Assembly: GCF_054482525.1 (NCBI RefSeq)
Contig: NZ_CM137006.1
Reading direction: 5' to 3' (one strand)
Length of the DNA stretch: 64,000 nucleotides
Part shown: positions 1-64,000 of the stretch, piece by piece
How the letters are laid out: each line of letters opens with the position of its first letter
Position numbering within the stretch: position 1 is the stretch's first letter
Notes under the pieces: generated by a model
The model's database searches: none
The model's input: the letters and a program-made list of their open reading frames with translations, nothing else
What the model was told of the DNA's origin: nothing
Made by a program: the position numbers and the translations under genes

Positions 1-1
1 C

Positions 2-1351
2 GTTGGCATTCTGGGGGCACTGAAAGCCGCAGGTGGACTGTGGTTTGGCTGGAGTGGCGAAACAGGGAATGAGGATCAGCCGCTAAAAAAGGTGAAAAAG
101 GGTAACATTACGTGGGCCTCTTTTAACCTCAGCGAACAGGACCTTGACGAATACTACAACCAATTCTCCAATGCCGTTCTCTGGCCCGCTTTTCATTATC
201 GGCTCGATCTGGTGCAATTTCAGCGTCCTGCCTGGGACGGCTATCTACGCGTAAATGCGTTGCTGGCAGATAAATTACTGCCGCTGTTGCAAGACGATGA
301 CATTATCTGGATCCACGATTATCACCTGTTGCCCTTTGCGCATGAATTACGCAAACGTGGGGTGAATAATCGCATTGGTTTCTTTTTGCATATTCCTTTC
401 CCGACACCGGAAATCTTCAACGCGCTGCCGACATATGACACCTTGCTTGAACAGCTTTGTGATTATGATTTGCTGGGTTTCCAGACAGAAAACGATCGTC
501 TGGCGTTCCTGGATTGCCTTTCTAACCTGACCCGCGTCACGACGCGTAGCGCAAAAAGCCATACGGCGTGGGGCAAAGCGTTTCGAACGGAAGTTTACCC
601 GATCGGCATTGAACCGAAAGAAATAGCGAAACAGGCTGCCGGACCACTGCCGCCAAAACTGGCGCAACTTAAAGCGGAACTGAAAAACGTACAAAATATC
701 TTTTCTGTCGAACGGCTGGATTATTCCAAAGGTTTGCCGGAGCGTTTTCTCGCCTATGAAGCGTTGCTGGAAAAATATCCGCAGCATCATGGTAAAATTC
801 GTTATACCCAGATTGCACCAACGTCGCGTGGTGATGTGCAAGCCTATCAGGATATTCGTCATCAGCTCGAAAATGAAGCTGGACGAATTAATGGTAAATA
901 CGGGCAATTAGGCTGGACGCCGCTTTATTATTTGAATCAGCATTTTGACCGTAAATTACTGATGAAAATATTCCGCTACTCTGACGTGGGCTTAGTGACG
1001 CCACTGCGTGACGGGATGAACCTGGTAGCAAAAGAGTATGTTGCCGCTCAGGACCCAGCCAACCCGGGCGTTCTTGTTCTTTCGCAATTTGCGGGAGCGG
1101 CAAACGAGTTAACGTCGGCGTTAATTGTTAACCTCTATGATCGTGACGAAGTTGCAGCTGCGCTGGATCGTGCATTGACTATGTCGCTGGCGGAACGTAT
1201 TTCCCGTCATGCAGAAATGCTGGACGTTATCGTGAAAAACGATATTAACCACTGGCAGGAGTGCTTCATTAGCGACCTAAAGCAGATAGTTCCGCGAAGC
1301 GCGGAAAGCCAGCAGCGCGATAAAGTTGCTACCTTTCCTAAGCTTGCGTAA
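2..1351 (+). CDS. otsA: trehalose-6-phosphate synthase OtsA, 5'-truncated by window start
   Basis: ORF 92..1351 translation matches OtsA; reading frame is open back to position 2 (VGILGALKAAGGLWFGWSGETG...), so the gene starts upstream of the window. Confidence 0.93.
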   Translation, partial: VGILGALKAAGGLWFGWSGETGNEDQPLKKVKKGNITWASFNLSEQDLDEYYNQFSNAVLWPAFHYRLDLVQFQRPAWDGYLRVNALLADKLLPLLQDDDIIWIHDYHLLPFAHELRKRGVNNRIGFFLHIPFPTPEIFNALPTYDTLLEQLCDYDLLGFQTENDRLAFLDCLSNLTRVTTRSAKSHTAWGKAFRTEVYPIGIEPKEIAKQAAGPLPPKLAQLKAELKNVQNIFSVERLDYSKGLPERFLAYEALLEKYPQHHGKIRYTQIAPTSRGDVQAYQDIRHQLENEAGRINGKYGQLGWTPLYYLNQHFDRKLLMKIFRYSDVGLVTPLRDGMNLVAKEYVAAQDPANPGVLVLSQFAGAANELTSALIVNLYDRDEVAAALDRALTMSLAERISRHAEMLDVIVKNDINHWQECFISDLKQIVPRSAESQQRDKVATFPKLA

Positions 1352-1357
1352 GTGCGG

Positions 1358-1786
1358 TTAATCTCCCGTAAGTGGAACTAACAGCACATCGACCTCACTT
1401 GAGGCAATCACTCTTTTCGCCGAGCAGGATGCTCGCGAAAAGAAACTGTGATTGTGATTACCGCAAATAACCAAATCGAAATGATATTTGCGACAAACCT
1501 CCAGAATATGTTCGCTTAATTCACCGTAGGCAATAAACGTCTCGTCAACGGGATACCCCGCATCCTGAATTAACTTATCAAGAAAGCTTTGTGTTTCTTC
1601 CTGCATCACGCTGCGTAAATCTTCAAGCATCGGCGCGGCTAATTGATTGTACATTTCCGGGTCGGAAGCGAGAGTAATTAAACTGATGTGTCCCTTTACT
1701 GGCCTGGCGATAGAAACCGCTTTTGCCAGCAGTTGCTGACTTTCCGGTGTAACCGCAACGGCGACAAGAATATTGCTATAGCTCAT
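1358..1786 (-). CDS. uspC: universal stress protein C
   Basis: 142-aa ORF with Usp-family sequence; convergent with otsA as in E. coli. Confidence 0.9.
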   Translation of the reverse strand: MSYSNILVAVAVTPESQQLLAKAVSIARPVKGHISLITLASDPEMYNQLAAPMLEDLRSVMQEETQSFLDKLIQDAGYPVDETFIAYGELSEHILEVCRKYHFDLVICGNHNHSFFSRASCSAKRVIASSEVDVLLVPLTGD

Positions 1787-2289
1787 AACCTGTTCCTTAT
1801 TCTGTGAACTTCAGGTGACATTAAAGCTTTACTCCTAATGGAGAATCGACGCAATCCCAACTCAGTCAAACAGGTAAATATTAGTCTGATTATTAGTAAA
1901 TACAATTAATCAATCACTCTTGGTGATCATATGATTTCAACTGTAATTATAAGAAAACAATATACTGATTCCCCATATTAAACAAGTGGTTAATATATGT
2001 AAAACATTTTATTAACATTAAGTTGATTGTTGCCTTTCTTTGTATTTAATTAGTTTGTTGTGCGGTAAGTGTCTGTTAAAAAATAGCTTATCTGGTATTG
2101 CATTAAAGCAATTATTTATAGCAGATGATTATTTACGGTGAGTTATTTTAACTGTGCGCAACATCCCATTTCGATTATTCCTGTTTCATTTTTGCTTGCT
2201 AGCGTCGCGAAAAAACTTTTTAACAGATTGAAATACACCCAAAACAAAAGTATGACTTATACATTTATGTTAAGTAATTGAGCGTTTTG

Positions 2290-2305
2290 TGTGATCTGTA
2301 TCACA
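2290..2305. promoter_or_regulatory. CRP binding site in flhDC regulatory region
   Basis: TGTGATCTGTATCACA matches the CRP consensus TGTGA-N6-TCACA exactly; centred about 72 bp upstream of the inferred flhDC transcription start. Confidence 0.6.
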
Positions 2306-2333
2306 CATTATTGAAAATCGCAGCCCCCCTCCG

Positions 2334-2369
2334 TTGTATGTGCGTGTAGTGACGAGTAAAGTTGCGTCG
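2334..2369 (+). promoter_or_regulatory. putative flhDC sigma70 promoter (-35 TTGTAT, 17-bp spacer, -10 TAAAGT)
   Basis: hexamers read from sequence; places transcription start about 198 nt upstream of the flhD ATG, consistent with the long flhD 5'UTR known from the literature. Confidence 0.4.
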
Positions 2370-2567
2370 ATTTAGGAAAAATCTTAGATAAGTGTAAAGA
2401 ACCCCTTCTATTTGTAAGGACTTATTAAATCCCAAAAAGGGGCTCTGCCTATTGCAGCTTATCGCAACTATTCTAATGCTAATTATTTTTTACCGGGGCT
2501 TCCCGGCGACATCACGGGGTGCGGTGAGACCGCATAAAAATAAAGTTGGTTATTCTGGGTGGGAATA

Positions 2568-2918
2568 ATGCATACCTCCGAGTTGCTGAAACACATTTAT
2601 GACATCAACTTGTCATATTTACTACTTGCACAGCGTCTGATTGTTCAGGACAAAGCGTCCGCTATGTTTCGTCTCGGCATAAATGAAGAAATGGCGACAA
2701 CGTTAGCGGCACTGACTCTTCCGCAAATGGTTAAGCTGGCAGAAACCAATCAACTGGTTTGTCACTTTCGTTTTGACAGCCACCAGACGATTACTCAGTT
2801 GACGCAAGATTCCCGCGTTGACGATCTCCAGCAAATTCATACCGGCATCATGCTCTCAACACGCTTGCTGAATGATGTTAATCAGCCTGAAGAAGCGCTG
2901 CGCAAGAAAAGGGCCTGA
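2568..2918 (+). CDS. flhD: flagellar master regulator FlhD
   Basis: ORF 2559..2918 matches FlhD; ATG at 2568 gives the 116-aa form [22 protein letters not shown]; the in-frame GTG at 2559 is an alternative start. Confidence 0.93.
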
Positions 2919-2920
2919 TC

Positions 2921-3499
2921 ATGAGTGAAAAAAGCATTGTTCAGGAAGCGCGGGATATTCAACTGGCAATGGAATTGATCACCCTTGGCGCTCGTTTGCA
3001 GATGCTGGAAAGCGAAACACAGTTAAGTCGCGGACGCCTGATAAAACTCTATAAAGAACTGCGCGGAAGCCCACCGCCGAAAGGCATGCTGCCATTCTCA
3101 ACCGACTGGTTTATGACCTGGGAACAAAACGTTCATGCTTCGATGTTCTGTAACGCATGGCAGTTTTTACTGAAAACCGGCTTGTGTAATGGCGTCGATG
3201 CGGTGATCAAAGCCTACCGTTTATACCTTGAACAGTGCCCGCAAGCAGAAGAAGGACCGCTGCTGGCATTAACCCGTGCCTGGACATTGGTGCGGTTTGT
3301 TGAAAGTGGATTACTGCAACTTTCCAGCTGCAACTGCTGCGGCGGCAATTTTATTACCCACGCTCACCAGCCTGTTGGCAGCTTTGCCTGCAGCTTATGT
3401 CAGCCGCCATCCCGGGCAGTAAAAAGACGTAAACTTTCCCAGAATCCTGCCGATATTATCCCACAACTGCTGGATGAACAGAGAGTACAGGCTGTTTAA
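2921..3499 (+). CDS. flhC: flagellar master regulator FlhC
   Basis: 192-aa ORF matching FlhC, with Cys-rich C-terminal region; 2 bp after flhD. Confidence 0.95.
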
Positions 3500-3524
3500 C
3501 TTATACGGTGTGGCGCAACATTCC

Positions 3525-3558
3525 AGCAGCGGTAACGACGTACCGCTGCTTTTTTTTG
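3525..3558 (+). terminator. rho-independent terminator after flhC
   Basis: 10-bp perfect stem AGCAGCGGTA/TACCGCTGCT, 6-nt loop, followed by T8. Confidence 0.6.
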
Positions 3559-3625
3559 CCCCAATCGCGCGTTAACGCCTGACGACTGAACATCCTGTCA
3601 TGGTCAACAGTGGAAGGATGATGTC

Positions 3626-4509
3626 GTGCTTATCTTATTAGGTTACCTGGTTGTTCTCGGTACAGTTTTCGGCGGTTATTTGATGACCGGTGGAAGCCTT
3701 GGAGCACTCTATCAACCCGCTGAACTGGTGATTATTGCCGGTGCAGGGATTGGGTCATTTATCGTCGGCAATAATGGCAAAGCGATTAAAGGCACGCTGA
3801 AGGCGCTGCCGTTGCTGTTTCGTCGCTCCAAATACACCAAAGCAATGTATATGGATCTGCTGGCTCTGCTTTATCGGTTGATGGCGAAATCGCGGCAGAT
3901 GGGGATGTTTTCGCTGGAACGTGATATTGAAAATCCCCGTGAGAGCGAGATCTTCGCCAGCTACCCACGCATCCTTGCGGATAGCGTCATGCTTGATTTT
4001 ATCGTCGATTATCTGCGTCTGATTATCAGCGGTCACATGAACACCTTCGAAATCGAAGCCCTGATGGATGAAGAGATTGAGACGCACGAAAGCGAAGCAG
4101 AAGTCCCGGCGAACAGTCTGGCGCTGGTCGGGGACTCACTTCCGGCGTTTGGTATTGTCGCGGCTGTGATGGGGGTCGTTCACGCGTTAGGTTCAGCCGA
4201 TCGTCCTGCCGCCGAGCTGGGGGCGCTTATCGCACATGCGATGGTGGGGACTTTCCTCGGTATTTTATTGGCTTACGGATTTATTTCCCCATTAGCGAGT
4301 GTTTTACGTCAGAAAAGCGCCGAAACCAGCAAAATGATGCAGTGCGTCAAAGTCACACTGCTTTCTAATCTGAACGGTTACGCACCGCCTATCGCCGTTG
4401 AGTTCGGTCGCAAAACGCTCTATTCCAGCGAACGTCCGTCGTTTATTGAACTGGAAGAGCATGTGCGTGCGGTGAAAAATCCGCAACAACAGACGACAAC
4501 CGAGGAAGC

Positions 4510-4513
<4 letters not shown>
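3626..4513 (+). CDS. motA: flagellar stator protein MotA
   Basis: 295-aa ORF, GTG start, multi-pass membrane protein matching MotA. Confidence 0.95.
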
Positions 4514-7405
<2,892 letters not shown>

Positions 7406-7425
7406 ATGAGTAAAAAGGTAACAAT

Positions 7426-7929
7426 ATGACCGGTATGACGAATGTAACAAAGCTGGCCAGCGAGCCGTCAGGCCAGGAATTTCTGGTATTTACCCTTGGT
7501 GATGAAGAGTACGGAATTGATATCCTGAAAGTGCAGGAGATCCGTGGCTACGATCAGGTAACACGGATTGCGAACACGCCAGCGTTTATCAAAGGCGTCA
7601 CGAATCTGCGCGGCGTTATTGTGCCGATTGTCGACTTACGAATTAAGTTCAGCCAGGTGGATGTGGACTATAACGACAACACGGTAGTTATCGTCCTGAA
7701 TTTCGGACAGCGGGTGGTCGGCATCGTGGTTGACGGCGTTTCAGACGTGCTTTCATTGACGGCGGAGCAAATTCGTCCGGCACCGGAATTTGCCGTGACG
7801 CTTTCAACAGAATATCTCACTGGACTGGGCGCACTGGGCGACCGGATGTTGATTCTGGTGAACATCGAAAAACTGCTGAACAGCGAAGAGATGGCGCTGT
7901 TAGATAGCGCGGCGTCAGAAGTGGCGTAA
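7426..7929 (+). CDS. cheW: chemotaxis coupling protein CheW
   Basis: 167-aa ORF matching CheW. Confidence 0.95.
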
Positions 7930-7955
7930 TTCTCCCGATTTCCTCAATTGCAATG

Positions 7956-7986
7956 AACCCGATGATCTGCGCATCGGGTTTTTTAT
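7956..7986 (+). terminator. rho-independent terminator after cheW
   Basis: stem AACCCGATG/CATCGGGTT followed by T-run. Confidence 0.6.
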
Positions 7987-8015
7987 TTCAATTTAGCGGT
8001 AGGTGGCATCTGCAA

Positions 8016-8042
8016 TAAAGTTTCCCCCCTCCTTGCCGATAA
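8016..8042 (+). promoter_or_regulatory. sigma28 (FliA) class III promoter of the tar-tap-cheRBYZ operon
   Basis: TAAAGTTT - 11 nt - GCCGATAA is an exact match to the sigma28 consensus, about 30 bp upstream of the tar ATG. Confidence 0.8.
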
Positions 8043-8073
8043 CGAGATCAACTTGTTTTCAGGAAGGTGCCTT

Positions 8074-9735
8074 ATGATTAACCGTATCCGCGTAGTCACG
8101 CTGTTGGTAATGGTGCTGGGGGTATTCGCACTGTTACCGCTTATTTCCGGCAGTCTGTTTTTTTCTTCCCTTCACCATAGCCAGAAGAGCTTTGTGGTTT
8201 CCAATCAATTACGGGAACAGCAGGGCGAGCTGACGTCAACCTGGGATTTAATGCTGCAAACGCGCATTAACCTGAGTCGTTCAGCGGTACGGATGATGAT
8301 GGATTCCTCAAATCAACAAAGTAACGCCAAAGTTGAATTACTCGATAGCGCCAGGAAAACATTGGCCCAGGCAGCGACGCATTATAAAAAATTCAAAAGC
8401 ATGGCACCGTTACCTGAAATGGTCGCTACCAGTCGTAATATTGATGAAAAATATAAAAACTATCACACAGCGTTAACTGAACTGATTGATTATCTTGATT
8501 ATGGCAATACTGGAGCTTATTTCGCTCAGCCAACCCAGGGAATGCAAAATGCAATGGGCGAAGCGTTTGCTCAGTACGCCCTCAGCAGTGAAAAACTGTA
8601 TCGCGATATCGTCACTGACAACGCAGATGATTACCGATTTGCCCAGTGGCAACTGGCGGTTATCGCGCTGGTGGTGGTATTGATTCTGCTGGTGGCGTGG
8701 TACGGCATTCGCCGTATGTTGCTTACACCGCTGGCAAAAATTATTGCTCACATTCGCGAAATCGCCAGTGGTAACCTGGCGAATACCCTGACCATTGACG
8801 GGCGCAGTGAAATGGGCGACCTGGCGCAGAGCGTTTCACATATGCAACGCTCTTTGACTGACACCGTCACTCATGTGCGTGAAGGTTCAGATGCCATCTA
8901 TGCCGGTACCCGTGAAATTGCGGCGGGCAACACCGATCTTTCCTCCCGTACTGAACAGCAGGCATCTGCGCTGGAAGAAACTGCCGCCAGCATGGAGCAG
9001 CTCACCGCGACAGTGAAGCAAAACGCCGATAACGCCCGCCAGGCCTCGCAACTGGCGCAAAGTGCCTCCGATACTGCCCAGCATGGCGGAAAAGTAGTGG
9101 ATGGTGTAGTGAAAACGATGCATGAGATCGCCGATAGTTCGAAGAAAATTGCCGACATTATCAGCGTTATCGATGGTATTGCCTTCCAGACTAATATCCT
9201 CGCGTTGAATGCCGCTGTTGAAGCCGCGCGTGCGGGTGAACAGGGCCGTGGTTTTGCCGTGGTGGCGGGCGAAGTGCGTAATCTTGCCAGTCGCAGCGCC
9301 CAGGCGGCAAAAGAGATCAAAGCCCTCATTGAAGACTCCGTCTCGCGCGTTGATACCGGTTCGGTGCTGGTCGAAAGCGCCGGGGAAACAATGAACAATA
9401 TCGTCAATGCTGTCACTCGCGTGACTGACATTATGGGCGAGATTGCATCGGCATCGGATGAACAGAGCCGTGGCATCGATCAAGTCGCATTGGCGGTTTC
9501 GGAAATGGATCGCGTCACGCAACAGAACGCATCGCTGGTGCAGGAATCAGCTGCCGCCGCAGCTGCGCTGGAAGAACAGGCCAGTCGTTTAACGCAAGCG
9601 GTTTCCGCGTTCCGTCTGGCAGCCAGCCCACTCACCAATAAACCGCAAACACCATCCCGTCCTGCCAGTGAGCAACCACCGGCACAGCCACGACTGCGAA
9701 TTACTGAACAAGATCCAAACTGGGAAACATTTTGA
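8074..9735 (+). CDS. tar: methyl-accepting chemotaxis protein II (aspartate/maltose receptor)
   Basis: ORF 8053..9735; the Tar N-terminus [11 protein letters not shown] starts at ATG 8074 giving 553 aa; C-terminal NWETF pentapeptide present. Confidence 0.93.
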
Positions 9736-9780
9736 CGAGTATCTACTAACGCGGTCATTGCCGCCTGATGGGGAGCGTTG

Positions 9781-11382
9781 ATGTTTAATCGTATTCGAAT
9801 TTCGACCACGCTGTTTTTAATTTTGATTCTCTGCGGGATCTTGCAGATTGGCAGTAACGGCATGTCTTTTTGGGCATTTCGCGACGATTTGCAACGACTG
9901 AATCAGGTCGAGCAGAGCAATCAGCAACGTGCGGCATTAGCGCAAACTCGGGCGGTAATGTTACAGGCCAGTACCGCGCTGAACAAAGCGGGCACTCTGA
10001 CGGCGCTTAGCTATCCGGCGGATGACATTAAAACGTTGATGACGACGGCGCGCGCCAGTCTGACGCAATCCACCACGCTGTTTAAAAGTTTTATGGCGAT
10101 GACTGCGGGCAACGAGCACGTCAGGGCCTTTCAAAAAGAGACGGAGAAAAGTTTTGCCCGCTGGCACAACGATCTCGAACATCAGGCGACCTGGCTTGAA
10201 AGTAATCAACTTTCGGATTTCCTCACTGCGCCGGTGCAGGAATCACAGAATGCGTTTGACGTTAACTTTGAGGCCTGGCAGCTGGAGATCAACCATGTGC
10301 TGGAAACTGCCAGTGCGCAAAGCCAGCGTAACTATCACATTTCGGCGCTGGTGTTTATCAGCATGATTATTGTTGCAGCGCTCTACATCAGCAGTGCGCT
10401 GTGGTGGACGCGCAAGATGATTGTTCAACCACTGGCCATCATCGGTAGCCATTTTGACAGCATTGCTGCGGGTAATCTGGCGCGTCCGATTGCGGTGTAT
10501 GGTCGCAATGAGATCACCGCCATTTTTGCCAGTCTGAAAACCATGCAGCAGGCTTTGCGTGGGACGGTAAGTGATGTGCGTAAGGGAAGCCAGGAGATGC
10601 ACATTGGTATCGCGGAGATTGTCGCAGGCAATAACGATCTCTCAAGTCGTACCGAACAGCAGGCGGCATCGCTGGCACAAACGGCCGCCAGTATGGAGCA
10701 ATTAACCGCCACGGTAGGGCAAAACGCCGATAACGCGCGCCAGGCGTCGGAACTGGCAAAAAATGCCGCGACAACGGCGCAGGCGGGCGGTGTTCAGGTC
10801 AGTACCATGACTCACACCATGCAGGAGATCGCCACCAGCTCGCAAAAAATTGGCGACATTATCAGCGTTATCGACGGCATTGCTTTCCAGACCAATATTC
10901 TGGCCCTGAATGCGGCAGTGGAAGCGGCTCGCGCCGGAGAGCAGGGGCGTGGTTTTGCGGTAGTGGCAGGTGAAGTGCGCAATCTTGCCAGCCGTAGCGC
11001 GCAGGCAGCAAAAGAGATCAAAGGGCTGATCGAAGAGTCAGTCAATCGTGTCCAGCAGGGTTCGAAACTGGTGAATAACGCCGCCGCGACCATGACTGAT
11101 ATTGTCAGTTCGGTGACCCGCGTGAACGACATTATGGGAGAAATTGCTTCGGCCTCGGAAGAACAACGGCGGGGGATTGAGCAGGTTGCGCAGGTTGTCA
11201 GCCAGATGGATCAGGTGACACAGCAGAACGCCTCCCTGGTAGAAGAAGCGGCGGTGGCAACGGAACAACTGGCGAATCAGGCCGACCATCTTTCTTCGCG
11301 CGTGGCGGTATTTACCCTTGAAGAACATGAAGTAGCACGACATGAGTCGGCGCAGTTACAAATTGCGCCAGTGGTATCCTGA
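9781..11382 (+). CDS. tap: methyl-accepting chemotaxis protein IV (dipeptide/pyrimidine receptor)
   Basis: 533-aa ORF from ATG 9781 (MFNRIRISTTLF); paralog of tar; lacks the NWETF tail. Confidence 0.92.
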   Translation: MFNRIRISTTLFLILILCGILQIGSNGMSFWAFRDDLQRLNQVEQSNQQRAALAQTRAVMLQASTALNKAGTLTALSYPADDIKTLMTTARASLTQSTTLFKSFMAMTAGNEHVRAFQKETEKSFARWHNDLEHQATWLESNQLSDFLTAPVQESQNAFDVNFEAWQLEINHVLETASAQSQRNYHISALVFISMIIVAALYISSALWWTRKMIVQPLAIIGSHFDSIAAGNLARPIAVYGRNEITAIFASLKTMQQALRGTVSDVRKGSQEMHIGIAEIVAGNNDLSSRTEQQAASLAQTAASMEQLTATVGQNADNARQASELAKNAATTAQAGGVQVSTMTHTMQEIATSSQKIGDIISVIDGIAFQTNILALNAAVEAARAGEQGRGFAVVAGEVRNLASRSAQAAKEIKGLIEESVNRVQQGSKLVNNAAATMTDIVSSVTRVNDIMGEIASASEEQRRGIEQVAQVVSQMDQVTQQNASLVEEAAVATEQLANQADHLSSRVAVFTLEEHEVARHESAQLQIAPVVS

Positions 11383-11400
11383 AGTGATTGAGAAGGCGCT

Positions 11401-12261
11401 ATGACTTCATCTCTGCCCTGTGGGCAAACGTCTTTATTGTTACAGATGACCGAGCGCCTGGCGCTTTCCGACGCGCATTTTCGGCGGATAAGTCAATTGA
11501 TCTATCAACGAGCCGGGATCGTTCTGGCTGACCATAAACGCGACATGGTTTACAACCGACTGGTTCGTCGTTTGCGTTCGCTGGGACTGACGGATTTCGG
11601 CCATTACTTGAACTTGCTGGAATCTAACCAGCACAGCGGTGAGTGGCAGGCGTTTATCAATTCGCTGACCACGAATCTGACGGCATTTTTCCGTGAGGCG
11701 CATCATTTTCCTCTGCTCGCGGATCACGCACGTCGCCGTTCTGGCGAGTATCGCGTATGGAGCGCGGCGGCTTCGACCGGCGAAGAGCCGTACAGCATTG
11801 CGATGACGCTGGCTGACACATTGGGCACCGTGCCCGGACGCTGGAAAGTGTTTGCCAGTGATATCGACACCGAAGTGCTGGAAAAAGCCAGAAGCGGTAT
11901 TTATCGCCATGAAGAGTTGAAAAACCTGACGCCGCAGCAACTGCAACGGTATTTCATGCGAGGGACGGGACCGCATGAAGGGCTGGTACGCGTGCGTCAG
12001 GAGCTGGCGAACTATGTTGATTTTGCCCCGCTGAATTTACTGGCGAAACAGTACACCGTGCCGGGGCCGTTTGATGCGATCTTCTGTCGTAACGTCATGA
12101 TCTACTTCGATCAAACTACCCAGCAGGAGATTTTGCGCCGCTTTGTTCCGCTCCTTAAACCCGACGGATTGCTGTTTGCGGGTCACTCTGAAAACTTTAG
12201 CCACCTTGAGCGCCGCTTCACGCTGCGTGGTCAGACGGTGTATGCGCTAAGTAAGGATTAA
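11401..12261 (+). CDS. cheR: chemotaxis protein methyltransferase CheR
   Basis: 286-aa ORF matching CheR. Confidence 0.95.
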
Positions 12262-12263
12262 CG

Positions 12264-13717
<1,454 letters not shown>

Positions 13718-13727
13718 GGATGCGACT

Positions 13728-14372
13728 ATGATGCAACCATCAATCAAACCTGCTGACGAGCATTCAGCTGGCGATATCATTGCGCGCATCGGCAGCCTGA
13801 CGCGTATGCTGCGCGACAGTTTGCGGGAACTGGGACTGGATCAGGCCATTGCGGAAGCGGCGGAAGCCATCCCCGATGCGCGCGATCGTTTGTACTATGT
13901 TGTGCAGATGACCGCCCAGGCTGCGGAGCGGGCGCTGAACAGTGTTGAGGCGTCACAACCGCATCAGGATCAAATGGAGAAATCAGCAAAAGCGTTAACC
14001 CAACGTTGGGATGACTGGTTTGCCGATCCGATTGATCTTGCCGACGCCCGTGAATTGGTAACAGACACGCGGCAATTTCTGGCAGATGTACCCGCGCATA
14101 CCAGCTTTACAAACGCGCAACTGCTGGAAATCATGATGGCGCAGGATTTTCAGGATCTCACCGGACAGGTTATTAAGCGGATGATGGATGTCATTCAGGA
14201 GATCGAACGCCAGTTGTTGATGGTGCTGTTGGAAAACATCCCGGAACAGGAGTCGCGTCCAAAACGTGAAAACCAGAGTTTGCTTAATGGACCTCAGGTC
14301 GATACCAGCAAAGCCGGTGTGGTAGCCAGTCAGGATCAGGTGGACGATTTGTTGGATAGTCTTGGATTTTGA
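13728..14372 (+). CDS. cheZ: CheY-P phosphatase CheZ
   Basis: ORF 13698..14372; the CheZ N-terminus [12 protein letters not shown] starts at ATG 13728 giving 214 aa. Confidence 0.93.
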
Positions 14373-14379
14373 TTTGTAT

Positions 14380-14460
14380 TGCCTGATGTGGCGTGACTAC
14401 GTCATATCAGGCGGTCGGATAACGCGATGACGCCGCATCCGACAAACGCATACTATGCTT
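14380..14460. repeat. REP-like palindromic element(s) in the cheZ-flhB intergenic region
   Basis: GCCTGATG...CATATCAGGC and GATGACGCCGCATCCGACA motifs typical of REP units. Confidence 0.5.
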
Positions 14461-14573
14461 GATGTGTGGCAGCAAAAGCCCTAAATCCCGCCTGTTTTGC
14501 CCCTTACTCAAACCATTGAACGCTTTGCGCTCTGGCATCATTTACGCTTAATACTCTTTCCAGGATTGGCGAC

Positions 14574-15722
14574 GTGTCTGACGAGAGCGACGACAAAACA
14601 GAAGCCCCCACACCTCACCGACTAGAAAAAGCGCGGGAAGAGGGGCAAATCCCGCGTTCCCGTGAACTGACTTCACTGCTGATTTTGCTGGTGGGCGTTA
14701 GTGTTATCTGGTTTGGCGGTGTGTCGCTGGCCCGTCGATTGTCGGGCATGCTCTCCGCGGGATTGCATTTTGATCACAGCATCATCAATGACCCGAATCT
14801 GATCCTCGGGCAAATTATTCTGCTGATCAGAGAAGCCATGCTGGCGCTGCTGCCGCTGATTAGCGGTGTGGTGCTGGTGGCGCTTATTTCTCCGGTGATG
14901 CTGGGAGGGCTGGTATTTAGCGGCAAATCCTTGCAGCCGAAGTTTTCCAAACTCAACCCGCTACCGGGCATTAAACGGATGTTCTCGGCACAGACTGGCG
15001 CGGAGTTGCTTAAGGCAATTTTGAAAACCATCCTGGTTGGCAGCGTGACGGGGTTTTTTCTCTGGCATCACTGGCCGCAGATGATGCGCTTAATGGCCGA
15101 GTCTCCGATTACCGCCATGGGTAATGCGATGGATCTGGTAGGGCTATGCGCGCTGCTGGTGGTGCTTGGTGTCATTCCAATGGTGGGATTTGACGTCTTT
15201 TTCCAAATCTTCAGCCACCTGAAAAAGCTGCGAATGTCGCGGCAGGATATTCGTGATGAGTTCAAACAAAGCGAAGGCGACCCTCATGTTAAAGGGCGGA
15301 TCCGTCAGATGCAGCGAGCTGCTGCACGGCGTCGGATGATGGCCGATGTGCCGAAAGCGGATGTCATTGTCAATAACCCGACCCACTATTCGGTAGCGTT
15401 GCAGTATGACGAAAACAAAATGAGCGCACCGAAAGTGGTCGCTAAAGGTGCAGGACTGGTCGCGCTGCGCATTCGTGAAATTGGCGCTGAAAATAACGTC
15501 CCGACGCTTGAAGCGCCGCCGCTGGCGCGTGCGCTGTATCGACATGCGGAGATCGGTCAACAAATCCCGGGTCAACTGTACGCCGCGGTGGCGGAAGTGC
15601 TGGCCTGGGTCTGGCAACTGAAACGCTGGCGTCTGGCCGGTGGACAGCGCCCTGTACAACCTACTCATCTTCCGGTGCCGGAAGCCCTGGATTTTATTAA
15701 CGAGAAACCGACCCATGAGTAA
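14574..15722 (+). CDS. flhB: flagellar export apparatus protein FlhB
   Basis: 382-aa ORF, GTG start, matches FlhB. Confidence 0.95.
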   Translation: MSDESDDKTEAPTPHRLEKAREEGQIPRSRELTSLLILLVGVSVIWFGGVSLARRLSGMLSAGLHFDHSIINDPNLILGQIILLIREAMLALLPLISGVVLVALISPVMLGGLVFSGKSLQPKFSKLNPLPGIKRMFSAQTGAELLKAILKTILVGSVTGFFLWHHWPQMMRLMAESPITAMGNAMDLVGLCALLVVLGVIPMVGFDVFFQIFSHLKKLRMSRQDIRDEFKQSEGDPHVKGRIRQMQRAAARRRMMADVPKADVIVNNPTHYSVALQYDENKMSAPKVVAKGAGLVALRIREIGAENNVPTLEAPPLARALYRHAEIGQQIPGQLYAAVAEVLAWVWQLKRWRLAGGQRPVQPTHLPVPEALDFINEKPTHE

Positions 15723-17793
15723 TCTGGCCGCGATGCTGCGCCTGCCCGCAAACCTGAAATCGACACAATGGCAGATCCTTGCCGGACCGATTTTGATCCT
15801 GCTGATCTTGTCGATGATGGTGCTGCCACTGCCCGCATTCATACTCGACCTGCTGTTTACCTTCAATATTGCCTTGTCGATCATGGTGTTGCTGGTGGCG
15901 ATGTTTACCCAGCGCACGCTTGAGTTTGCTGCGTTTCCGACGATTCTGTTGTTTACCACGTTGTTGCGTCTGGCACTTAATGTGGCTTCAACCCGTATCA
16001 TTTTGATGGAAGGGCATACCGGCGCGGCGGCGGCTGGAAAGGTGGTCGAAGCGTTCGGTCACTTCCTCGTTGGTGGCAATTTCGCTATCGGTATCGTGGT
16101 GTTTGTCATTCTCGTGATCATCAACTTTATGGTCATTACCAAAGGTGCCGGGCGTATCGCAGAAGTAGGTGCGCGCTTTGTTCTCGATGGTATGCCGGGT
16201 AAGCAGATGGCGATTGACGCCGACCTTAACGCCGGATTGATTGGTGAAGATGAGGCGAAAAAACGCCGCTCCGAAGTGACTCAGGAAGCCGACTTTTACG
16301 GCTCAATGGACGGGGCAAGTAAATTTGTTCGTGGTGATGCCATCGCCGGGATCCTCATCATGGTCATTAACGTTGTCGGCGGGTTGCTGGTCGGTGTGCT
16401 GCAACATGGCATGAGCATGGGACACGCGGCGGAAAGTTATACGCTATTGACCATTGGCGACGGTCTGGTGGCACAAATTCCGGCGCTGGTGATTTCTACC
16501 GCCGCCGGGGTCATCGTTACGCGTGTCAGCACCGATCAGGATGTTGGCGAGCAGATGGTGAATCAGCTTTTCAGTAACCCAAGCGTTATGTTGTTAAGCG
16601 CCGCCGTGCTCGGTTTACTCGGCCTGGTACCTGGAATGCCGAACCTGGTATTTTTGCTGTTCACTGCCGGATTGCTGGGGCTGGCCTGGTGGATCCGCGG
16701 ACGCGAACAAAAAGCGCCTGCCGAACCAAAACCGGTAAAAATGGCAGAGAATAATGCCGTTGTCGAAGCGACGTGGAACGATGTACAACTGGAAGATTCT
16801 CTGGGAATGGAAGTGGGTTATCGCCTGATCCCGATGGTCGATTTCCAGCAGGATGGTGAGTTGCTGGGCCGTATACGCAGTATTCGCAAGAAATTTGCCC
16901 AGGAGATGGGGTTTCTGCCGCCGGTGGTGCACATTCGCGACAATATGGATCTGCAACCTGCCCGCTATCGCATTTTGATGAAAGGCGTGGAGATAGGCAG
17001 TGGTGATGCTTATCCGGGGCGTTGGTTGGCGATTAACCCTGGTACCGCTGCCGGGACGTTACCTGGTGAGGCGACCGTCGATCCGGCATTTGGCCTGAAT
17101 GCTATCTGGATTGAAAGTGCGCTTAAAGAACAGGCGCAGATTCAGGGGTACACCGTGGTTGAGGCCAGCACGGTGGTGGCAACGCATCTTAACCACCTCA
17201 TTAGCCAGCATGCCGCAGAGCTGTTTGGTCGTCAGGAGGCGCAACAGTTGCTGGATCGCGTCGCCCAGGAGATGCCAAAGCTGACGGAAGATCTCGTTCC
17301 TGGCGTCGTCACGCTCACCACACTGCATAAAGTGCTGCAAAATCTGCTCGATGAAAAAGTGCCGATTCGCGATATGCGCACCATTCTCGAAACGCTGGCG
17401 GAACATGCGCCCATTCAGAGCGATCCACATGAATTAACCGCCGTCGTGCGCGTGGCGTTGGGACGGGCGATTACCCAGCAGTGGTTTCCTGGCAAAGATG
17501 AAGTCCATGTTATTGGCCTTGATACGCCGCTGGAACGTTTGTTACTACAGGCGTTGCAGGGTGGGGGCGGACTGGAGCCAGGGCTGGCGGATCGTTTGCT
17601 GGCGCAAACTCAGGAAGCGCTATCCCGTCAGGAGATGTTGGGTGCGCCGCCAGTATTGTTGGTGAACCACGCGCTGCGACCATTATTGTCTCGTTTCCTG
17701 CGCCGCAGCTTGCCGCAGTTAGTGGTGCTGTCGAATCTGGAACTATCTGATAACCGACATATCCGCATGACGGCGACAATTGGCGGTAAATGA
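15715..17793 (+). CDS. flhA: flagellar export apparatus protein FlhA
   Basis: ORF 15640..17793; the FlhA N-terminus MSNLAAMLRLPANLK starts at ATG 15715 (692 aa), overlapping the flhB stop by 8 bp. Confidence 0.93.
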   Translation: MSNLAAMLRLPANLKSTQWQILAGPILILLILSMMVLPLPAFILDLLFTFNIALSIMVLLVAMFTQRTLEFAAFPTILLFTTLLRLALNVASTRIILMEGHTGAAAAGKVVEAFGHFLVGGNFAIGIVVFVILVIINFMVITKGAGRIAEVGARFVLDGMPGKQMAIDADLNAGLIGEDEAKKRRSEVTQEADFYGSMDGASKFVRGDAIAGILIMVINVVGGLLVGVLQHGMSMGHAAESYTLLTIGDGLVAQIPALVISTAAGVIVTRVSTDQDVGEQMVNQLFSNPSVMLLSAAVLGLLGLVPGMPNLVFLLFTAGLLGLAWWIRGREQKAPAEPKPVKMAENNAVVEATWNDVQLEDSLGMEVGYRLIPMVDFQQDGELLGRIRSIRKKFAQEMGFLPPVVHIRDNMDLQPARYRILMKGVEIGSGDAYPGRWLAINPGTAAGTLPGEATVDPAFGLNAIWIESALKEQAQIQGYTVVEASTVVATHLNHLISQHAAELFGRQEAQQLLDRVAQEMPKLTEDLVPGVVTLTTLHKVLQNLLDEKVPIRDMRTILETLAEHAPIQSDPHELTAVVRVALGRAITQQWFPGKDEVHVIGLDTPLERLLLQALQGGGGLEPGLADRLLAQTQEALSRQEMLGAPPVLLVNHALRPLLSRFLRRSLPQLVVLSNLELSDNRHIRMTATIGGK

Positions 17794-18185
17794 TGAGAAC
17801 CTTATTAGCAATATTATTGTTTCCGCTGCTGGTGCAAGCCGCCGGGGAGGGGATGTGGCAGGCGAGTAGTGTGGGCGTTACGCTGAATCACCGTGGTGAG
17901 TCGATGTCGTCAGCGCCTCTTTCTACGCGACAACCTGCTGCAGGATTGATGACGCTGGTGGCGTGGCGTTATCAGCTTATCGGCCCGACACCTGCAGGAC
18001 TGCGGGTTCGCTTGTGTTCACAATCTCGTTGTGTCGAATTAGAAGGGCAGAGTGGAAACACCGTGGCCTTTTCCGGTATACCGGCGATAGAACCGTTGCG
18101 ATTTATCTGGGAAGTGCCTGGCGGTGGGCGGTTAATTCCGCCGCTAAAGGTACAACGGAATGAAGTGATTGTGAATTATCGTTAA
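17793..18185 (+). CDS. flhE: flagellar protein FlhE
   Basis: 130-aa ORF with signal peptide; start overlaps the flhA stop (TGATG). Confidence 0.9.
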   Translation: MRTLLAILLFPLLVQAAGEGMWQASSVGVTLNHRGESMSSAPLSTRQPAAGLMTLVAWRYQLIGPTPAGLRVRLCSQSRCVELEGQSGNTVAFSGIPAIEPLRFIWEVPGGGRLIPPLKVQRNEVIVNYR

Positions 18186-18189
18186 TGAT

Positions 18190-18223
18190 AAAAAAGCCGA
18201 TGTCTGCCATGACATCGGCTTTT
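18190..18223. terminator. bidirectional rho-independent terminator between convergent flhE and argS
   Basis: stem GCCGATGTC/GACATCGGC flanked by an A-run on one side and a T-run on the other. Confidence 0.6.
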
Positions 18224-18237
18224 GCCGTATAACGCGA

Positions 18238-19971
18238 TTACATACGCTCTACTGTCTCAATACCCAGCGTATCCAGACCCAGTTTCAGCGTCTTCGCCGT
18301 CAGTTGTGCCAGTTTCAGACGGCTGTTACGCACTTCTTCGTTTTCTGCGCTGAGGATCGGGCAGTGCTCGTAGAAGCCAGAGAACAGACCAGCCAGATCG
18401 TACAGGTAAGCACACATCACATGCGGTGTGCCTTCACGGGCAACCACGGTGAGGGTTTCTTCAAACTGCAGCAGGCGAGCTGCCAGTTGCGCTTCACGAT
18501 CTTCACGGATGATTACCGGAGCTGCAGCCAGTTGCTCTTCGTTAATTTCTGCTTTACGGAACACGGACAATACACGCGTGTAAGCATACTGCATGTATGG
18601 CGCGGTATTACCCTCAAACGCCAGCATGTTGTCCCAGTCGAAGATGTAGTCGGTAGTGCGGTTTTTGGAGAGATCCGCATATTTCACCGCACCAATACCA
18701 ACCGCGTTAGCCAGTTTTTCCAGCTCGTCAGCTGGCATGTCCGGGTTTTTCTCTGCCACCAGACGGCGTGCGCGTTCCAGGGCTTCATCCAGCAGATCGG
18801 CCAGTTTCACTGTACCGCCCGCGCGGGTTTTGAACGGTTTGCCGTCTTTACCCAGCATCATGCCGAACATGTGGTGTTCCAGCGGTACGGATTCCGGTAC
18901 ATAGCCTGCTTTGCGGACGATCGCCCACGCCTGCATCAGGTGTTGATGCTGACGGGAGTCGATGTAATACAGCACGCGATCGGCATGCAGTGTTTCATAA
19001 CGATATTTCGCACAGGCGATATCAGTGGTGGTGTAGAGATAGCCACCATCTTTCTTCTGAATGATCACGCCCATCGGTTCGCCTTCCTTGTTTTTGAACT
19101 CATCAAGGAATACGACGGTCGCGCCTTCGCTTTCTACTGCGAGACCTTTGGCTTTGAGATCTGCCACGATACCCGGCAGCATCGGGTTATAGAGGCTTTC
19201 GCCCATCACGTCATCACGGGTCAGCGTCACGTTGAGACGATCGTAGGTGATCTGGTTCTGCGTCATGGTGATGTCGACCAGTTTGCGCCACATCTCGCGG
19301 AAATATTCGTCACCGCTTTGCAGTTTTACCACGTAGTTACGTGCACGCTCGGCAAACTCTTCATCTTCATCGTAATGCTTTTTCGCATCGCGGTAGAAAC
19401 CTTCAAGGTCAGCCAGCTCCATTTCACCGGCGTTTTCCTGCTGCTGCTTTTCCAGCCATGCAATCAGCATACCGAACTGAGTGCCCCAGTCGCCGACGTG
19501 GTTTGCGCGAATCACTTTGTGACCGAGGAACTCCAGAGTACGAACTGCTGCGTCACCAATAATGGTAGAGCGCAGGTGACCAACGTGCATCTCTTTCGCC
19601 ACGTTTGGTGCAGAGTAGTCAACCACAATGGTCTGTTTTTCTGGCGTAGCAACACCGAGACGATCGGACGCCAGCGCCTGCTGAACATGTTCAGCCAGGA
19701 ATGCCGGATCAAGGAAAATGTTGATAAAGCCAGGACCCGCGATCTCAACTTTGCTGGCGATACCGTTAAGATCCAGATGAGTCAGCACCTGCTCTGCTAA
19801 TTGTCGCGGTGCCATACCCAGTTTTTTAGCAACTGCCATCATGCCGTTAGCCTGATAGTCGCCGAACTGAACTTTTGCTGACTGACGAACCTGCGGTTCG
19901 CAATCCGCAGGCGCGCCTGCCGCAATCATGGCCTGACGGACTTTTTCTGAGAGAAGAGCCTGAATATTCAC
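18238..19971 (-). CDS. argS: arginine--tRNA ligase
   Basis: 577-aa ORF matching ArgRS, including the HVGH motif. Confidence 0.96.
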
Positions 19972-20186
19972 CGGAATACCTTACATTGATGAAGCGAGCA
20001 AAAATTGCCCGCACCAGTTAAAGAAATTAGGGCGGGAGTATACTGCAAATGGCTGTTTTCGTCAGCAACGTGCGCGTGGCGTATTGCCGTTTTCACTATT
20101 GCATCAGAAGCGGCGTGAAATCAGCGGTTGGTTGGCGCAGGGCAACAGGGTAAATTAACGCTTTTACTGAAAGACGAAGAGTGATT

Positions 20187-20753
20187 ATGGCGAACTGGCA
20201 ATCTATCGACGAGCTGCAGGATATTGCATCGGATTTACCGCGATTTACCCACGCATTAGATGAACTTTCCCGCCGTCTGGGGTTGGATATCACTCCGCTG
20301 ACTGCCGATCACATTTCTTTGCGTTGCCATCAAAACGCCACTGCTGAGCGCTGGCGTCGCGGGTTTGAACAGTGCGGCGAGCTTTTGTCAGAAAATATGA
20401 TCAATGGCAGGCCGATTTGTCTGTTTAAATTGCATGAACCGGTACAGGTTGCGCACTGGCAGTTTTCCATTGTGGAGCTACCGTGGCCCGGGGAAAAACG
20501 TTACCCGCACGAAGGTTGGGAACATATTGAAATCGTTCTGCCGGGTGATCCAGAAACGCTGAATGCCCGTGCGCTGGCATTGCTTTCTGATGAAGGACTC
20601 AGCCTGCCGGGGATCTCAGTTAAAACCAGTTCGCCAAAAGGTGAGCATGAGCGATTACCGAATCCGACGCTGGCGGTCACCGATGGCAAAACGACCATTA
20701 AATTTCATCCGTGGTCCATTGAAGAGATCGTTGCCAGCGAGCAGTCGGCGTAA
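20187..20753 (+). CDS. yecM: YecM, conserved metal-binding protein of unknown function
   Basis: ORF 20181..20753; ATG at 20187 gives the 188-aa MANWQSIDELQD form. Confidence 0.85.
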   Translation: MANWQSIDELQDIASDLPRFTHALDELSRRLGLDITPLTADHISLRCHQNATAERWRRGFEQCGELLSENMINGRPICLFKLHEPVQVAHWQFSIVELPWPGEKRYPHEGWEHIEIVLPGDPETLNARALALLSDEGLSLPGISVKTSSPKGEHERLPNPTLAVTDGKTTIKFHPWSIEEIVASEQSA

Positions 20754-20757
20754 TTGA

Positions 20758-21513
<756 letters not shown>

Positions 21514-21559
21514 TTTTTACCGTTGCATCATGTCGCCCAATATGATGCTTGCTCGTACC

Positions 21560-21592
21560 AGGCCCCTGCAATTTCAACAGGGGCCTTTTTTT
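21560..21592 (+). terminator. rho-independent terminator after cutC
   Basis: stem AGGCCCCTG/CAGGGGCCT followed by T7. Confidence 0.65.
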
Positions 21593-21898
21593 ATCCCTGA
21601 ATAGTATAAAAAATGAACGATTATCGCGATCTGTTGAGCGGGTGACAGTGCACATAGCGTTGTGCTAAAAATTTTTATATATTCATATTAATTATGTAAT
21701 TTAAATTACTAAAACTGACAAATATGTATTCTAAATAACAACTGGGTTATTCCTTAGCAATTAATGATTACATTGTAATAAATCATATTCTTTATCGATT
21801 ATTTCAGGCAGTGTTGTGCCGAATTATGCAAGCGGTCAATTCGTTGTGTATTTAATTATACAATGATTTCGGTGTTCTGGAATTAATTAGAGGAATCT

Positions 21899-22999
21899 AT
21901 GCGAGGGAAAAAACGCATTGGGTTAATGTTTTTGCTGATAGCGGTTGTGGTTGGTGGCGGCGGGTTATTGCTGGCGCAAAAAGCCTTACATAAAACGTCG
22001 GATACCGCATTTTGCCTTTCCTGCCACTCGATGAGTAAACCTTTTGAGGAATATCAGGGAACTGTCCACTTTTCGAACCAGAAAGGGATACGTGCGGAAT
22101 GTGCCGATTGCCATATTCCAAAGTCAGGGATGGATTATTTATTTGCTAAATTAAAAGCATCTAAAGATATTTATCATGAATTTGTTAGCGGCAAAATAGA
22201 CAGTGACGATAAGTTCGAAGCGCATCGCCAGGAAATGGCCGAAACAGTATGGAAAGAATTAAAAGCCACTGACTCTGCAACGTGCCGTAGTTGCCATTCT
22301 TTTGATGCCATGGATATTGCCTCGCAAAGTGAATCTGCGCAGAAAATGCATAACAAAGCGCAAAAGGACGGCGAAACCTGCATCGATTGTCATAAAGGCA
22401 TTGCCCATTTTCCACCAGAAATAAAAATGGATGACAACGCGGCGCATGAGCTGGAAAGTCAGGCCGCTACTTCAGTTACCAATGGCGCACATATTTATCC
22501 TTTCAAACCTTCTCGTATAGGCGAACTGGCTACCGTGAATCCTGGTACCGATCTCATCGTCGTTGATGCCAGTGGCAAACAGCCGATCGTTCTGTTGCAG
22601 GGGTATCAAATGCAGGGCAGTGAAAACACGCTCTACCTGGCGGCAGGTCAACGGCTGGCGCTAGCCACATTAAGTGATGAAGGTATCAAGGCGCTGACGG
22701 TAAACGGGGAATGGCAGGCTGACGAATACGGCAATCAATGGCGTCAGGCGTCTTTACAGGGTGTGCTTACCGATCCCGCATTAGCGGACCGTAAACCGCT
22801 ATGGCAATACGCTGAAAAACTTGACGATACCTATTGCGCTGGTTGCCATGCCCCTATTGCCTCCGACCATTACACCGTCAATGCATGGCCGTCCATTGCC
22901 AAAGGAATGGGTGCGCGAACCAGCATGAGCGAAAACGAACTGGACATTTTGACGCGGTACTTCCAGTACAACGCCAAAGATATTACCGAGAAACAGTGA
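21899..22999 (+). CDS. torY: membrane-anchored pentahaem c-type cytochrome TorY (NapC/NirT family)
   Basis: 366-aa ORF with multiple CxxCH haem-binding motifs. Confidence 0.92.
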
Positions 23000-23023
23000 T
23001 CCTCGTTGATCAGGGAGGAAGTT

Positions 23024-25453
23024 ATGACATTAACAAGACGTGAATTTATTAAACACAGCGGTATTGCCGCTGGGGCGCTGGTGGTGACATCGGCTGCACC
23101 GCTACCCGCATGGGCAGAAGAGAAGGGTGGCAAAATCCTCACCGCGGGCCGTTGGGGAGCGATGAACGTAGAAGTGAAGGATGGCAAGATTGTTTCTTCG
23201 ACAGGCGCGTTGGCGAAAACCATACCGAACTCCTTACAGTCTACGGCGGCGGATCAGGTACACACCACGGCGCGTATTCAGCATCCGATGGTGAGAAAAA
23301 GCTATCTCGATAATCCACTGCAACCGGCGAAAGGTCGTGGCGAAGATACCTATGTACAGGTGAGCTGGGAACAAGCATTAAAACTGATTCATGAGCAACA
23401 CGATCGTATTCGTAAAGCTAACGGACCATCGGCCATTTTTGCCGGATCTTACGGCTGGCGCTCTTCTGGCGTGTTGCATAAAGCGCAAACCTTACTGCAA
23501 CGTTATATGAACCTTGCGGGCGGTTATTCCGGGCATAGCGGCGATTATTCAACCGGGGCGGCACAGGTGATCATGCCGCATGTGGTGGGTTCCGTGGAGG
23601 TGTATGAACAGCAGACCTCCTGGCCGCTGATTCTGGAAAACAGCCAGGTGGTGGTGCTGTGGGGGATGAACCCGCTGAATACCTTAAAAATTGCCTGGAG
23701 CAGTACCGATGAGCAAGGGCTGGAATACTTCCATCAGCTGAAAAAATCTGGCAAACCAGTGATTGCCATTGATCCTATCCGCTCCGAAACTATCGAATTC
23801 TTTGGCGATAATGCCACCTGGATCGCGCCGAATATGGGCACCGACGTGGCACTGATGTTAGGGATCGCGCATACCCTGATGACACAAGGCAAACACGATA
23901 AAGTGTTCCTTGAAAAATACACTACCGGATATCCGCAGTTTGAAGAGTATCTGACAGGTAAGAGCGATAATACCCCGAAGAGCGCGGCCTGGGCGGCGGA
24001 AATTACTGGCGTACCGGAAGCGCAGATAATCAAACTCGCTGAACTGATGGCGGCGAATCGCACAATGCTGATGGCTGGCTGGGGAATTCAGCGCCAGCAA
24101 TATGGTGAACAGAAACACTGGATGCTGGTGACGCTGGCGGCGATGTTAGGGCAGATTGGTACACCGGGCGGCGGTTTTGGTTTCTCTTATCATTACTCCA
24201 ATGGTGGCAACCCGACGCGTGTTGGCGGCGTGCTGCCGGAAATGTCTGCGGCGATTGCCGGACAGGCCAGCGAGGCCGCTGATGATGGCGGAATGACGGC
24301 GATTCCTGTTGCCCGTATCGTCGATGCGCTGGAAAATCCTGGCGGAAAATATCAGCATAACGGTAAAGAACAAACGTATCCGAATATCAAAATGATCTGG
24401 TGGGCGGGTGGCGGTAACTTTACCCATCACCAGGATACTAATCGTCTGATCAAAGCCTGGCAGAAACCGGAGATGATCGTCGTTTCTGAATGCTACTGGA
24501 CCGCAGCTGCTAAACATGCAGATATCGTATTACCGATCACCACATCGTTTGAGCGCAATGACTTAACGATGACCGGTGATTACAGCAACCAGCATATTGT
24601 GCCGATGAAGCAGGCTGTCGCTCCGCAATTTGAAGCGCGTAACGATTTTGACGTGTTTGCCGATCTTGCTGAATTACTGAAACCTGGCGGAAAAGAGATC
24701 TATACCGAAGGTAAAGATGAGATGGCGTGGCTGAAATTTTTCTATGATGCCGCTCAGAAAGGTGCCCGTGCGCAACGCGTGACTATGCCGATGTTTAATG
24801 CCTTCTGGCAGCAAAATAAACTGATCGAAATGCGCCGCAGCGAGAAGAACGAACAGTACGTTCGTTATGGTGATTTCCGCGCCGATCCGGTGAAAAATGC
24901 GCTGGGTACGCCAAGCGGCAAAATTGAGATTTACTCCAAAACGCTGGAAAAATTTGGCTATAAGGATTGCCCGGCACACCCAACCTGGCTTGCGCCTGAT
25001 GAGTGGAAGGGTACCGCCGACGAGAAGCAGTTGCAGCTTCTGACCGCACATCCGGCACATCGTTTACACAGTCAGCTTAACTATGCGGAACTGCGTAAAA
25101 AATATGCGGTTGCCGATCGTGAACCGATCACTATTCACACCGAAGATGCTGCTCGCTTTGGTATTGCGAATGGCGATCTGGTGCGTGTCTGGAACAAACG
25201 TGGTCAGATTCTGACAGGCGCGGTGGTGACTGACGGGATCAAAAAAGGCGTGGTATGCGTGCATGAAGGTGCATGGCCAGATCTGGAAAATGGCTTGTGT
25301 AAAAACGGCAGTGCGAACGTGTTAACGGCGGATATCCCCAGCTCTCAGCTGGCAAATGCCTGTGCCGGTAACTCTGCGCTGGTGTATATCGAAAAATATA
25401 CGGGCAATGCACCGAAGTTAACGGCGTTTGATCAGCCAGCTGTTCAGGCATAA
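23024..25453 (+). CDS. torZ: trimethylamine-N-oxide / biotin sulfoxide reductase TorZ (molybdoenzyme)
   Basis: ORF 23006..25453; ATG at 23024 gives 809 aa starting [10 protein letters not shown], a twin-arginine (Tat) signal. Confidence 0.93.
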
Positions 25454-25499
25454 GACGTGAAAAGCGCCCGGAAACAGGCGCTGAGGTTATGCAAACGTA

Positions 25500-25610
25500 A
25501 AACTGCCTGATGCGCTATGCTTATCAGACCTACATAGTCCCTGCAACATATTGAATTAAAAAGGCTTTGCAGGCCGGATAAGGCGTTCACGCCGCATCCG
25601 GCAGTAATAC
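25500..25610. repeat. REP/BIME palindromic elements between torZ and cmoB
   Basis: GCCTGATGCGCTATGCTTATCAGACCTAC and GGCCGGATAAGGCGTTCACGCCGCATCCGGCAG match the REP consensus. Confidence 0.65.
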
Positions 25611-25617
25611 CAGACCT

Positions 25618-27765
<2,148 letters not shown>

Positions 27766-27817
27766 ACAAACTCCCTTTAAAATGGCCGATGGCACCTGTC
27801 TATGATAGGTGGCAAAT

Positions 27818-28636
27818 TCAGAAAAGAGAAGATTGCTGTGGAATAGCCGGAACTGCTCCGATCTCTGGAAGCGTTTTACGTAAGTCTTCCCACAGGGTAT
27901 GTACCAGTTCCGGGGCCTGGGCAATATCTGGCGTATGTAAAAAAAGATAAGGCGTAGTGGTCTGATGCCACTGCGCTAATTTTTGTAACCAGACCTGAAA
28001 TAATTCCCGGTTTTGCGTCATATCATCACTACCGATAAAACGGATCAGCGGATTTGTCGCCGTCAGTACAGCATGTACCGGAACCTTAGGTTTTTTTCGT
28101 TGAGCGTCGCGAATAGCTTCACTGTGTGGACGTGCTGCATGAACCGGGCGGCTGTCTAAAATCACCCGATTAACGCCGCGCTGATGTAAACCGCGATTAA
28201 GTGTTTGTTCCTCTTCCCCTTTGGCGAAAAACTGTGGATGGCGAACTTCCACACCATAATTAAACTCGCCGGGAAGAGAGTCGAGAAAATGCCAAAGCGC
28301 AGGCAGATCCCGTGGGCCAAATGTGGCAGGCAGTTGCAGCCAGTATTGCCCAATGCGCGGCGCTAACGGTGACATGCGGGTCAAAAATTCAGTCACTAAA
28401 TCATCGCAATGCCGTAATGCTGCCTGATGCGAAATGGTCGCCGGAAACTTAAAACAGAAGCGAAAATTATCTGTGGTCTGCTCACGCCAGCGCAGGACAA
28501 CCTCGAGTTTGGGCAGGGCGTATAGCGTGGTGTTGCCCTCCACACAGTTAAAGTGGCGGGCATACTCTTCAAGGCTGGTGATCCCCAACCGCACCCATTT
28601 AGGATGCGACCATTGCGGCAGACCGATGTAAATCAT
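27818..28636 (-). CDS. yecE: DUF72 family protein YecE
   Basis: 272-aa ORF matching YecE. Confidence 0.88.
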
Positions 28637-29199
28637 AATGCGTTGAGGATCTCTTCCACACTGCGCACACGGGCGATGCGTGGGTAGATATGGTTGATGC
28701 TGTTATTGTGCTGCTCGGCGCTGGCGGCGCTACAGGCATCTTCGGCAATCACCAGATTAAAACCGAGTTCCCAGGCATTGCGGGCGGTGGATTCAACACC
28801 GATATTGGTCGAGATCCCACATAATACTATTGTATCGATACCCCGGCGGCGTAATTGCAACTCCAGATCTGTACCGTAAAACGCACCCCACTGACGTTTG
28901 ATGATTTCGATATCACTGTCAGTTGCACCTAATGCAGCAGGATGTTGCCACCAGTTTTCGGGTAACACTTTAGCGGGGGAGGGGACATCAACCGGCTGTT
29001 TTAATGCTTCGGCATAATCGGCAGACCAGCCAACGCGCACCAGAAACACGGGCTGACCGCTCGCGCGAAATTTCGCCGCCAGCTTCCCGGCGCGATTAAC
29101 CACCTCATCGGCAGTATGTGGACCTCCGGCAAAAGGTAAGATGCCTTCTTGTAAATCAATCACCACCAGCGCAGTGGTTTTAGCATTAAGTTCAAGCAT
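28633..29199 (-). CDS. yecD: isochorismatase-family hydrolase YecD
   Basis: ORF 28633..29214; the internal ATG gives the 188-aa [17 protein letters not shown] form. Confidence 0.85.
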
Positions 29200-29508
29200 G
29201 ATGACTCCTGACAAAACAAAATCGTGCCTCTCACCTTAATGCGATTAGCCGATGGCGGAACGACAAATTTTGTTAATTTTTATGAGTTCGGGCAACACCT
29301 TTATAGCAAACTGGCGTAGAGTCTGATTTCAGGCCCGATATAAAGTGGTAACGAGGCGTTCCAGCGCGGGCCAGGCTCTTACGGTGCGGCAGAATTTCCA
29401 GTATAATAGCCGCCTTTTTTCATTCAGTTGTGACATACAGCTAACGCTGCGACTTGGTCACCTGCGCAGCAGGGGGCATCCGCCGGCAGCTAAGTTAAGG
29501 GATATCTC

Positions 29509-31281
29509 ATGCGTACAGAATATTGTGGACAGCTCCGTTTGTCCCACGTGGGGCAGCAGGTGACTCTGTGTGGTTGGGTCAACCGTCGTCGTGATCTTGG
29601 TAGCCTGATCTTCATCGATATGCGCGACCGCGAAGGTATCGTGCAGGTATTTTTCGATCCGGATCGTGCGGACGCGTTAAAGCTGGCCTCTGAACTGCGT
29701 AATGAGTTCTGCATTCAGGTCACGGGCACCGTACGTGCGCGTGACGAAAAAAATATTAACCGCGATATGGCGACTGGCGAAATCGAAGTACTGGCGTCCT
29801 CGCTGACTATCATCAACCGTGCAGATGTTCTGCCGCTTGACTCTAACCACGTCAACACCGAAGAAGCGCGTCTGAAATACCGCTACCTCGACCTGCGTCG
29901 CCCGGAAATGGCTCAGCGCCTGAAAACCCGCGCTAAAATCACCAGCCTGGTGCGCCGTTTTATGGATGACCACGGCTTCCTCGACATCGAAACTCCGATG
30001 CTGACCAAAGCCACGCCGGAAGGCGCGCGTGACTACCTGGTGCCTTCTCGTGTGCACAAAGGTAAATTCTACGCACTGCCGCAATCCCCACAGTTGTTCA
30101 AACAGCTGCTGATGATGTCCGGCTTTGACCGTTACTATCAGATCGTTAAATGCTTCCGTGACGAAGACCTGCGCGCTGATCGTCAGCCTGAATTTACTCA
30201 GATCGATGTGGAAACTTCTTTCATGACCGCGCCGCAAGTGCGTGAAGTGATGGAAGCGCTGGTGCGTCATCTGTGGCTGGAAGTGAAGGGCGTGGATCTG
30301 GGCGATTTCCCGGTAATGACCTTTGCAGAAGCAGAACGCCGTTATGGTTCTGATAAACCGGATCTGCGTAACCCGATGGAACTGACCGACGTTGCCGATC
30401 TGCTGAAATCTGTTGAGTTTGCAGTATTTGCAGGTCCGGCGAACGATCCGAAAGGTCGCGTAGCGGCTCTGCGCGTTCCGGGCGGCGCATCGCTGACCCG
30501 TAAGCAGATCGACGAATACGGTAACTTCGTTAAAATCTACGGCGCGAAAGGTCTGGCTTACATCAAAGTTAACGAACGCGCGAAAGGTCTGGAAGGTATC
30601 AACAGCCCGGTAGCTAAGTTCCTTAATGCAGAAATCATCGAAGCCATCCTGGATCGTACTGCCGCGCAAGATGGCGATATGATTTTCTTCGGTGCCGACA
30701 ATAAGAAAATTGTTGCCGACGCGATGGGCGCACTGCGCCTGAAAGTGGGTAAAGACCTTGGTCTGACCGACGAAAGCAAATGGGCACCGCTGTGGGTTAT
30801 CGACTTCCCGATGTTTGAAGACGACGGTGAAGGCGGCCTGACGGCAATGCACCATCCGTTCACCTCACCGAAAGACATGACGGCTGCAGAACTGAAAGCT
30901 GCACCAGAAAATGCGGTGGCGAACGCTTACGATATGGTCATCAATGGTTACGAAGTGGGCGGTGGTTCTGTGCGTATCCATAATGGTGATATGCAGCAGA
31001 CGGTGTTTGGTATTCTGGGTATCAACGAAGAGGAACAGCGCGAGAAATTCGGCTTCCTGCTCGACGCCCTGAAATACGGTACTCCGCCGCACGCAGGTCT
31101 GGCATTCGGTCTTGACCGTCTGACGATGCTGCTGACCGGCACCGACAATATCCGTGACGTTATCGCCTTCCCGAAAACCACGGCGGCAGCGTGTCTGATG
31201 ACTGAAGCACCGAGCTTTGCTAACCCGACTGCACTGGCTGAGCTGAGCATTCAGGTTGTGAAGAAGGCAGAGAATAACTGA
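29509..31281 (+). CDS. aspS: aspartate--tRNA ligase
   Basis: 590-aa ORF matching AspRS. Confidence 0.97.
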
Positions 31282-31398
31282 TATGACTCAAATACACGAA
31301 ATCATTCGCGTTGCATCGAGGCGGCAACTGAGTGAACTCCCATGAGCATAGATAACTATGTGAATGGGATGAGCGAAGGCAGTCAACGAAGAGGCAGC

Positions 31399-31851
31399 GT
31401 GAAGGATAAAGTGTATAAGCGTCCCGTTTCGATCTTAGTGGTCATCTATGCACAAGATACGAAACGGGTGCTGATGTTGCAGCGGCGTGACGATCCCGAT
31501 TTCTGGCAGTCGGTAACCGGCAGCGTGGAAGAGGGTGAAACCGCGCCGCAAGCTGCCATGCGCGAAGTAAAGGAAGAGGTCACCATCGATGTTGTCGCTG
31601 AACAACTGACCTTAATTGACTGTCAGCGCACGGTAGAATTTGAAATTTTTTCACATTTACGTCATCGCTATGCGCCGGGCGTGACGCGTAATACGGAATC
31701 ATGGTTCTGTCTTGCGCTCCCGCACGAACGCCAGGTCGTCTTCACTGAACATCTGGCCTACAAGTGGCTTGATGCGCCTGCTGCGGCGGCGCTCACTAAG
31801 TCCTGGAGCAACCGGCAGGCGATTGAACAGTTTGTAATTAACGCTGCCTGA
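31399..31851 (+). CDS. nudB: dihydroneopterin triphosphate diphosphatase NudB (Nudix)
   Basis: ORF 31342..31851; GTG at 31399 gives the 150-aa [15 protein letters not shown] form; Nudix box [20 protein letters not shown]. Confidence 0.85.
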
Positions 31852-31879
31852 ACAGGCAGGGCTATCTGGAGATATTTTT

Positions 31880-32620
31880 ATGGCAGGTCATAGTAAATGG
31901 GCCAACACCAGACATCGTAAAGCTGCGCAGGATGCTAAGCGCGGTAAAATCTTCACTAAAATCATTCGTGAGCTGGTAACCGCGGCTAAGCTTGGCGGTG
32001 GTGACCCGGACGCTAACCCGCGTCTGCGTGCAGCAATTGATAAAGCATTGTCTAACAACATGACCCGTGACACTCTGAACCGCGCAATCGCACGTGGTGT
32101 GGGGGGGGATGATGATGCAAACATGGAAACCATCATCTACGAAGGTTACGGTCCTGGCGGCACGGCAATCATGATTGAATGTCTGTCTGACAACCGCAAC
32201 CGTACCGTTGCTGAAGTGCGCCATGCATTCAGTAAATGTGGCGGTAACCTCGGTACTGATGGTTCCGTAGCTTATCTGTTCAGCAAAAAAGGCGTGATCT
32301 CCTTCGAGAAAGGCGATGAAGACACCATCATGGAAGCAGCCCTGGAAGCAGGTGCTGAAGACGTTGTGACCTATGATGACGGCGCAATTGATGTCTACAC
32401 TGCATGGGAAGAAATGGGTAAAGTGCGCGACGCTCTGGAAGCGGCAGGTCTGAAAGCAGACAGCGCGGAAGTTTCCATGATCCCGTCCACCAAAGCTGAT
32501 ATGGATGCAGAAACCGCACCGAAACTGATGCGTCTGATCGATATGCTGGAAGATTGCGACGACGTGCAGGAAGTCTACCATAACGGTGAAATCTCTGATG
32601 AGGTTGCAGCGACTCTCTGA
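31880..32620 (+). CDS. yebC: YebC/PmpR-family transcriptional regulator
   Basis: 246-aa [30 protein letters not shown]. Confidence 0.93.
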
Positions 32621-32654
32621 TGGGGCCTGCTAAACAGCAAAACGGAGACGCGTG

Positions 32655-33176
32655 ATGGCTATTATTCTCGGCATTGACCCGGGTTCGCGCGTGACCGGCT
32701 ATGGCGTCATCCGCCAGGTAGGCAGGCAATTGTCCTACCTGGGTAGCGGATGCATACGCACCAAAGTGGATGATTTACCGTCTCGTCTGAAGCTCATCTA
32801 TGCGGGCGTGACGGAAATCATTACCCAGTTCCAGCCTGATTATTTCGCCATTGAACAAGTCTTTATGGCGAAGAACGCTGACTCAGCCCTGAAACTGGGG
32901 CAGGCACGCGGCGTGGCGATTGTGGCGGCGGTGAATCAGGAATTGCCGGTATTTGAATATGCGGCACGTCAGGTAAAGCAAACGGTGGTAGGTATTGGTA
33001 GTGCTGAAAAAAGCCAGGTGCAGCATATGGTCCGCACCTTGCTGAAACTGCCCGCTAATCCACAGGCGGATGCTGCCGATGCATTAGCTATCGCGATTAC
33101 CCATTGTCACGTCAGTCAGAATGCGATGCAGATGAGCGAATCGCGGCTGAACCTGGCGAGAGGGCGACTGCGTTAA
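32655..33176 (+). CDS. ruvC: Holliday junction resolvase RuvC
   Basis: 173-aa ORF from [17 protein letters not shown]. Confidence 0.93.
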
Positions 33177-33177
33177 G

Positions 33178-33780
33178 TTATACCGCCTCGGTCAGTTCCG
33201 GCTGAGGCGTTTCCACTCCCTCCGCATGAATCAACACCAAACCCGGATGATGCCACAAACTGGCTGGCGTGACGGTTTTACGCTCCCACGGAATAGAACC
33301 TAAGAACCAGAATTTCCAGAAAGTGAGTTTTGCATTCGGATTGCTATTTAACAATTCTCCAAACGTCTCTATTTCACCCACCGGAATACATAGCGCCTTT
33401 TTATAAATATCAAAAACAAATTTTGAACAGAACTGGCGCGAAGATTCGTATTTAAAACCGGTGTGGTAAAGTTTGCGTAGCCGGGAGGGAACCTGTTCAA
33501 CAATTCGTTGTTTTTGTTGTTCTGTAAGCCCGGCGTCTAATCGCTTTATAGCATAGCGTTGATTAGAAGAACGTTTAATAAAACGAGATAGCGTGGTGAT
33601 GGTTGAAAGGGGAACCCGGCTTTCTGCAACCATGAAGTCTTCACCGTTATGACCGATAATGATCCCGACGTGATTACTCCAGCAATTTGATGCAGCTGAT
33701 ATTTGACCAAATAAGGCAGCACCTATACATGTAAAGACGATATCACCAATTTCATATTCAGCAGGATAATTAATATTCAC
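33178..33780 (-). CDS. yebB: YebB, conserved protein of unknown function
   Basis: 200-aa ORF between ruvC and ruvA on the opposite strand, as in K-12. Confidence 0.8.
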
Positions 33781-33987
33781 ATTGTCATTCCATTGAAATA
33801 GATACGAATATACGTAATAGCATAAAAAATTTATTTTTTCAGGAGGCGCAATATGTATTTTTATTACGCATTTCTTCGCTGAATATGTAATATTTAAATA
33901 TTTGCTTCCAATATAACCTGTAGAATAAATTATACTGCGCCATTTTTCAGATCATCGGGACGCCTCGCAAGTTTTCTTCATCCTTCG

Positions 33988-34003
33988 CTGGATATCTATC
34001 CAG
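33988..34003. promoter_or_regulatory. LexA (SOS) box of the ruvAB operon
   Basis: CTGGATATCTATCCAG fits CTG-N10-CAG, about 50 bp upstream of the ruvA start. Confidence 0.8.
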
Positions 34004-34054
34004 CATTTTTTTATCATACAGCATTATCTTTGATTCATTACGCAGGAGCGTCAT

Positions 34055-34666
34055 GTGATAGGCAGACTCAGAGGCATCATCATTGAAAAACAACCCCCGC
34101 TGGTGTTAATTGAAGTGGGCGGCGTAGGCTATGAAGTGCATATGCCGATGACCTGTTTTTATGAACTCCCTGAAGCGGGTCAGGAAGCGATCGTTTTCAC
34201 CCACTTTGTGGTGCGTGAAGACGCGCAACTGCTGTACGGTTTTAACAATAAACAAGAGCGCACGTTGTTCAAAGAGTTGATCAAAACCAACGGCGTCGGC
34301 CCGAAGTTGGCGCTGGCGATCCTCTCCGGAATGTCAGCGCAGCAGTTCGTTAATGCCGTTGAGCGTGAAGAAGTGGGGGCACTAGTGAAACTGCCGGGTA
34401 TTGGCAAAAAAACCGCCGAACGCTTGATTGTTGAAATGAAAGACCGATTTAAAGGTTTGCATGGCGATCTCTTTACGCCAGCCGCCGACCTGGTACTCAC
34501 ATCACCTGCCAGCCCGGCGACCGACGATGCTGAACAGGAAGCGGTTGCCGCGCTGGTGGCGCTGGGCTATAAACCACAAGAAGCAAGCCGCATGGTGAGC
34601 AAAATCGCTCGCCCTGACGCCAGCAGTGAAACATTAATTCGCGAAGCCCTACGCGCCGCGTTATGA
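34055..34666 (+). CDS. ruvA: Holliday junction branch-migration complex subunit RuvA
   Basis: 203-aa ORF, GTG start, [15 protein letters not shown]. Confidence 0.95.
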
Positions 34667-34671
34667 GGTAA

Positions 34672-35685
<1,014 letters not shown>

Positions 35686-35689
35686 GTCG

Positions 35690-35830
35690 GATCGGTCGCT
35701 CGCGGCGCATCCGACACTGGCAGTGTTGCCTGATGCGCCGCTATTCGCGTCTTATCAGGCATATACCAGAGATAGCGAACCATAGGTCGGATAAGGCGCT
35801 CGCGCCGCATCCGACAAATGTGTTCAGCGA
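35690..35830. repeat. BIME/REP cluster between ruvB and znuB
   Basis: several copies of GCCTGATGCGCCGC... and CGGATAAGGCGCTCGCGCCGCATCCGACA palindromic units. Confidence 0.7.
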
Positions 35831-35834
35831 AAGA

Positions 35835-36620
35835 TTAGCTGGCCTGTTTTTTCATCATACTGAGAATAAATAACAGTGCCGCGCATAGCACCACCGACGG
35901 GCCTGCTGGTGTATCGTAAAATGCGGAAAAGGTTAAACCGCCAGTCACTGCCACCATTCCCACCAAAACAGCGACACCTGCCATCTGTTCCGGCGTGCGG
36001 GCAAAGCGACGTGCAGTAGCAGCAGGAATAATCAGCAACGAAGTAATAATCAACGCGCCGACAAATTTCATCGCTACACCAATCGTCAATGCCGTCACCA
36101 GCATCAACAACAATTTCACGCGCTGTAATTTCACACCATCAACAAACGCCAGATCCGGGCTAATCGTCATCGACAGCAAATTGCGCCATTGCCAGAACAA
36201 AATCGCCACCACGATGACCACGCCAATTGCAATAGAGATGAGATCTTCTGGCGTCACTGCCAGCAAATCACCGAACAGGTAAGCCATCAAATCAACACGA
36301 ATATTAGACATCAGACTAACGACCACCAGGCCCAGCGACAGGGCACTGTGCGCCATAATCCCTAATAACGTGTCGATCGCCAGCTGTGGACGCTTCTCCA
36401 GCCATACCAGACCGCCCGCCAGCAGCAGCGTAACTGCAATCACCGCATAGAATGGATTCACGTCCAGCAACAAACCAAACGCGACACCAAGTAATGAGGC
36501 ATGGGCCAGCGTATCACCGAAATAAGACATACGACGCCAGACCACAAACGAACCCAGCGGACCCGCGGCACAGGCGAGCATGATCCCGGCTAACCAACCG
36601 GGAAATAATAATTCAATCAT
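35835..36620 (-). CDS. znuB: zinc ABC transporter permease ZnuB
   Basis: 261-aa ORF matching ZnuB. Confidence 0.95.
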
Positions 36621-37372
36621 GAGCGATCATTTCCCCGACGCAAAACAATTCGTCCCTGTAAATCGTGACGATGATTATGATGATGGCGATAGATACCCAT
36701 TTGTTCAGCACCACGAGGACCAAACATAGAAATAAACTCCGGATGCAGGGAAACAACTTCCGGTGTACCGGAACAACAAATGTGGTGATTCAGGCAAAGC
36801 ACTTCATCGGTTTTTGCCATTACCAGATGCAGATCGTGAGAGACCATTAAAACGCCACAATCCAGTTCGCGACGCAACTGGTCAATAAGGTCATATAACG
36901 CCACCTGACCATTCACATCCACGCCCTGAGTGGGTTCATCCAGCACTAATAATTGCGGTCGATTTAACAATGCTCGCGCTAACAATACACGCTGTGTTTC
37001 GCCACCCGAGAGCTTTTGCATCGGTGCGTTAATCAGATGCCCGGCCTGGACACGTTTCAGTGCAGGCAAAATATCTTCTTTATGTGTGCCAGGGCGTAAG
37101 CGTAAAAAACGGTGTACGGTCAGTGGCAACGTGGTGTCGAGATACAGCTTCTGCGGTACATAGCCGATGCGCAGTTTTCCGTTGCGCTTGATAACCCCTT
37201 CATCGGGTGTTACCAGCCCGAGCACTACCCGTACCAGTGTCGACTTACCTGCGCCATTTGGCCCAAGTAAAGTCAAAATTTTTCCAGGTTTAAGTTCCAG
37301 CGACACATCAGAGAGGACGCGGCGTTGGCCAAAAGAAACCGAGACATTTTCCAGGGAAACCAGACTTGTCAT
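36617..37372 (-). CDS. znuC: zinc ABC transporter ATPase ZnuC
   Basis: 251-aa ORF with Walker [10 protein letters not shown] and ABC signature LSGGETQR. Confidence 0.95.
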
Positions 37373-37397
37373 GTTAATTTTAGTCTTGCAGTAGTCA

Positions 37398-37417
37398 TGA
37401 AATGTTATAATATCACA
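37398..37417. promoter_or_regulatory. Zur box in the divergent znuCB/znuA promoter region
   Basis: TGAAATGTTATAATATCACA, an AT-rich palindrome matching the known Zur operator, lies between the divergent starts. Confidence 0.75.
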
Positions 37418-37450
37418 CTTCTCATATTCATTACGATGATTGGTCGCATT

Positions 37451-38383
37451 ATGTTACATAAAAAAACGCTTCTTTTCGCAGCATTATCCGCCGCTCTCTG
37501 GGGCGGTGCAACACAGGCCGCAGATGCTGCCGTTGTCGCTTCGCTTAAACCCGTTGGGTTCATCGCTTCTGCCATTGCTGATGGGGTAACAGAAACGGAG
37601 GTTTTACTACCTGACGGCGCTTCAGAACATGATTATTCACTGCGTCCATCAGATGTAAAACGCTTACAGAACGCGGACTTAGTCGTTTGGGTTGGCCCGG
37701 AGATGGAAGCGTTCATGCAAAAACCGGTAAGTAAATTACCTGAAGCGAAACAGGTAACGATTGCGCAGCTAGAGAATGTGAAACCGCTGCTGATGAAAAG
37801 TATTCACGGCGATGATGATGATCACGACCACGCGGAAAAAAGTGACGAAGATCACCATCACGGCGATTTCAACATGCATCTTTGGCTTTCCCCAGAGATA
37901 GCGCGGGCTACAGCGGTTGCAATCCATGGAAAATTAGTGGAACTTATGCCGCAAAGTCGAGCCAAACTTGACGCCAACTTGAAGGATTTTGAGGCACAAT
38001 TAGCCTCAACCGAAAAGCAGGTTGGTAACGAGCTCGCGCCGCTCAAGGGGAAAGGTTATTTCGTTTTTCACGATGCTTACGGCTATTTCGAAAAACAGTT
38101 CGGACTGACACCGCTTGGTCATTTTACCGTTAACCCTGAGATTCAACCTGGCGCGCAGCGTTTACATGAAATAAGAACACAGTTGGTTGAGCAAAAAGCA
38201 ACCTGCGTTTTTGCTGAGCCACAGTTCAGGCCAGCGGTCGTTGAGAGCGTCGCACGAGGGACATCCGTTCGTATGGGAACGTTGGATCCCCTGGGGACGA
38301 ATATCAAACTGGGTAAAACAAGCTATTCAGAATTCCTGAATCAATTAGCCAACCAGTATGCGAGCTGCCTGAAAGGAGATTAA
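37451..38383 (+). CDS. znuA: periplasmic zinc-binding protein ZnuA
   Basis: ORF 37325..38383; ATG at 37451 gives the 310-aa [14 protein letters not shown] form with signal peptide; His/Asp-rich loop present. Confidence 0.92.
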
Positions 38384-38398
38384 TGAGGAAGTGATTAC

Positions 38399-39721
38399 GT
38401 GCAACAGATAGCCCGCTCTGTCGCCCTGGCGTTTAATAATTTACCGCGACCACACCGCGTTATGTTGGGGGCGCTCACCGTTCTTACTCTGGCCGTCGCT
38501 GTCTGGCGGCCCTATGTTTATCACCGCGATGCCACGCCAATTGTCAAAACCATTGAGCTGGAACAGAACGAAATTCGTTCGCTCTTACCTGAAGCCAGTG
38601 AGCCGATTGATCAAGCTGCACAAGAAGATGAAGCCATTCCCCAGGATGAACTGGATGACAAAATCGCCGGTGAAGCGGGCGTGCATGAATATGTTGTTTC
38701 CACTGGCGATACGCTAAGCAGCATTCTCAATCAGTATGGTATTGATATGGGTGATATCACCCAACTGGCTGCTGCCGACAAAGAATTGCGTAACCTGAAA
38801 ATCGGTCAACAACTCTCCTGGACATTAACCGCGGACGGCGAACTGCAGCGCCTCACCTGGGAAGTGTCTCGTCGTGAAACCCGAACCTATGACCGTACTG
38901 CCGCTAACGGTTTTAAAATGACCAGCGAAATGCAGCAAGGAGAGTGGGTCAACAATCTGCTGAAAGGTACCGTCGGGGGAAGCTTTGTTGCCAGCGCCAG
39001 AAACGCCGGTTTAACCAGCGCCGAAGTGAGCGCAGTGATTAAAGCCATGCAGTGGCAAATGGATTTCCGCAAACTGAAAAAAGGCGATGAATTTGCGGTG
39101 TTAATGTCACGAGAAATGCTTGATGGTAAACGTGAGCAAAGCCAGCTGCTGGGCGTACGTTTGCGTTCAGAAGGTAAAGATTATTACGCAATCCGCGCTG
39201 AAGATGGCAAATTCTACGATCGTAACGGTACTGGTCTGGCGAAAGGATTCTTGCGATTCCCGACGGCGAAACAGTTCCGTATCTCATCTAACTTTAACCC
39301 GCGTCGTACTAATCCGGTGACCGGTCGCGTTGCGCCACACAGAGGTGTTGATTTCGCAATGCCACAAGGTACGCCAGTGCTTTCAGTGGGTGACGGTGAA
39401 GTGGTGGTTGCCAAACGCAGTGGCGCAGCAGGTTATTATGTGGCTATTCGTCATGGTCGCAGCTACACCACGCGTTATATGCACTTGCGCAAGATTCTGG
39501 TGAAACCGGGACAGAAGGTGAAACGTGGCGACCGTATCGCGCTTTCCGGTAATACCGGACGTTCAACCGGGCCGCATCTGCACTATGAAGTATGGATAAA
39601 CCAGCAGGCCGTAAACCCGCTGACGGCAAAACTGCCGCGTACCGAAGGGCTGACCGGCTCCGATCGTCGCGAATTCCTGGCGCAGGCCAAAGAGATTGTG
39701 CCGCAGCTACGGTTTGATTAA
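38399..39721 (+). CDS. mepM: murein DD-endopeptidase MepM (M23/LytM family)
   Basis: 440-aa ORF, GTG start, with M23 peptidase motifs. Confidence 0.93.
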
Positions 39722-39840
39722 TTAACATCCATTCGCAGCCGGTACGCAGTCAGTACCGGCTTTTTTTATTTGGTGCGGGGCAAGTTGCGCCGCTACACTA
39801 TCACCAGATTGATTTTTGCCTTATCCGAAACTGGAAAAGC

Positions 39841-40812
39841 ATGGAAACGAAAAAAAATAATAGCGAATACATTCCTGAGTTTGATAAATCCTTTCGCCAC
39901 CCGCGCTACTGGGGAGCATGGCTGGGCGTAGCAGCGATGGCGGGTATCGCTTTAACGCCGCCAAAGTTTCGCGACCCCATTCTGGCACGGCTGGGACGTT
40001 TTGCCGGACGCCTGGGAAAAAGCTCACGCCGTCGTGCGTTAATCAATTTGTCGCTCTGCTTTCCAGAACGTAGTGAAGCTGAACGCGAAGCGATTGTTGA
40101 TGAGATGTTTGCCACCGCGCCGCAAGCGATGGCAATGATGGCTGAGTTGGCAATACGCGGGCCGGAGAAAATTCAGCCGCGCGTTGACTGGCAAGGGCTG
40201 GAGATTATCGAAGAGATGCGACGTAATAACGAGAAAGTGATCTTTCTGGTGCCGCACGGTTGGGCCGTCGATATTCCTGCCATGCTGATGGCCTCGCAAG
40301 GGCAGAAAATGGCAGCGATGTTCCATAATCAGGGCAACCCGGTTTTTGATTATGTCTGGAACACGGTGCGTCGTCGTTTTGGCGGTCGTCTGCATGCGAG
40401 AAATGATGGTATTAAACCATTCATCCAGTCGGTACGTCAGGGCTACTGGGGATATTATTTACCCGATCAGGATCATGGCCCAGAGCACAGCGAATTTGTT
40501 GATTTCTTTGCCACCTATAAAGCGACGTTGCCCGCGATTGGTCGTTTGATGAAAGTGTGTCGTGCGCGCGTTGTACCGCTGTTTCCGATTTATGATGGCA
40601 AGACGCATCGCCTGACGATTCAGGTGCGCCCACCGATGGATGATCTGTTAGAGGCGGATGACCATACGATTGCGCGGCGGATGAATGAAGAAGTCGAGAT
40701 TTTTGTTGGTCCGCGACCAGAACAATACACCTGGATATTAAAATTGCTGAAAACTCGCAAACCGGGCGAAATCCAACCGTACAAGCGCAAAGATCTTTAT
40801 CCCATCAAATAA
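39841..40812 (+). CDS. lpxM: lipid A myristoyltransferase LpxM (MsbB)
   Basis: 323-aa [27 protein letters not shown]. Confidence 0.95.
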
Positions 40813-40840
40813 AAAAAGCCTCTCGCGAGGAGAGGCTTCC
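40811..40840. terminator. hairpin terminator between lpxM and the REP/IS (probably bidirectional for lpxM and pykA in the uninterrupted locus)
   Basis: stem GCCTCTC/GAGAGGC with an A7 run on the 5' side. Confidence 0.5.
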
Positions 40841-41449
40841 GCCGTGTGATAAGTTCAAGTTTGCTTCAGAAGATTCGAAATCTGTTGAACTATCATTGAA
40901 CTGTAGGCCGGATGAGGCGTTTTGAACTGCACCCCAAATGTTGGACATAATCTGACATCTGAAGGTGCAGTTTATGAAACATTCATTTGAAGTAAAACTT
41001 GCCGCTGTAAATCACTACCTGGCTGGTCATGCAGGCATCATTTCTACGGCAAAACTCTTTCAACTTTCTCACACCAGCCTCTCACACTGGATTAATCTTT
41101 TTCTTCTTCACGGTCCTCGGGCACTGGATTGCAGACACAAGCGTAGCTATTCTCCTGAAGATAAACTTTGCGTGGTTCTTTATGCTCTCGGGCATTCTGA
41201 GTCTCTACCCCGGGTAGCTGCCCGGTTTAACATTCCCAGCCACAACACGGTTAAAAACTGGATAAAAGGCTACCGCAAATCTGGTAATGAGGCCTTTATC
41301 AGGCGCAGGAAGGAGAAAAGCATGACCCGTTCTGATGATACCCATGAAAACGAGGCAAACATGACGCCGGAAGAGATGAAGAATGAGCTGCGTTATCTTC
41401 GCGCAGAAAATGCATATCTGAAAGCCATGCAGGAGCATCTCCTGGAAAA

Positions 41450-42354
<905 letters not shown>

Positions 42355-42379
42355 GTTTTCGCCGCATCCGGCAACGTAC

Positions 42380-43822
42380 TTACTCTACCGTTAAAATACG
42401 CGTGGTATTAGTAGAACCCACGGTACTCATCACGTCGCCCTGGGTGACAATCACCAGGTCACCAGACATCAAGTAACCTTTATCGCGCAGCAGATTAACC
42501 GCTTCGCTGGCAGCTGCTACGCCGTCATTAGCGCTATCAAAGTGCACCGGCGTAACGCCGCGATAGAGAGCAGTCAGGTTCAGCGTACGTTCATGGCGTG
42601 ACATGGCGAAAATTGGCAGACCAGAGCTGATACGGGAGGTCATCAGCGCCGTACGACCCGATTCGGTCATGGTGATGATCGCCGTAACGCCTTTCAGGTG
42701 GTTAGCCGCGTACATTGCTGACATGGCGATAGCTTCTTCCACATTGTCGAACTGAACGTCCAGACGGTGTTTAGAAACGTTGATGCTCGGGATTTTTTCC
42801 GCACCCAGGCAAACGCGCGCCATGGCTGCAACAGTTTCTGAAGGATACTGACCAGCAGCAGTTTCTGCAGAAAGCATCACAGCGTCAGTACCATCCAGAA
42901 CGGCGTTTGCTACGTCCATGACTTCTGCACGCGTCGGCATCGGGTTAGTAATCATTGACTCCATCATCTGGGTCGCCGTGATTACTGCGCGGTTAAGCTG
43001 ACGCGCACGACGGATCAACGCTTTCTGAATGCCGACCAGTTCCGGGTCGCCAATTTCCACACCGAGGTCGCCACGTGCAACCATTACCACGTCAGAGGCG
43101 AGGATGATGTCATCCATTGCATCCTGGCTGCAAACGGCTTCCGCACGTTCAACCTTGGCAACAATTTTCGCATCACAGCCTGCATCGCGTGCCAGGCGAC
43201 GGGCATAGTTCAGATCTTCGCCGCAGCGTGGGAAGGAGACAGCCAGGTAATCTACGCCAATTAACGCCGCAGTCTTAATGTCTGCTTTGTCTTTTTCGGT
43301 CAGCGCTTCAGCCGACAAACCGCCGCCAAGTTTGTTGATACCTTTATTGTTGGAGAGGGGACCACCGACGGTCACTTCGGTGAACACTTTCATGCCCTGA
43401 ACTTCCAGTACTTTTAACTGAACGCGACCATCGTCCAGCAGCAGGATGTCACCAGGCACGACGTCAGCAGGCAGGCCTTTGTAGTCGATACCGACTTTTT
43501 CTTTGTCGCCTTCACCTTTACCCAGGTTGGCGTCGAGCAGGAATTTATCCCCAATATTGAGGAAAACTTTGCCTTCTTTAAAGGTGGATACACGGATTTT
43601 GGGCCCCTGGAGGTCACCCAGAATAGCCACATGACGCCCCAGTTTTGCGGCAATCTCACGAACTTTATCCGCGCGCATTTTGTGATCTTCAGGCGAGCCG
43701 TGAGAAAAGTTCATACGTACAACGTTTGCACCCGCTGCGATAACTTTTTCAAGGTTATTATCGCGATCTGTTGCTGGGCCTAACGTGGTAACGATTTTAG
43801 TTCTGCGAAGCCTTCTGGACAT
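42380..43822 (-). CDS. pykA: pyruvate kinase II
   Basis: ORF 42380..43963; the PykA N-terminus [19 protein letters not shown] starts at 43822 (480 aa); the 47 extra upstream codons are not part of the gene. Confidence 0.93.
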
Positions 43823-43949
43823 GTAATACTCCGTTGACTGAAACAACCAGGTGTTGCTTGAACATGAAATCCGAATGAAATAACGCCGCGATGGCGATAA
43901 ATTAATCTCATTCGGATGTCGTATAAGATTAGGACAGTGACAGTCGTTT

Positions 43950-44819
43950 TTAGCGATCGTCACTTAAATTAAGTAACTGCTTATCAAAACGCGATTCCTT
44001 CAGCGCTTCCTTGACCCGCTTCAAGTTATCTCTGAATTTTGCACCGCGTCGCAAAGTAAATCCTGTCGCCAGCACATCTATCACGGTCAGCTGCGCAAGT
44101 CGAGAAACCATGGGCATATAAATGTCAGTATCTTCCGGTACGTCGAGGGTAATTGCCAGCGTTGCTTCCCGGGCGAGCGGGGTACCCGCAGAGGTGAGGG
44201 CAATCACCATGGCGTCGTTTTCGCGTGCCAGCTGCGCCAGCTCGACCAGATTTTTTGTTCTTCCCGTGTGAGAAATCAGCACCACCACGTCTCCGTCGCT
44301 ACAATTCATACAACTCATGCGTTGCAGCACAATATCATCGGAGTACACCACCGGAACATTAAAACGAAAGAACTTATTCATCGCATCGTGGGCAACGGCG
44401 GCTGAAGAGCCTAATCCGAAAAAGGCGATTTTTTTTGCCTGAGTGAGCAAGTCGACGGCGCGGTTGATGGCAGATTTATCCAGTGAATGACGGACATGAT
44501 CGAGCGTTGCCATTGCGGACTCAAATATTTTCCCCGTGTATGATTCAACGCTGTCATCTTCATTGACGTTGCGATTAACATAGGGAGTGCCATTCGCCAG
44601 ACTTTGTGCCAGATGAAGTTTAAAATCAGGAAAACCGCGCGTATCCATGCTGCGACAGAAACGATTCACCGTCGGTTCGCTAACATTGGCTTCCAGCGCC
44701 AGAGCAGCAATACTCGAATGGATCGCGTTATCGGGAGAAGCCAGAATGACCTCGGCAACTTTGCGCTCTGATTTGCTCAAATGTTCCAGCTGAGACTGGA
44801 TTTTTTCCAGCATATTCAT
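43950..44819 (-). CDS. hexR: RpiR-family transcriptional regulator HexR
   Basis: 289-aa ORF with HTH and SIS domains. Confidence 0.92.
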
Positions 44820-45093
44820 GATGTAAAGAGACTCACGGGTAATGACGATTTCCGCACTGAAAGAAATCGAAATGCAGTTTTGTCAGATATTACGCCTGTG
44901 TGCTGTGTTAATGACAAAAGCAGATAAAAAAGTTGTTATTTTTTTTCATAACATGATCAGTGTCAGATTTTTACCCAATGGAAAACGATGATTTTTTTAT
45001 CAGTTTTGCCGCACTTTGCGCGCTTTTACCGTAATCGCACGGGTGGATAAGCGTTTACAGTTTTCGCAAGCTCGTAAAAGCAGTACAGTGCAC

Positions 45094-45108
45094 CGTAAGA
45101 AAATTACA
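45094..45108. promoter_or_regulatory. candidate HexR operator upstream of zwf
   Basis: CGTAAGAAAATTACA, an inverted repeat GTAA-N5-TTAC resembling the HexR-box palindrome as I recall it, about 50 bp upstream of the zwf ATG. Confidence 0.35.
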
Positions 45109-45156
45109 AGTATACCCTGGCTTAAGTACCGGGATAGTTAACTTAAGGAGAATGAC

Positions 45157-46632
45157 ATGGCGGTAACGCAAACAGCCCAGGCCTGTGACCTGGTCATTTT
45201 CGGCGCGAAAGGCGACCTTGCGCGTCGTAAATTGCTGCCTTCCCTGTATCAACTGGAAAAAGCCGGTCAGCTCAACCCGGACACCCGGATTATCGGCGTA
45301 GGGCGTGCTGACTGGGATAAAGCGGCTTATACCAAAGTTGTCCGCGAGGCGCTCGAAACTTTCATGAAAGAAACCATTGATGAAGGTTTATGGGACACCC
45401 TGAGTGCACGTCTGGATTTTTGTAATCTCGATGTCAATGACACTGCTGCATTCAGCCGTCTCGGCGCGATGCTGGATCAAAAAAATCGTATCACCATTAA
45501 CTACTTTGCCATGCCGCCCAGCACTTTTGGCGCAATTTGCAAAGGGCTTGGCGAGGCAAAACTGAATGCTAAACCGGCACGCGTAGTCATGGAGAAACCG
45601 CTGGGGACGTCGCTGGCGACCTCGCAGGAAATCAATGATCAGGTTGGCGAATACTTCGAGGAGTGCCAGGTTTACCGTATCGACCACTATCTTGGTAAAG
45701 AAACGGTGCTGAACCTGTTGGCGCTGCGTTTTGCTAACTCCCTGTTTGTGAATAACTGGGACAATCGCACCATTGATCATGTTGAGATTACCGTGGCAGA
45801 AGAAGTGGGGATCGAAGGGCGCTGGGGCTATTTTGATAAAGCCGGTCAGATGCGCGACATGATCCAGAACCACCTGCTGCAAATTCTTTGCATGATTGCG
45901 ATGTCTCCGCCGTCTGACCTGAGTGCAGACAGCATCCGCGATGAAAAAGTGAAAGTACTGAAGTCTCTGCGCCGCATTGACCGCTCCAACGTGCGCGAAA
46001 AAACCGTACGCGGGCAATATACTGCGGGCTTCGCCCAGGGCAAAAAAGTGCCGGGATATCTGGAAGAAGAGGGCGCGAACAAGAGCAGCAATACAGAAAC
46101 CTTCGTGGCGATCCGCGTCGACATTGATAACTGGCGCTGGGCCGGTGTGCCATTCTACCTGCGTACTGGTAAACGTCTGCCGACCAAATGTTCTGAAGTC
46201 GTGGTCTATTTCAAAACACCTGAACTGAATCTGTTTAAAGAGTCGTGGCAGGATCTACCGCAAAATAAACTGACTATCCGTCTGCAACCTGATGAAGGCG
46301 TGGATATCCAGGTACTGAATAAAGTTCCTGGCCTTGACCACAAACATAACCTGCAAATCACCAAGCTGGACCTGAGCTATTCAGAAACCTTTAATCAGAC
46401 GCATCTGGCGGATGCCTATGAACGTCTGCTGCTGGAAACCATGCGTGGTATTCAGGCACTGTTTGTTCGTCGTGATGAAGTGGAAGAAGCCTGGAAATGG
46501 GTAGACTCCATTACTGAGGCGTGGGCGATGGACAATGATGCGCCGAAACCGTATCAGGCCGGAACCTGGGGACCCGTTGCCTCGGTGGCAATGATTACCC
46601 GTGATGGTCGTTCCTGGAATGAGTTTGAGTAA
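45157..46632 (+). CDS. zwf: glucose-6-phosphate 1-dehydrogenase
   Basis: 491-aa ORF matching G6PD. Confidence 0.97.
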
Positions 46633-46657
46633 TATCTGCGCTTATCCTTTATGGTTA

Positions 46658-46673
46658 TTTTACCGGTAACATG
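46658..46673. promoter_or_regulatory. putative GntR operator (edd-eda regulation)
   Basis: TTTTACCGGTAACATG contains the palindrome TTACCGGTAA and resembles the GntR operator consensus as I recall it. Confidence 0.4.
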
Positions 46674-46711
46674 ATCTTGCACAGATTGTAGAACAATTTT
46701 TACACTTTCAG

Positions 46712-46745
46712 GCCTCGTGCGGATTCACCCACGAGGCTTTTTTTA
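46712..46745 (+). terminator. rho-independent terminator-like hairpin downstream of zwf
   Basis: stem GCCTCGTG/CACGAGGC followed by T8. Confidence 0.55.
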
Positions 46746-46866
46746 TTACACTGACTGAAACGTTTTTGCCCTATGAGCTCCGGTTACAGGCGTTTCAGTC
46801 ATAAATCCTCTGAATGAAGCGCGTTGTGAATCATCCTGCTCTGACAACTCAATTTCAGGAGCCTTT

Positions 46867-48678
46867 ATGAATCCACAATTGTTACGCGTAACAAATCGAA
46901 TCATTGAACGTTCGCGCGAGACTCGCTCTGCTTACCTCGCCCGGATAGAACAAGCGAAAACTTCGACCGTTCATCGTTCGCAGTTGGCATGTGGTAACCT
47001 GGCACACGGTTTCGCTGCCTGCCAGCCAGAAGACAAAGCCTCTTTGAAAAGCATGTTGCGTAACAATATCGCCATCATCACCTCCTATAACGACATGCTC
47101 TCCGCGCACCAGCCTTATGAACACTATCCAGAAATCATTCGTAAAGCCCTGCATGAAGCAAATGCGGTTGGTCAGGTTGCGGGCGGTGTTCCGGCGATGT
47201 GTGATGGTGTCACCCAGGGGCAGGATGGAATGGAATTGTCGCTGTTAAGCCGCGAAGTGATTGCGATGTCTGCGGCGGTGGGGTTGTCCCATAACATGTT
47301 TGATGGTGCGCTGTTCCTCGGAGTGTGCGACAAGATTGTTCCGGGTCTGACTATGGCAGCCCTGTCGTTTGGGCATTTGCCTGCGGTGTTTGTGCCGTCT
47401 GGACCGATGGCAAGCGGTTTGCCAAATAAAGAAAAAGTGCGTATTCGCCAGCTTTATGCCGAAGGTAAAGTGGACCGCATGGCATTACTGGAGTCAGAAG
47501 CCGCGTCTTATCATGCGCCGGGAACATGTACTTTCTACGGTACTGCCAACACCAACCAGATGGTGGTGGAGTTTATGGGGATGCAGTTGCCAGGCTCTTC
47601 TTTTGTTCATCCGGATTCTCCGCTGCGCGATGCTTTGACCGCAGCCGCTGCGCGCCAGGTTACACGCATGACCGGTAATGGTAATGAATGGATGCCGATC
47701 GGTAAGATGATAGATGAGAAAGTGGTGGTGAACGGTATCGTTGCACTGCTGGCGACCGGTGGTTCCACTAACCACACCATGCACCTGGTGGCGATGGCAC
47801 GCGCGGCCGGTATTCAGATTAACTGGGATGACTTCTCTGACCTTTCTGATGTTGTACCGCTGATGGCACGTCTCTACCCGAACGGTCCGGCCGATATTAA
47901 CCACTTCCAGGCGGCAGGTGGCGTACCGGTTCTGGTGCGTGAACTGCTCAAAGCAGGCCTGCTGCATGAAGATGTCAATACGGTGGCAGGCTTTGGTCTG
48001 TCTCGTTATACCCTTGAACCATGGCTGAATAATGGTGAACTGGACTGGCGGGAAGGGGCGGAAAAATCACTCGACAGCAATGTGATCGCTTCCTTCGAAC
48101 AACCTTTCTCTCATCATGGTGGGACAAAAGTGTTAAGCGGTAACCTGGGCCGTGCGGTTATGAAAACCTCTGCCGTGCCGGTTGAGAACCAGGTGATTGA
48201 AGCGCCTGCGGTTGTTTTTGAAAGCCAGCATGACGTTATGCCGGCCTTTGAAGCGGGTTTGCTGGACCGCGATTGTGTCGTTGTTGTCCGTCATCAGGGG
48301 CCAAAAGCGAACGGAATGCCAGAATTACATAAACTCATGCCGCCACTTGGTGTATTATTGGACCGGTGTTTCAAAATTGCGTTAGTTACTGATGGACGAC
48401 TCTCCGGCGCTTCAGGTAAAGTGCCGTCAGCTATCCACGTAACACCAGAAGCCTACGATGGCGGGCTGCTGGCAAAAGTGCGCGACGGGGACATCATTCG
48501 TGTGAATGGACAGACAGGCGAACTGACGCTGCTGGTAGACGAAGCGGAACTGGCTGCTCGCGAACCACACATTCCTGACCTGAGCGCGTCACGCGTGGGA
48601 ACAGGACGTGAATTATTCAGCGCCTTGCGTGAAAAACTGTCCGGTGCCGAACAGGGCGCAACCTGTATCACTTTTTAA
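46867..48678 (+). CDS. edd: phosphogluconate dehydratase (Entner-Doudoroff)
   Basis: 603-aa ORF matching Edd. Confidence 0.97.
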
Positions 48679-48714
48679 GACGACAAATTTGTAATCAGGC
48701 GAGAGAAAACTCTG

Positions 48715-49356
48715 ATGAAAAACTGGAAAACAAGTGCAGAATCAATCCTGACCACCGGCCCGGTTGTACCGGTTATCGTGGTAAAAAAACTGGAACACGC
48801 GGTGCCGATGGCAAAAGCGTTGGTTGCTGGTGGGGTGCGCGTTCTGGAAGTGACTCTGCGTACCGAGTGTGCAGTTGACGCTATCCGTGCTATCGCCAAA
48901 GAAGTGCCTGAAGCGATTGTGGGTGCCGGTACGGTGCTGAATCCACAGCAGCTGGCAGAAGTCACCGAAGCGGGTGCACAGTTCGCAATTAGCCCGGGGC
49001 TGACCGAGCCGCTGCTGAAGGCTGCTACCGAAGGGACTATTCCTCTGATTCCGGGGATCAGCACTGTTTCCGAACTGATGCTGGGTATGGACTACGGTTT
49101 GAAAGAGTTCAAATTCTTCCCGGCTGAAGCTAACGGCGGTGTGAAAGCCCTGCAGGCGATCGCGGGTCCGTTCTCCCAGGTCCGTTTCTGCCCGACGGGT
49201 GGTATTTCTCCGGCTAACTACCGTGACTACCTGGCGCTGAAAAGCGTGCTGTGCATCGGTGGTTCCTGGCTGGTTCCGGCAGATGCGCTGGAAGCGGGCG
49301 ATTACGACCGCATTACTAAGCTGGCGCGTGAAGCTGTAGAAGGCGCTAAGCTGTAA
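48715..49356 (+). CDS. eda: KDPG / KHG aldolase
   Basis: 213-aa ORF matching Eda. Confidence 0.97.
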
Positions 49357-49364
49357 AAGTCAAA

Positions 49365-49392
49365 ATGCCCGATCGAGGATCGGGCATTTTTG
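49365..49392. terminator. bidirectional rho-independent terminator between eda and purT
   Basis: 10-bp perfect stem ATGCCCGATC/GATCGGGCAT with a T-run after and an A-run before. Confidence 0.7.
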
Positions 49393-49410
49393 TAGCGTTT
49401 TTCGCCGGGG

Positions 49411-50589
49411 TTAAGCTTGTACTTTTATCTGTGCTGCGGCGTGCTTTGCGCGCTCAATCGCTTCATCAACACTCTCTGCAGTAGCCAGTGCCACCCCCAG
49501 ACGACGGCTGCCATCAATTTCCGGCTTACCAAATAAACGAATCTGTAGGCCTGCGCCTACGGCATTCTGCACATTATCAAACGTGACATTCTGACTGGTC
49601 AGTTGTGGCAGGATAACGGCAGAAGCTGCAGGACCATACTGACGGATCCCGCCAACCGGAAGTCCGAGGAAGGCACGTACATGCAGGGCAAACTCTGAGA
49701 GATCCTGAGAAATTAACGTCACCATCCCGGTATCATGTGGACGAGGGGAGACCTCACTGAAAATCACCTCATCACCACAGACAAACAGCTCGACACCAAA
49801 CAGACCATAACCGCCCAGTGCCAGCACCACTTTACGGGCAATCTCTTGCGCACGTTCAAGGGCAAGCTGGCTCATTTGCTGTGGTTGCCAGGATTCACGG
49901 TAGTCGCCATCTTCCTGGCGATGACCTACTGGTGCACAGAAATGGACGCCATCCACCGCGCTGACGGTTAGCAGGGTAATTTCGAAGTCAAACTTAACGA
50001 CGCCTTCAACAATTACGCGGCCCGCTCCGGCGCGACCGCCTTGCTGAGCGTACTCCCATGCATGAGCAAGTTGCTCTGCAGAACGAATAAACGTCTGCCC
50101 CTTGCCGGAGGAACTCATCACCGGTTTAACAATGCAGGGATAGCCGATTTCAGCAACCGCCTCGCGGAAAAGGTTTTCGTTATCGGCAAAACGATAAGTG
50201 GAAGTGGGCAGCTGCAGCTCTTCTGCCGCCAGGCGACGGATACCCTCGCGATTCATCGTTAATTTCGTTGCGCGCGCGCAGGGGACAACATTCAGTCCTT
50301 CCTCTTCAAGTTGGATCAGCATATCGGTGGCAATAGCTTCGATCTCCGGCACGATATAATGTGGTTTTTCCAGTTCAACCACACGGCGTAATGCATCACC
50401 ATCAAGCATATTAATGACATGGGAGCGATGCGCGACATGCATGGCTGGTGCGTCGGCATAGCGATCAACGGCAATCACTTCTACGCCGAGACGCTGACAC
50501 TCGATTGCCACTTCTTTACCCAGTTCACCGGAGCCTAATAACATCACGCGAGTTGCTGCCGGACGCAGCGCAGTGCCTAATAACGTCAT
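49411..50589 (-). CDS. purT: formate-dependent phosphoribosylglycinamide formyltransferase PurT
   Basis: 392-aa ORF, ATP-grasp family, matches PurT. Confidence 0.95.
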
Positions 50590-50626
50590 AACGAATATCC
50601 CCTGATTAATTCCGCGCGCAGTATAA

Positions 50627-50642
50627 ACGAAAACGTTTGCGC
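50627..50642. promoter_or_regulatory. PurR box upstream of purT
   Basis: reverse complement GCGCAAACGTTTTCGT matches the PurR operator consensus ACGCAAACGTTTTCNT; 38-53 bp upstream of the purT start. Confidence 0.75.
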
Positions 50643-50687
50643 GTGTCTTTATTGCTGATGTTGATTTCCCAACCGAAAAGAAATATA

Positions 50688-50703
50688 CTGTATAAAATCA
50701 CAG
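50688..50703. promoter_or_regulatory. LexA (SOS) box upstream of yebG
   Basis: CTGTATAAAATCACAG fits CTGT-N8-ACAG, 20 bp upstream of the yebG ATG. Confidence 0.8.
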
Positions 50704-50722
50704 TTATTATGAGAGGCTGCAA

Positions 50723-51013
50723 ATGGCGGTTGAAGTTAAATACGTAGTCATTCGTGAGGGCGAAGAGAAAATGTCGTTTACCAGCAAAAAGGAAGCCGAT
50801 GCTTATGACAAAATGCTTGATACGGCGGATCTGCTTGACACCTGGCTGACAAATTCTCCAGTGCAAATGGAAGACGAGCAACGTGAAGCCCTTTCGCTAT
50901 GGCTGGCAGAACAAAAAGATGTGCTTAGCACCATTCTGAAAACCGGCAAATTACCGTCCCCACAGGTCGTCGGTGCTGAATCCGAAGAGGAAGATGCCTC
51001 ACACGCGGCCTGA
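50723..51013 (+). CDS. yebG: SOS-inducible protein YebG
   Basis: 96-aa ORF MAVEVKYVVIREGEEKMSFTSKKEADAYDK. Confidence 0.9.
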   Translation: MAVEVKYVVIREGEEKMSFTSKKEADAYDKMLDTADLLDTWLTNSPVQMEDEQREALSLWLAEQKDVLSTILKTGKLPSPQVVGAESEEEDASHAA

Positions 51014-51031
51014 AGCAACTTGCGCTCCTGA

Positions 51032-51436
<405 letters not shown>

Positions 51437-51439
51437 TGG

Positions 51440-51560
51440 CTTCTGATAATTCGATTGACCGTTGGCGGATGCGGCGCGAATGCCTTGTCCGCCCCACAAC
51501 GCACCACAATCGTAGGCCTGAGAAGACGCAACAGCGTCGCATCGGGCAATCAGCATCAAA
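51440..51560. repeat. REP-like palindromic elements between yebF and yebE
   Basis: GGATGCGGCGCGAATGCCTTGTCCGCC and CGTAGGCCTGAGAAGACGCAACAGCGTCGCATCGGGC motifs. Confidence 0.5.
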
Positions 51561-51762
51561 CAGTGCTACTCAAAACGTCAAACTACTTTCACCTAAAATA
51601 CCCTTATCACCTGATATACAGTGAACACCTTACCTGGCGCGAATTTCTTTGAATAACGGCCTACCGACCCGCTTATTTGCGCATCTTTTGTCTCGATATA
51701 CATTTTCTGACATCCTCATCCGCTATGCTACAGGCACTAAAAATGGTTATTGAGGAGCAAAT

Positions 51763-52422
51763 ATGGCTAACTGGTTAAATCAACTGCAATCCTTGCTTGG
51801 GCAAAGCAGTTCTTCTGCCTCCTCGTCTGCGGATCAGGGATTGGGCAAACTTTTAGTGCCAGGCGCATTAGGCGGACTGGCTGGGCTGCTGGTCGCAAAT
51901 AAATCAGCACGTAAACTTCTTACGAAATATGGCACCAACGCGTTACTGGTTGGCGGCGGAGCGGTCGCGGGTACGGTGCTGTGGAATAAATACAAAGATA
52001 AAATTCGCGCGGCGCATCAGGACGAACCGCAGTTTGGCGCGCAAAGTACGCCGCTGGATGAGCGTACGGAACGTTTGATCCTTGCGCTGGTCTTTGCCGC
52101 TAAAAGTGATGGTCATATTGATGCCAAAGAACGTGCGGCAATCGACCTGCAATTGCGTGAAGCCGGCGTGGAAGAACAGGGGCGTGTACTCATTGAGCAG
52201 GCAATCGAACAACCGCTGGATCCACAACGCCTGGCTACCGGGGTCCGCAATGAAGAAGAGGCGCTGGAAATCTATTTCCTGAGCTGCGCGGCTATTGATA
52301 TTGACCATTTTATGGAACGCAGTTACCTGAATGCACTGGGTGACGCGCTGAAAATCCCCCAGGATGTTCGTGACGGCATTGAACGCGATCTCGAACAGCA
52401 AAAACGTACTTTGGCGGAATAA
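51763..52422 (+). CDS. yebE: DUF533-family inner membrane protein YebE
   Basis: 219-aa ORF matching YebE. Confidence 0.9.
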
Positions 52423-52585
52423 TTCCGCTCTCTGGATAGCCTGAAGTTGACTATTTCGGGCTATCCAGAACCGCACAGCCATTTGAGCAGGCTGATTTTC
52501 TCTGTCTGCATAACATTCGATATCCGCGCCATTACCTGTCATCATGTGACTGCTCCCCGCCCTGTCGGGCGAGGCTTCCCACTTC

Positions 52586-53762
52586 TTAAGCCGCAACCGT
52601 CTGTGTGACGGATTTACGCTGGCCTCCATGGGCAGAAACGACGAGTCCCGCCGCTTGTAATTCCAGTATGCCCTTGCGTTTGATGTTGAGCGCCGCGTTG
52701 ATATCGCGGTCATGTTCAACTCCACACTCTGGACACTGCCAGATGCGCTTATGTAATGGCATCTCCGACATTTTGTGACAGCAGCAGTGGCAGGTCTTCG
52801 AACTGGCGAACCATTGATCCAGTTTCACCAGATGCACACCTTTCTCTGTTGCTTTGTATTCCAGTTTTGTGATGAATCCAGACCATCCAGCATCGCCTAT
52901 CGCACGAGCCAGATGGTGATTTTTCATCATATTTGCCGTTTTCAATGTCTCGACAATTACCGCTTGGTTTTCGTCAACAATTGCGCGAGATAACTTGTGC
53001 TGGAAATCGGCACGGGCACTGGCTACCCGTTCGTGAACGGCTGCAAGTTGTATTCTGGCTTTGCGCCTGTTTGCGCTCCCTTTTTTCTTACGGGACAGTG
53101 CTTCCTGCTTCCTGCTTCCGGCGCAGGTTGCGACTTGCATTGATTAGGTGGCGGGGACTGGCAATTTTATTGCCGTCCGATTTGATGACAAAATGCGCCA
53201 GCCCCATATCCAGCCCTGTCACATTTGATATCAGTGCGGGCTTTGCCGGCGCTTCCATCCCGTCGTCACAGAGTAACGACGCGTAGTATTTCCCGGTTGC
53301 GCTGCGGCTCAACGTGATACTTTTCAGCATTCCCGTAATTTCACGATGTAAACGCGCTTCAATCGGCAAGATTTTCGGTATTTTTATCGCACCATCAAGG
53401 ACTTTTATGCCAACACAATGATAGCTCGATTGTCTGCCGTGTTTACTTTTAAAGGTTGGTTTACCTGCTTTCAGTTTCGGATTGAAAAAGTTAGAAAAAG
53501 CCACGTCGAGGTTAATTACCGCCTGCTGCAACGCAATAGAATCATATTCTTTAAGCCATCCATACCGGCGGGATTTCTTCGCCACTGCAAGCAGTGGTTT
53601 GAGGTCTTTACGCGGGTTTAAATTTACGCGGTGCCGCTGGTAAGAATGTTTCTTGATATGCAGAGCTTTGTTGTACGCAAAACGCACTGCACCGAACTGG
53701 GCGTTGATAAATTCAGCCTGTTCTGGTGTCGGATAGATGCGTACTTTTGTTGCTCTTAACAT
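52586..53762 (-). pseudogene. tnpB: tnpB (IS605 OrfB / RNA-guided nuclease family), split by a frameshift
   Basis: ORF 53088..53762 (N-terminal part, HTH and RuvC-I GLDMGL) and ORF 52586..53140 (RuvC-II IVETL, zinc finger CHCC...CPEC, RuvC-III DRDINAA) are adjacent and in different frames; the break coincides with three tandem copies of a 7-bp unit at 53100..53120. Confidence 0.75.
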
Positions 53763-53818
53763 AATCAGCGCTCATTGATATAATGCTTTTATTTTAACAC
53801 TTTAGGTGAATATATCAA

Positions 53819-54232
53819 TTGAGTAATCATGATGATTTACTGGCGGGATTTCTCCGCAAACGACACAGTGTCAGTAAGCTGGTTGTGCACCTTATTTTTA
53901 CGACAAAGTATCGACGCAAACTATTCGACAGTCAGATGATCGCTCAGTTGCGTGAGGCTTTTGGCTCCGCTGCGGCAAAGCTTGAATGCGAAATTATTGA
54001 GATGGACGGGGAGCCAGACCATGTACACCTGCTGGTTGCCTACCCGCCAAAACTGGCGGTCAGTGTGATGGTCAATAATTTAAAATCGGTATCATCACGT
54101 TTGCTACGCCAGCAGAACGCGCATTTACGTATGCAGAGTAAAACGGGGCTTTTGTGGTCGAGATCGTACTTTGTCTGTAGCACCGGAGAGGCAACGATTG
54201 AAACGCTCAGAGCCTACGTTCAGAGTCAGTAA
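53819..54232 (+). CDS. tnpA: IS200/IS605-family Y1 (HUH) transposase TnpA
   Basis: 137-aa ORF with HVHLL (HUH) motif and C-terminal catalytic Tyr context WSRSYF; apparent TTG start 9 nt downstream of an AGGTGA ribosome-binding site. Confidence 0.7.
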   Translation: MSNHDDLLAGFLRKRHSVSKLVVHLIFTTKYRRKLFDSQMIAQLREAFGSAAAKLECEIIEMDGEPDHVHLLVAYPPKLAVSVMVNNLKSVSSRLLRQQNAHLRMQSKTGLLWSRSYFVCSTGEATIETLRAYVQSQ

Positions 54233-54373
54233 ACACCTGATTGATCTTTAAAGCCCTGCGGGCTTTTCGCCTTATATCCCCGCCCGCATTGGGCGAGGGT
54301 TTACGGCGTTTTTCGCTAAGCAATGACTACCCTGTTTCGCTTGCATCTCCGGTGAGTTTTGCCACCCTTATAA

Positions 54374-57120
<2,747 letters not shown>

Positions 57121-57143
57121 GGCATGCTCCAGGCCGAAAAAGC

Positions 57144-57800
57144 CTAGCGTAATGGAATGATATCGCCTTGCCAACCCTGTGATGAACGCTGACCGACTAA
57201 CAATAATGAACCACGATCGGCGCGAACGATGAGACGACCATGTTCATCCCATAGTGCACTGTTACCACGGGCATTTGCCATCAGCACGGCAATTGAGTAC
57301 TGATGTGAAAAAAATTGTAAGCGACGGGCCGACGCCAGCAGGTCGGGTTCTCCCAGACATTGCCCTGTCGTAAACAGTGAACAGGTCGGGTCCATATCCA
57401 TACCTTCCGGTTGTTCATCGACCACCGTGATGGTTCTGGAACGACGGCCCAGACATGCACCATGACTCTGATGGTAGATCCCTGGTGTTTTTCGCCACGG
57501 TGCGAACACCGCAATTCCACGAATAAAGCGATCGTTATATTCAACGGGAAGGCCGGCAATGATGGTCATTCGCCAGGTCGTTGCAGCATAACAAAGCGGG
57601 TCTAACAGCGAGAGATCGGGTGGGGCAGGAAGGGCACGTCGCGAATAATCACACCCCAGTAAAGAAAGCGATGGAAAAACTAACAGCTGACATTGTTGCC
57701 TGGCGGCGGCCCTCACAAACTCCAGATGATGAGCTACCTGTTCGGTCAGTGAGGTTTTACGAGGCTCATATTGCGCTGCTGCAACTTTCCAGAACGACAT
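57144..57800 (-). CDS. yobB: carbon-nitrogen hydrolase family protein YobB
   Basis: 218-aa ORF immediately upstream of exoX on the same strand. Confidence 0.85.
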   Translation of the reverse strand: MSFWKVAAAQYEPRKTSLTEQVAHHLEFVRAAARQQCQLLVFPSLSLLGCDYSRRALPAPPDLSLLDPLCYAATTWRMTIIAGLPVEYNDRFIRGIAVFAPWRKTPGIYHQSHGACLGRRSRTITVVDEQPEGMDMDPTCSLFTTGQCLGEPDLLASARRLQFFSHQYSIAVLMANARGNSALWDEHGRLIVRADRGSLLLVGQRSSQGWQGDIIPLR

Positions 57801-57901
57801 AATGACTTCCTTTTCAAAATGACTGCAAATTATGGGTGCGGTTTAGAAAATACTCATAATTTAGCAGGCGTTATGTAAGAAAGTGTAACTCTGTATAAGT
57901 T

Positions 57902-58132
57902 TTATTTAAGTTTGGGCTCGTAAGGTAAACGTGACAGATTGACCGAAGCCAAACGGTGGGCGATAAGCCGCTCGCGAAACCAGCTGCGCAAATGTTCAGG
58001 CTGTTCACGTTCAACCGCTTCAGCGATCACCGGCATATTGTAGCGTTCTTTAAATGCCACCCCGGCCGCCGCCAAATCGACATTCACTTTATCCATTTCT
58101 GTTTGATCCAGTTTAGCCAGATTCTTCAGCAT
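57902..58132 (-). CDS. holE: DNA polymerase III theta subunit
   Basis: ORF 57902..58219; the ATG at 58132 gives the 76-aa [35 protein letters not shown] form. Confidence 0.9.
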
Positions 58133-58270
58133 TCTTAATCTCCTCATCATTCGCGGGCAAAAGTTACTAAGAGTGAGCCTGGATGGCAAGCCGGAATTGA
58201 TGATCCTCGACTCAGACATTAGACAAGGTTATGCTCTGTAAAAAAGTTATTACAAAAAGGAATAGATAAT

Positions 58271-58645
58271 ATGACTTCAACTGCACGCTCCCTTCGCTAC
58301 GCGCTGGCAATCCTGACCACTTCGTTGGTGACACCTTCCGTCTGGGCACATGCGCATTTAACGCATCAGTATCCTGCGGCAAACGCGCAAGTGACAGCTG
58401 CCCCGCAGGCAATTACTTTAAACTTCTCGGAAGGCGTTGAAACAGGATTCAGTGGTGCAAAAATCACGGGGCCAAAAAACGAAAATATTAAAACATTACC
58501 GGCGAAGCGGAATGAGCAGGACCAAAAGCAACTGATTGTTCCACTGGCCGATTCGCTGAAACCCGGAACCTACACCGTTGACTGGCATGTTGTTTCGGTG
58601 GATGGGCATAAAACGAAAGGACACTACACCTTTAGCGTGAAATAA
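58271..58645 (+). CDS. yobA: periplasmic copper-binding protein YobA (CopC family)
   Basis: 124-aa ORF with signal peptide and CopC fold signature. Confidence 0.9.
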   Translation: MTSTARSLRYALAILTTSLVTPSVWAHAHLTHQYPAANAQVTAAPQAITLNFSEGVETGFSGAKITGPKNENIKTLPAKRNEQDQKQLIVPLADSLKPGTYTVDWHVVSVDGHKTKGHYTFSVK

Positions 58646-58648
58646 ATC

Positions 58649-59521
58649 ATGCTGGCGTTTACCTGGATCGCGCTGCGATTTATCCATTTCACCTCGCTGA
58701 TGCTGGTCTTTGGCTTCGCAATGTACGGTGCCTGGCTGGCACCCTTAACGATTCGTCGCTTGCTGACGAAGCGTTTTCTGCGTTTACAACAGCACGCTGC
58801 CGTCTGGAGTTTGATCAGTGCCACTGCAATGCTCGCCGTTCAGGGCGGGTTGATGGGAACGGGATGGACAGATGTATTTTCGCCAAATATTTGGCAGGCT
58901 GTTTTGCAAACGCAGTTTGGTGGCGTCTGGTTATGGCAAATTGTTCTCGCCCTCGTAACGTTGATCGTCGCCCTTATGCAACCGCGGAATATGCCACGTT
59001 TGCTGTTTATGCTCACTACCGCGCAATTTATTCTGCTGGCGGGAGTCGGGCATGCGACGCTGAATGAAGGGGTAACGGCGAAAATCCATCAGACTAATCA
59101 CGCGATTCACCTGATTTGTGCGGCGGCGTGGTTTGGGGGATTACTGCCGGTGCTCTGGTGTATGCAACTCATCAAAGGCCGTTGGCGACACCAGGCTATT
59201 CAGGCGCTGATGCGTTTTTCCTGGTGCGGGCATTTTGCGGTGATCGGCGTACTGGCAAGCGGCGTGCTTAATGCATTGTTGATTACCGGATTTCCCCCCA
59301 CGCTTACGACTTACTGGGGCCAACTCTTATTGCTCAAAGCCATCCTGGTGATGATTATGGTGGTCATCGCGCTGGCTAATCGTTATGTTCTTGTACCGCG
59401 CATGAGGCAGGATGAAGATCGTGCGGCTCCCTGGTTTGTGTGGATGACTAAACTCGAATGGGCGATAGGTGCGGTAGTGCTGGTGATCATCAGCCTGCTT
59501 GCGACTCTCGAACCTTTTTGA
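58649..59521 (+). CDS. yebZ: inner membrane protein YebZ (CopD family)
   Basis: 290-aa multi-pass membrane ORF immediately after yobA. Confidence 0.9.
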   Translation: MLAFTWIALRFIHFTSLMLVFGFAMYGAWLAPLTIRRLLTKRFLRLQQHAAVWSLISATAMLAVQGGLMGTGWTDVFSPNIWQAVLQTQFGGVWLWQIVLALVTLIVALMQPRNMPRLLFMLTTAQFILLAGVGHATLNEGVTAKIHQTNHAIHLICAAAWFGGLLPVLWCMQLIKGRWRHQAIQALMRFSWCGHFAVIGVLASGVLNALLITGFPPTLTTYWGQLLLLKAILVMIMVVIALANRYVLVPRMRQDEDRAAPWFVWMTKLEWAIGAVVLVIISLLATLEPF

Positions 59522-59533
59522 TGGATTACGAAA

Positions 59534-59875
59534 ATGATGAAAAAAAGTATTCTGGCGTTTCTGTTACTCACCAGTTCTGCAGCGGCGCTGGCGGCACCGC
59601 AGGTGATTACCGTCAGTCGTTTTGAAGTGGGTAAAGACAAATGGGCATTTAACCGCGAAGAGGTGATGCTGACTTGCCGACCGGGTAATGCTTTGTATGT
59701 CATTAACCCAAGTACTCTCGTGCAGTATCCGTTAAACGATATTGCACAAAAAGAAGTCGCCAGCGGGAAGACTAAAGCCCAGCCCATATCGGTGATTCAG
59801 ATTGATGATCCCAACAATCCCGGCGAAAAAATGAGTCTGGCACCGTTTATAGAACGAGCTGATAAACTCTGTTAA
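59534..59875 (+). CDS. yebY: DUF2511 family protein YebY
   Basis: 113-aa ORF with signal peptide. Confidence 0.88.
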
Positions 59876-59902
59876 TTACCTAAAATAGCCTTTTGATTTC
59901 CA

Positions 59903-59945
59903 ATAAAAAACCGCCTCAGTTCTTTCACCAGAACAGGCGGTTTTT
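59903..59945. terminator. bidirectional terminator (yebY on + strand; RyeA on - strand)
   Basis: hairpin CCGCCT...AGGCGG flanked by AATAAAAAA upstream and TTTTT downstream. Confidence 0.6.
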
Positions 59946-60032
59946 AACATTTAAGCTAATGACCCCCACGCTTTTTATTGACCATTTTGCACGCAAACTG
60001 GAAAACCTGGCGTCGTCATCTATTCTTAAAGG

Positions 60033-60135
60033 GCAAGGCAACTAAGCCTGCATTAATGCCAACTTTTAGCGCACGGCTCTCTCCCAAGAGCCATTTCCCT
60101 GGACCGAATACAGGAATCGTGTTCGGTCTCTTTTT
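60033..60135 (+). ncRNA. sdsR: small RNA SdsR (RyeB), sigmaS-dependent Hfq-binding sRNA
   Basis: GCAAGGCAACTAAGCCTGCATTAATGCCAACTTTTAGCGCACGGCTCTCTCCCAAGAGCCATTTCCCTGGACCGAATACAGGAATCGTGTTCGGTCTCTTTTT matches the SdsR sequence from memory and ends in a terminator hairpin plus U-run; -10 element CATCTATTCT with C at -13 just upstream. Confidence 0.85.
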
Positions 60136-60269
60136 ATCTGTTAAAAGCCAGAAGCATTCCTTTCGCTGACTTTATAGTCAACCATAACACACACTCTACT
60201 GTCTGAGTCCAGCATTTTTTAACATTCCTGTTAAGATTATGTGATCTTTAGCGCGGGAGGAAAATATTG

Positions 60270-60926
60270 ATGAAACAGCCTGCGCCCGTTTATCAGAGAA
60301 TTGCGGGTCATCAATGGCGACATATCTGGCTTTCAGGCGATATACACGGTTGTCTTGAGCAGTTGCGCCGCAAATTATGGCATTGTCGTTTTGATCCGTG
60401 GCGAGATTTACTTATCTCAGTGGGAGACGTTATCGATCGTGGGCCGCAAAGTTTACGTTGCCTGCAGTTACTGGAACAACATTGGGTTCGTGCGGTAAGA
60501 GGCAATCATGAACAGATGGCGATGGATGCGCTGGCATCCCAGCAGATGTCTTTATGGTTGATGAATGGCGGCGACTGGTTTATTGCGCTGGCAGATAATC
60601 AACAGAAACAAGCGAAAGCGGCGCTGGAAAAATGTCAGCATTTGCCCTTTATTCTTGAAGTACACAGTCGCACCGGCAAACATGTTATTGCTCATGCCGA
60701 TTATCCAGATGATGTTTATGAATGGCAAAAGGACGTTGATTTGCATCAGGTCTTGTGGAGCCGCTCGCGATTAAGTGAACGCCAAAAAGTGCAGGGAATT
60801 ACAGGTGCTGATCATTTCTGGTTTGGTCATACACCGTTGCGCCATCGCGTGGATATTGGCAACCTGCATTATATTGATACAGGTGCTGTCTTTGGGGGCG
60901 AACTGACTGTTGTGCAATTGCAATAA
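60270..60926 (+). CDS. pphA: serine/threonine protein phosphatase 1
   Basis: ORF 60267..60926; ATG at 60270 gives the 218-aa form; metallophosphatase motifs GDIHGC and GNHE. Confidence 0.92.
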   Translation: MKQPAPVYQRIAGHQWRHIWLSGDIHGCLEQLRRKLWHCRFDPWRDLLISVGDVIDRGPQSLRCLQLLEQHWVRAVRGNHEQMAMDALASQQMSLWLMNGGDWFIALADNQQKQAKAALEKCQHLPFILEVHSRTGKHVIAHADYPDDVYEWQKDVDLHQVLWSRSRLSERQKVQGITGADHFWFGHTPLRHRVDIGNLHYIDTGAVFGGELTVVQLQ

Positions 60927-61118
60927 TTAAAAATCACCGTACTCCTGTGCAGGTCGCCAGAAACCATCTATAAAATCCTCAATCGGAAAACAACCGCCAT
61001 GGCGGATCCGTTGATCGCTCATAGAATAAAGACACTGCTGTTCCGTGTTGTAGACATCCACAACAATATCTTCACAACCGCCATCCAGGTAGCAAACAAA
61101 AAGTACCAGCGCGAACAT
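60927..61118 (-). CDS. yebW: small protein YebW
   Basis: ORF 60927..61202; internal ATG gives the 63-aa MFALVLFVCYLDGG form. Confidence 0.6.
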   Translation of the reverse strand: MFALVLFVCYLDGGCEDIVVDVYNTEQQCLYSMSDQRIRHGGCFPIEDFIDGFWRPAQEYGDF

Positions 61119-61222
61119 TTCATCCCCGAAGTGTGGTGCCGTACCGTTAAGTTTAGGAGAGATTTTACAACGGGGAAATAACCAGGACAAATAACCCGCC
61201 ATGCCGACGGGTTCTTTTTGGA

Positions 61223-61459
61223 TCAGGCAAGACGCATAATCCAGGCATCAGATTGTTGATCGTAACGGGTACGGTAAAGGACAGAGTGTTCGCCATTTAG
61301 CAGGGCGGGAATACTGGTTTCAGCATCCCAGGCATCCAGTTGCATACATAAATCGGGGTCTGATTTACAAGGAATGGTTAACGTTCGATCACCCGGCGAT
61401 TCGCCGTGTAATTCGCCGTCGTCGATTTCAAAAGCGCCTATGCGCACACTGGTTTTCAT
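61223..61459 (-). CDS. yebV: small protein YebV
   Basis: ORF 61223..61474; ATG at 61459 gives the 78-aa MKTSVRIGAFEIDDGELHG form. Confidence 0.75.
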   Translation of the reverse strand: MKTSVRIGAFEIDDGELHGESPGDRTLTIPCKSDPDLCMQLDAWDAETSIPALLNGEHSVLYRTRYDQQSDAWIMRLA

Positions 61460-61576
61460 CTTCGTGCTCTCCATTTAGCTGCCGGTTGTGGTACGACCAG
61501 TCCGATCGCACCATTTTTCAGCCTAGTTGAGGCAGCCGAATGTGCCAGTCAAAAAGTGCGCTTTTTTTGTGCGCTG

Positions 61577-63016
61577 TCAGGCGTTACCGGTAAAAAGTTT
61601 CCCGTCTCGCACCAGTTCACGCGGGTAGCTGTTTTTCAGTCGCGAACCAATTCGTTTGGCTAAACCAATCGGCTGATGCTGGAAAGTTACCAATACATCA
61701 TCCGCTACTGGCGCGGCTTGCGGGTAAACATCGCGCCCGCGATACCACTCTTCCGCCTCCTGCGGTGTCAGTTCAAAAGCGTTCACATTGTCGGGGGAGG
61801 CAAGGGCAATAACCGCTTCATGCTGCCAGCGATAACCTTTGTTATGCGTTTCGGCAAGTTTAATCCCCAGGCGAGAAAATCGGACTTTACCGATCAGGGC
61901 TTCAATGCCTACCGGGAACAACCACAGTTCTTTGTCGCGTTGCCAGAGTCGCAGGTTTCCATCCCAGTTTAAGCCAACACTTGCAGCCGCCTGACAAATT
62001 TGTCCAGCTTCGCGATCTTTCACCGGGCTGAACGGGAAATTGCCCACTTTGTATTTTGGGGCGGGTAAGGCGGGAATCGCCTGAGTTTTACGCAGACGAG
62101 CAACGAAGAAGCCTTCGCAGTCGTAAATTTGTGGGAAAACATGCAAAAAGCCTTCTTCTGTCAGCGCCTTGTTTGCACCAGGGAAGAGATCGCCAAGCGG
62201 TAAAAACTCTACTGCGTCGGGGTAAGTCTCTTTCAGCCACAGGCAAACTGCTTCGTTTTCTTCCCTGTTTAAGGTACAGGTCGAGTAAACCAGCGTACCG
62301 CCAGGGCGTAATGCATGAAAGGCGCTGTCGATCAGTTCCCGTTGGGTAGCTGCGATTTCCTGATTGCTTTCTGGTGACCAGTTTTTTAGCGCATCGGGAT
62401 CTTTACGCACCACGCCTTCGCCGGAGCAGGGAGCGTCCAGCAAAATGGCATCGAACATTTCTGGCACTGCCGCACCAAATACACGGCCATCAAAATGCGT
62501 GAGCGCAACATTACGGATGCCACAGCGGCTGATATTGGCATGTAACACTTTTACTCGACTGGCGGAAAACTCATTGGCAAGGATCGCCCCTTCGTTATTC
62601 ATCCGCGCGGCAATTTGCGTCGTTTTGGAGCCTGGCGCAGCAGCGACATCCATCACCCGCTGTGGTGCATTACCGTCAGCAAACAAGGCGGCGACGGGCA
62701 ACATTGAACTGGCTTCCTGAATATAAAACAGGCCACTTAAATGCTCGGCGGTACTACCCAACGGCAATGCATCTTCATCGTCGCGTTCAATCCAGAAACC
62801 TCCTTCACTCCACGGAATTGGCGTAAGCGTCCAGCCATAAGGAGCGGTTAATTGCAGGAAATCAGCAACGGAGATTTTCAGCGTATTAACGCGAATGCTG
62901 CGGCGCAACGGGCGCTGACAGGCGGCAAGAAAATCATCAAAAGAGAGCGTCGAAGGCATCGCTTCGCGCATTTGCGTCAGAAAGGCGTCCGGGAAATAAA
63001 CGGTGTGTTGGGCCAC
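61577..63016 (-). CDS. rsmF: 16S rRNA m5C1407 methyltransferase RsmF
   Basis: ORF 61577..63022; NOL1/NOP2/Sun-family methyltransferase; the GTG at 63016 would give a 479-aa product (ATG at 63022 is an alternative start). Confidence 0.9.
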
Positions 63017-63095
63017 GAGCATATACCACTGGCAAAAAAACAGGCGCGCAGTTTAGCATAAACGCTCCGGCGCAGGCACGCCGGAGCAGTGGGCA

Positions 63096-64000
63096 TTATT
63101 TGGGAAGCGCAGTACCCCATTCACGCCACTCTTTCGGTTCACTTTCCTGCAACAGGAAGTGCTTGCCTTCCTGGGCTTTCGGTGCCAGCGGCGTACCCGG
63201 AGGCGTAGCGAAGGCGATGCCGCCACGGATAAACTGGTTAAAGGTGCCGGTTTTCACGACGCCGCCCGTCAGACCAAAGTCCAGACTGTAACCCGATGCC
63301 AACCAGAAGACGGAATTGTTACGCACCAGGTGTTGATAGCGTTTACTGATGCGCATCGCAATCATCACGCGATCTGACAATGTCCCCAGCGTCATTCCGG
63401 TAACCGTACCGACTTCCAGACCACGGAATAGCACAGGCGTACCGATGCCTAACGAACCGGCTTCCGGCGCTTCAACAATAATGCTTAAGCCATCCAGGTA
63501 ACGCGAATCAGTTATGGTGGCCTCTTGTAATTCAAAGTCGCGGCGAGGGTTGCCCCGTCCTGGTTCGACGTTGATATACGGCTGGAGGATAGTATCAAGA
63601 TGCTCAACGCCAGCTGCCGAAATTTGCGGTGTGACAACTGAGAAGCGCGTACCACCGCGAGCAAAGGTCTGGACATATTCCGGATAGAGCACCGCCTTTG
63701 CCTGTACTTCATTGCGCGCGGTAATCAGATCCAGCGTCTGGATTTGCCCGATATCAATACCGAGATAGCGAATTGGCATCCCGACCGCCAGTTTTCCGGC
63801 ATCGAAAGCGTGAAGCGTAATCTGCCCGCCAACCGCACGGGCTGCTGTTTCGGAAGCATACAGAATACGCTTGTCGCCTTTACGCTGACTGGCGCTGGCA
63901 CCGCTGAGGTTATCGAAGCTAATAGCCCCCTTTAATGCTCTGGAGAGCGGGGATGCCTGTACAGTCAGACCACTACCATTCAGCTGAACTTTCGCCCCAC
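63096..64000 (-). CDS. letB: MCE-domain lipid-transport protein LetB (YebT), C-terminal part; 5' end lies beyond the window
   Basis: ORF 63096..63779 continues in frame, without a stop, to the window edge; MCE-domain sequence. Confidence 0.85.
   Translation of the reverse strand, partial: GAKVQLNGSGLTVQASPLSRALKGAISFDNLSGASASQRKGDKRILYASETAARAVGGQITLHAFDAGKLAVGMPIRYLGIDIGQIQTLDLITARNEVQAKAVLYPEYVQTFARGGTRFSVVTPQISAAGVEHLDTILQPYINVEPGRGNPRRDFELQEATITDSRYLDGLSIIVEAPEAGSLGIGTPVLFRGLEVGTVTGMTLGTLSDRVMIAMRISKRYQHLVRNNSVFWLASGYSLDFGLTGGVVKTGTFNQFIRGGIAFATPPGTPLAPKAQEGKHFLLQESEPKEWREWGTALPK

Follow-up and report, generated by a model that had tools for sequence, protein, structure and literature searches.

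The uspC–flhD intergenic region of the window (the whole stretch of DNA analysed here, 64,000 nucleotides) is almost certainly a native, wild-type flhDC regulatory region from a non-K-12 E. coli of the PCN033/SCU-102/19KM1776 lineage. Its anatomy is intact, with a weak sigma-70 promoter, a class I CRP (cAMP receptor protein) site, a 199-nt leader and about 500 bp of very AT-rich DNA extending to uspC. The lack of any interruption by an insertion sequence (IS) is an ordinary feature of this region and already known. The relevant features are as follows, with the strand given where one applies.

1358..1786, minus strand: uspC, universal stress protein C (142-aa open reading frame; annotated as such by RefSeq in PCN033 and 19KM1776, where the sequence is identical)
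1787..2567: uspC–flhD intergenic region, 781 bp, uninterrupted (collinear with the IS-free K-12 sequence)
1893..2273: AT-rich upstream zone, −476..−96, empty of IS (positions of activating IS in K-12 from PMC5100188, and base composition)
2262..2269: CATTTATG, the 8-bp target of MG1655 IS1H, single-copy and empty (MG1655 target-site duplication mapped by alignment)
2270..2273: TTAA, the IS5 target of W3110, MC4100, DH10B and others, −99..−96, empty (W3110 junctions)
2290..2305: CRP site TGTGATCTGTATCACA, centred at −71.5, a class I position (exact sequence match, aligned to the K-12 site)
2334..2362, plus strand: flhDC sigma-70 promoter, −35 TTGTAT at 2334..2339, 17-bp spacer, −10 TAAAGT at 2357..2362 (alignment to K-12)
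2369..2567, plus strand: flhDC 5' untranslated leader, 199 nt (198 nt in K-12; transcription start transferred from MG1655, 1-nt insertion at 2430)
2369..2589, minus strand: putative counterpart, by homology, of the antisense RNA AsflhD (MG1655 1978176..1978395; RefSeq coordinates transferred via alignment)
2568..3499, plus strand: flhD (2568..2918) and flhC (2921..3499), both intact (open reading frames)

At its left end, the window contained, in order, otsA (plus strand, ending at 1351), uspC, the intergenic gap, flhD, flhC, motA, motB and cheA. The uspC gene is transcribed divergently from flhDC, and the divergent arrangement of uspC and flhD around ~0.78 kb corresponds to the wild-type flhDC class 1 layout, which was likewise present in seven other sampled lineages. 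The start of flhD was the ATG at 2568, giving a RefSeq-style FlhD of 116 aa. Neither FlhD nor FlhC showed any amino acid difference from MG1655, both have the same RefSeq protein accessions as in W3110, and the gene set and gene boundaries were identical in the RefSeq annotation of PCN033 and 19KM1776. The GC content was 34.7% for the intergenic region, 28.1% for 1893..2273 and 50.9% for the whole window. The first-pass annotation had described an AT-rich uspC–flhD region of about 780 bp with an exact CRP site at 2290..2305 and a plausible promoter at 2334..2369; the size and composition agreed with our measurements (781 bp, 35% GC), and both pairs of coordinates were right. Separately, MotR, which is annotated at the 3' end of flhC in MG1655, would map to approximately 3463..3557 of the window.

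We then considered the evidence that the intergenic region is free of IS. First, the K-12 counterpart from which IS1H and one duplicate copy of its target had been taken out was 779 bp long and aligned end to end with the 781 bp of the window, and the differences from this IS-free MG1655 sequence amounted to 35 substitutions and two 1-nt indels. Second, the terminal repeats of IS1 and IS5 gave no match even with up to three mismatches allowed, and a blastn search with full-length IS1H and W3110 IS5 (word size 7) returned chance-level matches of no more than 25 nt, none of which was inside 1787..2567. A search of 1700..2650 for repeats of at least 12 nt, direct or inverted, found none, and no Rfam family matched inside the intergenic region. 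Target-site duplications are 8–9 bp long for IS1 and 4 bp for IS5; at the hotspot no such duplication was found, CATTTATG and TTAA being each single-copy there. Finally, the intergenic region was found in 5,421 of the 5,426 complete E. coli genomes, at two places per genome at most, and the genomes with two places were those in which an insertion had split the region. Therefore, the region contains no multi-copy (IS-derived) DNA. No IS was present between uspC and the flhDC transcription start, so the region does not represent an IS-activated allele of the K-12 type.

These results agree with the first-pass annotation, which had reported neither IS1 nor IS5 in the interval and had named an IS-derived segment in an alignment as the observation that would contradict it; alignment to MG1655 revealed no such segment. 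It had also stated that K-12 lineages carry IS here, which is true of MG1655 (IS1H) and W3110 (IS5 at TTAA), and that the region is a hotspot of IS-mediated motility activation, which is documented: PMC5100188, PMC5493358 and PMC11237407 describe the uspC–flhD region as a hotspot of motility-activating IS insertion. Activating insertions in K-12 occupy positions −96 to −476 (PMC5100188), and the corresponding zone of the window, 1893..2273, contained 14 YTAR tetranucleotides, the IS5-type target. The IS5 junctions of W3110 read ATTTATGTTAA, then IS5, then TTAAGTAATTGAG. In strain 19213, IS1A was located at a position equivalent to approximately 1943..1957 of the window.

The CRP site was the sole exact TGTGA-N6-TCACA within the 64 kb, for which the chance expectation is 0.02. 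CRP has reportedly been described as an activator of flhDC, by Soutourina and co-workers in 1999. Judged by alignment, the site is centred at −71.5 upstream of what appears to be a weak sigma-70 promoter, as is expected of a wild-type flhDC region. The −10 element was TACAGT in K-12 and in five other sampled lineages outside the clade of the window. In the MG1655 annotation the flhD transcription start and the end of AsflhD coincide at a position 198 nt before the ATG. Carried over by alignment, the flhDC start would map to 2369, and the leader would be 199 nt long because of a single additional base in the window at 2430. This placement puts the IS5 target TTAA at −99..−96, as in PMC5100188, which supports the transfer. 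A generic sigma-70 scan did not call the flhDC promoter (7/12 matches), as expected of a weak, CRP-dependent promoter. The scan as such was rejected as evidence, since its two candidates on the minus strand represented a rate no better than chance.

To place the CRP site in the species as a whole, alleles were counted with allele-specific 36-nt queries in the 5,426 complete E. coli genomes. The common allele, with the core TGTGATCTGCATCACA, was found in 4,239 genomes, the window allele, with the core TGTGATCTGTATCACA, in 270, and the K-12 allele, with the imperfect core TGTGATCTGCATCACG, in 411. Thus, an exact palindromic TGTGA-N6-TCACA core was present in at least 4,509 genomes (at least 83% of the 5,426), and an alignment of nine alleles had A at 2305 in all eight non-K-12 alleles. 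The exact core is the majority state of the species; the TCACG half-site of K-12 is a minority allele, and K-12 is the outlier. On these counts we rejected the exact core as a distinguishing feature of the window, and the emphasis that the first-pass annotation had placed on it was misdirected, the site being unremarkable.

Within the leader, GGA motifs were kept at 2374..2377 and 2416..2421, which are the positions of CsrA sites described for K-12. Ten leader positions within 2401..2449 (+33..+81) differed from K-12, and six of these were derived in the clade of the window only. Folding predicted a small hairpin at 2431..2442, in which 2433 A>C and 2440 T>G formed a compensatory pair, the sole covarying pair of the 62 that were predicted. 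As the product of a single evolutionary event this pair is weak evidence, and it would be a hint that the structure is conserved, not that function has changed.

The background of the window was assessed by comparison with complete genomes. The intergenic region was 100% identical in three of them (PCN033, SCU-102 and 19KM1776), and matches of at least 99% over the whole region were found in 4 of 5,426. The first 25 kb of the window was ~100% identical to 19KM1776 (two mismatches), SCU-102 and PCN033, and all other genomes reached no more than 98.7%. Identity to MG1655 was 95.3% for the intergenic region, 96.7% for uspC (four amino acid changes), 98.2% for otsA, 99.4% for flhD and 98.6% for flhC. 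Hence the background is, on sequence comparison, non-K-12 and of the PCN033/SCU-102/19KM1776 lineage, the window falling short of near-identity to the K-12 reference. It is the nucleotide divergence from K-12, and not the absence of IS, that supports this assignment. We also observed that divergence from K-12 was clearly greater in uspC and the intergenic region than in flhD and flhC. Among the nine alleles, the window had in common only with 06-00048 and 7/2 the 2359 C>A change in the −10 element, the insertion at 2430 and the changes at 2401, 2433, 2438, 2440 and 2449, and it alone had the differences at 1958, 1962 and 2078 and the insertion at 2210.

Other elements were found elsewhere in the window. 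An IS3-family element labelled IS1397 in RefSeq (1,432 bp, 40923..42354) lay between lpxM and pykA, with orfA at 40965..41495, orfB at 41600..42322 and 25-nt terminal inverted repeats. A REP-like palindrome (GCCGGATGAGGCG ... CGCCGCATCCGGC) was interrupted in its middle by the insertion, and the near-identical 19KM1776 lacked this element. The presence of IS1397 means that the window does carry mobile elements, though not at flhDC. ISEc46, an IS200/IS605-family element at ~52586..54245 between yebE and ptrB, had tnpA and a frameshifted tnpB and was 99.5% identical to the annotated 19KM1776 region. At the gathering score, Rfam matches comprised the MicL sRNA (21285..21592, plus strand, overlapping the 3' end of cutC), C0465 (7949..8026, minus strand, between cheW and tar) and the overlapping SraC/RyeA and SdsR/RyeB pair (59995..60139, both strands). 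No genome among the 5,426 had the IS1397 junction of the window at 100%, and the window was identical to none of them.

How common an empty site is was determined in complete E. coli genomes with a 500-bp query that spanned the hot zone (1850..2349). The search joins pieces that are no further apart than half the query length plus 500 bp (890 bp for the 781-bp query), which hides IS1 insertions; the count obtained with the 781-bp query was therefore unreliable, and the 500-bp query was used instead. Within the hot zone, 164 of the 5,419 matching genomes (~3%) were split in two, and ~97% were uninterrupted. Junction-specific queries found the MG1655-type IS1 junction in ~49 genomes (~4.5–4.7 Mb), most of them labelled MG1655 or laboratory derivatives, and the W3110-type IS5 junction in ~55, including W3110, MC4100, DH10B, MC1061, HMS174 and AG100. 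K-12 laboratory derivatives thus made up ~104 of the 164 interrupted genomes, roughly two thirds. Natural interruptions were rare. In the human rectal-swab isolate 2021CK-01361 (NZ_CP107720.1), ISKpn26, a member of the IS5 family, separates uspC from flhD, and its junction at TTAA matched the W3110-type IS5 junction with 90.8% identity. The flhD gene of this isolate is annotated as shorter (327 nt), and the clinical isolate 21221 gave a similar match to the W3110-type IS5 junction.

Some K-12 records were also uninterrupted (for example NZ_CP010439.1, 'K-12 MG1655'), and BW25113 and poorly motile MG1655 stocks are described as IS-free (PMC5100188, PMC5493358, PMC11237407). The empty site is the species default and some K-12 strains are also IS-free; therefore, absence of IS does not identify the background. 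In the first-pass annotation, the missing IS had been taken to point to a non-K-12 or ancestral-type background. The non-K-12 origin itself was confirmed, by the 95.3% identity, but this reasoning was not sound, given that ~97% of genomes have an empty site and that IS-free K-12 records exist.

The way in which such a region works may be outlined by analogy with K-12. According to the K-12 literature, cAMP–CRP would activate the weak flhDC promoter, and the AT-rich upstream DNA would be a platform for the repressors H-NS, LrhA, OmpR and RcsAB. The leader regulators named for K-12 in that literature are CsrA, the sRNAs McaS, ArcZ, OmrA/B and OxyS, and the antisense RNA AsflhD, and the leader of the window may likewise be targeted by CsrA, several sRNAs and AsflhD. 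In K-12 laboratory strains, according to the same literature, IS1 or IS5 in the upstream DNA relieves repression and raises motility; with no such insertion at flhDC in the window, the operon would be under normal physiological control. Flagella, swimming and swarming have been described for wild-type PCN033 (PMC12292395), and its flhDC region was without any IS. The intergenic region of PCN033 is identical to that of the window, and the published motility suggests that native flhDC control is enough for flagellation and swimming in the PCN033 lineage. For the source strain itself the motility of PCN033 is only indicative, because the window carries IS1397 and is identical to no genome of the collection.

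A different explanation for motility without an insertion is that point changes in this lineage have made the allele intrinsically 'up', with high flhDC expression independent of IS. The candidates would be the T at 2299 in the CRP spacer, the −10 sequence TAAAGT, the six derived leader changes within 2401..2449 and the 1-nt insertion at 2210. Point mutations that activate flhDC are known in this region of K-12 (PMC11237407, PMC5100188), the −10 change at 2359, the leader cluster and the 2430 insertion were restricted to the window, 06-00048 and 7/2 among the nine alleles, and the motility of PCN033 would fit an 'up' allele. However, motility is also the rule among natural E. coli that have the common allele, and perfect CRP half-sites are the species majority and no novelty of this lineage. 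Moreover, the C>A change at the third position of the −10 element left the number of matches to TATAAT at 4/6, and the 2433/2440 pair looks compensatory, preserving structure rather than changing function. We therefore regard an 'up' allele as an unlikely explanation. The broader proposal, that the rare allele of this lineage would have evolved naturally into a form of the flhDC control region with high expression independent of IS, appears quite unlikely; if it were true, the leader changes could alter control by CsrA or sRNAs.

The empty site might also be secondary, a former IS having been precisely excised, in which case the region would have reverted to the empty state and would not be ancestrally empty. 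Laboratory K-12 isolates are known in which the parental IS5 was lost from the flhD promoter, namely JS111 (PMC5100188) and a re-streaked Keio mutant (PMC11237407). In the window, however, there was no excision footprint, since both known targets were single-copy, and in comparison with other lineages no base was gained or lost except at two mononucleotide indels (2210 and 2430), both at a distance from the hotspot targets. As ~97% of genomes share the empty state, it is far more parsimonious to regard the site as ancestrally empty, and precise excision is extremely improbable. Thus, a native wild-type region that never gained an IS at the hotspot is the reading we prefer.

The finding in itself matters little, and serves mainly as a sanity check for motility work with this strain: control is native, FlhD and FlhC being intact and the same as in K-12. 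At the hotspot, the targets of IS1 and IS5 are open to insertion should soft-agar selection favour hypermotile variants. Two corrections follow from the population counts, namely that an IS-free region is no marker of background and that the CRP site of K-12 is a minority allele.

Finally, the window was compared with the known flhDC alleles. The MG1655 IS1H allele (b1893/b1894) has the same flanks, and its target CATTTATG is common to the window; however, MG1655 has IS1H between flhD and uspC, 768 bp together with an 8-bp duplication of CATTTATG (−107 to −100), and the window has neither. Similarly, the IS5 allele of W3110, MC4100, DH10B and MC1061 has the same flanks and the TTAA at −99..−96 that is also found in the window, but it carries an IS5 of ~1.2 kb at TTAA, which the window does not. 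The closest counterpart is the IS-free wild-type region (BW25113, poorly motile MG1655 stocks and most natural isolates). Compared with IS-free K-12, the window has 37 differences, including TCACA in place of TCACG, TAAAGT in place of TACAGT and the leader cluster at 2401..2449. Nevertheless, the two regions are of the same length except for two 1-nt indels, they have the same neighbours, the CRP site, the −35 and −10 elements and the transcription start align, both IS targets are empty, and the leader differs just by substitutions and one 1-nt insertion.

What the first reader, a model, noticed from the sequence alone, without database searches (positions are those of the whole stretch)
3500..3625. 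flhC-motA intergenic region may encode the sigma28-dependent sRNA MotR
A strong terminator (3525..3558) follows flhC, and a 5'UTR-derived sRNA from the motA upstream region has been reported in the literature; I could not pin a sigma28 promoter from sequence alone.
Basis: established knowledge. Interest (0 to 1): 0.25.

Follow-up and report, generated by a model that had tools for sequence, protein, structure and literature searches.

The report
Known flagellar small RNA MotR, re-mapped
This is the E. coli flhC–motA junction, and it does encode the already published flagellar small RNA MotR, but the RNA starts 37 bases inside flhC (window 3463–3557) rather than filling the intergenic gap, so the finding is correct but ordinary.

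Summary
The window is the E. coli flhDC–motAB–cheAW region.

The missing sigma-28 promoter is TAAACTTT-N11-GCCGATAT at 3430–3456, inside the flhC coding sequence. It places the transcription start at A3463.

The curated MG1655 record annotates ncRNA motR (b4828, 95 nt). It maps without gaps to window 3463–3557, with 93 of 95 bases identical. Published cloning primers and the "TGC at positions 6–8" description confirm the 5' end.

Across 80 Enterobacterales genomes the promoter sits at a fixed position and its synonymous codon sites are frozen. The terminator is present in 66 distinct Enterobacteriaceae and Erwiniaceae sequences, with compensatory changes in its upper stem. I did not find it in Pectobacterium, Brenneria or Serratia.

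The window allele differs from K-12 at MotR nt 40 and 49. U49 lies next to the published seed mutation. It is the ancestral state and introduces a U·U mismatch into the predicted rpsJ duplex.

One speculative extra is an 8-bp complementarity between the 5' end and the terminator (possible anti-terminator). Support for it is weak.

Verdict: already known, low interest.

The parts
3430..3456 (+). Sigma-28 (FliA) promoter shared by motR and motAB-cheAW, inside the flhC coding sequence. The -35 element TAAACTTT is at 3430..3437, the 11-nt spacer follows, and the -10 element GCCGATAT is at 3449..3456.
   Evidence: One search finds it with 1 mismatch to TAAA-N15-GCCGATAA (4 hits against 0.33 expected). 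The tar promoter at 8016..8042 is a perfect match and serves as a positive control. The motif sits at a fixed position in 79/80 Enterobacterales loci by script, and in the 80th by eye. Its synonymous codon sites are frozen (Fisher p = 2e-6). PMC10578931 places the motR promoter within the flhC CDS.
3463..3557 (+). MotR small RNA, 95 nt. The transcription start is A3463 and the 3' end is the last U of the terminator tail. It overlaps the last 37 nt of flhC, including the stop codon.
   Evidence: MG1655 ncRNA motR b4828 maps here without gaps at 93/95 identity. The published cloning primer SM001 ACAACTGCTGGATGAACAGAGAGTAC equals window 3463..3488, and 'TGC at positions 6-8' fits. The paper reports a band of about 95 nt that co-immunoprecipitates with Hfq.
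3501..3517 (+). Single-stranded target-pairing (seed) region, MotR nt 39-55. The published M1 seed mutation (GUG to CAC) is at nt 46-48, window 3508..3510. The two differences from K-12 lie here: 3502 (T; K-12 has G) and 3511 (T; K-12 has A).
   Evidence: The M1 position comes from primer SM467 and the SNPs. RNAduplex recovers the published rpsJ site around +150. The predicted duplex is -22.4 kcal/mol for the K-12 allele and -18.0 kcal/mol for the window allele at the same site.
3525..3557 (+). Intrinsic terminator. The stem is 3525..3534 paired with 3541..3550, the loop is 3535..3540, and the U8 tract runs 3550..3557. It forms the MotR 3' end (the kind of terminator hairpin and U tail that Hfq-binding sRNAs have), lies directly downstream of the flhDC operon (so presumably ends it too), and is a barrier that sigma-28 transcripts must read through to express motA.
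   Evidence: It is present in 66 distinct sequences, with 98% of cells paired and 3 upper-stem pairs showing compensatory changes.
2921..3499 (+). flhC coding sequence. Its last ~70 nt carry the promoter and the first 37 nt of MotR.
3558..3625 (+). Remainder of the motA 5' UTR, present only in read-through transcripts and not part of MotR. The Shine-Dalgarno sequence GGAAGGA is at 3612..3618, 7 nt before the GTG at 3626.
   Evidence: Read directly from the sequence. The motA start matches MG1655 b1890. The paper describes read-through of the MotR terminator into motAB-cheAW.
3467..3474 (+). Speculative: MotR nt 5-12, CUGCUGGA. This is the exact reverse complement of nt 60-67, UCCAGCAG (3522..3529), which is the 5' flank plus lower left arm of the terminator. 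It is a candidate anti-terminator strand.
   Evidence: the 8-bp helix is in the MFE of nascent prefixes of 67-80 nt, and 7 of its pairs remain at 85 nt. Both strands are invariant or nearly invariant in 66 sequences. Controls are weak.

Best explanation
The locus encodes MotR, the published sigma-28-dependent, Hfq-binding small RNA made from the 5' end of the motAB-cheAW transcript.

How it is made: RNA polymerase carrying FliA (sigma-28) starts at A3463, from the promoter TAAACTTT-N11-GCCGATAT that lies within the last codons of flhC. Most transcripts stop at the intrinsic terminator (3525..3557) and give the 95-nt MotR. The remainder read through to become motAB-cheAW mRNA. The same hairpin lies 26 nt after the flhC stop codon, so it presumably also ends the upstream flhDC operon.

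What it does: in E. coli K-12, MotR pairs through its single-stranded middle region (nt ~39-55) with sites inside coding sequences. Its targets include rpsJ around +150 and fliC, and FlgJ levels also rise when it is overexpressed. It raises S10 and flagellar gene expression and increases flagella number.

What is shown here: gene order, promoter, transcription-start register, terminator, 93/95 identity to the annotated RNA, and conservation of promoter and terminator across genera.

What is taken from the literature, for K-12 only: sigma-28 dependence, Hfq binding, the targets and the phenotypes.

What is inferred: that this strain's allele (U40, U49) is expressed and acts the same way. Its predicted rpsJ pairing is somewhat weaker.
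For: - **Annotation and mapping.** MG1655 annotates ncRNA motR b4828, 95 nt, overlapping flhC by 37 nt. The ungapped alignment gives window 3463..3557 with 2 substitutions.
- **5' end.** Published primer SM001 and 'TGC at positions 6-8' fix the same 5' end.
- **Promoter.** The sigma-28 motif is at 3430..3456, with 6 nt between the -10 element and the start; the pattern gives 4 hits against 0.33 expected.
- **Terminator.**
- **Conservation of the promoter.** In 80 loci from 28 named genera plus a few unnamed MAGs (genera counted from the titles), the promoter sits at a fixed distance from the flhC stop. In the promoter and 5'-MotR codons, 11 of 15 amino-acid-conserved codons have fully invariant synonymous sites, against 0 of 21 control codons just upstream (p = 2e-6).
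- **Conservation of the terminator.** It is present in 66 distinct sequences; predicted RNA lengths are 88-96 nt, plus one 115-nt sequence that was left out of the alignment. 98% of cells are paired, with compensatory changes in 3 upper-stem pairs.
- **Target site.** RNAduplex independently recovers the published rpsJ site at about +150.
- **Literature.** PMC10578931 shows sigma-28 dependence, a ~95-nt Hfq-bound band, and detection in Salmonella and EPEC RIL-seq data.
- **Prevalence.** The locus is present in 5376 of 5426 complete E. coli genomes.
Against: - No expression data exist for this strain.
- The window allele differs from the characterised K-12 RNA at nt 40 and nt 49, both within the pairing region. 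U49 creates a U·U mismatch in the middle of the predicted rpsJ duplex (-18.0 against -22.4 kcal/mol).
- No Rfam 15 family matched this stretch at E ≤ 1, so there is no independent family-model confirmation.
- The two 5' helices of the single-sequence fold are not supported by comparative data (64-65% of cells paired).
- Even in K-12, compensatory mutations did not restore MotR-rpsJ binding in vitro.
Confidence: 0.93

Rival explanations
1. The element is mainly a cis-acting attenuator of motAB-cheAW rather than a trans-acting sRNA. In this view the 5' end of the sigma-28 transcript (nt 5-12, CUGCUGGA) pairs with UCCAGCAG (nt 60-67) and holds back the lower left arm of the terminator, setting how much transcription reaches motA. 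The 95-nt RNA is then the terminated by-product. This does not exclude MotR also acting in trans.
For: - There is a perfect 8-bp complement. The helix is in the MFE of nascent prefixes of 67-80 nt, 7 of its pairs remain at 85 nt, and the terminator only takes over at 88 nt or longer.
- The full-length structure constrained to the anti-terminator is only 3.1 kcal/mol above the MFE.
- The MotR* mutation (UGC 6-8 to GAG), published as 'more abundant, identified by chance', destroys the helix in silico: the 67-nt prefix MFE falls from -19.7 to -10.8 kcal/mol. That would predict more termination.
- U60, C61 and C62 lie outside the terminator stem yet are invariant or nearly invariant, while the 10 nt before them vary freely. 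The lower 7 stem pairs hardly vary (five are invariant; the two basal ones change in 1-2 sequences), whereas the upper stem covaries.
- Six other terminators in the window have only 3-5 nt of such complementarity.
Against: - With upstream shuffles, 11% reach the same stabilisation, and the left arm pairs upstream in the prefix MFE about as often as observed (433/1000). Only the perfect 8-mer is rare, at 1.1%.
- CTGCTGG/CCAGCAG are, from my own knowledge, common E. coli words, which dinucleotide shuffles under-correct for.
- The helix covers only the lower half of the stem and is thermodynamically weaker than the terminator, so strand displacement should be fast.
- Both strands never vary, so there is no covariation evidence either way.
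- The 5' segment is equally conserved in Pectobacterium and Brenneria, where I found no such terminator and no UCCAGCAG. Its conservation therefore has some other cause.
- MotR* abundance could simply reflect greater RNA stability.
Confidence: 0.2
2. The hairpin is only the flhDC operon terminator and the sigma-28 start only serves motA. In this strain the short RNA is an inert termination product, because its seed differs from K-12.
For: - Both substitutions fall in the pairing region, and one is adjacent to the M1 seed triplet.
- The predicted rpsJ duplex is weakened by 4.4 kcal/mol.
Against: - U49 is the state found in E. albertii, Citrobacter, Salmonella and many other genera. The paper reports MotR bound to Hfq in Salmonella and EPEC RIL-seq data.
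- The same rpsJ site remains the best-scoring site for the window allele.
- The promoter, terminator and U8 tail are intact.
Confidence: 0.05

Closest known systems
MotR of E. coli K-12 MG1655 (b4828; Melamed et al. 2023, eLife 12:RP87151, PMC10578931)
   Same: It occupies the same locus (flhC 3' end to motA leader). It has the same sigma-28 promoter, the same +1, the same 95-nt length, and the same terminator and U8 tail. 93 of 95 nt are identical.
   Different: There are two substitutions in the single-stranded pairing region: G40U and A49U. U49 interrupts the 12-bp run of the K-12 MotR-rpsJ duplex. The exact window allele is in 566 of 5376 complete E. coli genomes and the exact K-12 allele is in 2897. 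Comparison with other genera indicates that A49 is the derived state.
The other sigma-28-dependent UTR-derived sRNAs of E. coli: UhpU, FliX and FlgO (PMC10578931)
   Same: They are FliA-dependent, Hfq-binding, derived from mRNA UTRs, and part of flagellar regulon control.
   Different: Those three come from 3' UTRs. FliX and FlgO arise by processing, and UhpU has its own promoter inside a coding sequence. MotR is the only one from a 5' UTR, and it is made by premature intrinsic termination of the mRNA's own transcript.
5' UTR-derived sRNAs generated by premature termination in E. coli (class described by Adams et al. 2021, eLife, PMC7815308)
   Same: The architecture is the same: promoter, short leader ending in an intrinsic terminator, then the gene. 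The terminated leader acts as an sRNA and read-through gives the mRNA.
   Different: I did not check whether that study lists this locus; its main text does not mention motA. Here the promoter and the first 37 nt also lie inside the upstream gene's coding sequence.
Campylobacter jejuni FlmE/FlmR flagellar sRNAs (PMC11187230)
   Same: They are sRNAs wired into the flagellar sigma-factor hierarchy, with opposing effects on flagellar genes. The eLife paper cites them as analogous.
   Different: They are unrelated in sequence and in genomic context. The resemblance is functional only and was not tested here.

Membership tests
MotR (E. coli sRNA b4828) | Genomic position: starts within the 3' end of flhC and ends upstream of motA, on the same strand as both genes | tested here: met
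   flhC is 2921..3499, MotR is 3463..3557 and motA is 3626..4513, all on the + strand.
MotR (E. coli sRNA b4828) | Sequence homology to the annotated 95-nt RNA, with the same ends | tested here: met
   93/95 nt are identical with no gaps. The 5' 26 nt are identical to cloning primer SM001.
MotR (E. coli sRNA b4828) | Sigma-28 promoter at the correct distance upstream of +1 | tested here: met
   TAAACTTT-N11-GCCGATAT is at 3430..3456, and +1 lies 7 nt after the -10 element. The motif is conserved in 80/80 loci.
MotR (E. coli sRNA b4828) | Rho-independent terminator with a long U tail (the Hfq-binding 3' module) | tested here: met
   A 10-bp stem followed by U8. It is conserved and covaries.
MotR (E. 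coli sRNA b4828) | Seed region (GGUGAGG in K-12; M1 changes GUG at nt 46-48) able to pair with rpsJ around +150 | tested here: inconclusive
   The GUG triplet is intact, but the adjacent A49 is U here. The same rpsJ site is still the best-scoring one, with a U·U mismatch: -18.0 against -22.4 kcal/mol. The rpsJ site itself is identical in 5412/5424 genomes.
MotR (E. coli sRNA b4828) | FliA-dependent expression, Hfq binding and effect on flagella number | not testable with these tools
   Shown only for K-12 in PMC10578931. There are no data for this strain.
Rfam-curated RNA family | Match to a covariance model | tested here: not met
   No Rfam 15 family matches window 2000..5000 at E <= 1. Consistent with this, the PGAP-annotated genomes I looked at list only flhC and motA under the match.
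Terminator/anti-terminator transcription attenuator | Mutually exclusive alternative helix that sequesters the terminator's left arm, supported by covariation or by statistics | tested here: inconclusive
   An 8-bp alternative helix exists. Neither strand ever varies, so there is no covariation signal. Shuffle controls are only marginal: 1.1% for the 8-mer and 11% for the energy.

The most novel reading that the evidence does not exclude
The MotR/motA leader may contain a built-in anti-terminator. Nucleotides 5-12 of the sigma-28 transcript (CUGCUGGA, which are also flhC Leu-Leu-Asp codons) pair with UCCAGCAG at the foot of the terminator.

This 5' strand is translated in flhDC mRNA but untranslated in the sigma-28 transcript. 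One hairpin could therefore terminate class-1 (flhDC) transcripts efficiently while leaking class-3 transcripts into motAB-cheAW.

This would set the MotR:motA ratio. It would also explain why the chance mutant MotR* (nt 6-8) is more abundant, and why the lower stem and the UCC flank are frozen across the 66 distinct sequences (Enterobacteriaceae and Erwiniaceae).
Probability: 0.18. Interest if true: 0.45.

Novelty: already known. Interest (0 to 1): 0.15.

Why it matters
The main value is annotation hygiene. MotR is missing from the PGAP-annotated E. coli genomes I looked at, and no Rfam 15 family matched the region. A scan that recovers it, with correct ends (3463..3557) and a correct promoter (3430..3456), is useful but not a discovery.

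Two by-products may interest specialists.

1. The experimentally studied K-12 seed (A49) is a derived allele that lengthens complementarity to rpsJ. This window, and most other genera sampled, carry U49. The strength of the MotR–S10 link may therefore differ between lineages.
2. The terminator that defines MotR is confined to Enterobacteriaceae and Erwiniaceae, while the promoter extends to Pectobacteriaceae and Serratia. This suggests the sRNA was added onto an older motA promoter.

Tried and rejected
- **Rfam.** A permissive Rfam 15 scan of 2000..5000 gave no hits, so it neither supports nor contradicts the call.
- **5' helices of the single-sequence fold** (nt 4-24 and 26-50). Only 64-65% of cells are paired across 66 sequences, and there is essentially no compensatory change (2 of 13 pairs, 3 cells in all). 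I rejected them as conserved structure.
- **Anti-terminator statistics.** With shuffles of the upstream 57 nt, the left arm pairs upstream in the prefix MFE about as often as observed (433/1000), and 114/1000 reach the same energy gain. Only the perfect 8-mer is unusual, at 11/1000. I kept the idea as a low-probability hypothesis only.
- **Anti-Shine-Dalgarno hairpin in the motA leader** (CAUCCU 3591..3596 against AGGAUG 3615..3620). RNAalifold on 33 Enterobacteriaceae sequences gave no consensus helix. Not claimed.
- **Literature search for a described attenuator or anti-terminator in the motA leader.** Nothing was found in the held library. This is not proof of absence.
- **Other sigma-28-like hits** at 196..222(-) and 56290..56316(+, in the ptrB/exoX region). 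Each has one mismatch and no flagellar context. Not pursued.
- **Small ORFs in 3463..3625.** I saw only a 13-codon ATG frame at 3600, with no Shine-Dalgarno sequence, when reading the sequence. I disregarded it.

Full report
**What is at the coordinates**

The window carries the E. coli flagellar master and motor region on the + strand. flhD ends at 2918, flhC is 2921..3499, motA is 3626..4513 (GTG start), and motB, cheA and cheW follow. A 301-nt query around the site is 100% identical to many complete E. coli chromosomes and is found in 5376 of 5426 genomes. Only flhC and motA are annotated under the match in the PGAP records.

It has a 10-pair stem (6 G-C pairs) at 3525..3550, a 6-nt loop, and T's running to 3557. 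It has the longest stem (10 pairs) of the terminator-like sites in 2000..6000. It also appears in both the MFE and the centroid of the RNA fold.

**Identity**

The curated MG1655 record annotates an ncRNA, motR (b4828), at 1977208..1977302 on the minus strand. It is 95 nt long and overlaps flhC by 37 nt. An ungapped alignment of the MG1655 segment to the window places MotR at window 3463..3557 (+), with two substitutions: 3502 (T against G) and 3511 (T against A), which are MotR nt 40 and 49.

The primary paper (Melamed et al. 2023, PMC10578931) supports these ends:

- It states that MotR comes from the motA 5' UTR, and that its promoter lies within the flhC coding sequence and also serves motAB-cheAW.
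- Its cloning primer SM001 (ACAACTGCTGGATGAACAGAGAGTAC) equals window 3463..3488.
- Its description of MotR* as "TGC at positions 6-8 mutated to GAG" fits only if +1 is A3463.

The interval 3500..3625 contains MotR nt 38-95 and then 68 nt of ordinary motA leader. That leader carries the Shine-Dalgarno sequence GGAAGGA at 3612..3618.

TAAACTTT-N11-GCCGATAT lies at 3430..3456, ending 6 nt before +1. One of the other hits is a perfect consensus at 8016..8042, in front of tar, which serves as a positive control.

The motif lies in the flhC codons Arg-Lys-Leu ... Ala-Asp-Ile. I therefore asked whether its conservation is simply a consequence of protein coding.

- I fetched 80 loci through FlhC, from 28 named genera (counted from the locus titles) plus a few unnamed MAGs.
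- The motif sits at exactly the same distance from the flhC stop in 79 of them by script, and in the 80th by eye.
- Amino-acid-invariant codons just upstream use 2-4 synonymous codons each. None of those 21 codons is fixed.
- In contrast, 11 of the 15 amino-acid-conserved codons in the stretch that spans the −35 and −10 elements, their upstream flank and MotR nt 2-19 are fixed at the nucleotide level (Fisher p = 2e-6).

This shows selection on the DNA or RNA itself, beyond the protein.

**The terminator across species**

The hairpin CCAGCAGCG...CGCUGC followed by 5-8 U's is present in 66 distinct sequences from Enterobacteriaceae and Erwiniaceae. Counting from the conserved start, it predicts RNAs of 88-96 nt, plus one 115-nt sequence that was left out of the alignment.

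On that alignment the terminator helix is 98% paired. Its three upper pairs show compensatory double changes, while its lower seven pairs hardly vary: five are invariant and the two basal ones change in 1-2 sequences. RNAalifold recovers the same helix.

The two 5' helices of the single-sequence fold are not supported, with 64-65% of cells paired.

I found no such terminator in Pectobacterium, Brenneria or Serratia, although these genera keep the promoter and the first ~19 nt. This agrees with the paper's statement that the sRNAs are conserved among some Enterobacteriaceae while the motR promoter is more widely conserved.

**Mechanism**

Shown here:

- a sigma-28-type promoter;
- a start at 3463;
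- a strong intrinsic terminator 95 nt downstream, with a U8 tail, the 3′ architecture the paper notes for known Hfq-binding sRNAs;
- motA immediately beyond it.

Taken from PMC10578931, for K-12 only:

- Expression falls in ΔfliA, and a ~95-nt band co-immunoprecipitates with Hfq.
- Longer bands are attributed to read-through into motAB-cheAW.
- MotR pairs inside coding sequences, including rpsJ at about +150 and fliC. It raises S10 levels.
- The authors speculate that rising S10 then promotes read-through of the motR terminator, which would be a negative feedback loop.

Inferred: that the same holds in this strain.

**The two substitutions**

The M1 seed mutation is GUG to CAC at nt 46-48, deduced from primer SM467. 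The window's U49 is therefore directly adjacent to the seed.

RNAduplex with K-12 MotR recovers the published site without being told where it is. MotR nt 39-55 pair with rpsJ +140..+155 at -22.4 kcal/mol. With U49 the same site remains the best one, but it carries a central U·U mismatch. The energy is -18.7 kcal/mol with G40 and -18.0 kcal/mol for the window allele with U40.

The rpsJ site itself is identical in 5412 of 5424 genomes, so there is no compensating change in the target.

Comparison with other genera shows GGUGUGG in E. albertii, Citrobacter, Salmonella and others. A49 is therefore the derived state and U49 the ancestral one. The exact window allele is in 566 complete E. coli genomes and the exact K-12 allele is in 2897. 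Four further alleles that I sampled vary only at nt 40, 54, 77 (in the loop) and 91 (in the U tract).

**A speculative extra**

MotR nt 5-12 (CUGCUGGA) is the exact reverse complement of nt 60-67 (UCCAGCAG), which is the three bases before the terminator stem plus its lower five left-arm bases.

In favour of an anti-terminator role:

- Folding nascent prefixes puts this 8-bp helix in the MFE from 67 to 80 nt, and 7 of its pairs remain at 85 nt. The terminator wins only at 88 nt or longer.
- The anti-terminator-constrained full-length fold is 3.1 kcal/mol above the MFE.
- The MotR* change abolishes the helix. This would explain why MotR* is more abundant.
- It would also explain why U60, C61, C62 and the lower stem are frozen.

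Against it:

- The controls are weak. The perfect 8-mer occurs in 1.1% of shuffles, but the energy gain is matched in 11%.
- Only six other terminators in the window were available as a natural control. They have 3-5 nt of such complementarity.
- No covariation test is possible, because neither strand varies.
- The 5' segment is just as conserved in genera where I found no such terminator.

I rate this about 0.2 likely. I found no description of it in the held literature.

**Comparison and verdict**

This is MotR, an already published and (in MG1655) already annotated sRNA. No Rfam 15 family matched this stretch, and the PGAP-annotated records I looked at list only flhC and motA.

All structural membership criteria are met. 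The seed criterion is met only with a one-base difference. The expression and function criteria cannot be tested here.

- Novelty: already known.
- Interest: low.

Noticed in passing
window 3511 (MotR nt 49) and 3502 (nt 40): The K-12 MotR seed base A49 appears to be a derived E. coli allele. The window, E. albertii, Citrobacter, Salmonella and many other genera have U49. A49 turns an interrupted duplex with rpsJ +140..155 into a continuous 12-bp run (-22.4 against -18.0/-18.7 kcal/mol). Lineages may therefore differ in how strongly MotR acts on S10.
   Followed up: partly
window 3419..3429 and 3464..3481: Synonymous sites are also frozen outside the core promoter hexamers. This applies to GTAAAAAGACG just upstream of the -35 element (A-rich, possibly UP-element-like) and to CAA CTG CTG GAT GAA CAG (MotR nt 2-19), across 80 loci. 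The latter stretch is conserved even in genera where I found no MotR-type terminator, and I have no explanation for it.
   Followed up: partly
L071, L073-L079, L081 (Serratia, Pectobacterium, Brenneria), downstream of flhC: These genera keep the sigma-28 promoter inside flhC but lack the CCAGCAGCG...U8 terminator. Pectobacterium and Brenneria have a different hairpin (AUCUAUCACUG...CAGUGAUAGAU) with a poor U tract. Serratia has a GC hairpin directly after the stop codon with no U tract. A MotR-like sRNA may be absent or built differently there.
   Followed up: partly
window ~2262..2269: The window lacks the IS1H element that MG1655 carries upstream of flhD. The alignment to MG1655 breaks exactly around the 768-bp insertion. 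Because the element sits in the flhDC upstream region, flhDC expression here may differ from that of the MG1655 reference.
   Followed up: partly
window ~2369..2588, - strand: This region is homologous to the MG1655 antisense RNA AsflhD (b4839), overlapping the flhD start. I mapped it by coordinate transfer only and did not examine it.
   Followed up: no
window 8016..8042 (+): A perfect sigma-28 consensus, TAAAGTTT-N11-GCCGATAA, lies just downstream of cheW. From its position I take it to be the tar-tap-cheRBYZ promoter. I used it as a positive control.
   Followed up: no
window 56290..56316 (+) and 196..222 (-): These are two further one-mismatch matches to the sigma-28 pattern. The first lies in the ptrB/exoX region. 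They have no flagellar context and are probably chance matches or weak intragenic sites.
   Followed up: partly
window 3591..3596 and 3615..3620: CAUCCU in the motA leader is complementary to AGGAUG, which overlaps the motA Shine-Dalgarno sequence. The single-sequence fold pairs them, and some genera show apparently matching changes (GUCCU with AGGAC). However, RNAalifold on 33 sequences gave no consensus helix.
   Followed up: partly
E. coli genome collection: Two of the matches to the flhC-motR segment lie on records classed as plasmids, and 50 of 5426 complete genomes lack the segment altogether.
   Followed up: no

Follow-up and report, generated by a model that had tools for sequence, protein, structure and literature searches.

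The sigma28 promoter element ahead of tar-tap-cheRBYZ in an Escherichia coli chromosome and its likeness to the described Ptar

Biochemists, structural biologists and synthetic biologists already use Ptar, the promoter of the tar-tap-cheRBYZ operon, as the reference sigma28 promoter. In PMC4183435 the operon, also called the 'meche' operon, is one of six accepted class 3 operons. The sigma28 consensus is given as TAAAGTTT-n11-GCCGATAA (PMC2859248). In K-12, the FliA ChIP-seq site for tar-tap-cheRBYZ is the 28-mer TAAAGTTTCCCCCCTCCTTGCCGATAAC, with a fold-above-threshold of 57 (Fitzgerald et al. 2014, PMC4183435). The ChIP-seq peak is centred 24 bp downstream of the centre of the motif, an offset expected of holoenzyme, and tar expression is 251 in motile MG1655 compared with 0 when fliA is deleted (PMC4183435). 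For in vitro transcription with sigma28, Ptar is the standard template, and its transcripts need sigma28 in vivo as well as in vitro (PMC4604602). The same paper prints the promoter as TAAAGTTTcccccctccttGCCGATAAcgagatcA, which ends in ...GCCGATAAcgagatcA, with the final A as +1.

The promoter has also been used in structural work, where a cryo-EM scaffold of sigma28 transcribing complexes was built from it (there called tarp; bioRxiv 10.1101/2020.01.02.893370). In that study C-13 and G-12 are the specificity bases, and mutating either in tarp greatly lowers promoter activity. C-26 and C-25 are contacted by the zinc-binding domain of the RNA polymerase beta-prime subunit, and sigma region 4 makes contacts at -30 and -31 via K208. 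For well-characterised FliA promoters, dRNA-seq places transcription starts 18-22 bp from the motif centre (2017 Wade-lab preprint).

The sequence compared with these systems here is a stretch of 64,000 nucleotides, referred to below as the window. The element at 8016-8042 is almost certainly Ptar, the class 3 FliA promoter of the E. coli tar-tap-cheRBYZ operon. The presence of the motif, its uniqueness, its context and its phylogenetic footprint are direct observations of this work.

The element, its start site and its genes

The region 7400-8700 is E. coli chromosome. It is 100% identical to strain PCN033, and the stretch is found in 5,386 of 5,426 complete genomes. In the matching record the annotated gene order is otsBA, uspC, flhDC, motAB-cheAW, tar-tap-cheRBYZ, flhBA, and from flhD on all genes have the orientation of the window. 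The cheW stop codon occupies 7927-7929 and the tar ATG lies at 8074, with a cheW-tar spacer of 144 bp. The tar ATG and the coordinates of the operon genes come from the annotation of the strain that is 100% identical over the stretch. The features of the region, all on the plus strand, are:

7955-7991 (stem-loop 7955-7981), plus strand: terminator-like hairpin followed by a T-run; 10-bp stem, 7-nt loop, tail TTTATTTCAA
8016-8023 (-34 to -27, with +1 at 8050), plus strand: -35 element TAAAGTTT, recognised by sigma28 region 4
8024-8034 (-26 to -16), plus strand: C-rich 11-nt spacer CCCCCCTCCTT, its length fixed and its sequence mostly free
8035-8042 (-15 to -8), plus strand: -10 element GCCGATAA, an 'extended -10' GC and then the core CGATAA
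8050, plus strand: transcription start of the tar-tap-cheRBYZ mRNA, an A (+1), from the published Ptar sequence, mapped in K-12
8050-8073, plus strand: 24-nt 5' leader with the Shine-Dalgarno sequence AGGAAGG at 8061-8067, 6 nt before the ATG
8074-14372, plus strand: tar-tap-cheRBYZ transcription unit, from the annotation of the identical strain
8074-9735, plus strand: tar
9781-11382, plus strand: tap
11401-12261, plus strand: cheR
12264-13313, plus strand: cheB
13328-13717, plus strand: cheY
13728-14372, plus strand: cheZ

An earlier note on this DNA had claimed an exact TAAAGTTT-N11-GCCGATAA at 8016-8042, and the two octamers are indeed there on the plus strand, matching at 16 of 16 positions. 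In a pattern search of both strands this is the sole match without a mismatch in the 64 kb window. The chance expectation for an exact 16/16 match is about 3e-5 in 2 x 64 kb and about 3e-8 in the 144-nt cheW-tar spacer alone. When up to three mismatches are allowed the window contains five sigma28-like matches, as against 0.34 in dinucleotide-preserving shuffles (n = 100), none of which reached five. Motif and tar share a strand, with 31 nt between the -10 element and the tar ATG.

Every sequence-level feature that defines a class 3 sigma28 promoter is present at 8016-8042. All eight bases agree in the -35 octamer at 8016-8023, as do all eight in the -10 octamer at 8035-8042, C-13 (8037) and G-12 (8038) included. 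The spacer at 8024-8034 has the required 11 bp, the element faces a chemotaxis gene, tar, at promoter distance, and the elements are conserved over their flanks (seven genera; nine E. coli strains). The functional features, FliA binding and FliA dependence, are provided by the literature for the identical K-12 sequence. The earlier note had also called the element a FliA promoter, a claim borne out by the 28-mer, which is the K-12 ChIP-seq site itself, and by the sigma28 requirement of Ptar transcripts.

A comparison with mapped tar starts had been suggested as a check. The +1 A of PMC4604602 falls on 8050, 8 nt past the -10 octamer, which gives the 24-nt leader and agrees with the position of the element. 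This numbering puts C-13, G-12, C-26 and C-25 on C8037, G8038, C8024 and C8025, and -30 and -31 on G8020 and A8019 (template-strand partners C and T), in agreement with the bases reported in the structural study. The distance from the motif centre to 8050 is 20.5 bp, within the 18-22 bp range. The start at 8050 is thus taken from the Ptar literature and the general motif-to-start rule; the available parts of the supplementary tables of three genome-wide start or sigma-factor studies (PMC4782308, Cappable-seq; Kim 2012, PMC3415461; Cho 2014, PMC3923258) gave no match to the tar +1 (1970740 in NC_000913.2; 1972715 in NC_000913.3). The strains of those three studies may be poorly motile. Published experiments on an identical sequence cover the binding of FliA, the dependence on it, the position of +1, the base contacts and the need for C-13/G-12 and the -35 element, and by extension this strain should behave like K-12 at Ptar.

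The operon assigned to the promoter by the earlier note is also as described, with six co-oriented genes that correspond to the 'meche' operon of the literature. From tar to cheZ the intergenic gaps are 45, 18, 2, 14 and 10 nt, the reading frames are all intact, and 201 nt separate cheZ from flhB. The pattern search detected no other sigma28-like site with three or fewer mismatches inside tar-tap-cheRBYZ, where the numbers of sigma70-like and terminator-like matches do not exceed those expected from shuffles.

The hairpin at 7955-7981 lies 34 nt upstream of the motif. It folds at -16.1 kcal/mol (z = -4.2; none of 200 shuffles folds equally well), and it is kept in all eight aligned E. coli strains that are free of an IS200 insertion. 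With its T-run it is probably the intrinsic terminator of the motAB-cheAW operon. As a putative terminator it would keep upstream transcription from reaching the tar promoter.

Other sigma28-like sites occur in the window. That at 3430-3456 (plus strand), TAAACTTTCCCAGAATCCTGCCGATAT, has two mismatches to the consensus and lies inside the 3' end of flhC (2921-3499), 170 nt before motA (3626). It is the known motAB-cheAW class 3 promoter, with a ChIP-seq fold-above-threshold of 101 (PMC4183435), and the motA promoter is described as the most conserved FliA promoter in a published conservation survey. The site at 196-222 (minus strand), TGAAATTGCACCAGATCGAGCCGATAA, has three mismatches and is antisense inside otsA (92-1351). 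An identical sequence is a weak intragenic FliA ChIP-seq site in K-12 (fold-above-threshold 2), with otsA expression unchanged (PMC4183435). Two more matches, 33633-33659 (plus strand) and 43545-43571 (minus strand), were rejected as promoters, since both have three mismatches, are intragenic, are absent from the K-12 ChIP-seq list and occur at chance frequency. One lies within yebB in antisense orientation; the other, within pykA and in sense orientation, does not have C-14 and C-13. Near pykA there is also a difference of another kind. At about 40907-42392, between lpxM and pykA, the window carries a 1,436-bp segment that is absent from the otherwise near-identical PCN033. It contains two plus-strand open reading frames, one of 176 aa (part of a helix-turn-helix transposase) and one of 240 aa (rve integrase core). 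The segment corresponds to IS3-family IS1397, copies of which are found in many E. coli genomes, in some at the same pykA-proximal site.

The place of tar among FliA sites can be given in numbers. A consensus re-derived from the 52 K-12 FliA ChIP-seq sites of PMC4183435, with the majority base taken at each position, reads TAAAG(T/A)TT-N11-GCCGATAA. Among the 52 mapped sites tar is the only one with no mismatch to the consensus; flgM, tsr and yhjH each have one. It is also first in leave-one-out weight-matrix score (26.4 bits), so the match is independent of tar's own contribution to the consensus. The highest FliA occupancy does not go with the perfect consensus, as fold-above-threshold values are 110 for fliC, 101 for motA, 94 for tsr and 91 for fliA versus 57 for tar (PMC4183435). 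The least informative consensus position is -27, where 17 of the 52 sites have T and 13 have C. The spacer base directly before GCCGATAA, T at -16 (8034), is the majority base there (26 of 52 sites).

Conservation within E. coli and across genera

The cheW-tar spacer varies among E. coli genomes more than might be expected. Over its 144 bp, identity to the window reaches 99% or more in only 23 genomes and lies between 90 and 95% in 510. Nine strains were aligned across this range of identity: K-12, UPEC 536, Nissle 1917, O111:H8, O157:H7, RM10466, 7/2, ETEC4079 and the strain of the window. None of the 16 consensus positions varies among the nine. SNPs at 8029 and 8031 are in the spacer between the octamers, those at 7999-8011 are ahead of the -35 element, and those at 8046, 8049 and 8053 fall in the discriminator and the start of the transcribed region. 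Small as the sample of nine strains is, this is the distribution that would be predicted if the two octamers were under selection. In ETEC4079 the cheW-tar spacer is interrupted by an IS200C where the terminator hairpin would be (equivalent to about 7930-7985 of the window). Some 35 bp separate the insertion from the downstream -35 element, and the sigma28 promoter, the leader and tar are kept unchanged.

Across genera, a search anchored on CheW, with one genome per species, gave 80 Enterobacteriaceae loci. In 10 of the 80, tar is present within 1.5 kb downstream of cheW. These loci include three other Escherichia species, Salmonella enterica subsp. diarizonae, Atlantibacter, Cedecea, two Kosakonia and Pluralibacter. 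With spacers of 10-12 nt allowed, the best sigma28 match in all ten has an 11-nt spacer, at most one mismatch and an end 31-36 nt before the ATG.

The cross-genus footprint, drawn from these ten loci, compares the window with the six non-Escherichia loci in sequences anchored on the motif. Fifteen of the 16 consensus positions are invariant across genera (seven of eight in the -35 octamer, all eight in the -10 octamer) versus 2 of 61 surrounding positions. The surrounding counts are 0 of 30 upstream, 1 of 11 in the spacer (T 8034) and 1 of 20 downstream. Variation within the consensus is confined to the last T of TAAAGTTT, at -27. This position is T in the four Escherichia species and C or A in the six loci from five non-Escherichia genera, so the perfect match is specific to Escherichia. 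Since -27 is the least informative position, the difference between T and C or A there may well be neutral. The first base of the spacer, C at -26 (8024), is C in six of seven genera, and with T invariant at -16 the functional motif may be slightly wider than the two octamers. A leader block, AGGAAGGTG, is common to the window and S. enterica subsp. diarizonae. A published conservation survey and Salmonella FliA ChIP-seq found flagellar FliA promoters to be conserved and bound in Salmonella, which is the same general conclusion as that of the footprint.

In the other 70 of the 80 species there is no Tar homologue within 1.5 kb downstream of cheW, nor anything else there that resembles the window; these include Citrobacter, Enterobacter, Kluyvera, Leclercia, Lelliottia, Phytobacter and S. 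enterica subsp. arizonae. The cheW-tar junction is therefore not the ancestral or general arrangement. Two such loci were inspected, those of Enterobacter cloacae and Citrobacter braakii. In both, cheW is followed by a convergent open reading frame of 419 aa, multi-pass membrane and transporter-like, and no sigma28 site with two or fewer mismatches was found downstream of cheW.

These comparisons are the mildly new part of the work, namely a tight footprint across genera and a perfect -35 element that is restricted to Escherichia and differs elsewhere at the least informative position. Also new here are the invariance of the octamers in nine diverse E. coli strains and the standing of tar as the sole FliA site with no mismatch and the top leave-one-out score.

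Alternative sources of tar transcription

Two other accounts of tar transcription have to be weighed against initiation at the 8016-8042 element. The genes motAB-cheAW are co-oriented with tar and end just 144 bp upstream of it, and transcripts from the FliA-dependent motA promoter might read through into tar. Expression of both motA and tar collapses in a fliA deletion (PMC4183435). As the motA promoter is itself FliA-dependent, the deletion result alone does not tell one promoter from the other. Transcripts that cross an operon border are moreover reported nearby, from tar-cheZ into flhB, in PMC4183435. Against this, a strong hairpin with a T-run stands between cheW and the motif, and tar has a ChIP-seq peak of its own, with the offset typical of initiating holoenzyme (PMC4183435). 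Isolated Ptar is active and sigma28-dependent, both in vitro and from plasmids in vivo (PMC4604602; bioRxiv 10.1101/2020.01.02.893370). The conservation of 15 of 16 positions across genera, in flanks that are not conserved, argues for selection on a promoter, and in ETEC4079 an IS200 separates tar from cheW with the promoter kept intact. Given the hairpin, the ChIP-seq peak at tar itself, the fact that Ptar is active in isolation and the selective conservation, read-through from motA is at most a minor contributor, and it is very improbable as the explanation of tar transcription.

It is also conceivable that the match is a chance, non-functional FliA-like sequence and that tar is transcribed from a sigma70 promoter or an FlhDC-dependent class 2 element. 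Many of the 52 FliA-bound E. coli sites have no detectable transcript (PMC4183435), and look-alikes with three mismatches do occur by chance in the window, at 33633 and 43545. Such an origin is hard to reconcile with the minute chance expectation of an exact match in the cheW-tar spacer and with a cross-genus footprint that is confined to the 8016-8042 element. A sigma70-like promoter was looked for on the plus strand from 7300 to 8300 and none was found; a class 2 promoter for tar, which would be FlhDC-activated and sigma70-type, was rejected on this ground. In the available literature passages, those of PMC4183435 among them, tar is described solely as a FliA-dependent class 3 operon. There is direct biochemical and genetic evidence for the identical sequence, and the published sigma28-dependent transcription from Ptar in practice refutes a chance origin, which is even less credible than read-through. 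The FliA promoter at 8016-8042 thus remains the preferred source of tar transcription.

Working of the promoter and comparison with known systems

On the mechanism that fits these data, RNA polymerase carrying FliA (sigma28) binds Ptar with sigma region 4 reading TAAAGTTT and regions 2/3 reading the composite -10 element GCCGATAA. Specificity comes from C-13 and G-12 within GCCGATAA, and the beta-prime zinc-binding domain touches C-26 and C-25. Transcription begins at the A at 8050, passes through the 24-nt leader with its strong ribosome-binding site and continues into the six chemotaxis genes. The hairpin at 7955-7981 probably ends the motAB-cheAW transcript, which would leave Ptar as the operon's own start point. 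FliA is kept inactive by the anti-sigma factor FlgM until the complete hook-basal body exports FlgM. Because FlgM sequesters FliA until export, class 3 promoters such as Ptar fire late in flagellar assembly.

A more speculative reading, and one to which we give little credence, is that the perfect 16/16 match is a derived Escherichia feature and that Ptar is tuned as the most FliA-sensitive class 3 promoter, firing at the lowest level of free FliA. In that case a perfect consensus might slow promoter escape or turnover, as would be hinted by the lower occupancy of tar relative to less perfect promoters.

Recognising Ptar in the window adds no new biology. It matters only as annotation, showing where the 'meche' operon begins and confirming an intact class 3 regulatory layout in the window.

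The closest described system is Ptar of K-12, and the element is Ptar itself, already known and a textbook case, and not merely a member of its family. The K-12 promoter is identical to the window over 8012-8110, a segment that includes the octamers, the spacer, the discriminator, the +1, the leader and the Shine-Dalgarno sequence, and the flanking genes are the same. Over the whole 144-bp cheW-tar spacer the two differ by five SNPs (7953, 7999, 8004, 8005 and 8011), all upstream of the -35 element and none in a recognised promoter element. The tar promoters of S. enterica subsp. diarizonae, Atlantibacter, Cedecea, Kosakonia and Pluralibacter share with the window the -10 octamer, the 11-nt length of the spacer, the T before the -10 and a distance of 31-36 nt to the ATG, but their spacer and flanking sequences are unrelated to those of the window. 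The other E. coli class 3 promoters (motA, tsr, flgM, yhjH and fliC) have the same bipartite organization, with a TAAAGTTT-like -35 element, an 11-nt spacer and a GCCGATAA-like -10 element. All of them are bound by FliA, and they have one or two mismatches to the consensus compared with none at tar.

Follow-up and report, generated by a model that had tools for sequence, protein, structure and literature searches.

The adjacent chemoreceptor genes tar and tap of Escherichia coli share a diverged direct repeat, and two independent deletions of exactly 1701 bp have produced an in-frame tar–tap hybrid in three of 5,426 complete E. coli genomes (about 0.06%). The explanation that best accounts for the data as a whole, and which we consider very probable, is that of old paralogs in which constraint on the proteins holds a weak repeat that occasionally gives rise to such a fusion. 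That tar and tap are paralogs was recognised in the early 1980s and is already documented, textbook knowledge. What is added here is of modest importance, namely a measure of how weak the recombination substrate is (73% identity, identical runs of at most 21–24 nt, a similarity stemming mostly from protein constraint) and the frequency of the fusion in the population, as compared with an unrelated loss of tap by deletion (19.5% of the genomes).

The tar and tap genes and their repeat

The stretch of 64,000 nucleotides that was analysed (the window) shows 100% identity to the chromosome of E. coli PCN033, in which tar and tap are annotated; the tar/tap region is 97.8–98.9% identical to that of other full-length E. 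coli among the matches listed. The two genes adjoin on the same strand between cheW and cheR, in a cluster with the order cheA-cheW-tar-tap-cheR-cheB-cheY-cheZ.

8074..9735, + strand: tar, annotated aspartate/maltose chemoreceptor (MCP II), 553 amino acids, ends in NWETF (PCN033 annotation, Pfam)
9781..11382, + strand: tap, annotated dipeptide chemoreceptor (MCP IV), 533 amino acids, ends in ...QIAPVVS (PCN033 annotation, Pfam)
9718..9732, + strand: NWETF codons, the CheR/CheB tether, present in Tar and absent from all tar–tap fusions (translations)

Near-identity to the characterised K-12 genes suggests that Tar recognises aspartate and maltose, and Tap dipeptides. TarH (PF02203), HAMP (PF00672) and MCPsignal (PF00015) domains were found above the curated cut-offs in Tar, in Tap and in both hybrids described below. 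Overall the two proteins display 47% amino acid identity, which rises to 78% in the signalling block (208 codons). Adjacent, on one strand and with the same three-domain layout, the genes are indeed the tandem paralogs that the initial annotation took them for. Their C-termini are ...DPNWETF in Tar and ...QIAPVVS in Tap, the latter without the pentapeptide, which tethers CheR and CheB and, among receptors, is carried only by Tar and Tsr (PMC7390727).

A single tar–tap alignment was returned by blastn, joining 8914..9539 to 10615..11240 with 73.4% nucleotide identity and an E-value of 5.5e-106, far above chance. The copies of the repeat and the tracts of identity within it are as follows.

8914..9539, + strand: repeat copy 1, in tar, 626 nt, spanning methylation helix 1, the hairpin tip and methylation helix 2 (blastn)
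10615..11240, + strand: repeat copy 2, in tap, 1701 nt downstream of copy 1, in frame and ungapped (blastn)
9154..9321 (tap 10855..11022), + strand: codons of a 56-residue stretch identical in Tar and Tap (DIISVIDG...AAKEIK), the longest in-register amino acid run
9153..9173 (tap 10854..10874), + strand: longest identical run, 21 nt; 24 nt (9153..9176) in K-12 alleles (blastn alignment)
9018..9035 (tap 10719..10736), + strand: second-longest identical run, 18 nt (blastn alignment)
9307..9322 (tap 11008..11023), + strand: third-longest identical run, 16 nt (blastn alignment)

The copies are direct, with the same orientation and an in-frame register, since the offset of 1701 equals 3 x 567. Ungapped and in register, the block shows 72.6% nucleotide identity, and its most similar 300 nt reach 76%. 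The initial annotation had described direct repeats about 1.7 kb apart; as a distance this holds, with the register at 1701, but a literal offset of 1700 yields 22.7% identity, which is random. Its 'long near-identical DNA' did not survive measurement, the segment 9130..9560 being 73.3% identical with longest runs of 21, 18 and 16 nt. The 57-residue peptide that it gave as an example occurs exactly in Tar (from residue 360), but Tap has G in place of the first A, leaving the identical run of 56 residues, and the DNA beneath this run is 83.9% identical (27 mismatches in 168 nt). The near-identity as first worded is thus partly confirmed. With about 73% identity and a longest run of 21 nt, the block lies narrowly above the level (below about 70%, no long runs) which had been set as refuting the observation. 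Upon shuffling of the match positions, the longest run averaged 17.4 nt and 17% of shuffles reached 21 nt or more; the 21-nt run is what shuffling yields at this level of identity.

Protein constraint and gene conversion as possible sources of the similarity

Most of the DNA similarity between tar and tap is a by-product of protein constraint. From the two proteins and codon usage, an identity of 66.8 +/- 1.3% would be expected for the repeat block, against the 72.6% observed, and identical codons at identical amino acids number 83 where 62.7 +/- 5.8 are expected (z = 3.5). This modest excess implies that protein constraint and average codon usage leave part of the DNA similarity unexplained; this part may reflect what is left of common ancestry, codon preferences at particular sites or conversion in the distant past. 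Both excesses would also suit another reading, in which the similarity stems from a duplication of recent date or from concerted evolution by continuing gene conversion between the two genes, in place of protein constraint. We consider this very improbable, since third-codon-position identity in the core is just 0.43–0.63, the longest identical run falls within the shuffling expectation, and aer, which is unlinked, resembles the tap core as much as tar does (83.6% for aer and 81.1% for tar over the same 122 nt).

Direct probing for conversion was limited to the 117-nt segment between the 18- and 21-nt islands; elsewhere in the block other chemoreceptor paralogs cross-match. In more than 5,300 genomes no converted allele of this segment was found in tap, and no tap sequence was found in the same segment of tar besides hybrid A. 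Neither homogenisation of synonymous sites nor, in this segment, exchange of patches between the two genes was detected. Six SNPs clustered at 9072..9105 in the tar gene of PCN033 were considered as a possible patch of tap. This was rejected, since four of the six bases fit neither gene and all six changes are synonymous.

Natural fusions, their crossover sites and the common loss of tap

A survey of strains for tar–tap hybrids, recommended in the initial annotation, was carried out with a synthetic query which gives one joined match only if a genome lacks about 1.6 kb or more between the 5' part of tar and the 3' part of tap. The fusion genomes are ETEC4088 (GCF_030013145.1), ET474 (GCF_041320105.1) and PEC389 (GCF_056989455.1), all three with a joined-match span of 1600 nt. 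Their gene order is cheW, a 535 amino acid 'tar' and cheR. The carriers are wild isolates, from pig and frog, and the hybrid alleles of ET474 and PEC389 are identical although the countries and hosts differ. Against the K-12 parent alleles, a single crossover fits 802/803 and 801/803 informative sites in the two hybrid genes, and the flanks of the hybrids represent two distinct backgrounds, with 20 differences over 2374 nt on the upstream side; fusion has taken place at least twice in nature. Both hybrid proteins keep a full-length MCPsignal match and end in ...QIAPVVS. Two events, each with a single switch of parentage and a deletion of the predicted size, support the reading of tar and tap as tandem paralogs that serve as a substrate for unequal recombination, albeit a rarely used one with a weak repeat.

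The two hybrid proteins are also found, letter for letter, in many other assemblies: one is on 28 contigs, in 58 blocks of independent assemblies, and the other on 71 contigs, in 140 such blocks. The contigs derive from NCBI, ENA and Logan assemblies, and the che gene context is the same throughout. In one hybrid carrier (L010) cheR is split. RefSeq names the hybrids plain 'tar', and assembly is known to err by collapsing repeats, which raises the question of whether the three are artefacts of assembly or annotation in which two similar genes have been merged. This we regard as extremely improbable: assemblers do not collapse copies that are 27% diverged, the deletion is precisely in register and in frame, identical alleles are present in two strains from different countries and hosts, and the same proteins recur on the contigs just mentioned. 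No published report of natural tar–tap hybrids was found in a literature search that stopped short of the original laboratory-fusion articles.

The crossover of the ETEC4088 hybrid lies within the 18-nt run (9018..9035 / 10719..10736) and that of the ET474/PEC389 hybrid within the 21-nt run at 9153..9173, which in K-12 alleles extends to 24 nt. The natural joints are at Tar residues 315–321 and 360–368. No crossover in the 16-nt run was seen among the hybrids from the 5,426-genome survey. Under a model of uniform crossover, the probability of two events falling in the two longest runs is 0.002, the test having been picked post hoc; any preference of crossover for the longest runs rests on n = 2, because two events were found in total. 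The natural crossovers occupy short islands of identity and not 'long near-identical DNA'.

The reciprocal product, a duplication with the order tar, tap-tar hybrid, tap, was sought through the copy number of the tap 5' region, which occurs at 4323 places in 4321 genomes; one of the extra places is a split tap in WWCOL-256, and one chromosome has two such places. In these searches, where joined matches look alike for the duplication and for the normal gene order, no more than one or two chromosomes are unaccounted for. A partial tap match in EC2001, considered as a further fusion, is actually a deletion from motA to tap.

Loss of tap is far more widespread than fusion and is unconnected with the tar/tap repeat. 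A deletion of 1374 bp inside tap, which leaves tar intact, has its junction in 1,059 genomes (19.5%), and uses an 8-nt microhomology within tap.

9900..9914, + strand: upstream arm of the 1374-bp tap deletion, a 15-nt imperfect repeat, GAATCAGGTCGAGCA
11274..11288, + strand: downstream arm of the 1374-bp tap deletion, GAATCAGGCCGACCA; the exact common core is the 8-nt GAATCAGG

A class of about 1,100 genomes with 61% coverage of the query was at first a candidate set of tar–tap hybrids and was rejected, the lesion being this intragenic deletion with tar intact. Loss of Tap in phylogroup B2 and in uropathogenic E. coli is described in PMC12623472 and PMC3559539, which cite Lane and co-workers (2006) and Borziak and co-workers (2013) for it. 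Like the hybrids, this is a natural deletion at the locus which removes Tap function; it is, however, the 1374-bp intragenic deletion with a frameshift that spares tar, whereas the hybrids use the tar/tap repeat.

Proposed formation of the fusions and their possible meaning

We propose that tar and tap are old adjacent paralogs whose sensing halves have diverged past any DNA similarity, while the near-constant protein of the signalling region preserves an in-frame direct repeat of 626 bp, with copies that lie 1701 bp apart and are about 73% identical as DNA. When sister chromosomes misalign at the longest identity islands, of 18 to 24 nt, the exact 1701-bp deletion and an in-frame fusion would occasionally result. 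The repeat has none of the long stretches of identity on which efficient RecA-dependent recombination depends. In E. coli the minimal efficient processing segment (MEPS) ranges from 23 to 90 bp according to pathway, with 23–27 bp for RecBCD and up to 90 for others (PMC3758752), and homeologous exchange begins where identity is sufficiently long (PMC8918686). No tract clearly of MEPS length was found, the 21 nt of this sequence falling short and the 24 nt of K-12 alleles being borderline. Divergent at 27% of positions, and with runs of at most 21 nt here and 24 nt in K-12, the repeat offers a weak basis for unequal exchange, and fusion events are rare, two in the genomes surveyed.

As to the enzymology, we lean slightly towards RecA-independent misalignment at short homologies, of the slipped-mispairing type, over a RecA-mediated homeologous crossover. 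The latter would have the 626-bp copies recombine from a start in the longest tract while escaping mismatch repair, with no slippage, and it is a plausible competitor to which we give somewhat less than even credence. The 24-nt run of K-12-type alleles falls in the lower bound of the MEPS (23–27 bp), the event with more carriers used this 21/24-nt run, and the flanking 73% similarity could stabilise pairing. The other event, however, took place in a run of 18 nt, short of the MEPS (PMC3758752), and MutS/MutL should abort the extension of heteroduplex at 27% divergence (PMC8918686). Furthermore, the commonest deletion at the locus arose at an 8-nt microhomology, which shows that RecA-independent deletion works here and favours the short-homology misalignment.

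Hybrids of this type have laboratory counterparts. Slocum, Halden and Parkinson reportedly obtained tar–tap fusions in 1987 by recombination between the 3' regions of the two genes, which gave hybrid transducers said to have the sensing specificity of Tar with altered signalling and adaptation. As in the natural hybrids, the N-terminus of Tar was reportedly joined in frame to the C-terminus of Tap by a deletion between homologous 3' regions. Those fusions were selected in laboratory K-12, whereas the ones described here are wild, have mapped junctions (18-nt and 21/24-nt) and are present in many assemblies. Weerasuriya, Schneider and Manson are said to have engineered Tar-Tap and Tap-Tar chimeras in 1998, and to have described the Tap cytoplasmic domain as lacking the last 18 residues, including NWETF, and as a weak generator of the clockwise signal. 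Their chimeras resemble the natural hybrids in combining the sensor of Tar with the cytoplasmic domain of Tap; the engineered joints reportedly lie in the linker that follows the second membrane-spanning segment, while the natural joints are far downstream, and therefore HAMP and methylation helix 1 stay Tar. Spontaneous deletions in lacI, reported by Albertini et al. in 1982, are likewise said to occur at short homologies, with the best-matching repeat as the hot spot. Both systems involve deletions of roughly 1 kb with end points in short direct repeats. Unlike those of lacI, the short tar–tap tracts sit inside a longer in-frame block of 73% identity, and the product is consequently a functional-looking chimera and not a null allele.

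The fusion retains the ligand-binding domain and membrane-spanning segments of Tar along with its HAMP domain and methylation helix 1, and its hairpin tip and C-terminus are Tap-derived; it therefore has neither the Tap sensor nor the NWETF tether for CheR and CheB. A hybrid strain would probably still sense aspartate and maltose, would have lost dipeptide taxis and would rely on Tsr for adaptation. It is conceivable, though we think it unlikely, that the chimeras are functional receptors selected in certain animal-associated E. coli lineages, with the aspartate and maltose sensing of Tar placed on a Tap-type signalling and adaptation module, and with NWETF and the dipeptide sensor both gone. 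This suggestion leans on the two independent events, the intact frames, the full domain matches and the tens of contigs in which the hybrids stand beside che genes. If it is true, recurrent formation at two islands would represent a natural domain-swapping route in chemoreceptor evolution.

Since annotation pipelines name the chimeras 'tar', surveys of receptor repertoires would score them as 'Tar present, Tap lost' and miss the swap of modules. For the recombination of chemoreceptor genes, the occurrence of both natural crossovers in the two longest islands provides a neat natural case of exchange guided by short homology between diverged repeats.

Extent and origin of the tar/tap repeat

Megablast comparison with 5,426 complete E. 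coli genomes revealed a 100% match of 7930..11400 to E. coli PCN033, in which the annotated gene order is motB, cheA, cheW, tar, tap, cheR, cheB, cheY, cheZ. The remainder of the window, from otsA to yebT, is ordinary core chromosome. An ISEc46 element (IS200/IS605 family) containing tnpA and a frameshifted tnpB (InsQ) is found between ptrB and yebE, at about 51150..52808 as mapped from the record annotation. The coordinates of tar and tap in the initial annotation are exactly those of PCN033, with ATG start codons at 8074 and 9781; a mechanical ORF list begins these genes at TTG 8053 and TTG 9778, respectively. Tar and Tap alike possess TarH, HAMP and MCPsignal domains, and Tar ends in NWETF, which Tap lacks.

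Features of the tar/tap repeat (window positions)
8074..9735 (+), tar
9781..11382 (+), tap
8914..9539 and 10615..11240, in-register direct repeat (the block)
9153..9173, longest identical tar/tap run, 21 nt
9018..9035, second identical run, 18 nt
9307..9322, third identical run, 16 nt

The block is the sole DNA alignment between the two genes, a single diagonal with an offset of 1701 nt (73.4% identity, E 5.5e-106), and a second repeat scan identified direct repeats of 300 nt (76%) and 185 nt (74%) on this same diagonal. The sensing halves of the proteins show 13–37% amino-acid identity in 30-codon windows; DNA alignment between these halves was sought and none was found. The similarity is therefore real and far beyond chance, but its initial description as long near-identical DNA was overstated. 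The segment 9130..9560, to which that description was applied, shows 73.3% identity at the true register but only 22.7% at the literal offset of 1700. Likewise, a peptide of 57 residues said to be shared is exact in Tar but begins with G in Tap, leaving an identical run of 56 residues, the DNA under which is 83.9% identical. When matches and mismatches were permuted along the block, the longest run averaged 17.4 and reached 21 in 17% of shuffles, so there are no unusually long identical tracts between tar and tap. The signalling region is near-identical as protein and moderately similar as DNA.

Third-codon-position identity in the core is 0.43–0.63. When codons for both actual proteins were drawn randomly from local codon usage, the expected identity of the block was 66.8 ± 1.3%, against 72.6% observed. 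The similarity thus arises for the most part as a by-product of purifying selection acting on the signalling domain. This does not explain a modest surplus: where the amino acids agree, 83 codons are identical too, compared with an expected 62.7 ± 5.8 (z = 3.5). The hairpin-tip core of tap (10879..11000) is 83.6% identical to the unlinked aer and 81.1% to tar and, given this likeness, the similarity is not peculiar to the tandem pair. Between dispersed chemoreceptor genes, ectopic exchange should in principle be no less feasible than between tar and tap. In more than 5,300 genomes probed with the 117 nt that separate the 18-nt and 21-nt runs, no tap sequence was seen in tar except in one hybrid, and no tar sequence in tap; there is no sign of ongoing gene conversion.

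Compared with K-12 and B2 alleles, PCN033 tar has six synonymous changes within 34 nt (9072..9105), and an identity to it of 99% or more over 9036..9152 is seen in only 293 genomes. A tap origin for this cluster was rejected, the changes not being tap-derived. A further PCN033 change at 9174 reduces the longest tar/tap run from the 24 nt of K-12 to 21 nt; strains therefore differ in how good a recombination substrate they carry.

Natural tar–tap hybrids

Complete E. coli genomes were surveyed with a synthetic query in which tar 8200..8800 was joined to 11289..11500, a design giving one joined match only where at least about 1.6 kb is missing between the pieces. Exactly three of the 5,426 genomes were detected, each with a 1600-nt span equivalent to a 1701-bp deletion, and all carry cheW, a 1608-nt gene annotated 'tar', and cheR, in that order. 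Strains with tar-tap hybrids, which the initial annotation had proposed to look for, thus exist.

Carriers of the 1701-bp deletion
ETEC4088, pig, Belgium
ET474, frog, China
PEC389, pig, Korea

In this survey, tar 5' and tap 3' were both unmatched in 39 genomes, and tar or tap sequence occurred on one or two records labelled plasmids. Of relevance to the reciprocal duplication product, one or two chromosomes hold the tested segments twice, the synthetic query matching as many as 4 places per genome; large duplications or misassemblies may account for these cases.

Scoring of all sites that differ between tar and tap revealed a single clean switch from tar to tap in each hybrid, one crossover fitting 802/803 and 801/803 informative sites with K-12 (C600) parent alleles. 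The switch lies inside the 18-nt run (Tar codons 315–321) in ETEC4088, and in the 21-nt run (24 nt in K-12-type alleles; codons 360–368) in ET474 and PEC389. The latter two are identical over 6.6 kb and have K-12-like flanks, from which the upstream flank of ETEC4088 shows 20 differences in 2374 nt; these two backgrounds indicate two independent fusion events. Between them they occupy the two longest identical runs (probability 0.002 under a uniform model, in a post hoc test with n = 2). Exact copies of the two hybrid proteins occur on 28 and 71 contigs of public assemblies and are indexed in 58 and 140 collection blocks, with constant gene context, and this recurrence rules out an assembly artefact. 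Both hybrids retain full-length domain matches, differ from K-12 Tar by 74 and 56 residues, and lack its last 18 residues, including NWETF. One genome with the 21/24-nt-run hybrid, GCA_907172595.1, has its cheR broken into two ORFs, 210 and 89 aa long (4127..4986 of locus L010), through either sequencing error or further decay of chemotaxis genes.

Laboratory tar-to-tap fusions through the homologous 3' regions were reportedly obtained in 1987. It is well established that tar and tap are paralogues with conserved cytoplasmic domains and that Tar/Tap chimeras can function (references in PMC2229510), and the repeat as initially annotated was, with those fusions, already known. For natural hybrids no report was found in the searchable literature, which is thin in the relevant journals, and we claim no priority.

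Deletion of tap and formation of the fusions

The megablast query was covered whole in 4,321 of the 5,426 complete genomes and to 61% in about 1,100. That the latter class represents hybrids was rejected, since strain 82.0311 (L001) retains an intact tar and has lost 1374 bp from within tap.

Arms and junction of the tap deletion (13/15-nt matching repeat)
9900..9914 and 11274..11288, repeat arms in the window
3470..3484 of L001, junction

The junction falls within an 8-nt exact microhomology core, GAATCAGG, and the remnant carries an additional frameshift. A 111-nt junction probe located this lesion in 1,059 of the 5,426 genomes. Tap loss is known in phylogroup B2 and uropathogenic strains, as stated in PMC12623472 and PMC3559539, and the 1374-bp deletion is its molecular lesion. 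A distinct large deletion in EC2001 (NZ_CP133811.1; L011 3840..4580) spans the region between motA and tap, with its end inside tap near position 10803 of the window. With it go motB, cheA, cheW, tar and two-thirds of tap at the 5' end, and so this strain should be non-chemotactic and non-motile.

Short-homology misalignment is the type of event described for lacI deletions. In the tar–tap fusions, exactly 1701 bp was deleted between diverged direct repeats lying in frame, with crossovers in islands of 18 and 21–24 nt. Efficient RecA-dependent exchange in E. coli requires 23–90 bp of uninterrupted identity; homeologous exchange begins where identity suffices, and heteroduplex reaching into mismatches is aborted by mismatch repair (PMC3758752, PMC8918686). 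The tar/tap repeat would lie at or below this threshold, which fits the rarity of the fusions, with two events among 5,426 genomes. A live alternative for their origin is exchange by RecA at the 24-nt run. We lean slightly towards RecA-independent misalignment at short homologies, since one event used 18 nt only and the same locus has undergone the 8-nt microhomology deletion. The natural hybrids support the initial proposal that the repeat is a substrate for unequal recombination, albeit a weak one at which events are rare.

The absence of NWETF on Tap has been described (PMC7390727). From this, and from hybrid-receptor papers of 1987 and 1998, the hybrids are predicted to keep aspartate and maltose sensing, to lose dipeptide taxis and to depend on Tsr for adaptation.

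What the first reader, a model, noticed from the sequence alone, without database searches (positions are those of the whole stretch)
15715..17795. Overlapping start/stop junctions suggest translational coupling in the flhBAE operon
The flhA ATG (15715) lies 8 bp inside the end of flhB, and the flhE ATG (17793) overlaps the flhA stop (TGATG). Similar ATGA overlaps occur at motA/motB (4510..4513), cmoB/cmoA and znuC/znuB.
Basis: seen in the sequence. Interest (0 to 1): 0.15.

Follow-up and report, generated by a model that had tools for sequence, protein, structure and literature searches.

The report
Short gene overlaps in flhBAE operon
The start codons of flhA and flhE do overlap the ends of the preceding genes, but these are ordinary, already catalogued overlaps in E. 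coli. Existing data suggest that only flhE, not flhA, may depend on translation of the gene before it.

Summary
The window is an E. coli chromosome segment, about 99.99% identical to strain PCN033.

**Overlaps**
- flhB 14574-15722 and flhA 15715-17793 overlap by 8 nt (ATGAGTAA).
- flhA and flhE 17793-18185 overlap by 1 nt (TGATG).
- motA/motB, cmoA/cmoB and znuC/znuB overlap by 4 nt (ATGA).
- These three overlap lengths are the commonest in E. coli. The same K-12 pairs are already listed in a published table (Huber 2023).

**Conservation**
- flhB/flhA overlaps in 79 of 79 Enterobacterales species, by 8 nt in 75 of them.
- flhA/flhE overlaps in 63 of 75 species.

**Start codons**
- An N-terminal peptide MSNLAAMLR confirms the flhA ATG.
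- K-12 and most E. coli have TAATG at flhE, so only the ATG equivalent to 17793 is available there.

**Coupling (partly supported; never tested directly on this operon)**
- In published cell-free data on isolated start regions, flhA initiates on its own, more strongly than flhB.
- The export gate needs nine FlhA per FlhB, so flhB cannot set flhA output.
- flhE gives no stand-alone initiation signal in the same data, yet FlhE is roughly equimolar with FlhA in cells. A GGAGG ribosome-binding motif is selected inside the last flhA codons in most genera. This fits coupling at flhA-flhE.

The finding is already known and of low interest.

The parts
14574..15722 (+). flhB coding sequence (GTG start, TAA stop)
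   Evidence: RefSeq annotation of the near-identical PCN033 record; translation contains the NPTH autocleavage motif.
15715..17793 (+). flhA coding sequence (ATG start, TGA stop)
   Evidence: The start is supported by the N-terminal peptide MSNLAAMLR plus Ribo-RET (BL21) and INRI-seq evidence in K-12, whose junction sequence is identical.
17793..18185 (+). flhE coding sequence (ATG start; signal peptide MRTLLAILLFPLLVQA)
   Evidence: The start at -1 relative to the flhA stop is the one shared by 54 of 75 species and by K-12.
15715..15722 (+). 8-nt flhB/flhA overlap ATGAGTAA (flhA codons 1-3 contain the flhB stop)
   Evidence: ATGnnTAA is conserved in 75 of 79 Enterobacterales species. The 61-nt junction is identical in 5272 of 5386 E. 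coli genomes.
17790..17795 (+). ATGATG at the flhA/flhE junction: flhA stop TGA 17791-17793, annotated flhE ATG 17793-17795, extra in-frame ATG 17790-17792
   Evidence: K-12 and the sampled variant strain A2 carry AAATAATG, which has no ATG at the -4 position. 3085 of 4156 matching genomes differ from the window's junction.
15702..15704 (+). Only Shine-Dalgarno-like element before flhA (GAG, 10 nt before the ATG); weak
   Evidence: Pairing energy with the 16S 3' end is -3.0 kcal/mol, against a window median of -5.85. Other genera have -5 to -7.4.
17782..17786 (+). Shine-Dalgarno-like GGCGG inside flhA codons Gly690-Gly691, 6 nt before the flhE ATG
   Evidence: -6.1 kcal/mol here; most genera have GGAGG at -8 to -11.5. 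Gly690 is GGA in 74% of species against 9.5% at 53 other conserved Gly codons.
15662..15668 (+). Predicted 5' arm (UACUCAU, inside flhB) of a 7-bp helix pairing with the flhA AUGAGUA at 15715-15721
   Evidence: Minimum-energy and ensemble fold: P(unpaired) of the AUG is 0.00-0.18. The helix is Escherichia-specific, with no conserved structure in 60 species. Prediction only.
17782..17827 (+). Predicted hairpin enclosing the flhE Shine-Dalgarno motif and AUG (arms 17782-17796 and 17814-17827)
   Evidence: -13.8 kcal/mol, z = -1.3 against shuffles. No covariation support. Also predicted in the K-12 INRI-seq construct. Prediction only.
18192..18223 (.). 13-bp hairpin flanked by A and T runs between flhE and convergent argS; probable bidirectional terminator ending the operon
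   Evidence: Terminator scan.
4510..4513 (+). motA/motB ATGA overlap
   Evidence: motAB is listed among translationally coupled E. coli pairs in the literature.
26586..26589 (-). cmoA/cmoB ATGA overlap
   Evidence: The isolated yecE start region gives 0 RPF in INRI-seq.
36617..36620 (-). znuC/znuB ATGA overlap

Best explanation
These are canonical short start/stop overlaps (-8, -1, -4) of a compact operon. They are kept by selection in Enterobacterales, and the two flh junctions behave differently.

**flhB/flhA.** flhA is translated mainly by ribosomes that bind its own start region directly. This lets FlhA exceed FlhB, as the 9:1 stoichiometry of the export gate requires. Ribosomes finishing flhB may add a modest boost. 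At termination the start codon lies only 2 nt behind the ribosome's P-site codon, and in Escherichia those ribosomes would also melt a predicted helix that covers the AUG.

**flhA/flhE.** flhE translation probably does depend on ribosomes terminating flhA. A ribosome stopping at UGA/UAA sits on the small hairpin that holds the flhE ribosome-binding motif and AUG. It would either re-initiate on the AUG that shares one base with the stop codon, or open that site for a new ribosome. The motif encoded in the last flhA codons would help. The expected result is roughly one FlhE per FlhA.

Shown: the geometry, its conservation, the start sites, the stand-alone initiation data and the protein abundances. 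Inferred: the dependence of flhE on flhA, and the mechanism.
For: **Geometry and annotation:**

**Conservation**
- flhB/flhA overlaps in 79 of 79 species, by 8 nt in 75 and by 1 nt in 4.
- flhA/flhE overlaps by 1 nt in 54 of 75 species and by 4 nt in 9 of 75.

**Selection at synonymous sites**
- FlhA Ala2 is GCT, which supplies the T of the flhB TAA, in 31 of 32 species, against 9% GCT at 52 other conserved Ala codons.
- Gly690 is GGA, which makes GGAG(G), in 74% of species, against 9.5% at 53 other conserved Gly codons. It ranks first of the 53.

**Stand-alone initiation (INRI-seq Table S2; isolated -30..+153 start regions in the PURE system)**
- flhA 36-62 RPF, flhB 15-21, flhE 0 in all five replicates.
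- Template abundances are 178, 291 and 91 CPM.

**Stoichiometry and abundance**
- FlhA forms a nonamer; FlhB is present as a single copy.
- Proteome mass fractions are FlhA 2.0-3.5e-4, FlhE 3.2-4.1e-5 and FlhB not quantified. This gives a FlhA:FlhE molar ratio of about 1.3-1.5.

**Other**
- No sigma-70-like promoter lies inside the operon, and a terminator follows flhE.
- General literature: coupling is most efficient at -4..+3 nt, and the mechanism (RNA unfolding or re-initiation) is unsettled.
Against: - No experiment on this operon was found.
- INRI-seq non-detection is common: about 30% of annotated starts are missed overall. It could reflect the artificial transcript rather than dependence on flhA.
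- Most genera have a strong GGAGG before flhE, which could drive independent initiation there.
- The steady-state FlhA:FlhE ratio also depends on protein stability and on mass-spectrometry bias.
- The INRI-seq flhA construct lacks the upstream helix arm, so it cannot exclude masking in the full mRNA.
- Neither predicted structure has covariation support or an unusual folding energy.
Confidence: 0.5

Rival explanations
1. Both junctions are tightly coupled by termination-reinitiation. The same ribosomes read flhB, then flhA, then flhE, so all three proteins are made in fixed proportion.
For: - Overlaps of -8 and -1 lie in the range where re-initiation is efficient in reporter tests of native E. 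coli pairs.
- The flhA Shine-Dalgarno motif is among the weakest in the window, at -3.0 kcal/mol.
- The flhA start region is more structured than most in full context, costing 12.1 kcal/mol to open against 6.5 when upstream sequence is removed.
- The overlap is conserved in 79 of 79 species.
Against: - The isolated flhA start region initiates without flhB and more strongly than flhB itself. Ribo-RET evidence in BL21 is also listed.
- The required FlhA9:FlhB1 ratio, and FlhA being detected while FlhB is not, are incompatible with a 1:1 hand-over being the main source of FlhA.
- Increasing overlap beyond -4 lowers coupling efficiency in synthetic tests.
Confidence: 0.15
2. There is no functional coupling at either junction. 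The overlaps are by-products of genome compaction and are locked in because two reading frames share the bases. Each gene is initiated independently.
For: - Overlapping ORF pairs in E. coli are as variable in relative translation as non-overlapping pairs (p = 0.06).
- Across 1,695 species the FlhB-FlhA pair has a median spacing of +13.5 nt, so overlap is not needed for function.
- A strong GGAGG at ideal spacing precedes flhE in most genera.
- 12 of 75 species have small positive flhA-flhE gaps.
- No conserved RNA structure was found.
Against: - flhE shows no stand-alone initiation in E. coli, yet FlhE is present at about the FlhA level.
- No species among 79 has opened a gap between flhB and flhA, although the stop moved to the -1 position in four loci from three genera.
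Confidence: 0.3
3. The annotated starts are wrong. flhA would begin at the in-frame GTG 15640 or at Met7 (15733), and flhE at ATG 17790, which would change or remove the stated overlaps.
For: - The flhA frame is open back to GTG 15640 in Escherichia.
- ATGATG offers a second flhE start in this strain.
- Met7 is conserved in many genera.
Against: - The peptide MSNLAAMLR (residues 1-9) was identified, and the annotated start has Ribo-RET and INRI-seq evidence.
- INRI-seq lists no alternative start in flhA, flhB or flhE (no occurrences in Table S3).
- An in-frame stop lies 3-21 nt before the flhA ATG in 35 of the 79 loci, including Salmonella, Citrobacter and Enterobacter.
- K-12 and the sampled variant strain have TAATG, with no ATG at the -4 position.
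Confidence: 0.03

Closest known systems
Canonical short co-directional gene overlaps (-4 NTGA, -1 TAATG/TGATG, -8 NTGNNTGA) of prokaryotic operons
   Same: All six overlaps in the window belong to these three classes. The K-12 equivalents (flhB-flhA -8, flhA-flhE -1, motA-motB -4, cmoA-cmoB -4, znuC-znuB -4) are listed in Huber et al. 2023, Supplementary Table S2. The classes are described.
   Different: Nothing differs in kind. The 8-nt class is the least common of the three.
Experimentally coupled E. coli pairs with -1 or -4 overlaps (hyfHI, ydbH-ynbE, menDH, trpBA, motAB)
   Same: Same geometry, with an internal Shine-Dalgarno motif in the upstream gene's last codons (flhE). The partners belong to one machine.
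   Different: Dependence of the downstream gene on upstream translation has been measured for those pairs but not for flhBAE. FlhA and FlhB are needed at 9:1, unlike the near-equimolar partners typical of coupled pairs.
RNA-unfolding type of coupling (downstream ribosome-binding site masked by pairing with upstream coding sequence, as in ribosomal protein operons)
   Same: In Escherichia the flhA AUG is predicted to pair with flhB codons 47-53 nt upstream. The flhE motif and AUG are predicted to lie in a local hairpin.
   Different: These are predictions only. There is no covariation, the folding energies are no better than shuffled sequence, and the structures are not conserved outside Escherichia.

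Membership tests
Canonical short start/stop overlap classes (-8, -4, -1) | Co-directional neighbours whose start codon lies 1, 4 or 8 nt inside the upstream gene's end | tested here: met
   Sequence and annotation.
Translationally coupled gene pair | Both genes lie on one mRNA, with no promoter or terminator between them | tested here: met
   No promoter-like site in 14300-18300 and no convincing internal terminator. The only strong hairpin follows flhE. The operon is described as flhBAE. The scan covers the sigma-70 consensus only.
Translationally coupled gene pair | Stop-start spacing within the range where coupling is efficient (about -8 to +6; best -4 to +3) | tested here: met
   -8 and -1; ranges.
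Translationally coupled gene pair | The downstream start region is poorly active on its own | tested here: inconclusive
   Published INRI-seq: flhE 0 RPF in 5 of 5 replicates (feature met); flhA 36-62 RPF, higher than flhB (feature not met). The constructs carry only 30 nt of upstream sequence.
Translationally coupled gene pair | Blocking translation of the upstream gene lowers translation of the downstream gene at constant mRNA level | not testable with these tools
   No such experiment on flhBAE was found.
RNA-unfolding coupling | A conserved or covarying structure masks the downstream ribosome-binding site | tested here: not met
   RNAalifold finds 0 pairs at both junctions. The named flhE hairpin shows no excess covariation: 91-273 of 500 shuffles reach the observed values.
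flhBAE flagellar export operon of Enterobacterales | Gene order flhB-flhA-flhE downstream of the che genes, with the proteins identified | tested here: met
   100% and 99.99% DNA identity to annotated E. coli records; same order in 75 species.

The most novel reading that the evidence does not exclude
Escherichia may have shifted both flh junctions from motif-driven towards structure-dependent coupling. Compared with other Enterobacterales it has weaker Shine-Dalgarno motifs: GAG before flhA, and GGCGG instead of GGAGG before flhE. It also has lineage-specific helices that cover the flhA AUG (15662-15668 with 15715-15721; both arms differ from the other genera) and the flhE motif and AUG (17782-17796 with 17814-17827; here the A-to-C change that weakens the motif completes a GGCGG/CCGCU stem). 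This would make FlhA and FlhE output track translation of the preceding gene more tightly in this genus.
Probability: 0.15. Interest if true: 0.25.

Novelty: already known. Interest (0 to 1): 0.08.

Why it matters
It matters little beyond annotation quality. The overlaps are standard operon architecture and are already tabulated for K-12.

One modest point could be tested. The two junctions of a single operon seem to use the same kind of overlap for different purposes: an independent, higher output for the nine-copy FlhA, and a probably coupled, roughly 1:1 output for FlhE. If confirmed, this would be a clean natural example that overlap geometry alone does not predict coupling.

Tried and rejected
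**Conserved RNA structure.** RNAalifold returned no pairs for the flhB/flhA junction (60 species) or the flhA/flhE junction (35 species). Counting pairs for the E. coli flhE hairpin gave values no better than shuffles or slid controls.

**Folding energies.** 200-nt junction windows fold no better than shuffled sequence, with z = -0.48 and +0.04.

**Masking of the flhA start region as a family trait.** Across 79 species the opening energy is ordinary (median 9.9 kcal/mol), and upstream sequence contributes only 0.9 kcal/mol.

**FlhB-FlhA fusion by +1 frameshift.** I considered this because flhA is in the +1 frame and that frame is open for 96 nt upstream in Escherichia. I rejected it because 35 of the 79 loci, including Salmonella, Citrobacter and Enterobacter, have a stop 3-21 nt before the ATG in that frame.

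**Alternative starts.** GTG 15640, Met7 and ATG 17790 were all rejected.

**Literature that could not be used.**
- Li et al. 2014 and Minamino et al. 1994 are not held.
- The Burkhardt 2017 supplements lack the flh genes.
- The Saito 2020 supplements are not held.
- In vivo Ribo-RET in the K-12 strain used for comparison by the INRI-seq study is zero for all flagellar genes in its Table S2, so it is uninformative.
Full report
**Identity of the region.** The 4.5 kb around the finding is 100% identical to E. coli PCN033 and two other strains, and 95-99% identical to essentially all 5,426 complete E. coli genomes. The whole window is collinear with PCN033 at about 99.99% identity, apart from a 1,431-bp insertion far from the finding. 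RefSeq annotation gives flhB 14574-15722, flhA 15715-17793 and flhE 17793-18185, followed by convergent argS. K-12 MG1655 is annotated with the same two overlaps.

**Check of the observation.**
- At 15715-15722 the sequence is ATGAGTAA. ATG is the flhA start and TAA is the flhB stop, so the overlap is 8 nt.
- At 17790-17795 the sequence is ATGATG. The flhA stop TGA is at 17791-17793 and the annotated flhE ATG at 17793-17795, so the overlap is 1 nt.
- ATGA overlaps are present at motA/motB, cmoA/cmoB and znuC/znuB.
- In the window, 6 of 43 same-strand neighbour pairs overlap: four at -4, one at -8 and one at -1.

This matches the genome-wide picture.
- About 15% of E. coli ORF pairs overlap.
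- -4, then -1, then -8 are the enriched classes.
- 707 of 2,987 unidirectional E. coli pairs lie between -8 and +6.
- The K-12 counterparts of exactly these pairs are listed with these distances in a published supplementary table.

It is a real non-random feature of bacterial genomes, and it is neither new nor special to this locus.

- *flhA.* A 2026 N-terminomics data set lists the peptide MSNLAAMLR (residues 1-9) for K-12 FlhA, with Ribo-RET (BL21) and INRI-seq support for the annotated ATG. The K-12 junction sequence is identical to the window. In 35 of 79 loci, including Salmonella, Citrobacter and Enterobacter, an in-frame stop lies 3-21 nt upstream of the ATG, so the Escherichia-specific open frame back to GTG 15640 is not a conserved extension. 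INRI-seq reports no alternative start in flhA, flhB or flhE.
- *flhE.* K-12 and the sampled variant strain A2 carry AAATAATG, where only the -1 ATG exists. The window's TGA allele, which creates the extra ATG at 17790, is identical over the 61-nt junction in 1,071 of the 4,156 genomes that match it. In 54 of 75 species the -1 position is the start.

**Conservation.** I analysed 80 species-representative loci spanning Enterobacterales, with FlhA identity of 80-99%.
- flhB/flhA overlaps in all 79 scorable loci, as ATGnnTAA in 75 and as TGATG/TAATG in 4. No locus has a gap.
- In the 39-locus subset with a 692-codon flhA, FlhA codon 2 supplies the T of the flhB stop. Where it is Ala it is GCT in 31 of 32 species, against 9% GCT at 52 other conserved Ala codons (maximum 31%).
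- flhA/flhE overlaps in 63 of 75 loci. The rest have gaps of +1 to +12 nt, and Photorhabdus lacks flhE.
- In the same subset, the Gly690 codon of FlhA is GGA in 74% of species, against 9.5% at 53 other conserved Gly codons. This creates GGAG(G) six nucleotides before the flhE ATG. That is a clear signature of selection for a ribosome-binding motif inside flhA.
- Across bacteria in general the FlhB-FlhA pair has a median spacing of +13.5 nt, so the overlap is a trait of this lineage rather than of the genes.
- Within E. coli the 61-nt flhB/flhA junction is invariant in 5,272 of 5,386 genomes.

**Does overlap mean coupling here?** No experiment on this operon was found. The general literature is divided.
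- Reporter tests on native pairs show strong, distance-dependent coupling.
- Overlapping pairs are as variable in relative translation as other pairs.
- Depleting the ribosome-recycling factor does not alter coupling, which favours fresh initiation plus melting of RNA structure.
- A 2025 review states that the mechanism is not settled.

**Locus-specific evidence, flhB to flhA.**
- INRI-seq places each gene's -30..+153 region on its own transcript, in a purified translation system with retapamulin. Any signal is therefore initiation without upstream translation.
- flhA gives 36-62 RPF in five replicates and flhB gives 15-21. The templates are present at 178 and 291 CPM. Per template, the flhA start region is about 4.6 times more active than that of flhB.
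- The export apparatus contains a FlhA nonamer and a single FlhB.
- In absolute proteomics FlhA is quantified at 2.0-3.5e-4 of protein mass, while FlhB is not detected.
- A one-to-one hand-over of ribosomes from flhB therefore cannot be the main source of FlhA.

Some features leave room for a facilitating effect.
- The flhA Shine-Dalgarno motif is weak, at -3.0 kcal/mol against a window median of -5.85.
- In the full mRNA, AUGAGUA (15715-15721) is predicted to pair perfectly with UACUCAU (15662-15668) inside flhB, stacked on a GC-rich hairpin. P(unpaired) of the AUG is 0.00-0.18.
- The opening cost falls from 12.1 to 6.5 kcal/mol when upstream sequence is removed.
- The INRI-seq construct lacks that upstream arm, so it does not test this masking.
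- However, the helix exists only in Escherichia. No conserved structure is found in 60 species, and across species the flhA start region is no more structured than an average gene.
- Geometry (my inference): when a ribosome terminates at the TAA, its P site is on 15717-15719, only 2 nt from the AUG. This mirrors the +2 shift needed at an ATGA overlap.

**Locus-specific evidence, flhA to flhE.**
- The isolated flhE start region gives 0 RPF in all five INRI-seq replicates, although its template is present at 91 CPM.
- In cells, FlhE is 3.2-4.1e-5 of protein mass. Given the protein sizes, this is about 0.7 FlhE per FlhA.
- A local hairpin is predicted to hold the GGCGG motif and the AUG (17782-17796 pairing with 17814-17827; -13.8 kcal/mol). 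It is also predicted in the K-12 INRI-seq construct. A ribosome terminating on the overlapping stop would occupy its 5' arm.
- These facts fit real coupling at this junction, by unfolding, re-initiation or both.

Caveats apply.
- About 30% of annotated starts are undetected by INRI-seq overall.
- The hairpin is not statistically unusual (z = -1.3) and has no covariation support.
- Most other genera carry a strong GGAGG that could act independently.

**The other overlapping pairs in the window.** In the same data the downstream genes vary: znuB 43-60 RPF, cmoB 23-45, motB 5.5-10, yecE 0. Overlap does not predict stand-alone activity. motAB coupling is cited in the literature.

**Operon boundaries.** No sigma-70-like promoter lies within 14300-18300. 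A 13-bp hairpin flanked by A and T runs (18192-18223) lies 7 nt after flhE and probably terminates both flhBAE and argS.

**Verdict.** The feature is already known and its interest is low.

Noticed in passing
window 40924-42354: A 1,431-bp IS3-family insertion sequence lies between lpxM and pykA. It has an HTH transposase ORF at 40965-41495 and an rve integrase ORF at 41600-42322. It is absent from the otherwise 99.99%-identical PCN033 record, and 5 nt of flanking sequence match on both sides.
   Followed up: partly
window 52586-54244: An IS200/IS605-like ISEc46 element lies between yebE and ptrB. Its tnpA is at 53819-54244 (+), and its TnpB (RNA-guided endonuclease family) gene at 52586-53762 (-) is annotated as a frameshifted pseudogene.
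   Followed up: no
window 21285-21592 (+); 59995-60139 (-) and 60036-60135 (+); 7949-8026 (-): Four Rfam matches reach gathering score. MicL sRNA lies inside the 3' end of cutC. The antisense pair SraC/RyeA and SdsR/RyeB overlap each other. C0465 lies between cheW and tar.
   Followed up: no
window 18186-18237: K-12 has yecT and yecV between flhE and argS. This strain has only 52 nt there, holding a 13-bp hairpin that looks like a bidirectional terminator.
   Followed up: partly
window 33851-33916 (+): The RefSeq CDS for the 21-aa stress protein YobI begins on ATA, five nt after a strong CAGGAGG motif. The ATG two nt downstream is out of frame and would give only a 9-codon ORF.
   Followed up: no
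window 15625-15754 and 17769-17840 versus loci L003-L082: Escherichia differs from other Enterobacterales on both arms of a predicted helix masking the flhA AUG (CCTACTCAT with ATGAGT, against CCTGAAAAT with ATGGCT elsewhere). It also has GGCGG instead of GGAGG before flhE, which weakens the ribosome-binding motif but completes a stem with CCGCT in the signal-peptide codons.
   Followed up: partly
In INRI-seq the isolated flhC and cheR start regions give 0 RPF.
   Followed up: no
L002 8976-8979 (window about 56458-56461): exoX and ptrB are convergent and their 3' ends overlap by 4 nt.
   Followed up: no

Follow-up and report, generated by a model that had tools for sequence, protein, structure and literature searches.

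The question raised by this locus is what keeps the torYZ operon of E. coli poorly expressed, and whether the AT-rich DNA directly in front of torY has a part in it. An earlier interpretation made from the letters only (the sequence-only reading) had taken about 300 bp before torY for a typical H-NS-silenced promoter region and had called torYZ poorly expressed. The latter statement agrees with the published description of torYZ expression as low and constant and not induced by substrate, given in the passage of Ravcheev 2007 that quotes Gon 2000. According to our analysis, positions 21596-21898 very probably constitute a non-coding regulatory leader of torYZ, which forms the left edge of an inserted block, is bound by H-NS and carries a ModE-type operator.

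The DNA analysed is a window of 64,000 nucleotides (64 kb), and the part of it around the leader is E. coli chromosome, positions 21400-22100 being 100 % identical to strain PCN033. In the RefSeq annotation of that strain cutC occupies 20767-21513, torY 21899-22999 and torZ 23024-25453, the last two on the plus strand; torY encodes a pentahaem cytochrome c of the NapC/NirT type and torZ a molybdenum (bis-MGD) S-/N-oxide reductase. The RefSeq annotations of PCN033 and K-12 share the gene order argS, yecM, cutC, torY, torZ, followed by the convergent cmoB-cmoA. Further upstream, the gap between flhE and argS (approximately 18186-18237) is about 52 bp long in the annotation of this strain and is followed by argS; in K-12 yecT and the tiny yecV sit between the two genes (L001, 55-838), and this segment of approximately 790 bp is missing here.

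The gene for the MicL sRNA was localized on the plus strand at 21285-21592, within and past cutC (Rfam RF02654, 368 bits, full length). An intrinsic terminator common to cutC and MicL (stem 21560-21586, T-run 21586-21592) forms the upstream boundary of the leader, and the AT-rich region starts 4 bp after the end of this terminator. The AT-rich non-coding leader (21597-21898, 29.5 % G+C) extends from there to the start codon of torY and ends with a conserved, directly readable Shine-Dalgarno sequence, AGAGGAA, at 21889-21895 on the plus strand. The first 500 bp of torY itself have a G+C content of just 44 %. MicL is a sigma-E-dependent sRNA that represses lpp, and during envelope or copper stress transcription from its promoter could conceivably read through into torYZ.

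The strong AT-richness ascribed to approximately 300 bp before torY was borne out by the base composition. Segment 21600-21898 has a G+C content of 29.1 % in comparison to 50.9 % for the whole window and is the second-lowest 299-bp segment in the 64 kb (0.2th percentile; z about -7.5 versus uniform composition). Two G+C-richer islands, 21625-21665 (58.5 %) and 21802-21840 (46 %), flank an extreme AT core of 136 bp at 21666-21801, whose G+C content of 17.6 % is the minimum for this length in the 64 kb. TpA steps occur in the leader at 12 per 100 bp versus 4.2 in the window, a 2.9-fold enrichment. The supposed abundance of A/T tracts held for mixed runs, as there are 12 A/T-only runs of at least 6 bp and 5 of the window's 60 runs of at least 10 bp lie in the leader, but not for homopolymers, only four of which (A6, A5, T5 and A4) reach at least 4 nucleotides. 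Curvature, which the same reading had proposed to compute, was estimated by an approximate wedge model, which places the region at the 91st percentile; the highest value, 13 degrees per turn, falls on the A5T5 tract near 21667. By this estimate curvature is above average but not exceptional. Since H-NS prefers AT-rich, TpA-rich DNA, the core at 21666-21801 is most likely the stretch where H-NS would nucleate.

Two other 299-bp segments of the window belong to the lowest in G+C, 1853-2151 in the uspC-flhDC spacer (26 %) and 33741-34039 in the yebB-yobI-ruvA spacer (30 %), so that all three extreme AT segments of the 64 kb are regulatory spacers. The ruvA-yobI spacer is likewise marked as an H-NS site (Shimada 2014, PMC3946193).

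Comparison with related genomes indicated where the leader comes from. The torYZ block is absent from E. fergusonii, Salmonella enterica and Citrobacter koseri, where the convergent cmoB comes directly after cutC. The homology with E. fergusonii ends at 21595 (…TTTTTTTATC, just beyond the terminator) and resumes at approximately 25618-25622, from the stop codon of cmoB. Since the block is missing from these outgroups and the homology breaks at 21595 and about 25618, the stretch of approximately 4.0 kb at about 21596-25617, on the plus strand and flanked by the cutC/MicL terminator and the stop codon of cmoB, is an inserted block, composed of the AT-rich leader, torY, torZ and a terminator/REP spacer; the leader begins at its first base. 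In a TorY scan with one genome per species, the order cutC-torYZ-cmoB was found in Escherichia only (E. coli, a divergent lineage labelled E. coli, E. whittamii, Escherichia sp. E1V33 and E. albertii). The best homologues outside Escherichia, from Citrobacter, Trabulsiella, Yersinia, Budvicia and others, lie in other contexts and show about 60 % (TorY) and 78 % (TorZ) amino-acid identity. Judged from these comparisons, the block was acquired horizontally, and it probably entered the cutC-cmoB gap in an ancestor that E. coli shares with E. albertii and E. whittamii. The insertion is old, because torY and torZ show about the same divergence as cutC and argS from their counterparts in K-12 and in other Escherichia species.

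No mobile-element signature was found at the torYZ block, the short direct and inverted repeats present there not being terminal repeats. A plasmid search for a mobile donor of torYZ returned E. coli records labelled as plasmids that contain the complete torYZ block (H56-H62), which were rejected as 0.39-4.9-Mb entries with chromosomal DNA; they are evidently mislabelled or chimeric and give no evidence for mobile torYZ. The best foreign plasmid match, from Aeromonas media, is just approximately 70 % identical. REP-type sequences occur in the spacer between torZ and cmoB (25454-25617), which closes the block on the right, and sub-threshold Rfam matches to naRNA4 (25572-25616) and ES036/CssrF (25526-25568) were noted in this spacer.

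The AT-richness is not restricted to the Escherichia insertion. For about 20 of the 31 torY loci, the 300 bp poorest in G+C of the approximately 9-kb locus are found no further than about 525 bp upstream of torY, whatever the neighbourhood, and the AT-rich leader is therefore a property of the cassette rather than of the insertion site in Escherichia. The torY leader of Citrobacter (L033, 3383-4000, with equivalents in L007-L018 and L025) is an AT-rich stretch of about 620 bp that follows a co-directional gene with its own terminator. Three of the loci (L011, L017 and L018) have a second gene for a TorZ-like reductase upstream (46 % identity).

The leader evolves faster than its surroundings. 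Its identity to K-12 is 92.7 %, versus 97.4-97.9 % for the flanking genes and 100 % for the adjoining MicL 3' end (21514-21599), which corresponds to an approximately three times faster divergence. This matches the trend reported for H-NS-bound regulatory spacers (Higashi 2016, PMC4720273). The leader is present in 5419 of 5426 complete E. coli genomes, in 4484 of them with only 90-95 % identity to the allele studied here. In 55 genomes (about 1 %) no single match covers at least 80 % of the leader, which is interrupted there, and in both such genomes examined, DS26-1 and FDAARGOS_1295, an IS1A element resides in the AT-rich leader. In FDAARGOS_1295 (IS1A at L042, 2288-2985) the insertion is located at about 21736 and leaves torY and 162 bp of the leader intact; in DS26-1 (IS1A at L002, 4276-4973) there is also a deletion, which begins at about 21660 in the leader and takes away torY up to codon 109. 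IS-mediated activation is known for H-NS-silenced loci such as bgl, and by analogy the IS1A insertions in the leader recall such events.

The rapid divergence, the IS1 insertions in some strains and the position of the leader exactly at the insertion junction could also be accommodated if its AT-richness were a neutral by-product of relaxed selection and AT-biased mutation in a long spacer, or an insertion scar, and had no regulatory role. This seems very improbable to us: conserved islands persist in the leader in six Escherichia lineages including E. albertii, the arrangement of AT-rich DNA and a ModE box before torY recurs in unrelated contexts in other genera, and a scar left by a mobile element would be at odds with the lack of a mobile-element signature.

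The reading of the leader as an H-NS-bound promoter region is upheld by published binding data, which come from other E. coli strains (K-12, SE11 and SE15) and are tabulated at the level of genes or spacers. The cutC-torY spacer was listed as a site bound in genomic SELEX by the RpoD holoenzyme alone, and it carries an H-NS genomic-SELEX site (Shimada 2014, PMC3946193, Table 2); an RpoS-holoenzyme SELEX peak was placed at K-12 position 1956162, adjoining the torY start (Shimada 2017). In ChAP-seq of K-12, SE11 and SE15 with His-tagged H-NS, torY and the transcription unit torYZ were scored as H-NS-bound (Higashi 2016, PMC4720273, S2 Table), and in cutC the binding was confined to a 3'-terminal part that makes up less than 10 % of the gene. 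Binding of the tip of cutC together with torY is the footprint expected if the bound region is centred on the spacer. Occupancy of the cutC-torY spacer and torY by H-NS is thus documented both by SELEX and by ChAP-seq.

The evidence for an effect of H-NS on expression is of a different kind. Only in an hns/stpA double mutant did an FNR peak appear 'within torZ' and did torZ become two-fold induced under anaerobic conditions (Myers 2013, PMC3688515); the effect is small and the peak lies within torZ, outside the AT-rich leader. No direct measurement of torYZ mRNA, TorZ activity or derepression in an hns mutant was found in the literature. It is reasonable to regard H-NS as a cause of the low expression of torYZ. 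In the same study an oxygen-dependent ChIP-seq peak of sigma-70, with the label 'torZ', is given at 1.95511 Mb of K-12 (Myers 2013, Table S2, PMC3688515), which on coordinate conversion falls at about 22945, in the 3' end of torY and approximately 80 bp before the start of torZ. This peak could mark an internal promoter for torZ; no consensus promoter was found in 22700-23100.

The leader contains a ModE-type operator, TTCGTTGTGTA-TTTAAT-TATACAATGAT, recognized at 21840-21867 by its consensus match and its conservation. It spans 32-59 bp before the start codon of torY, with the centre approximately 45 bp before the ATG. When the leader was compared with other genera by sensitive blastn, a single short segment aligned, in both orientations, and nothing else did; it is a palindrome upstream of torY, CGTTGTGTATTTAATTATACAATGA in E. 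coli and TCATTGTATATTTAATTATATAACGA in Citrobacter. Sites were scored as matches over the 20 specified positions of ATCGNTATATA-N6-TATATANCGAT, the ModE consensus quoted for E. coli in Rodionov 2004 (PMC545781). The site scores 15/20 in this strain, owing to an A-to-G change at 21848, 16/20 in K-12 and 15-17 in the other Escherichia lineages. For calibration, 50 kb of K-12 across mod and moa were scanned: the modA and moaA operators score 16/20 each and nothing else exceeds 13. Only two positions in the 64-kb window score at least 14; they reach 15 each and are situated in the AT-rich leader. The second one, at 21772-21799, is a weaker candidate which lacks the TATAT cores and reaches at least 15 just in this strain and K-12.

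The ModE-type site is kept in all 6 Escherichia lineages and in most torY loci of Enterobacterales. In 264 kb of torY loci every match scoring at least 15 was situated upstream of torY. Relative to the torY start, Escherichia has it at about -60, while the positions are -280 to -320 for Citrobacter, Trabulsiella and Entomohabitans, about -190 to -210 for Yersinia, Budvicia and Limnobaculum, and -83/-131 for Leminorella; a few extra matches lie further upstream of torY. No match of at least 15 was found at the torY loci of Vibrionaceae. Dinucleotide-preserving shuffles of the 400-bp upstream regions gave P of at most 0.003 in 10 of 11 Enterobacterales loci and 0.012 in E. albertii. Given that the distance from the operator to the start codon is about 45 bp in Escherichia versus about 300 bp in Citrobacter, its regulatory logic may differ between genera.

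Control by ModE would be biologically sensible because TorZ is a molybdoenzyme. Binding of ModE in vivo is predicted here from the site itself, and its effect may go in either direction. The site is not presented as new, because Kurata et al. in 2013 reportedly found a ModE genomic-SELEX target at torY; the K-12 site is said to have been assigned to an antisense promoter, 'morB', rather than to torYZ. The ModE-type site was therefore probably reported already in that year.

Apart from the ModE-type site, one of the few conserved islands, the spacer has diverged by 7 % (versus K-12) to 21 %. Alignment of six Escherichia lineages delimited a genus-conserved block at 21665-21718, CTAAAAAT..TATATATTCATATTAATTATGTAATTTAAATTACTAAAACTG, which includes the palindrome GTAATTTAAATTAC, and another one at about 21763-21818, which contains the second ModE match, an ATCGAT palindrome and an inverted repeat (21760-21786). 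Segment 21600-21660 is poorly conserved, with indels. Consensus scans of the leader revealed no FNR, CRP, ArcA or IHF sites and one match to a Fis-like pattern; matches to Fur (13/19), TorR (8/10) and NarL-like sites were dismissed as being at chance level. The best match to the 10-bp high-affinity motif of H-NS, 8/10 at the ATCGAT palindrome, was uninformative.

A promoter for torYZ is less easily recognized. The one proposed on the plus strand, GTGACA-18-TAAAAA at 21643-21672 (Shimada 2014, PMC3946193; hexamers read directly), is a weak candidate, and its -35 hexamer GTGACA is not conserved across Escherichia. No site in the leader reaches 9/12 matches to a plus-strand sigma-70 promoter for torY. 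With no convincing plus-strand sigma-70 promoter, a weak promoter alone could explain the low expression. In its full form this main rival explanation sees the chief reason for the low expression in the promoter itself, which would be intrinsically weak or activator-dependent and controlled by ModE and possibly further regulators, H-NS binding being a passive result of AT-richness with little regulatory effect. It would fit the presence of a strong, conserved ModE-type operator, the modest effect of the hns/stpA mutations and the 3- to 6-fold inducibility of torZ by HOCl, copper and paraquat in the wild type. Nevertheless we find it rather doubtful: in vitro the spacer is bound by the RpoD and the RpoS holoenzyme with no further factor, which argues that a promoter exists without activators, the spacer and the 5' end of torY are occupied by H-NS in vivo, and the access of FNR near the operon shifts once H-NS and StpA are removed.

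Promoter-like sites are also present on the minus strand. Our own scan identified ATTCCA-17-TATAAT at 21855-21883, whose perfect -10 hexamer (21860-21855) is located inside the ModE-type site and has 5 of its 6 positions kept across the genus; we take it to be a candidate for the antisense 'morB' promoter. A second site, CTGCCT-18-TATGAT at 21782-21811, has 8/12 consensus matches and both its hexamers are invariant in six Escherichia lineages. These two sites, together with the conserved blocks that have no assigned function, would be compatible with an unannotated transcript encoded in the leader, either an antisense or divergent RNA (such as 'morB', reportedly described in Kurata 2013) or the mRNA of a small protein, in which case the conserved islands would reflect that gene and not the control of torYZ.

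We consider such a gene unlikely. No open reading frame of at least 20 codons is present in 21669-21896 on either strand, and a 55-codon minus-strand frame at 21488-21655 was rejected as it crosses the terminator and the poorly conserved, indel-bearing stretch. A transcript from the minus-strand sites would have to cross the same stretch, 21600-21660. In an Rfam search of 20000-23500 with E up to 1, MicL, upstream of the leader, was the sole family and no match fell in the leader; neither a Moco riboswitch nor another leader RNA was found by Rfam in 15 related loci, and RNA folding of the leader gave z of about 0 and no structure signal on either strand. Since 21669-21896 hold no reading frame of that length and the leader shows neither an Rfam match nor excess RNA structure, it is non-coding DNA.

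If the leader is the H-NS-bound control region of torYZ, as we prefer, its action may be pictured as follows. The extreme AT- and TpA-rich core would nucleate H-NS, together with StpA, and the filament would extend from the tip of cutC over the spacer into the 44 %-G+C start of torY. While naked, the DNA of the leader can be bound by the sigma-70 and sigma-S forms of RNA polymerase; inside cells the filament would restrict the access of polymerase and activators, which would leave torYZ expressed at a low level and poorly inducible. The ModE-type operator accompanies torYZ in other Enterobacterales, and ModE-molybdate bound to it probably couples local transcription, of torYZ or from a putative antisense promoter, to the molybdate supply.

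A more elaborate model, in which we place little confidence, treats torYZ as an ancestral member of the ModE regulon that moves with its AT-rich leader and ModE box. In Escherichia the box, approximately 45 bp before the start, would overlap divergent promoter-like elements inside the H-NS filament, and ModE-molybdate could be a switch, or counter-silencer, that opposes H-NS; insertion of IS1 or read-through from the sigma-E-driven MicL promoter might have the same effect. If this were true, counter-silencing by ModE, IS1 or MicL could explain the induction of torZ by copper, HOCl and paraquat.

The arrangement resembles H-NS-silenced acquired or cryptic operons such as bgl, proU, hlyE and the flhDC region, the last of which lies in the window. 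As in those cases the leader is extreme in AT and TpA content against a 51 % G+C background, it is located at the 5' end of an acquired block, H-NS occupancy reaches the first gene, basal expression is low, the leader diverges faster than its surroundings and IS1 insertions occur in natural isolates. Unlike in typical xenogeneic silencing, the acquisition is old and the G+C content of the coding DNA is nearly native, and no pair of upstream and downstream silencers, loop or dedicated counter-silencer is known for torYZ.

Similarly, the torY site shares with the ModE operators of modABC, moaABCDE and dmsABC an inverted repeat whose TATAT-type half-sites are flanked by CG and separated by 6 bp. 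Its score, known here from sequence, about equals those of the modA and moaA operators, it precedes molybdoenzyme genes and, like the modA operator (-45 from the ATG), it is near the start codon. It differs from the known operators in the degenerate half-site cores of E. coli torY (TGTGTA/TATACA instead of TATATA) and in a position that varies by genus (-45 versus -300). The torCAD promoter, with TorR boxes and inducible by TMAO, controls the paralogous pair of a cytochrome and a TMAO reductase; unlike it, the torYZ leader has no TorR boxes apart from the one chance-level match, and torYZ is not induced by substrate.

The AT-rich, H-NS-bound leader is real and ordinary, and it is largely present already in the literature and databases. 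The exact boundary of the insertion, the conservation of the ModE-type box across genera with its calibration, and the divergence pattern are incremental additions. For E. coli the leader would account for the near silence of its third TMAO/S-oxide reductase in the laboratory, which would be encoded by a cassette acquired long ago and covered by H-NS in its control region. Although with little reach beyond torYZ, the finding points to the inputs on which expression of this operon may depend, namely molybdate acting via ModE, the removal of H-NS and the insertion of IS1.

What the first reader, a model, noticed from the sequence alone, without database searches (positions are those of the whole stretch)
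33988..34003. SOS box upstream of ruvAB
CTGGATATCTATCCAG fits the LexA consensus and sits immediately upstream of ruvA, consistent with DNA-damage induction of the operon.
Basis: partly seen in the sequence, partly recalled or inferred. Interest (0 to 1): 0.2.

Follow-up and report, generated by a model that had tools for sequence, protein, structure and literature searches.

The report
Known LexA operator of ruvAB promoter
The 16-base palindrome is the long-known LexA (SOS) repressor binding site on the promoter of the E. coli ruvAB recombination-repair genes, so the finding is correct but ordinary. The one small addition is that the same palindrome also looks like a transcription terminator for the gene upstream.

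Summary
Confirmed and already known. CTGGATATCTATCCAG lies exactly at 33988-34003, 51 nt before the GTG start of ruvA (34055), in an E. coli chromosomal window. From 33976 to 34060 the sequence matches K-12 MG1655 base for base. It also matches the published ruvA LexA box.

- **Matrix score:** a LexA matrix built from 16 other published boxes gives 19.2 bits. That is inside the range of the 16 published boxes the matrix was built from, second best in the window after the yebG box, with 0.012 such sites expected per 64 kb.
- **Promoter context:** the box covers the -35 hexamer (TGGATA) and part of the spacer of the ruvAB promoter TGGATA-17-TATCAT.
- **Conservation:** CTGGAT-N4-ATCCAG is invariant in all 78 usable Enterobacteriaceae species loci (2 of 80 lacked upstream sequence). 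In 76 it lies 47-52 nt before the ruvA start.
- **Published expression data:** ruvA/ruvB are induced about 2-3 fold, dependent on LexA cleavage.

One new point, inferred only: the palindrome plus the following T7 run is also a canonical intrinsic terminator (-10.6 kcal/mol). In 50 of 78 species it starts 6-27 nt (44 of them 12 nt) after the ruvC stop codon. In E. coli, yebB and yobI lie in between. I could not retrieve any 3'-end data to test this.

The parts
33988..34003 (.). LexA operator (SOS box) core CTGGATATCTATCCAG. The 20-mer form CGCTGGATATCTATCCAGCA is 33986-34005.
   Evidence: 19.17 bits, 0.012 expected per 64 kb. Identical to the published ruvA box. The arms are invariant in 78/78 species loci.
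33989..33994 (+). -35 hexamer TGGATA of the ruvAB promoter, inside the LexA box
   Evidence: Promoter scan. The same hexamers TGGATA-17-TATCAT are listed for ruvAB in the RpoD genomic SELEX paper PMC3946193.
34012..34017 (+). -10 hexamer TATCAT of the ruvAB promoter
   Evidence: TATNAT is conserved at this position in the species alignment (mean majority fraction 0.95).
33987..34004 (+). RNA hairpin GCUGGAU-AUCU-AUCCAGC formed by the same palindrome. This is the stem-loop of a terminator-like motif.
   Evidence: Terminator scan. Folding gives -10.6 kcal/mol, z -4.6. It is the most stable hairpin among 18 published LexA boxes.
34006..34012 (+). T7 run. It is both the promoter spacer and the U-tract of the terminator-like motif.
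   Evidence: At least 6 T in the 8-nt tail in 77 of 78 species loci; majority fraction 0.99.
34044..34048 (+). Shine-Dalgarno AGGAG of ruvA
   Evidence: Sequence. Conserved (0.98) in the alignment.
34055..34666 (+). ruvA (GTG start, 203 aa), first gene of the regulated operon
   Evidence: The GTG start is present in all 78 loci with usable upstream sequence.
34675..35685 (+). ruvB (336 aa), second gene of the operon, 8 nt after ruvA
33851..33916 (+). yobI small ORF (21 codons), co-directional and 70 nt upstream of the hairpin. It is the only annotated + strand gene whose transcript could end at the hairpin in E. coli.
   Evidence: Annotation of the identical PCN033 sequence and of MG1655; alignment.
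33178..33780 (-). yebB, divergent from yobI/ruvA. Together with yobI it separates ruvC from the box in E. coli.
32655..33176 (+). ruvC. In 50 of 78 other species its stop codon lies 6-27 nt (44 of them 12 nt) before CTGGAT.

Best explanation
The palindrome is the LexA operator of the sigma-70 promoter of the ruvA-ruvB operon of E. coli.

In undamaged cells a LexA dimer binds CTG-N10-CAG. The site covers the -35 hexamer (TGGATA, 33989-33994) and the first part of the 17-nt spacer before the -10 hexamer (TATCAT, 34012-34017). Bound LexA therefore competes with RNA polymerase. After DNA damage, RecA-stimulated self-cleavage of LexA frees the promoter, and ruvAB (Holliday-junction branch migration) rises modestly, about 2-3 fold. 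The box is of middling strength, so basal expression is substantial.

What is shown here: the sequence, its matrix score, its promoter overlap, its conservation, and its identity to the K-12 site. LexA dependence and induction are taken from the literature, not tested here. The occlusion mechanism is inferred from the geometry.

A secondary inference (probability about 0.5) is that the same palindrome plus the T7 run, transcribed from upstream, acts as a Rho-independent terminator. It would insulate ruvAB from yobI transcription in E. coli and from ruvC transcription in most other Enterobacteriaceae.
For: - The exact sequence is at the stated coordinates.
- The leave-out LexA matrix gives 19.17 bits, second in the window after the yebG box (21.18); the next hit is 12.87. 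Expected 0.012 per 64 kb; 3/300 shuffles reach it.
- The leave-one-out heterology index is 8.52, against 7.6 published.
- The window is E. coli. The intergenic region matches 5414 of 5426 complete genomes, and the 50-mer around the box is identical in 5157 of the 5171 genomes matched. It is identical to MG1655 from 33976 through the ruvA start.
- It is published as the ruvA LexA motif (PMC3009722 Table 4). ruvA/ruvB are induced 2.0/2.8x with 1.9/2.6x lexA3 dependence (PMC11228462 Table 1). ruvAB is listed among SOS genes (PMC6590174).
- The promoter TGGATA-17-TATCAT was found by my scan and is listed for ruvAB in PMC3946193.
- CTGGAT-N4-ATCCAG is invariant in 78/78 Enterobacteriaceae species loci, 47-52 nt before the GTG in 76 of them. 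Meanwhile the flanking 5' UTR and upstream DNA diverge, with majority fractions 0.71 and 0.59.
Against: - No binding or expression experiment can be run here.
- The box is not a strong one. The G at position 4 (CTGG rather than CTGT) and the CG..CA flanks depart from the TACTGT..ACAGTA consensus.
- Reported induction is small. The Salmonella study did not find ruvA among nalidixic-acid-induced loci and added it by hand (PMC8072944).
- PMC5999292 saw a biphasic ruvA promoter response and suspected another sigma factor.
- The promoter-scan match on its own is no better than chance (1 found vs 2.5 expected).
- The invariance of the arms could be partly driven by the -35 hexamer and by the hairpin rather than by LexA alone.
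Confidence: 0.93

Rival explanations
1. The palindrome is only an intrinsic (Rho-independent) terminator for upstream + strand transcription (yobI in E. coli, ruvC in other genera). Its resemblance to a LexA box would be incidental.
For: - The motif is hairpin GCUGGAU-AUCU-AUCCAGC followed by AUUUUUUUAU, at -10.6 kcal/mol, z -4.6.
- In 50/78 species loci the ruvC stop is 6-27 nt (44 of them 12 nt) before CTGGAT.
- Where ruvC is adjacent, the stem is nearly always extended to GGCUGGAU/AUCCAGCC + U7, at -14.6 to -15.3 kcal/mol.
- The GG..CC flanks lower the LexA score (15.6 vs 19.2 bits) but strengthen the stem.
- The T run is 99% conserved.
Against: - A 19-bit LexA matrix score has 0.012 expected per 64 kb, and the site sits on an operon with published LexA-dependent induction.
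- The two roles are not exclusive: a terminator does not need CTG-N10-CAG spacing or an AT-rich centre.
- No 3'-end mapping data could be retrieved.
Confidence: 0.03
2. It is a chance palindrome that merely contains the ruvAB -35 hexamer. ruvAB induction after damage would then be indirect.
For: - Induction is weak (about 2x).
- ruvA was not picked up in the Salmonella nalidixic-acid screen.
- The promoter shows odd biphasic kinetics.
Against: - Both arms are invariant in 78 species, although only the left arm overlaps the -35 hexamer.
- The matrix score lies well inside the range of the 16 published boxes the matrix was built from.
- Expression depends on LexA cleavage in lexA3 comparisons.
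Confidence: 0.02
3. The palindrome is the operator of a different dimeric regulator, not LexA.
For: Any perfect 7+7 palindrome could bind a helix-turn-helix dimer. PMC3946193 flags H-NS at this spacer.
Against: No other candidate motif is indicated by any result. The sequence is a specific match to LexA, including the CTG/CAG spacing, and regulation by LexA is published.
Confidence: 0.02

Closest known systems
E. coli K-12 ruvAB SOS box (LexA operator of ruvAp; my recollection is that it was first described with the ruv operon sequence in 1988 by Shinagawa et al. and Benson et al., papers not held here)
   Same: The sequence TTCGCTGGATATCTATCCAGCATTT is identical, as is everything from 33976 through the ruvA start. 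Gene order, promoter hexamers and distance to the GTG are the same.
   Different: Nothing in the element itself. The strain differs from K-12 only further upstream, for example 5 substitutions in 33930-33965 and the yobI start region.
Other gammaproteobacterial LexA boxes, consensus TACTG(TA)5CAGTA (recA, uvrA, sulA, cho, yebG and others)
   Same: It has the CTG-N10-CAG frame, an AT-rich centre and overlap with core promoter elements. Its matrix score is within the family range. The cho box CTGGATAGATAACCAG shares the CTGGATA half-site.
   Different: It has G instead of T at position 4 in both half-sites, and G/C instead of A/T next to CTG/CAG. This gives the most stable hairpin of 18 published boxes: -10.6 kcal/mol against 0 to -8.7. 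It is followed by a T7 run, which the other boxes in that table are not shown to have.
Canonical Rho-independent terminators
   Same: It has a 7-bp (E. coli) or 8-10-bp (other genera) GC-containing stem, a 4-nt loop and a U7 tract. It sits 6-27 nt (mostly 12 nt) after the stop codon of a co-directional gene in 50 species.
   Different: The stem doubles as a repressor operator and -35 hexamer, and the U-tract doubles as the spacer of the next promoter. Termination has not been demonstrated.

Membership tests
LexA operator (gammaproteobacterial SOS box) | CTG and CAG triplets separated by exactly 10 bp, in a dyad-symmetric 16-20-mer | tested here: met
   CTGGATATCTATCCAG at 33988-34003, with perfect 7-nt arms.
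LexA operator (gammaproteobacterial SOS box) | Whole-site similarity to validated boxes (position weight matrix / heterology index) within the range of functional sites | tested here: met
   19.17 bits with the site left out of training; the 16 published boxes the matrix was built from score 13.3-28.6 (self-included). Leave-one-out HI is 8.52, against 7.6 published.
LexA operator (gammaproteobacterial SOS box) | Position overlapping or adjoining the core promoter of the regulated gene | tested here: met
   The box covers -35 TGGATA and part of the 17-nt spacer before TATCAT. The transcription start itself could not be retrieved.
LexA operator (gammaproteobacterial SOS box) | Conservation at orthologous promoters | tested here: met
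   78/78 species loci keep CTGGAT-N4-ATCCAG, and 76 of them keep it 47-52 nt before the ruvA GTG.
LexA operator (gammaproteobacterial SOS box) | Physical binding of LexA | not testable with these tools
   No binding data were retrieved. The site is listed as a LexA box in PMC3009722 and PMC11228462.
LexA operator (gammaproteobacterial SOS box) | DNA-damage induction of the downstream genes that depends on LexA cleavage | not testable with these tools
   Literature only: ruvA 2.0x and ruvB 2.8x induction by AZT, with 1.9x and 2.6x lexA3 dependence (PMC11228462 Table 1).
Rho-independent terminator | Stable GC-containing stem-loop immediately followed by a U-rich tract on the transcribed strand | tested here: met
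   7 pairs, 4 of them G-C, a 4-nt loop and tail ATTTTTTTAT. Folding gives -10.6 kcal/mol, z -4.6. In other genera it is -14.6 to -15.3 kcal/mol with U7.
Rho-independent terminator | Location shortly downstream of a co-directional gene | tested here: met
   70 nt after the yobI stop in the window. It is 6-27 nt after the ruvC stop in 50 species loci, 12 nt in 44 of them.
Rho-independent terminator | RNA 3' ends mapped in the U-tract, or termination in vitro | tested here: inconclusive
   The supplements of two E. coli Term-seq papers either held no entry for yobI/ruvA or were not held at all.
Sigma-70 promoter | -35 and -10 hexamers at 16-18 nt spacing, with a mapped start site | tested here: inconclusive
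   TGGATA-17-TATCAT matches 9/12, and such matches are no rarer than chance in this AT-rich spacer. The same hexamers are listed for ruvAB in a SELEX-bound region (PMC3946193), and the -10 is conserved. Start-site data were not retrieved.

The most novel reading that the evidence does not exclude
The ruvAB LexA operator is a three-in-one element. On DNA it is the LexA operator and the -35 hexamer plus spacer of ruvAp. On RNA made from upstream, the same 7-10-bp palindrome plus U7 is the intrinsic terminator of the preceding transcription unit: ruvC in most Enterobacteriaceae, yobI in E. coli after the yebB-yobI segment came to lie between.

Selection for the hairpin would explain three things: why this box keeps the non-consensus CTGG..CCAG and G/C flanks in 78 species, why it is only a middling LexA site, and why ruvC stays outside the SOS regulon although it abuts ruvAB.
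Probability: 0.5. Interest if true: 0.3.

Novelty: already known. Interest (0 to 1): 0.1.

Why it matters
As a LexA box it adds nothing new. ruvAB is a textbook SOS operon and this exact site is in published tables.

It has two uses. First, it works as a positive control: the matrix cleanly separates the two real SOS boxes of the window (ruvA and yebG) from background. Second, it offers a minor comparative observation. An operator, a promoter and a terminator appear to be packed into about 30 bp, which would explain the site's non-consensus bases and how the constitutive ruvC unit is insulated from the SOS-regulated ruvAB unit. That point is inexpensive to test, but it would interest only specialists in SOS regulation or compact regulatory architecture.

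Tried and rejected
- **Bare CTG-N10-CAG count:** rejected as evidence. The pattern is enriched window-wide (31 vs 14.6 expected), mostly in coding sequence.
- **A second SOS box:** CATTTTTTTATCATACAGCA at 34004-34023 scores only 9.27 bits. Its CAG is lost in close Escherichia relatives and in other genera. CTGCGCCATTTTTCAG at 33935-33950 is not among the top matrix hits. Neither was accepted.
- **Known RNA family at the site:** none. The Rfam gathering scan of the whole window found only MicL, SraC/RyeA, SdsR/RyeB and C0465 elsewhere.
- **3'-end evidence for the terminator reading:** the eLife 2021 Term-seq supplements have no yobI/ruvA entry, and the NAR 2022 supplements are not held.
- **Transcription start data:** the Cappable-seq supplements have no coordinate match, and the held text may be truncated.
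- **Original papers:** the 1988 ruv operon papers and the 2008 small-protein paper are not held.
- **Literature on yobI:** the searches gave nothing useful beyond PMC3946193.
- **Another + strand terminator between ruvC and the box in E. coli:** none found.

Full report
**Observation.** The sequence CTGGATATCTATCCAG is at window 33988-34003 exactly as reported. It is a perfect 7+7 inverted repeat (CTGGATA/TATCCAG) around a 2-nt centre. The ORF that follows starts with GTG at 34055 and encodes the 203-aa RuvA, followed 8 nt later by the 336-aa RuvB. The box therefore ends 51 nt before the ruvA start codon.

**Where the window comes from.**
- The 274-nt spacer 33781-34054 matches 5414 of 5426 complete E. 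coli genomes, and is 100% identical in strain PCN033.
- Annotation of PCN033 and of K-12 MG1655 gives the order aspS-nudB-yebC-ruvC (+), yebB (-), yobI (+), ruvA-ruvB (+), znuB-znuC (-).
- From 33976 through the ruvA start the window is identical to MG1655.
- The 50-mer around the box is identical in 5157 of the 5171 genomes that megablast matched.
- Experimental knowledge from K-12 therefore transfers directly to this window.

**Is it more than chance?**
- The bare pattern CTG-N10-CAG is useless as evidence. It occurs 31 times against 14.6 expected, most probably because CTG and CAG are favoured codons.
- The full site is a different matter. It is the only sequence in the window within 3 mismatches of CTGTATATATATACAG.
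- I built a symmetrised log-odds matrix from the 20-mer cores of 16 LexA boxes printed in Table 4 of PMC3009722. I left out the two boxes that lie in this window (ruvA and yebG).
- The ruvA site scores 19.17 bits. It is second in the window after the yebG box at 50686-50705 (21.18 bits), and the next hit scores 12.87.
- The exact score distribution gives 1.8e-7 per position. That is 0.012 expected in 64 kb, or about 2e-5 for any given 100-nt upstream region. Only 3 of 300 dinucleotide shuffles of the window reach 19.17 anywhere.
- The Berg-von Hippel heterology index, computed leave-one-out on the same table, is 8.52. The published value quoted in PMC11228462 is 7.6.

**Promoter context.**
- The consensus scan finds one sigma-70-like promoter in 33700-34150: TGGATA (33989-33994), 17 nt, TATCAT (34012-34017).
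- On its own this is no better than chance in an AT-rich spacer (1 found, 2.5 expected).
- However, the same hexamers, TGGATA-17-TATCAT, are listed for ruvAB in the genomic-SELEX catalogue of RpoD holoenzyme sites (PMC3946193). The -10 hexamer is also conserved across species (see below).
- The box therefore covers the -35 hexamer and the first 9 nt of the spacer, a geometry in which bound LexA would exclude RNA polymerase. That mechanism is inferred. I could not retrieve a mapped start site.

**Conservation.**
- A protein-anchored scan of one genome per species returned 80 RuvA loci from Escherichia, Citrobacter, Salmonella, Klebsiella, Enterobacter, Kluyvera, Kosakonia, Raoultella and others, at 90-99% RuvA identity.
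- In all 78 loci with enough upstream sequence, the best matrix hit within 300 nt upstream of ruvA is CTGGAT-N4-ATCCAG, scoring 14.9-19.6 bits.
- In 76 of them it lies 47-52 nt before a GTG start. In the other two, an inserted element of about 125 nt moves it to 175 nt.
- In the alignment both 6-nt arms are invariant. The central 4 nt vary (ATCT, AAAT, ATTT, AAAC, ATGT, GTTT, ATTC).
- The T run (0.99), the -10 hexamer (0.95) and the Shine-Dalgarno (0.98) are conserved. The 5' UTR (0.71) and the DNA upstream of the box (0.59) have diverged.
- This is a clear phylogenetic footprint of a box-plus-promoter module.

**Literature.**
- The exact 25-mer TTCGCTGGATATCTATCCAGCATTT is listed as the ruvA LexA motif in a UV tiling-array study (PMC3009722).
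- ruvAB is in the standard list of SOS genes (PMC6590174).
- After AZT, ruvA and ruvB are induced 2.0 and 2.8 fold, with 1.9 and 2.6 fold dependence on LexA cleavage, and the box HI is 7.6 (PMC11228462 Table 1).
- There are caveats. In Salmonella, ruvA was not among nalidixic-acid-induced loci and was added by hand. It was grouped with genes that have LexA-independent basal expression (PMC8072944).
- The E. coli ruvA promoter showed a biphasic UV response, and the authors suspected another sigma factor (PMC5999292).
- From my own memory, not verifiable here, the box was described with the original ruv operon sequences in 1988. Those papers are not held.

**A second reading of the same bases (inferred, not shown).**
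- The terminator scan flags GCTGGATATCTATCCAGC followed by ATTTTTTTAT on the + strand.
- As RNA it folds into a 7-bp, 4-nt-loop hairpin of -10.6 kcal/mol (z = -4.6). This is the most stable hairpin among the 18 published LexA boxes, which range from 0 to -8.7 on the same strand.
- In 50 of the 78 species loci ruvC lies directly upstream, with its stop codon 6-27 nt before CTGGAT, and exactly 12 nt in 44 of them.
- Where ruvC is adjacent, the flanks are nearly always GG...CC. That extends the stem to GGCUGGAU/AUCCAGCC (-14.6 to -15.3 kcal/mol), followed by U7.
- The GG...CC flanks lower the LexA score (15.6 vs 19.2 bits) but strengthen the stem. At least 6 T occur in the 8-nt tail in 77 of 78 loci.
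- The simplest reading is that in most Enterobacteriaceae the palindrome also serves as the ruvC terminator, abutting the ruvAB promoter.
- In E. coli and some other lineages, yebB (and in Escherichia, yobI) lies between ruvC and the box. The hairpin then follows the co-directional yobI by 70 nt, and there is no other + strand terminator-like motif between ruvC and the box.
- I could not find 3'-end mapping data for this position, so termination remains untested. I put it at about 0.5.

**Comparison with what is known, and verdict.**
- The element passes every sequence-level test for membership of the gammaproteobacterial LexA-operator family: frame, matrix score, promoter overlap and orthologous conservation. 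Binding and induction rest on the literature.
- It is the known ruvAB SOS box, so the novelty class is 'already known' and interest is low.
- It differs from a typical box in its G/C-richer arms and the T7 tail. The terminator reading would explain both.
- No known RNA family overlaps it.
- The weak neighbouring half-site at 34004-34023 (9.27 bits) and the CTG-N10-CAG at 33935-33950 are not conserved and are not accepted as second boxes.

Noticed in passing
window 50686-50705: The best LexA-matrix hit of the window (21.18 bits) is TACTGTATAAAATCACAGTT. It lies 19 nt before an ORF starting MAVEVKYVV, and it is the published yebG SOS box.
   Followed up: partly
window 33851-33916 (+): In this strain the K-12 ATG start of the small ORF yobI reads ATA (K-12 ATGTATATT, window ATATGTATT). 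An Escherichia sp. relative also has ATA. PGAP still annotates a 21-codon yobI on the identical PCN033 sequence. An out-of-frame ATG at 33853, 7 nt after AGGAGG, opens only a 9-codon ORF. It is doubtful whether yobI is translated in this strain.
   Followed up: partly
L041 and L078, about 1330-1455 (between the ruvA -10 region and the Shine-Dalgarno): Pseudenterobacter timonensis and Enterobacter sp. RIT418 carry an insertion of about 125 nt. Its core (AAGCTCCTGGGGATTCAC) looks to me like an ERIC/IRU repeat, from memory. It moves the LexA box and promoter to 175 nt from the ruvA start.
   Followed up: no
window, whole: CTG-N10-CAG occurs 31 times against 14.6 +/- 3.7 expected from dinucleotide shuffles, and no shuffle reaches 31. 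This is probably a codon-usage effect (CTG Leu, CAG Gln) rather than regulation.
   Followed up: no
window 21285-21592 (+); 59995-60139 (-) and 60036-60135 (+); 7949-8026 (-): Rfam gathering-score matches: MicL sRNA, the overlapping SraC/RyeA and SdsR/RyeB pair, and C0465.
   Followed up: no
window 33176-33180: ruvC (+) and yebB (-) converge, with their stop codons only 1 nt apart and no terminator-like motif between them. yebB is present in only some of the 80 species loci. Most have ruvC directly abutting the ruvA promoter region, so the yebB(-yobI) segment has a patchy distribution.
   Followed up: partly
window 34004-34023: A weak LexA-like half-site, CATTTTTTTATCATACAGCA (9.27 bits), directly abuts the box and spans the -10 hexamer. 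Its CAG is lost in close Escherichia relatives and in other genera.
   Followed up: yes
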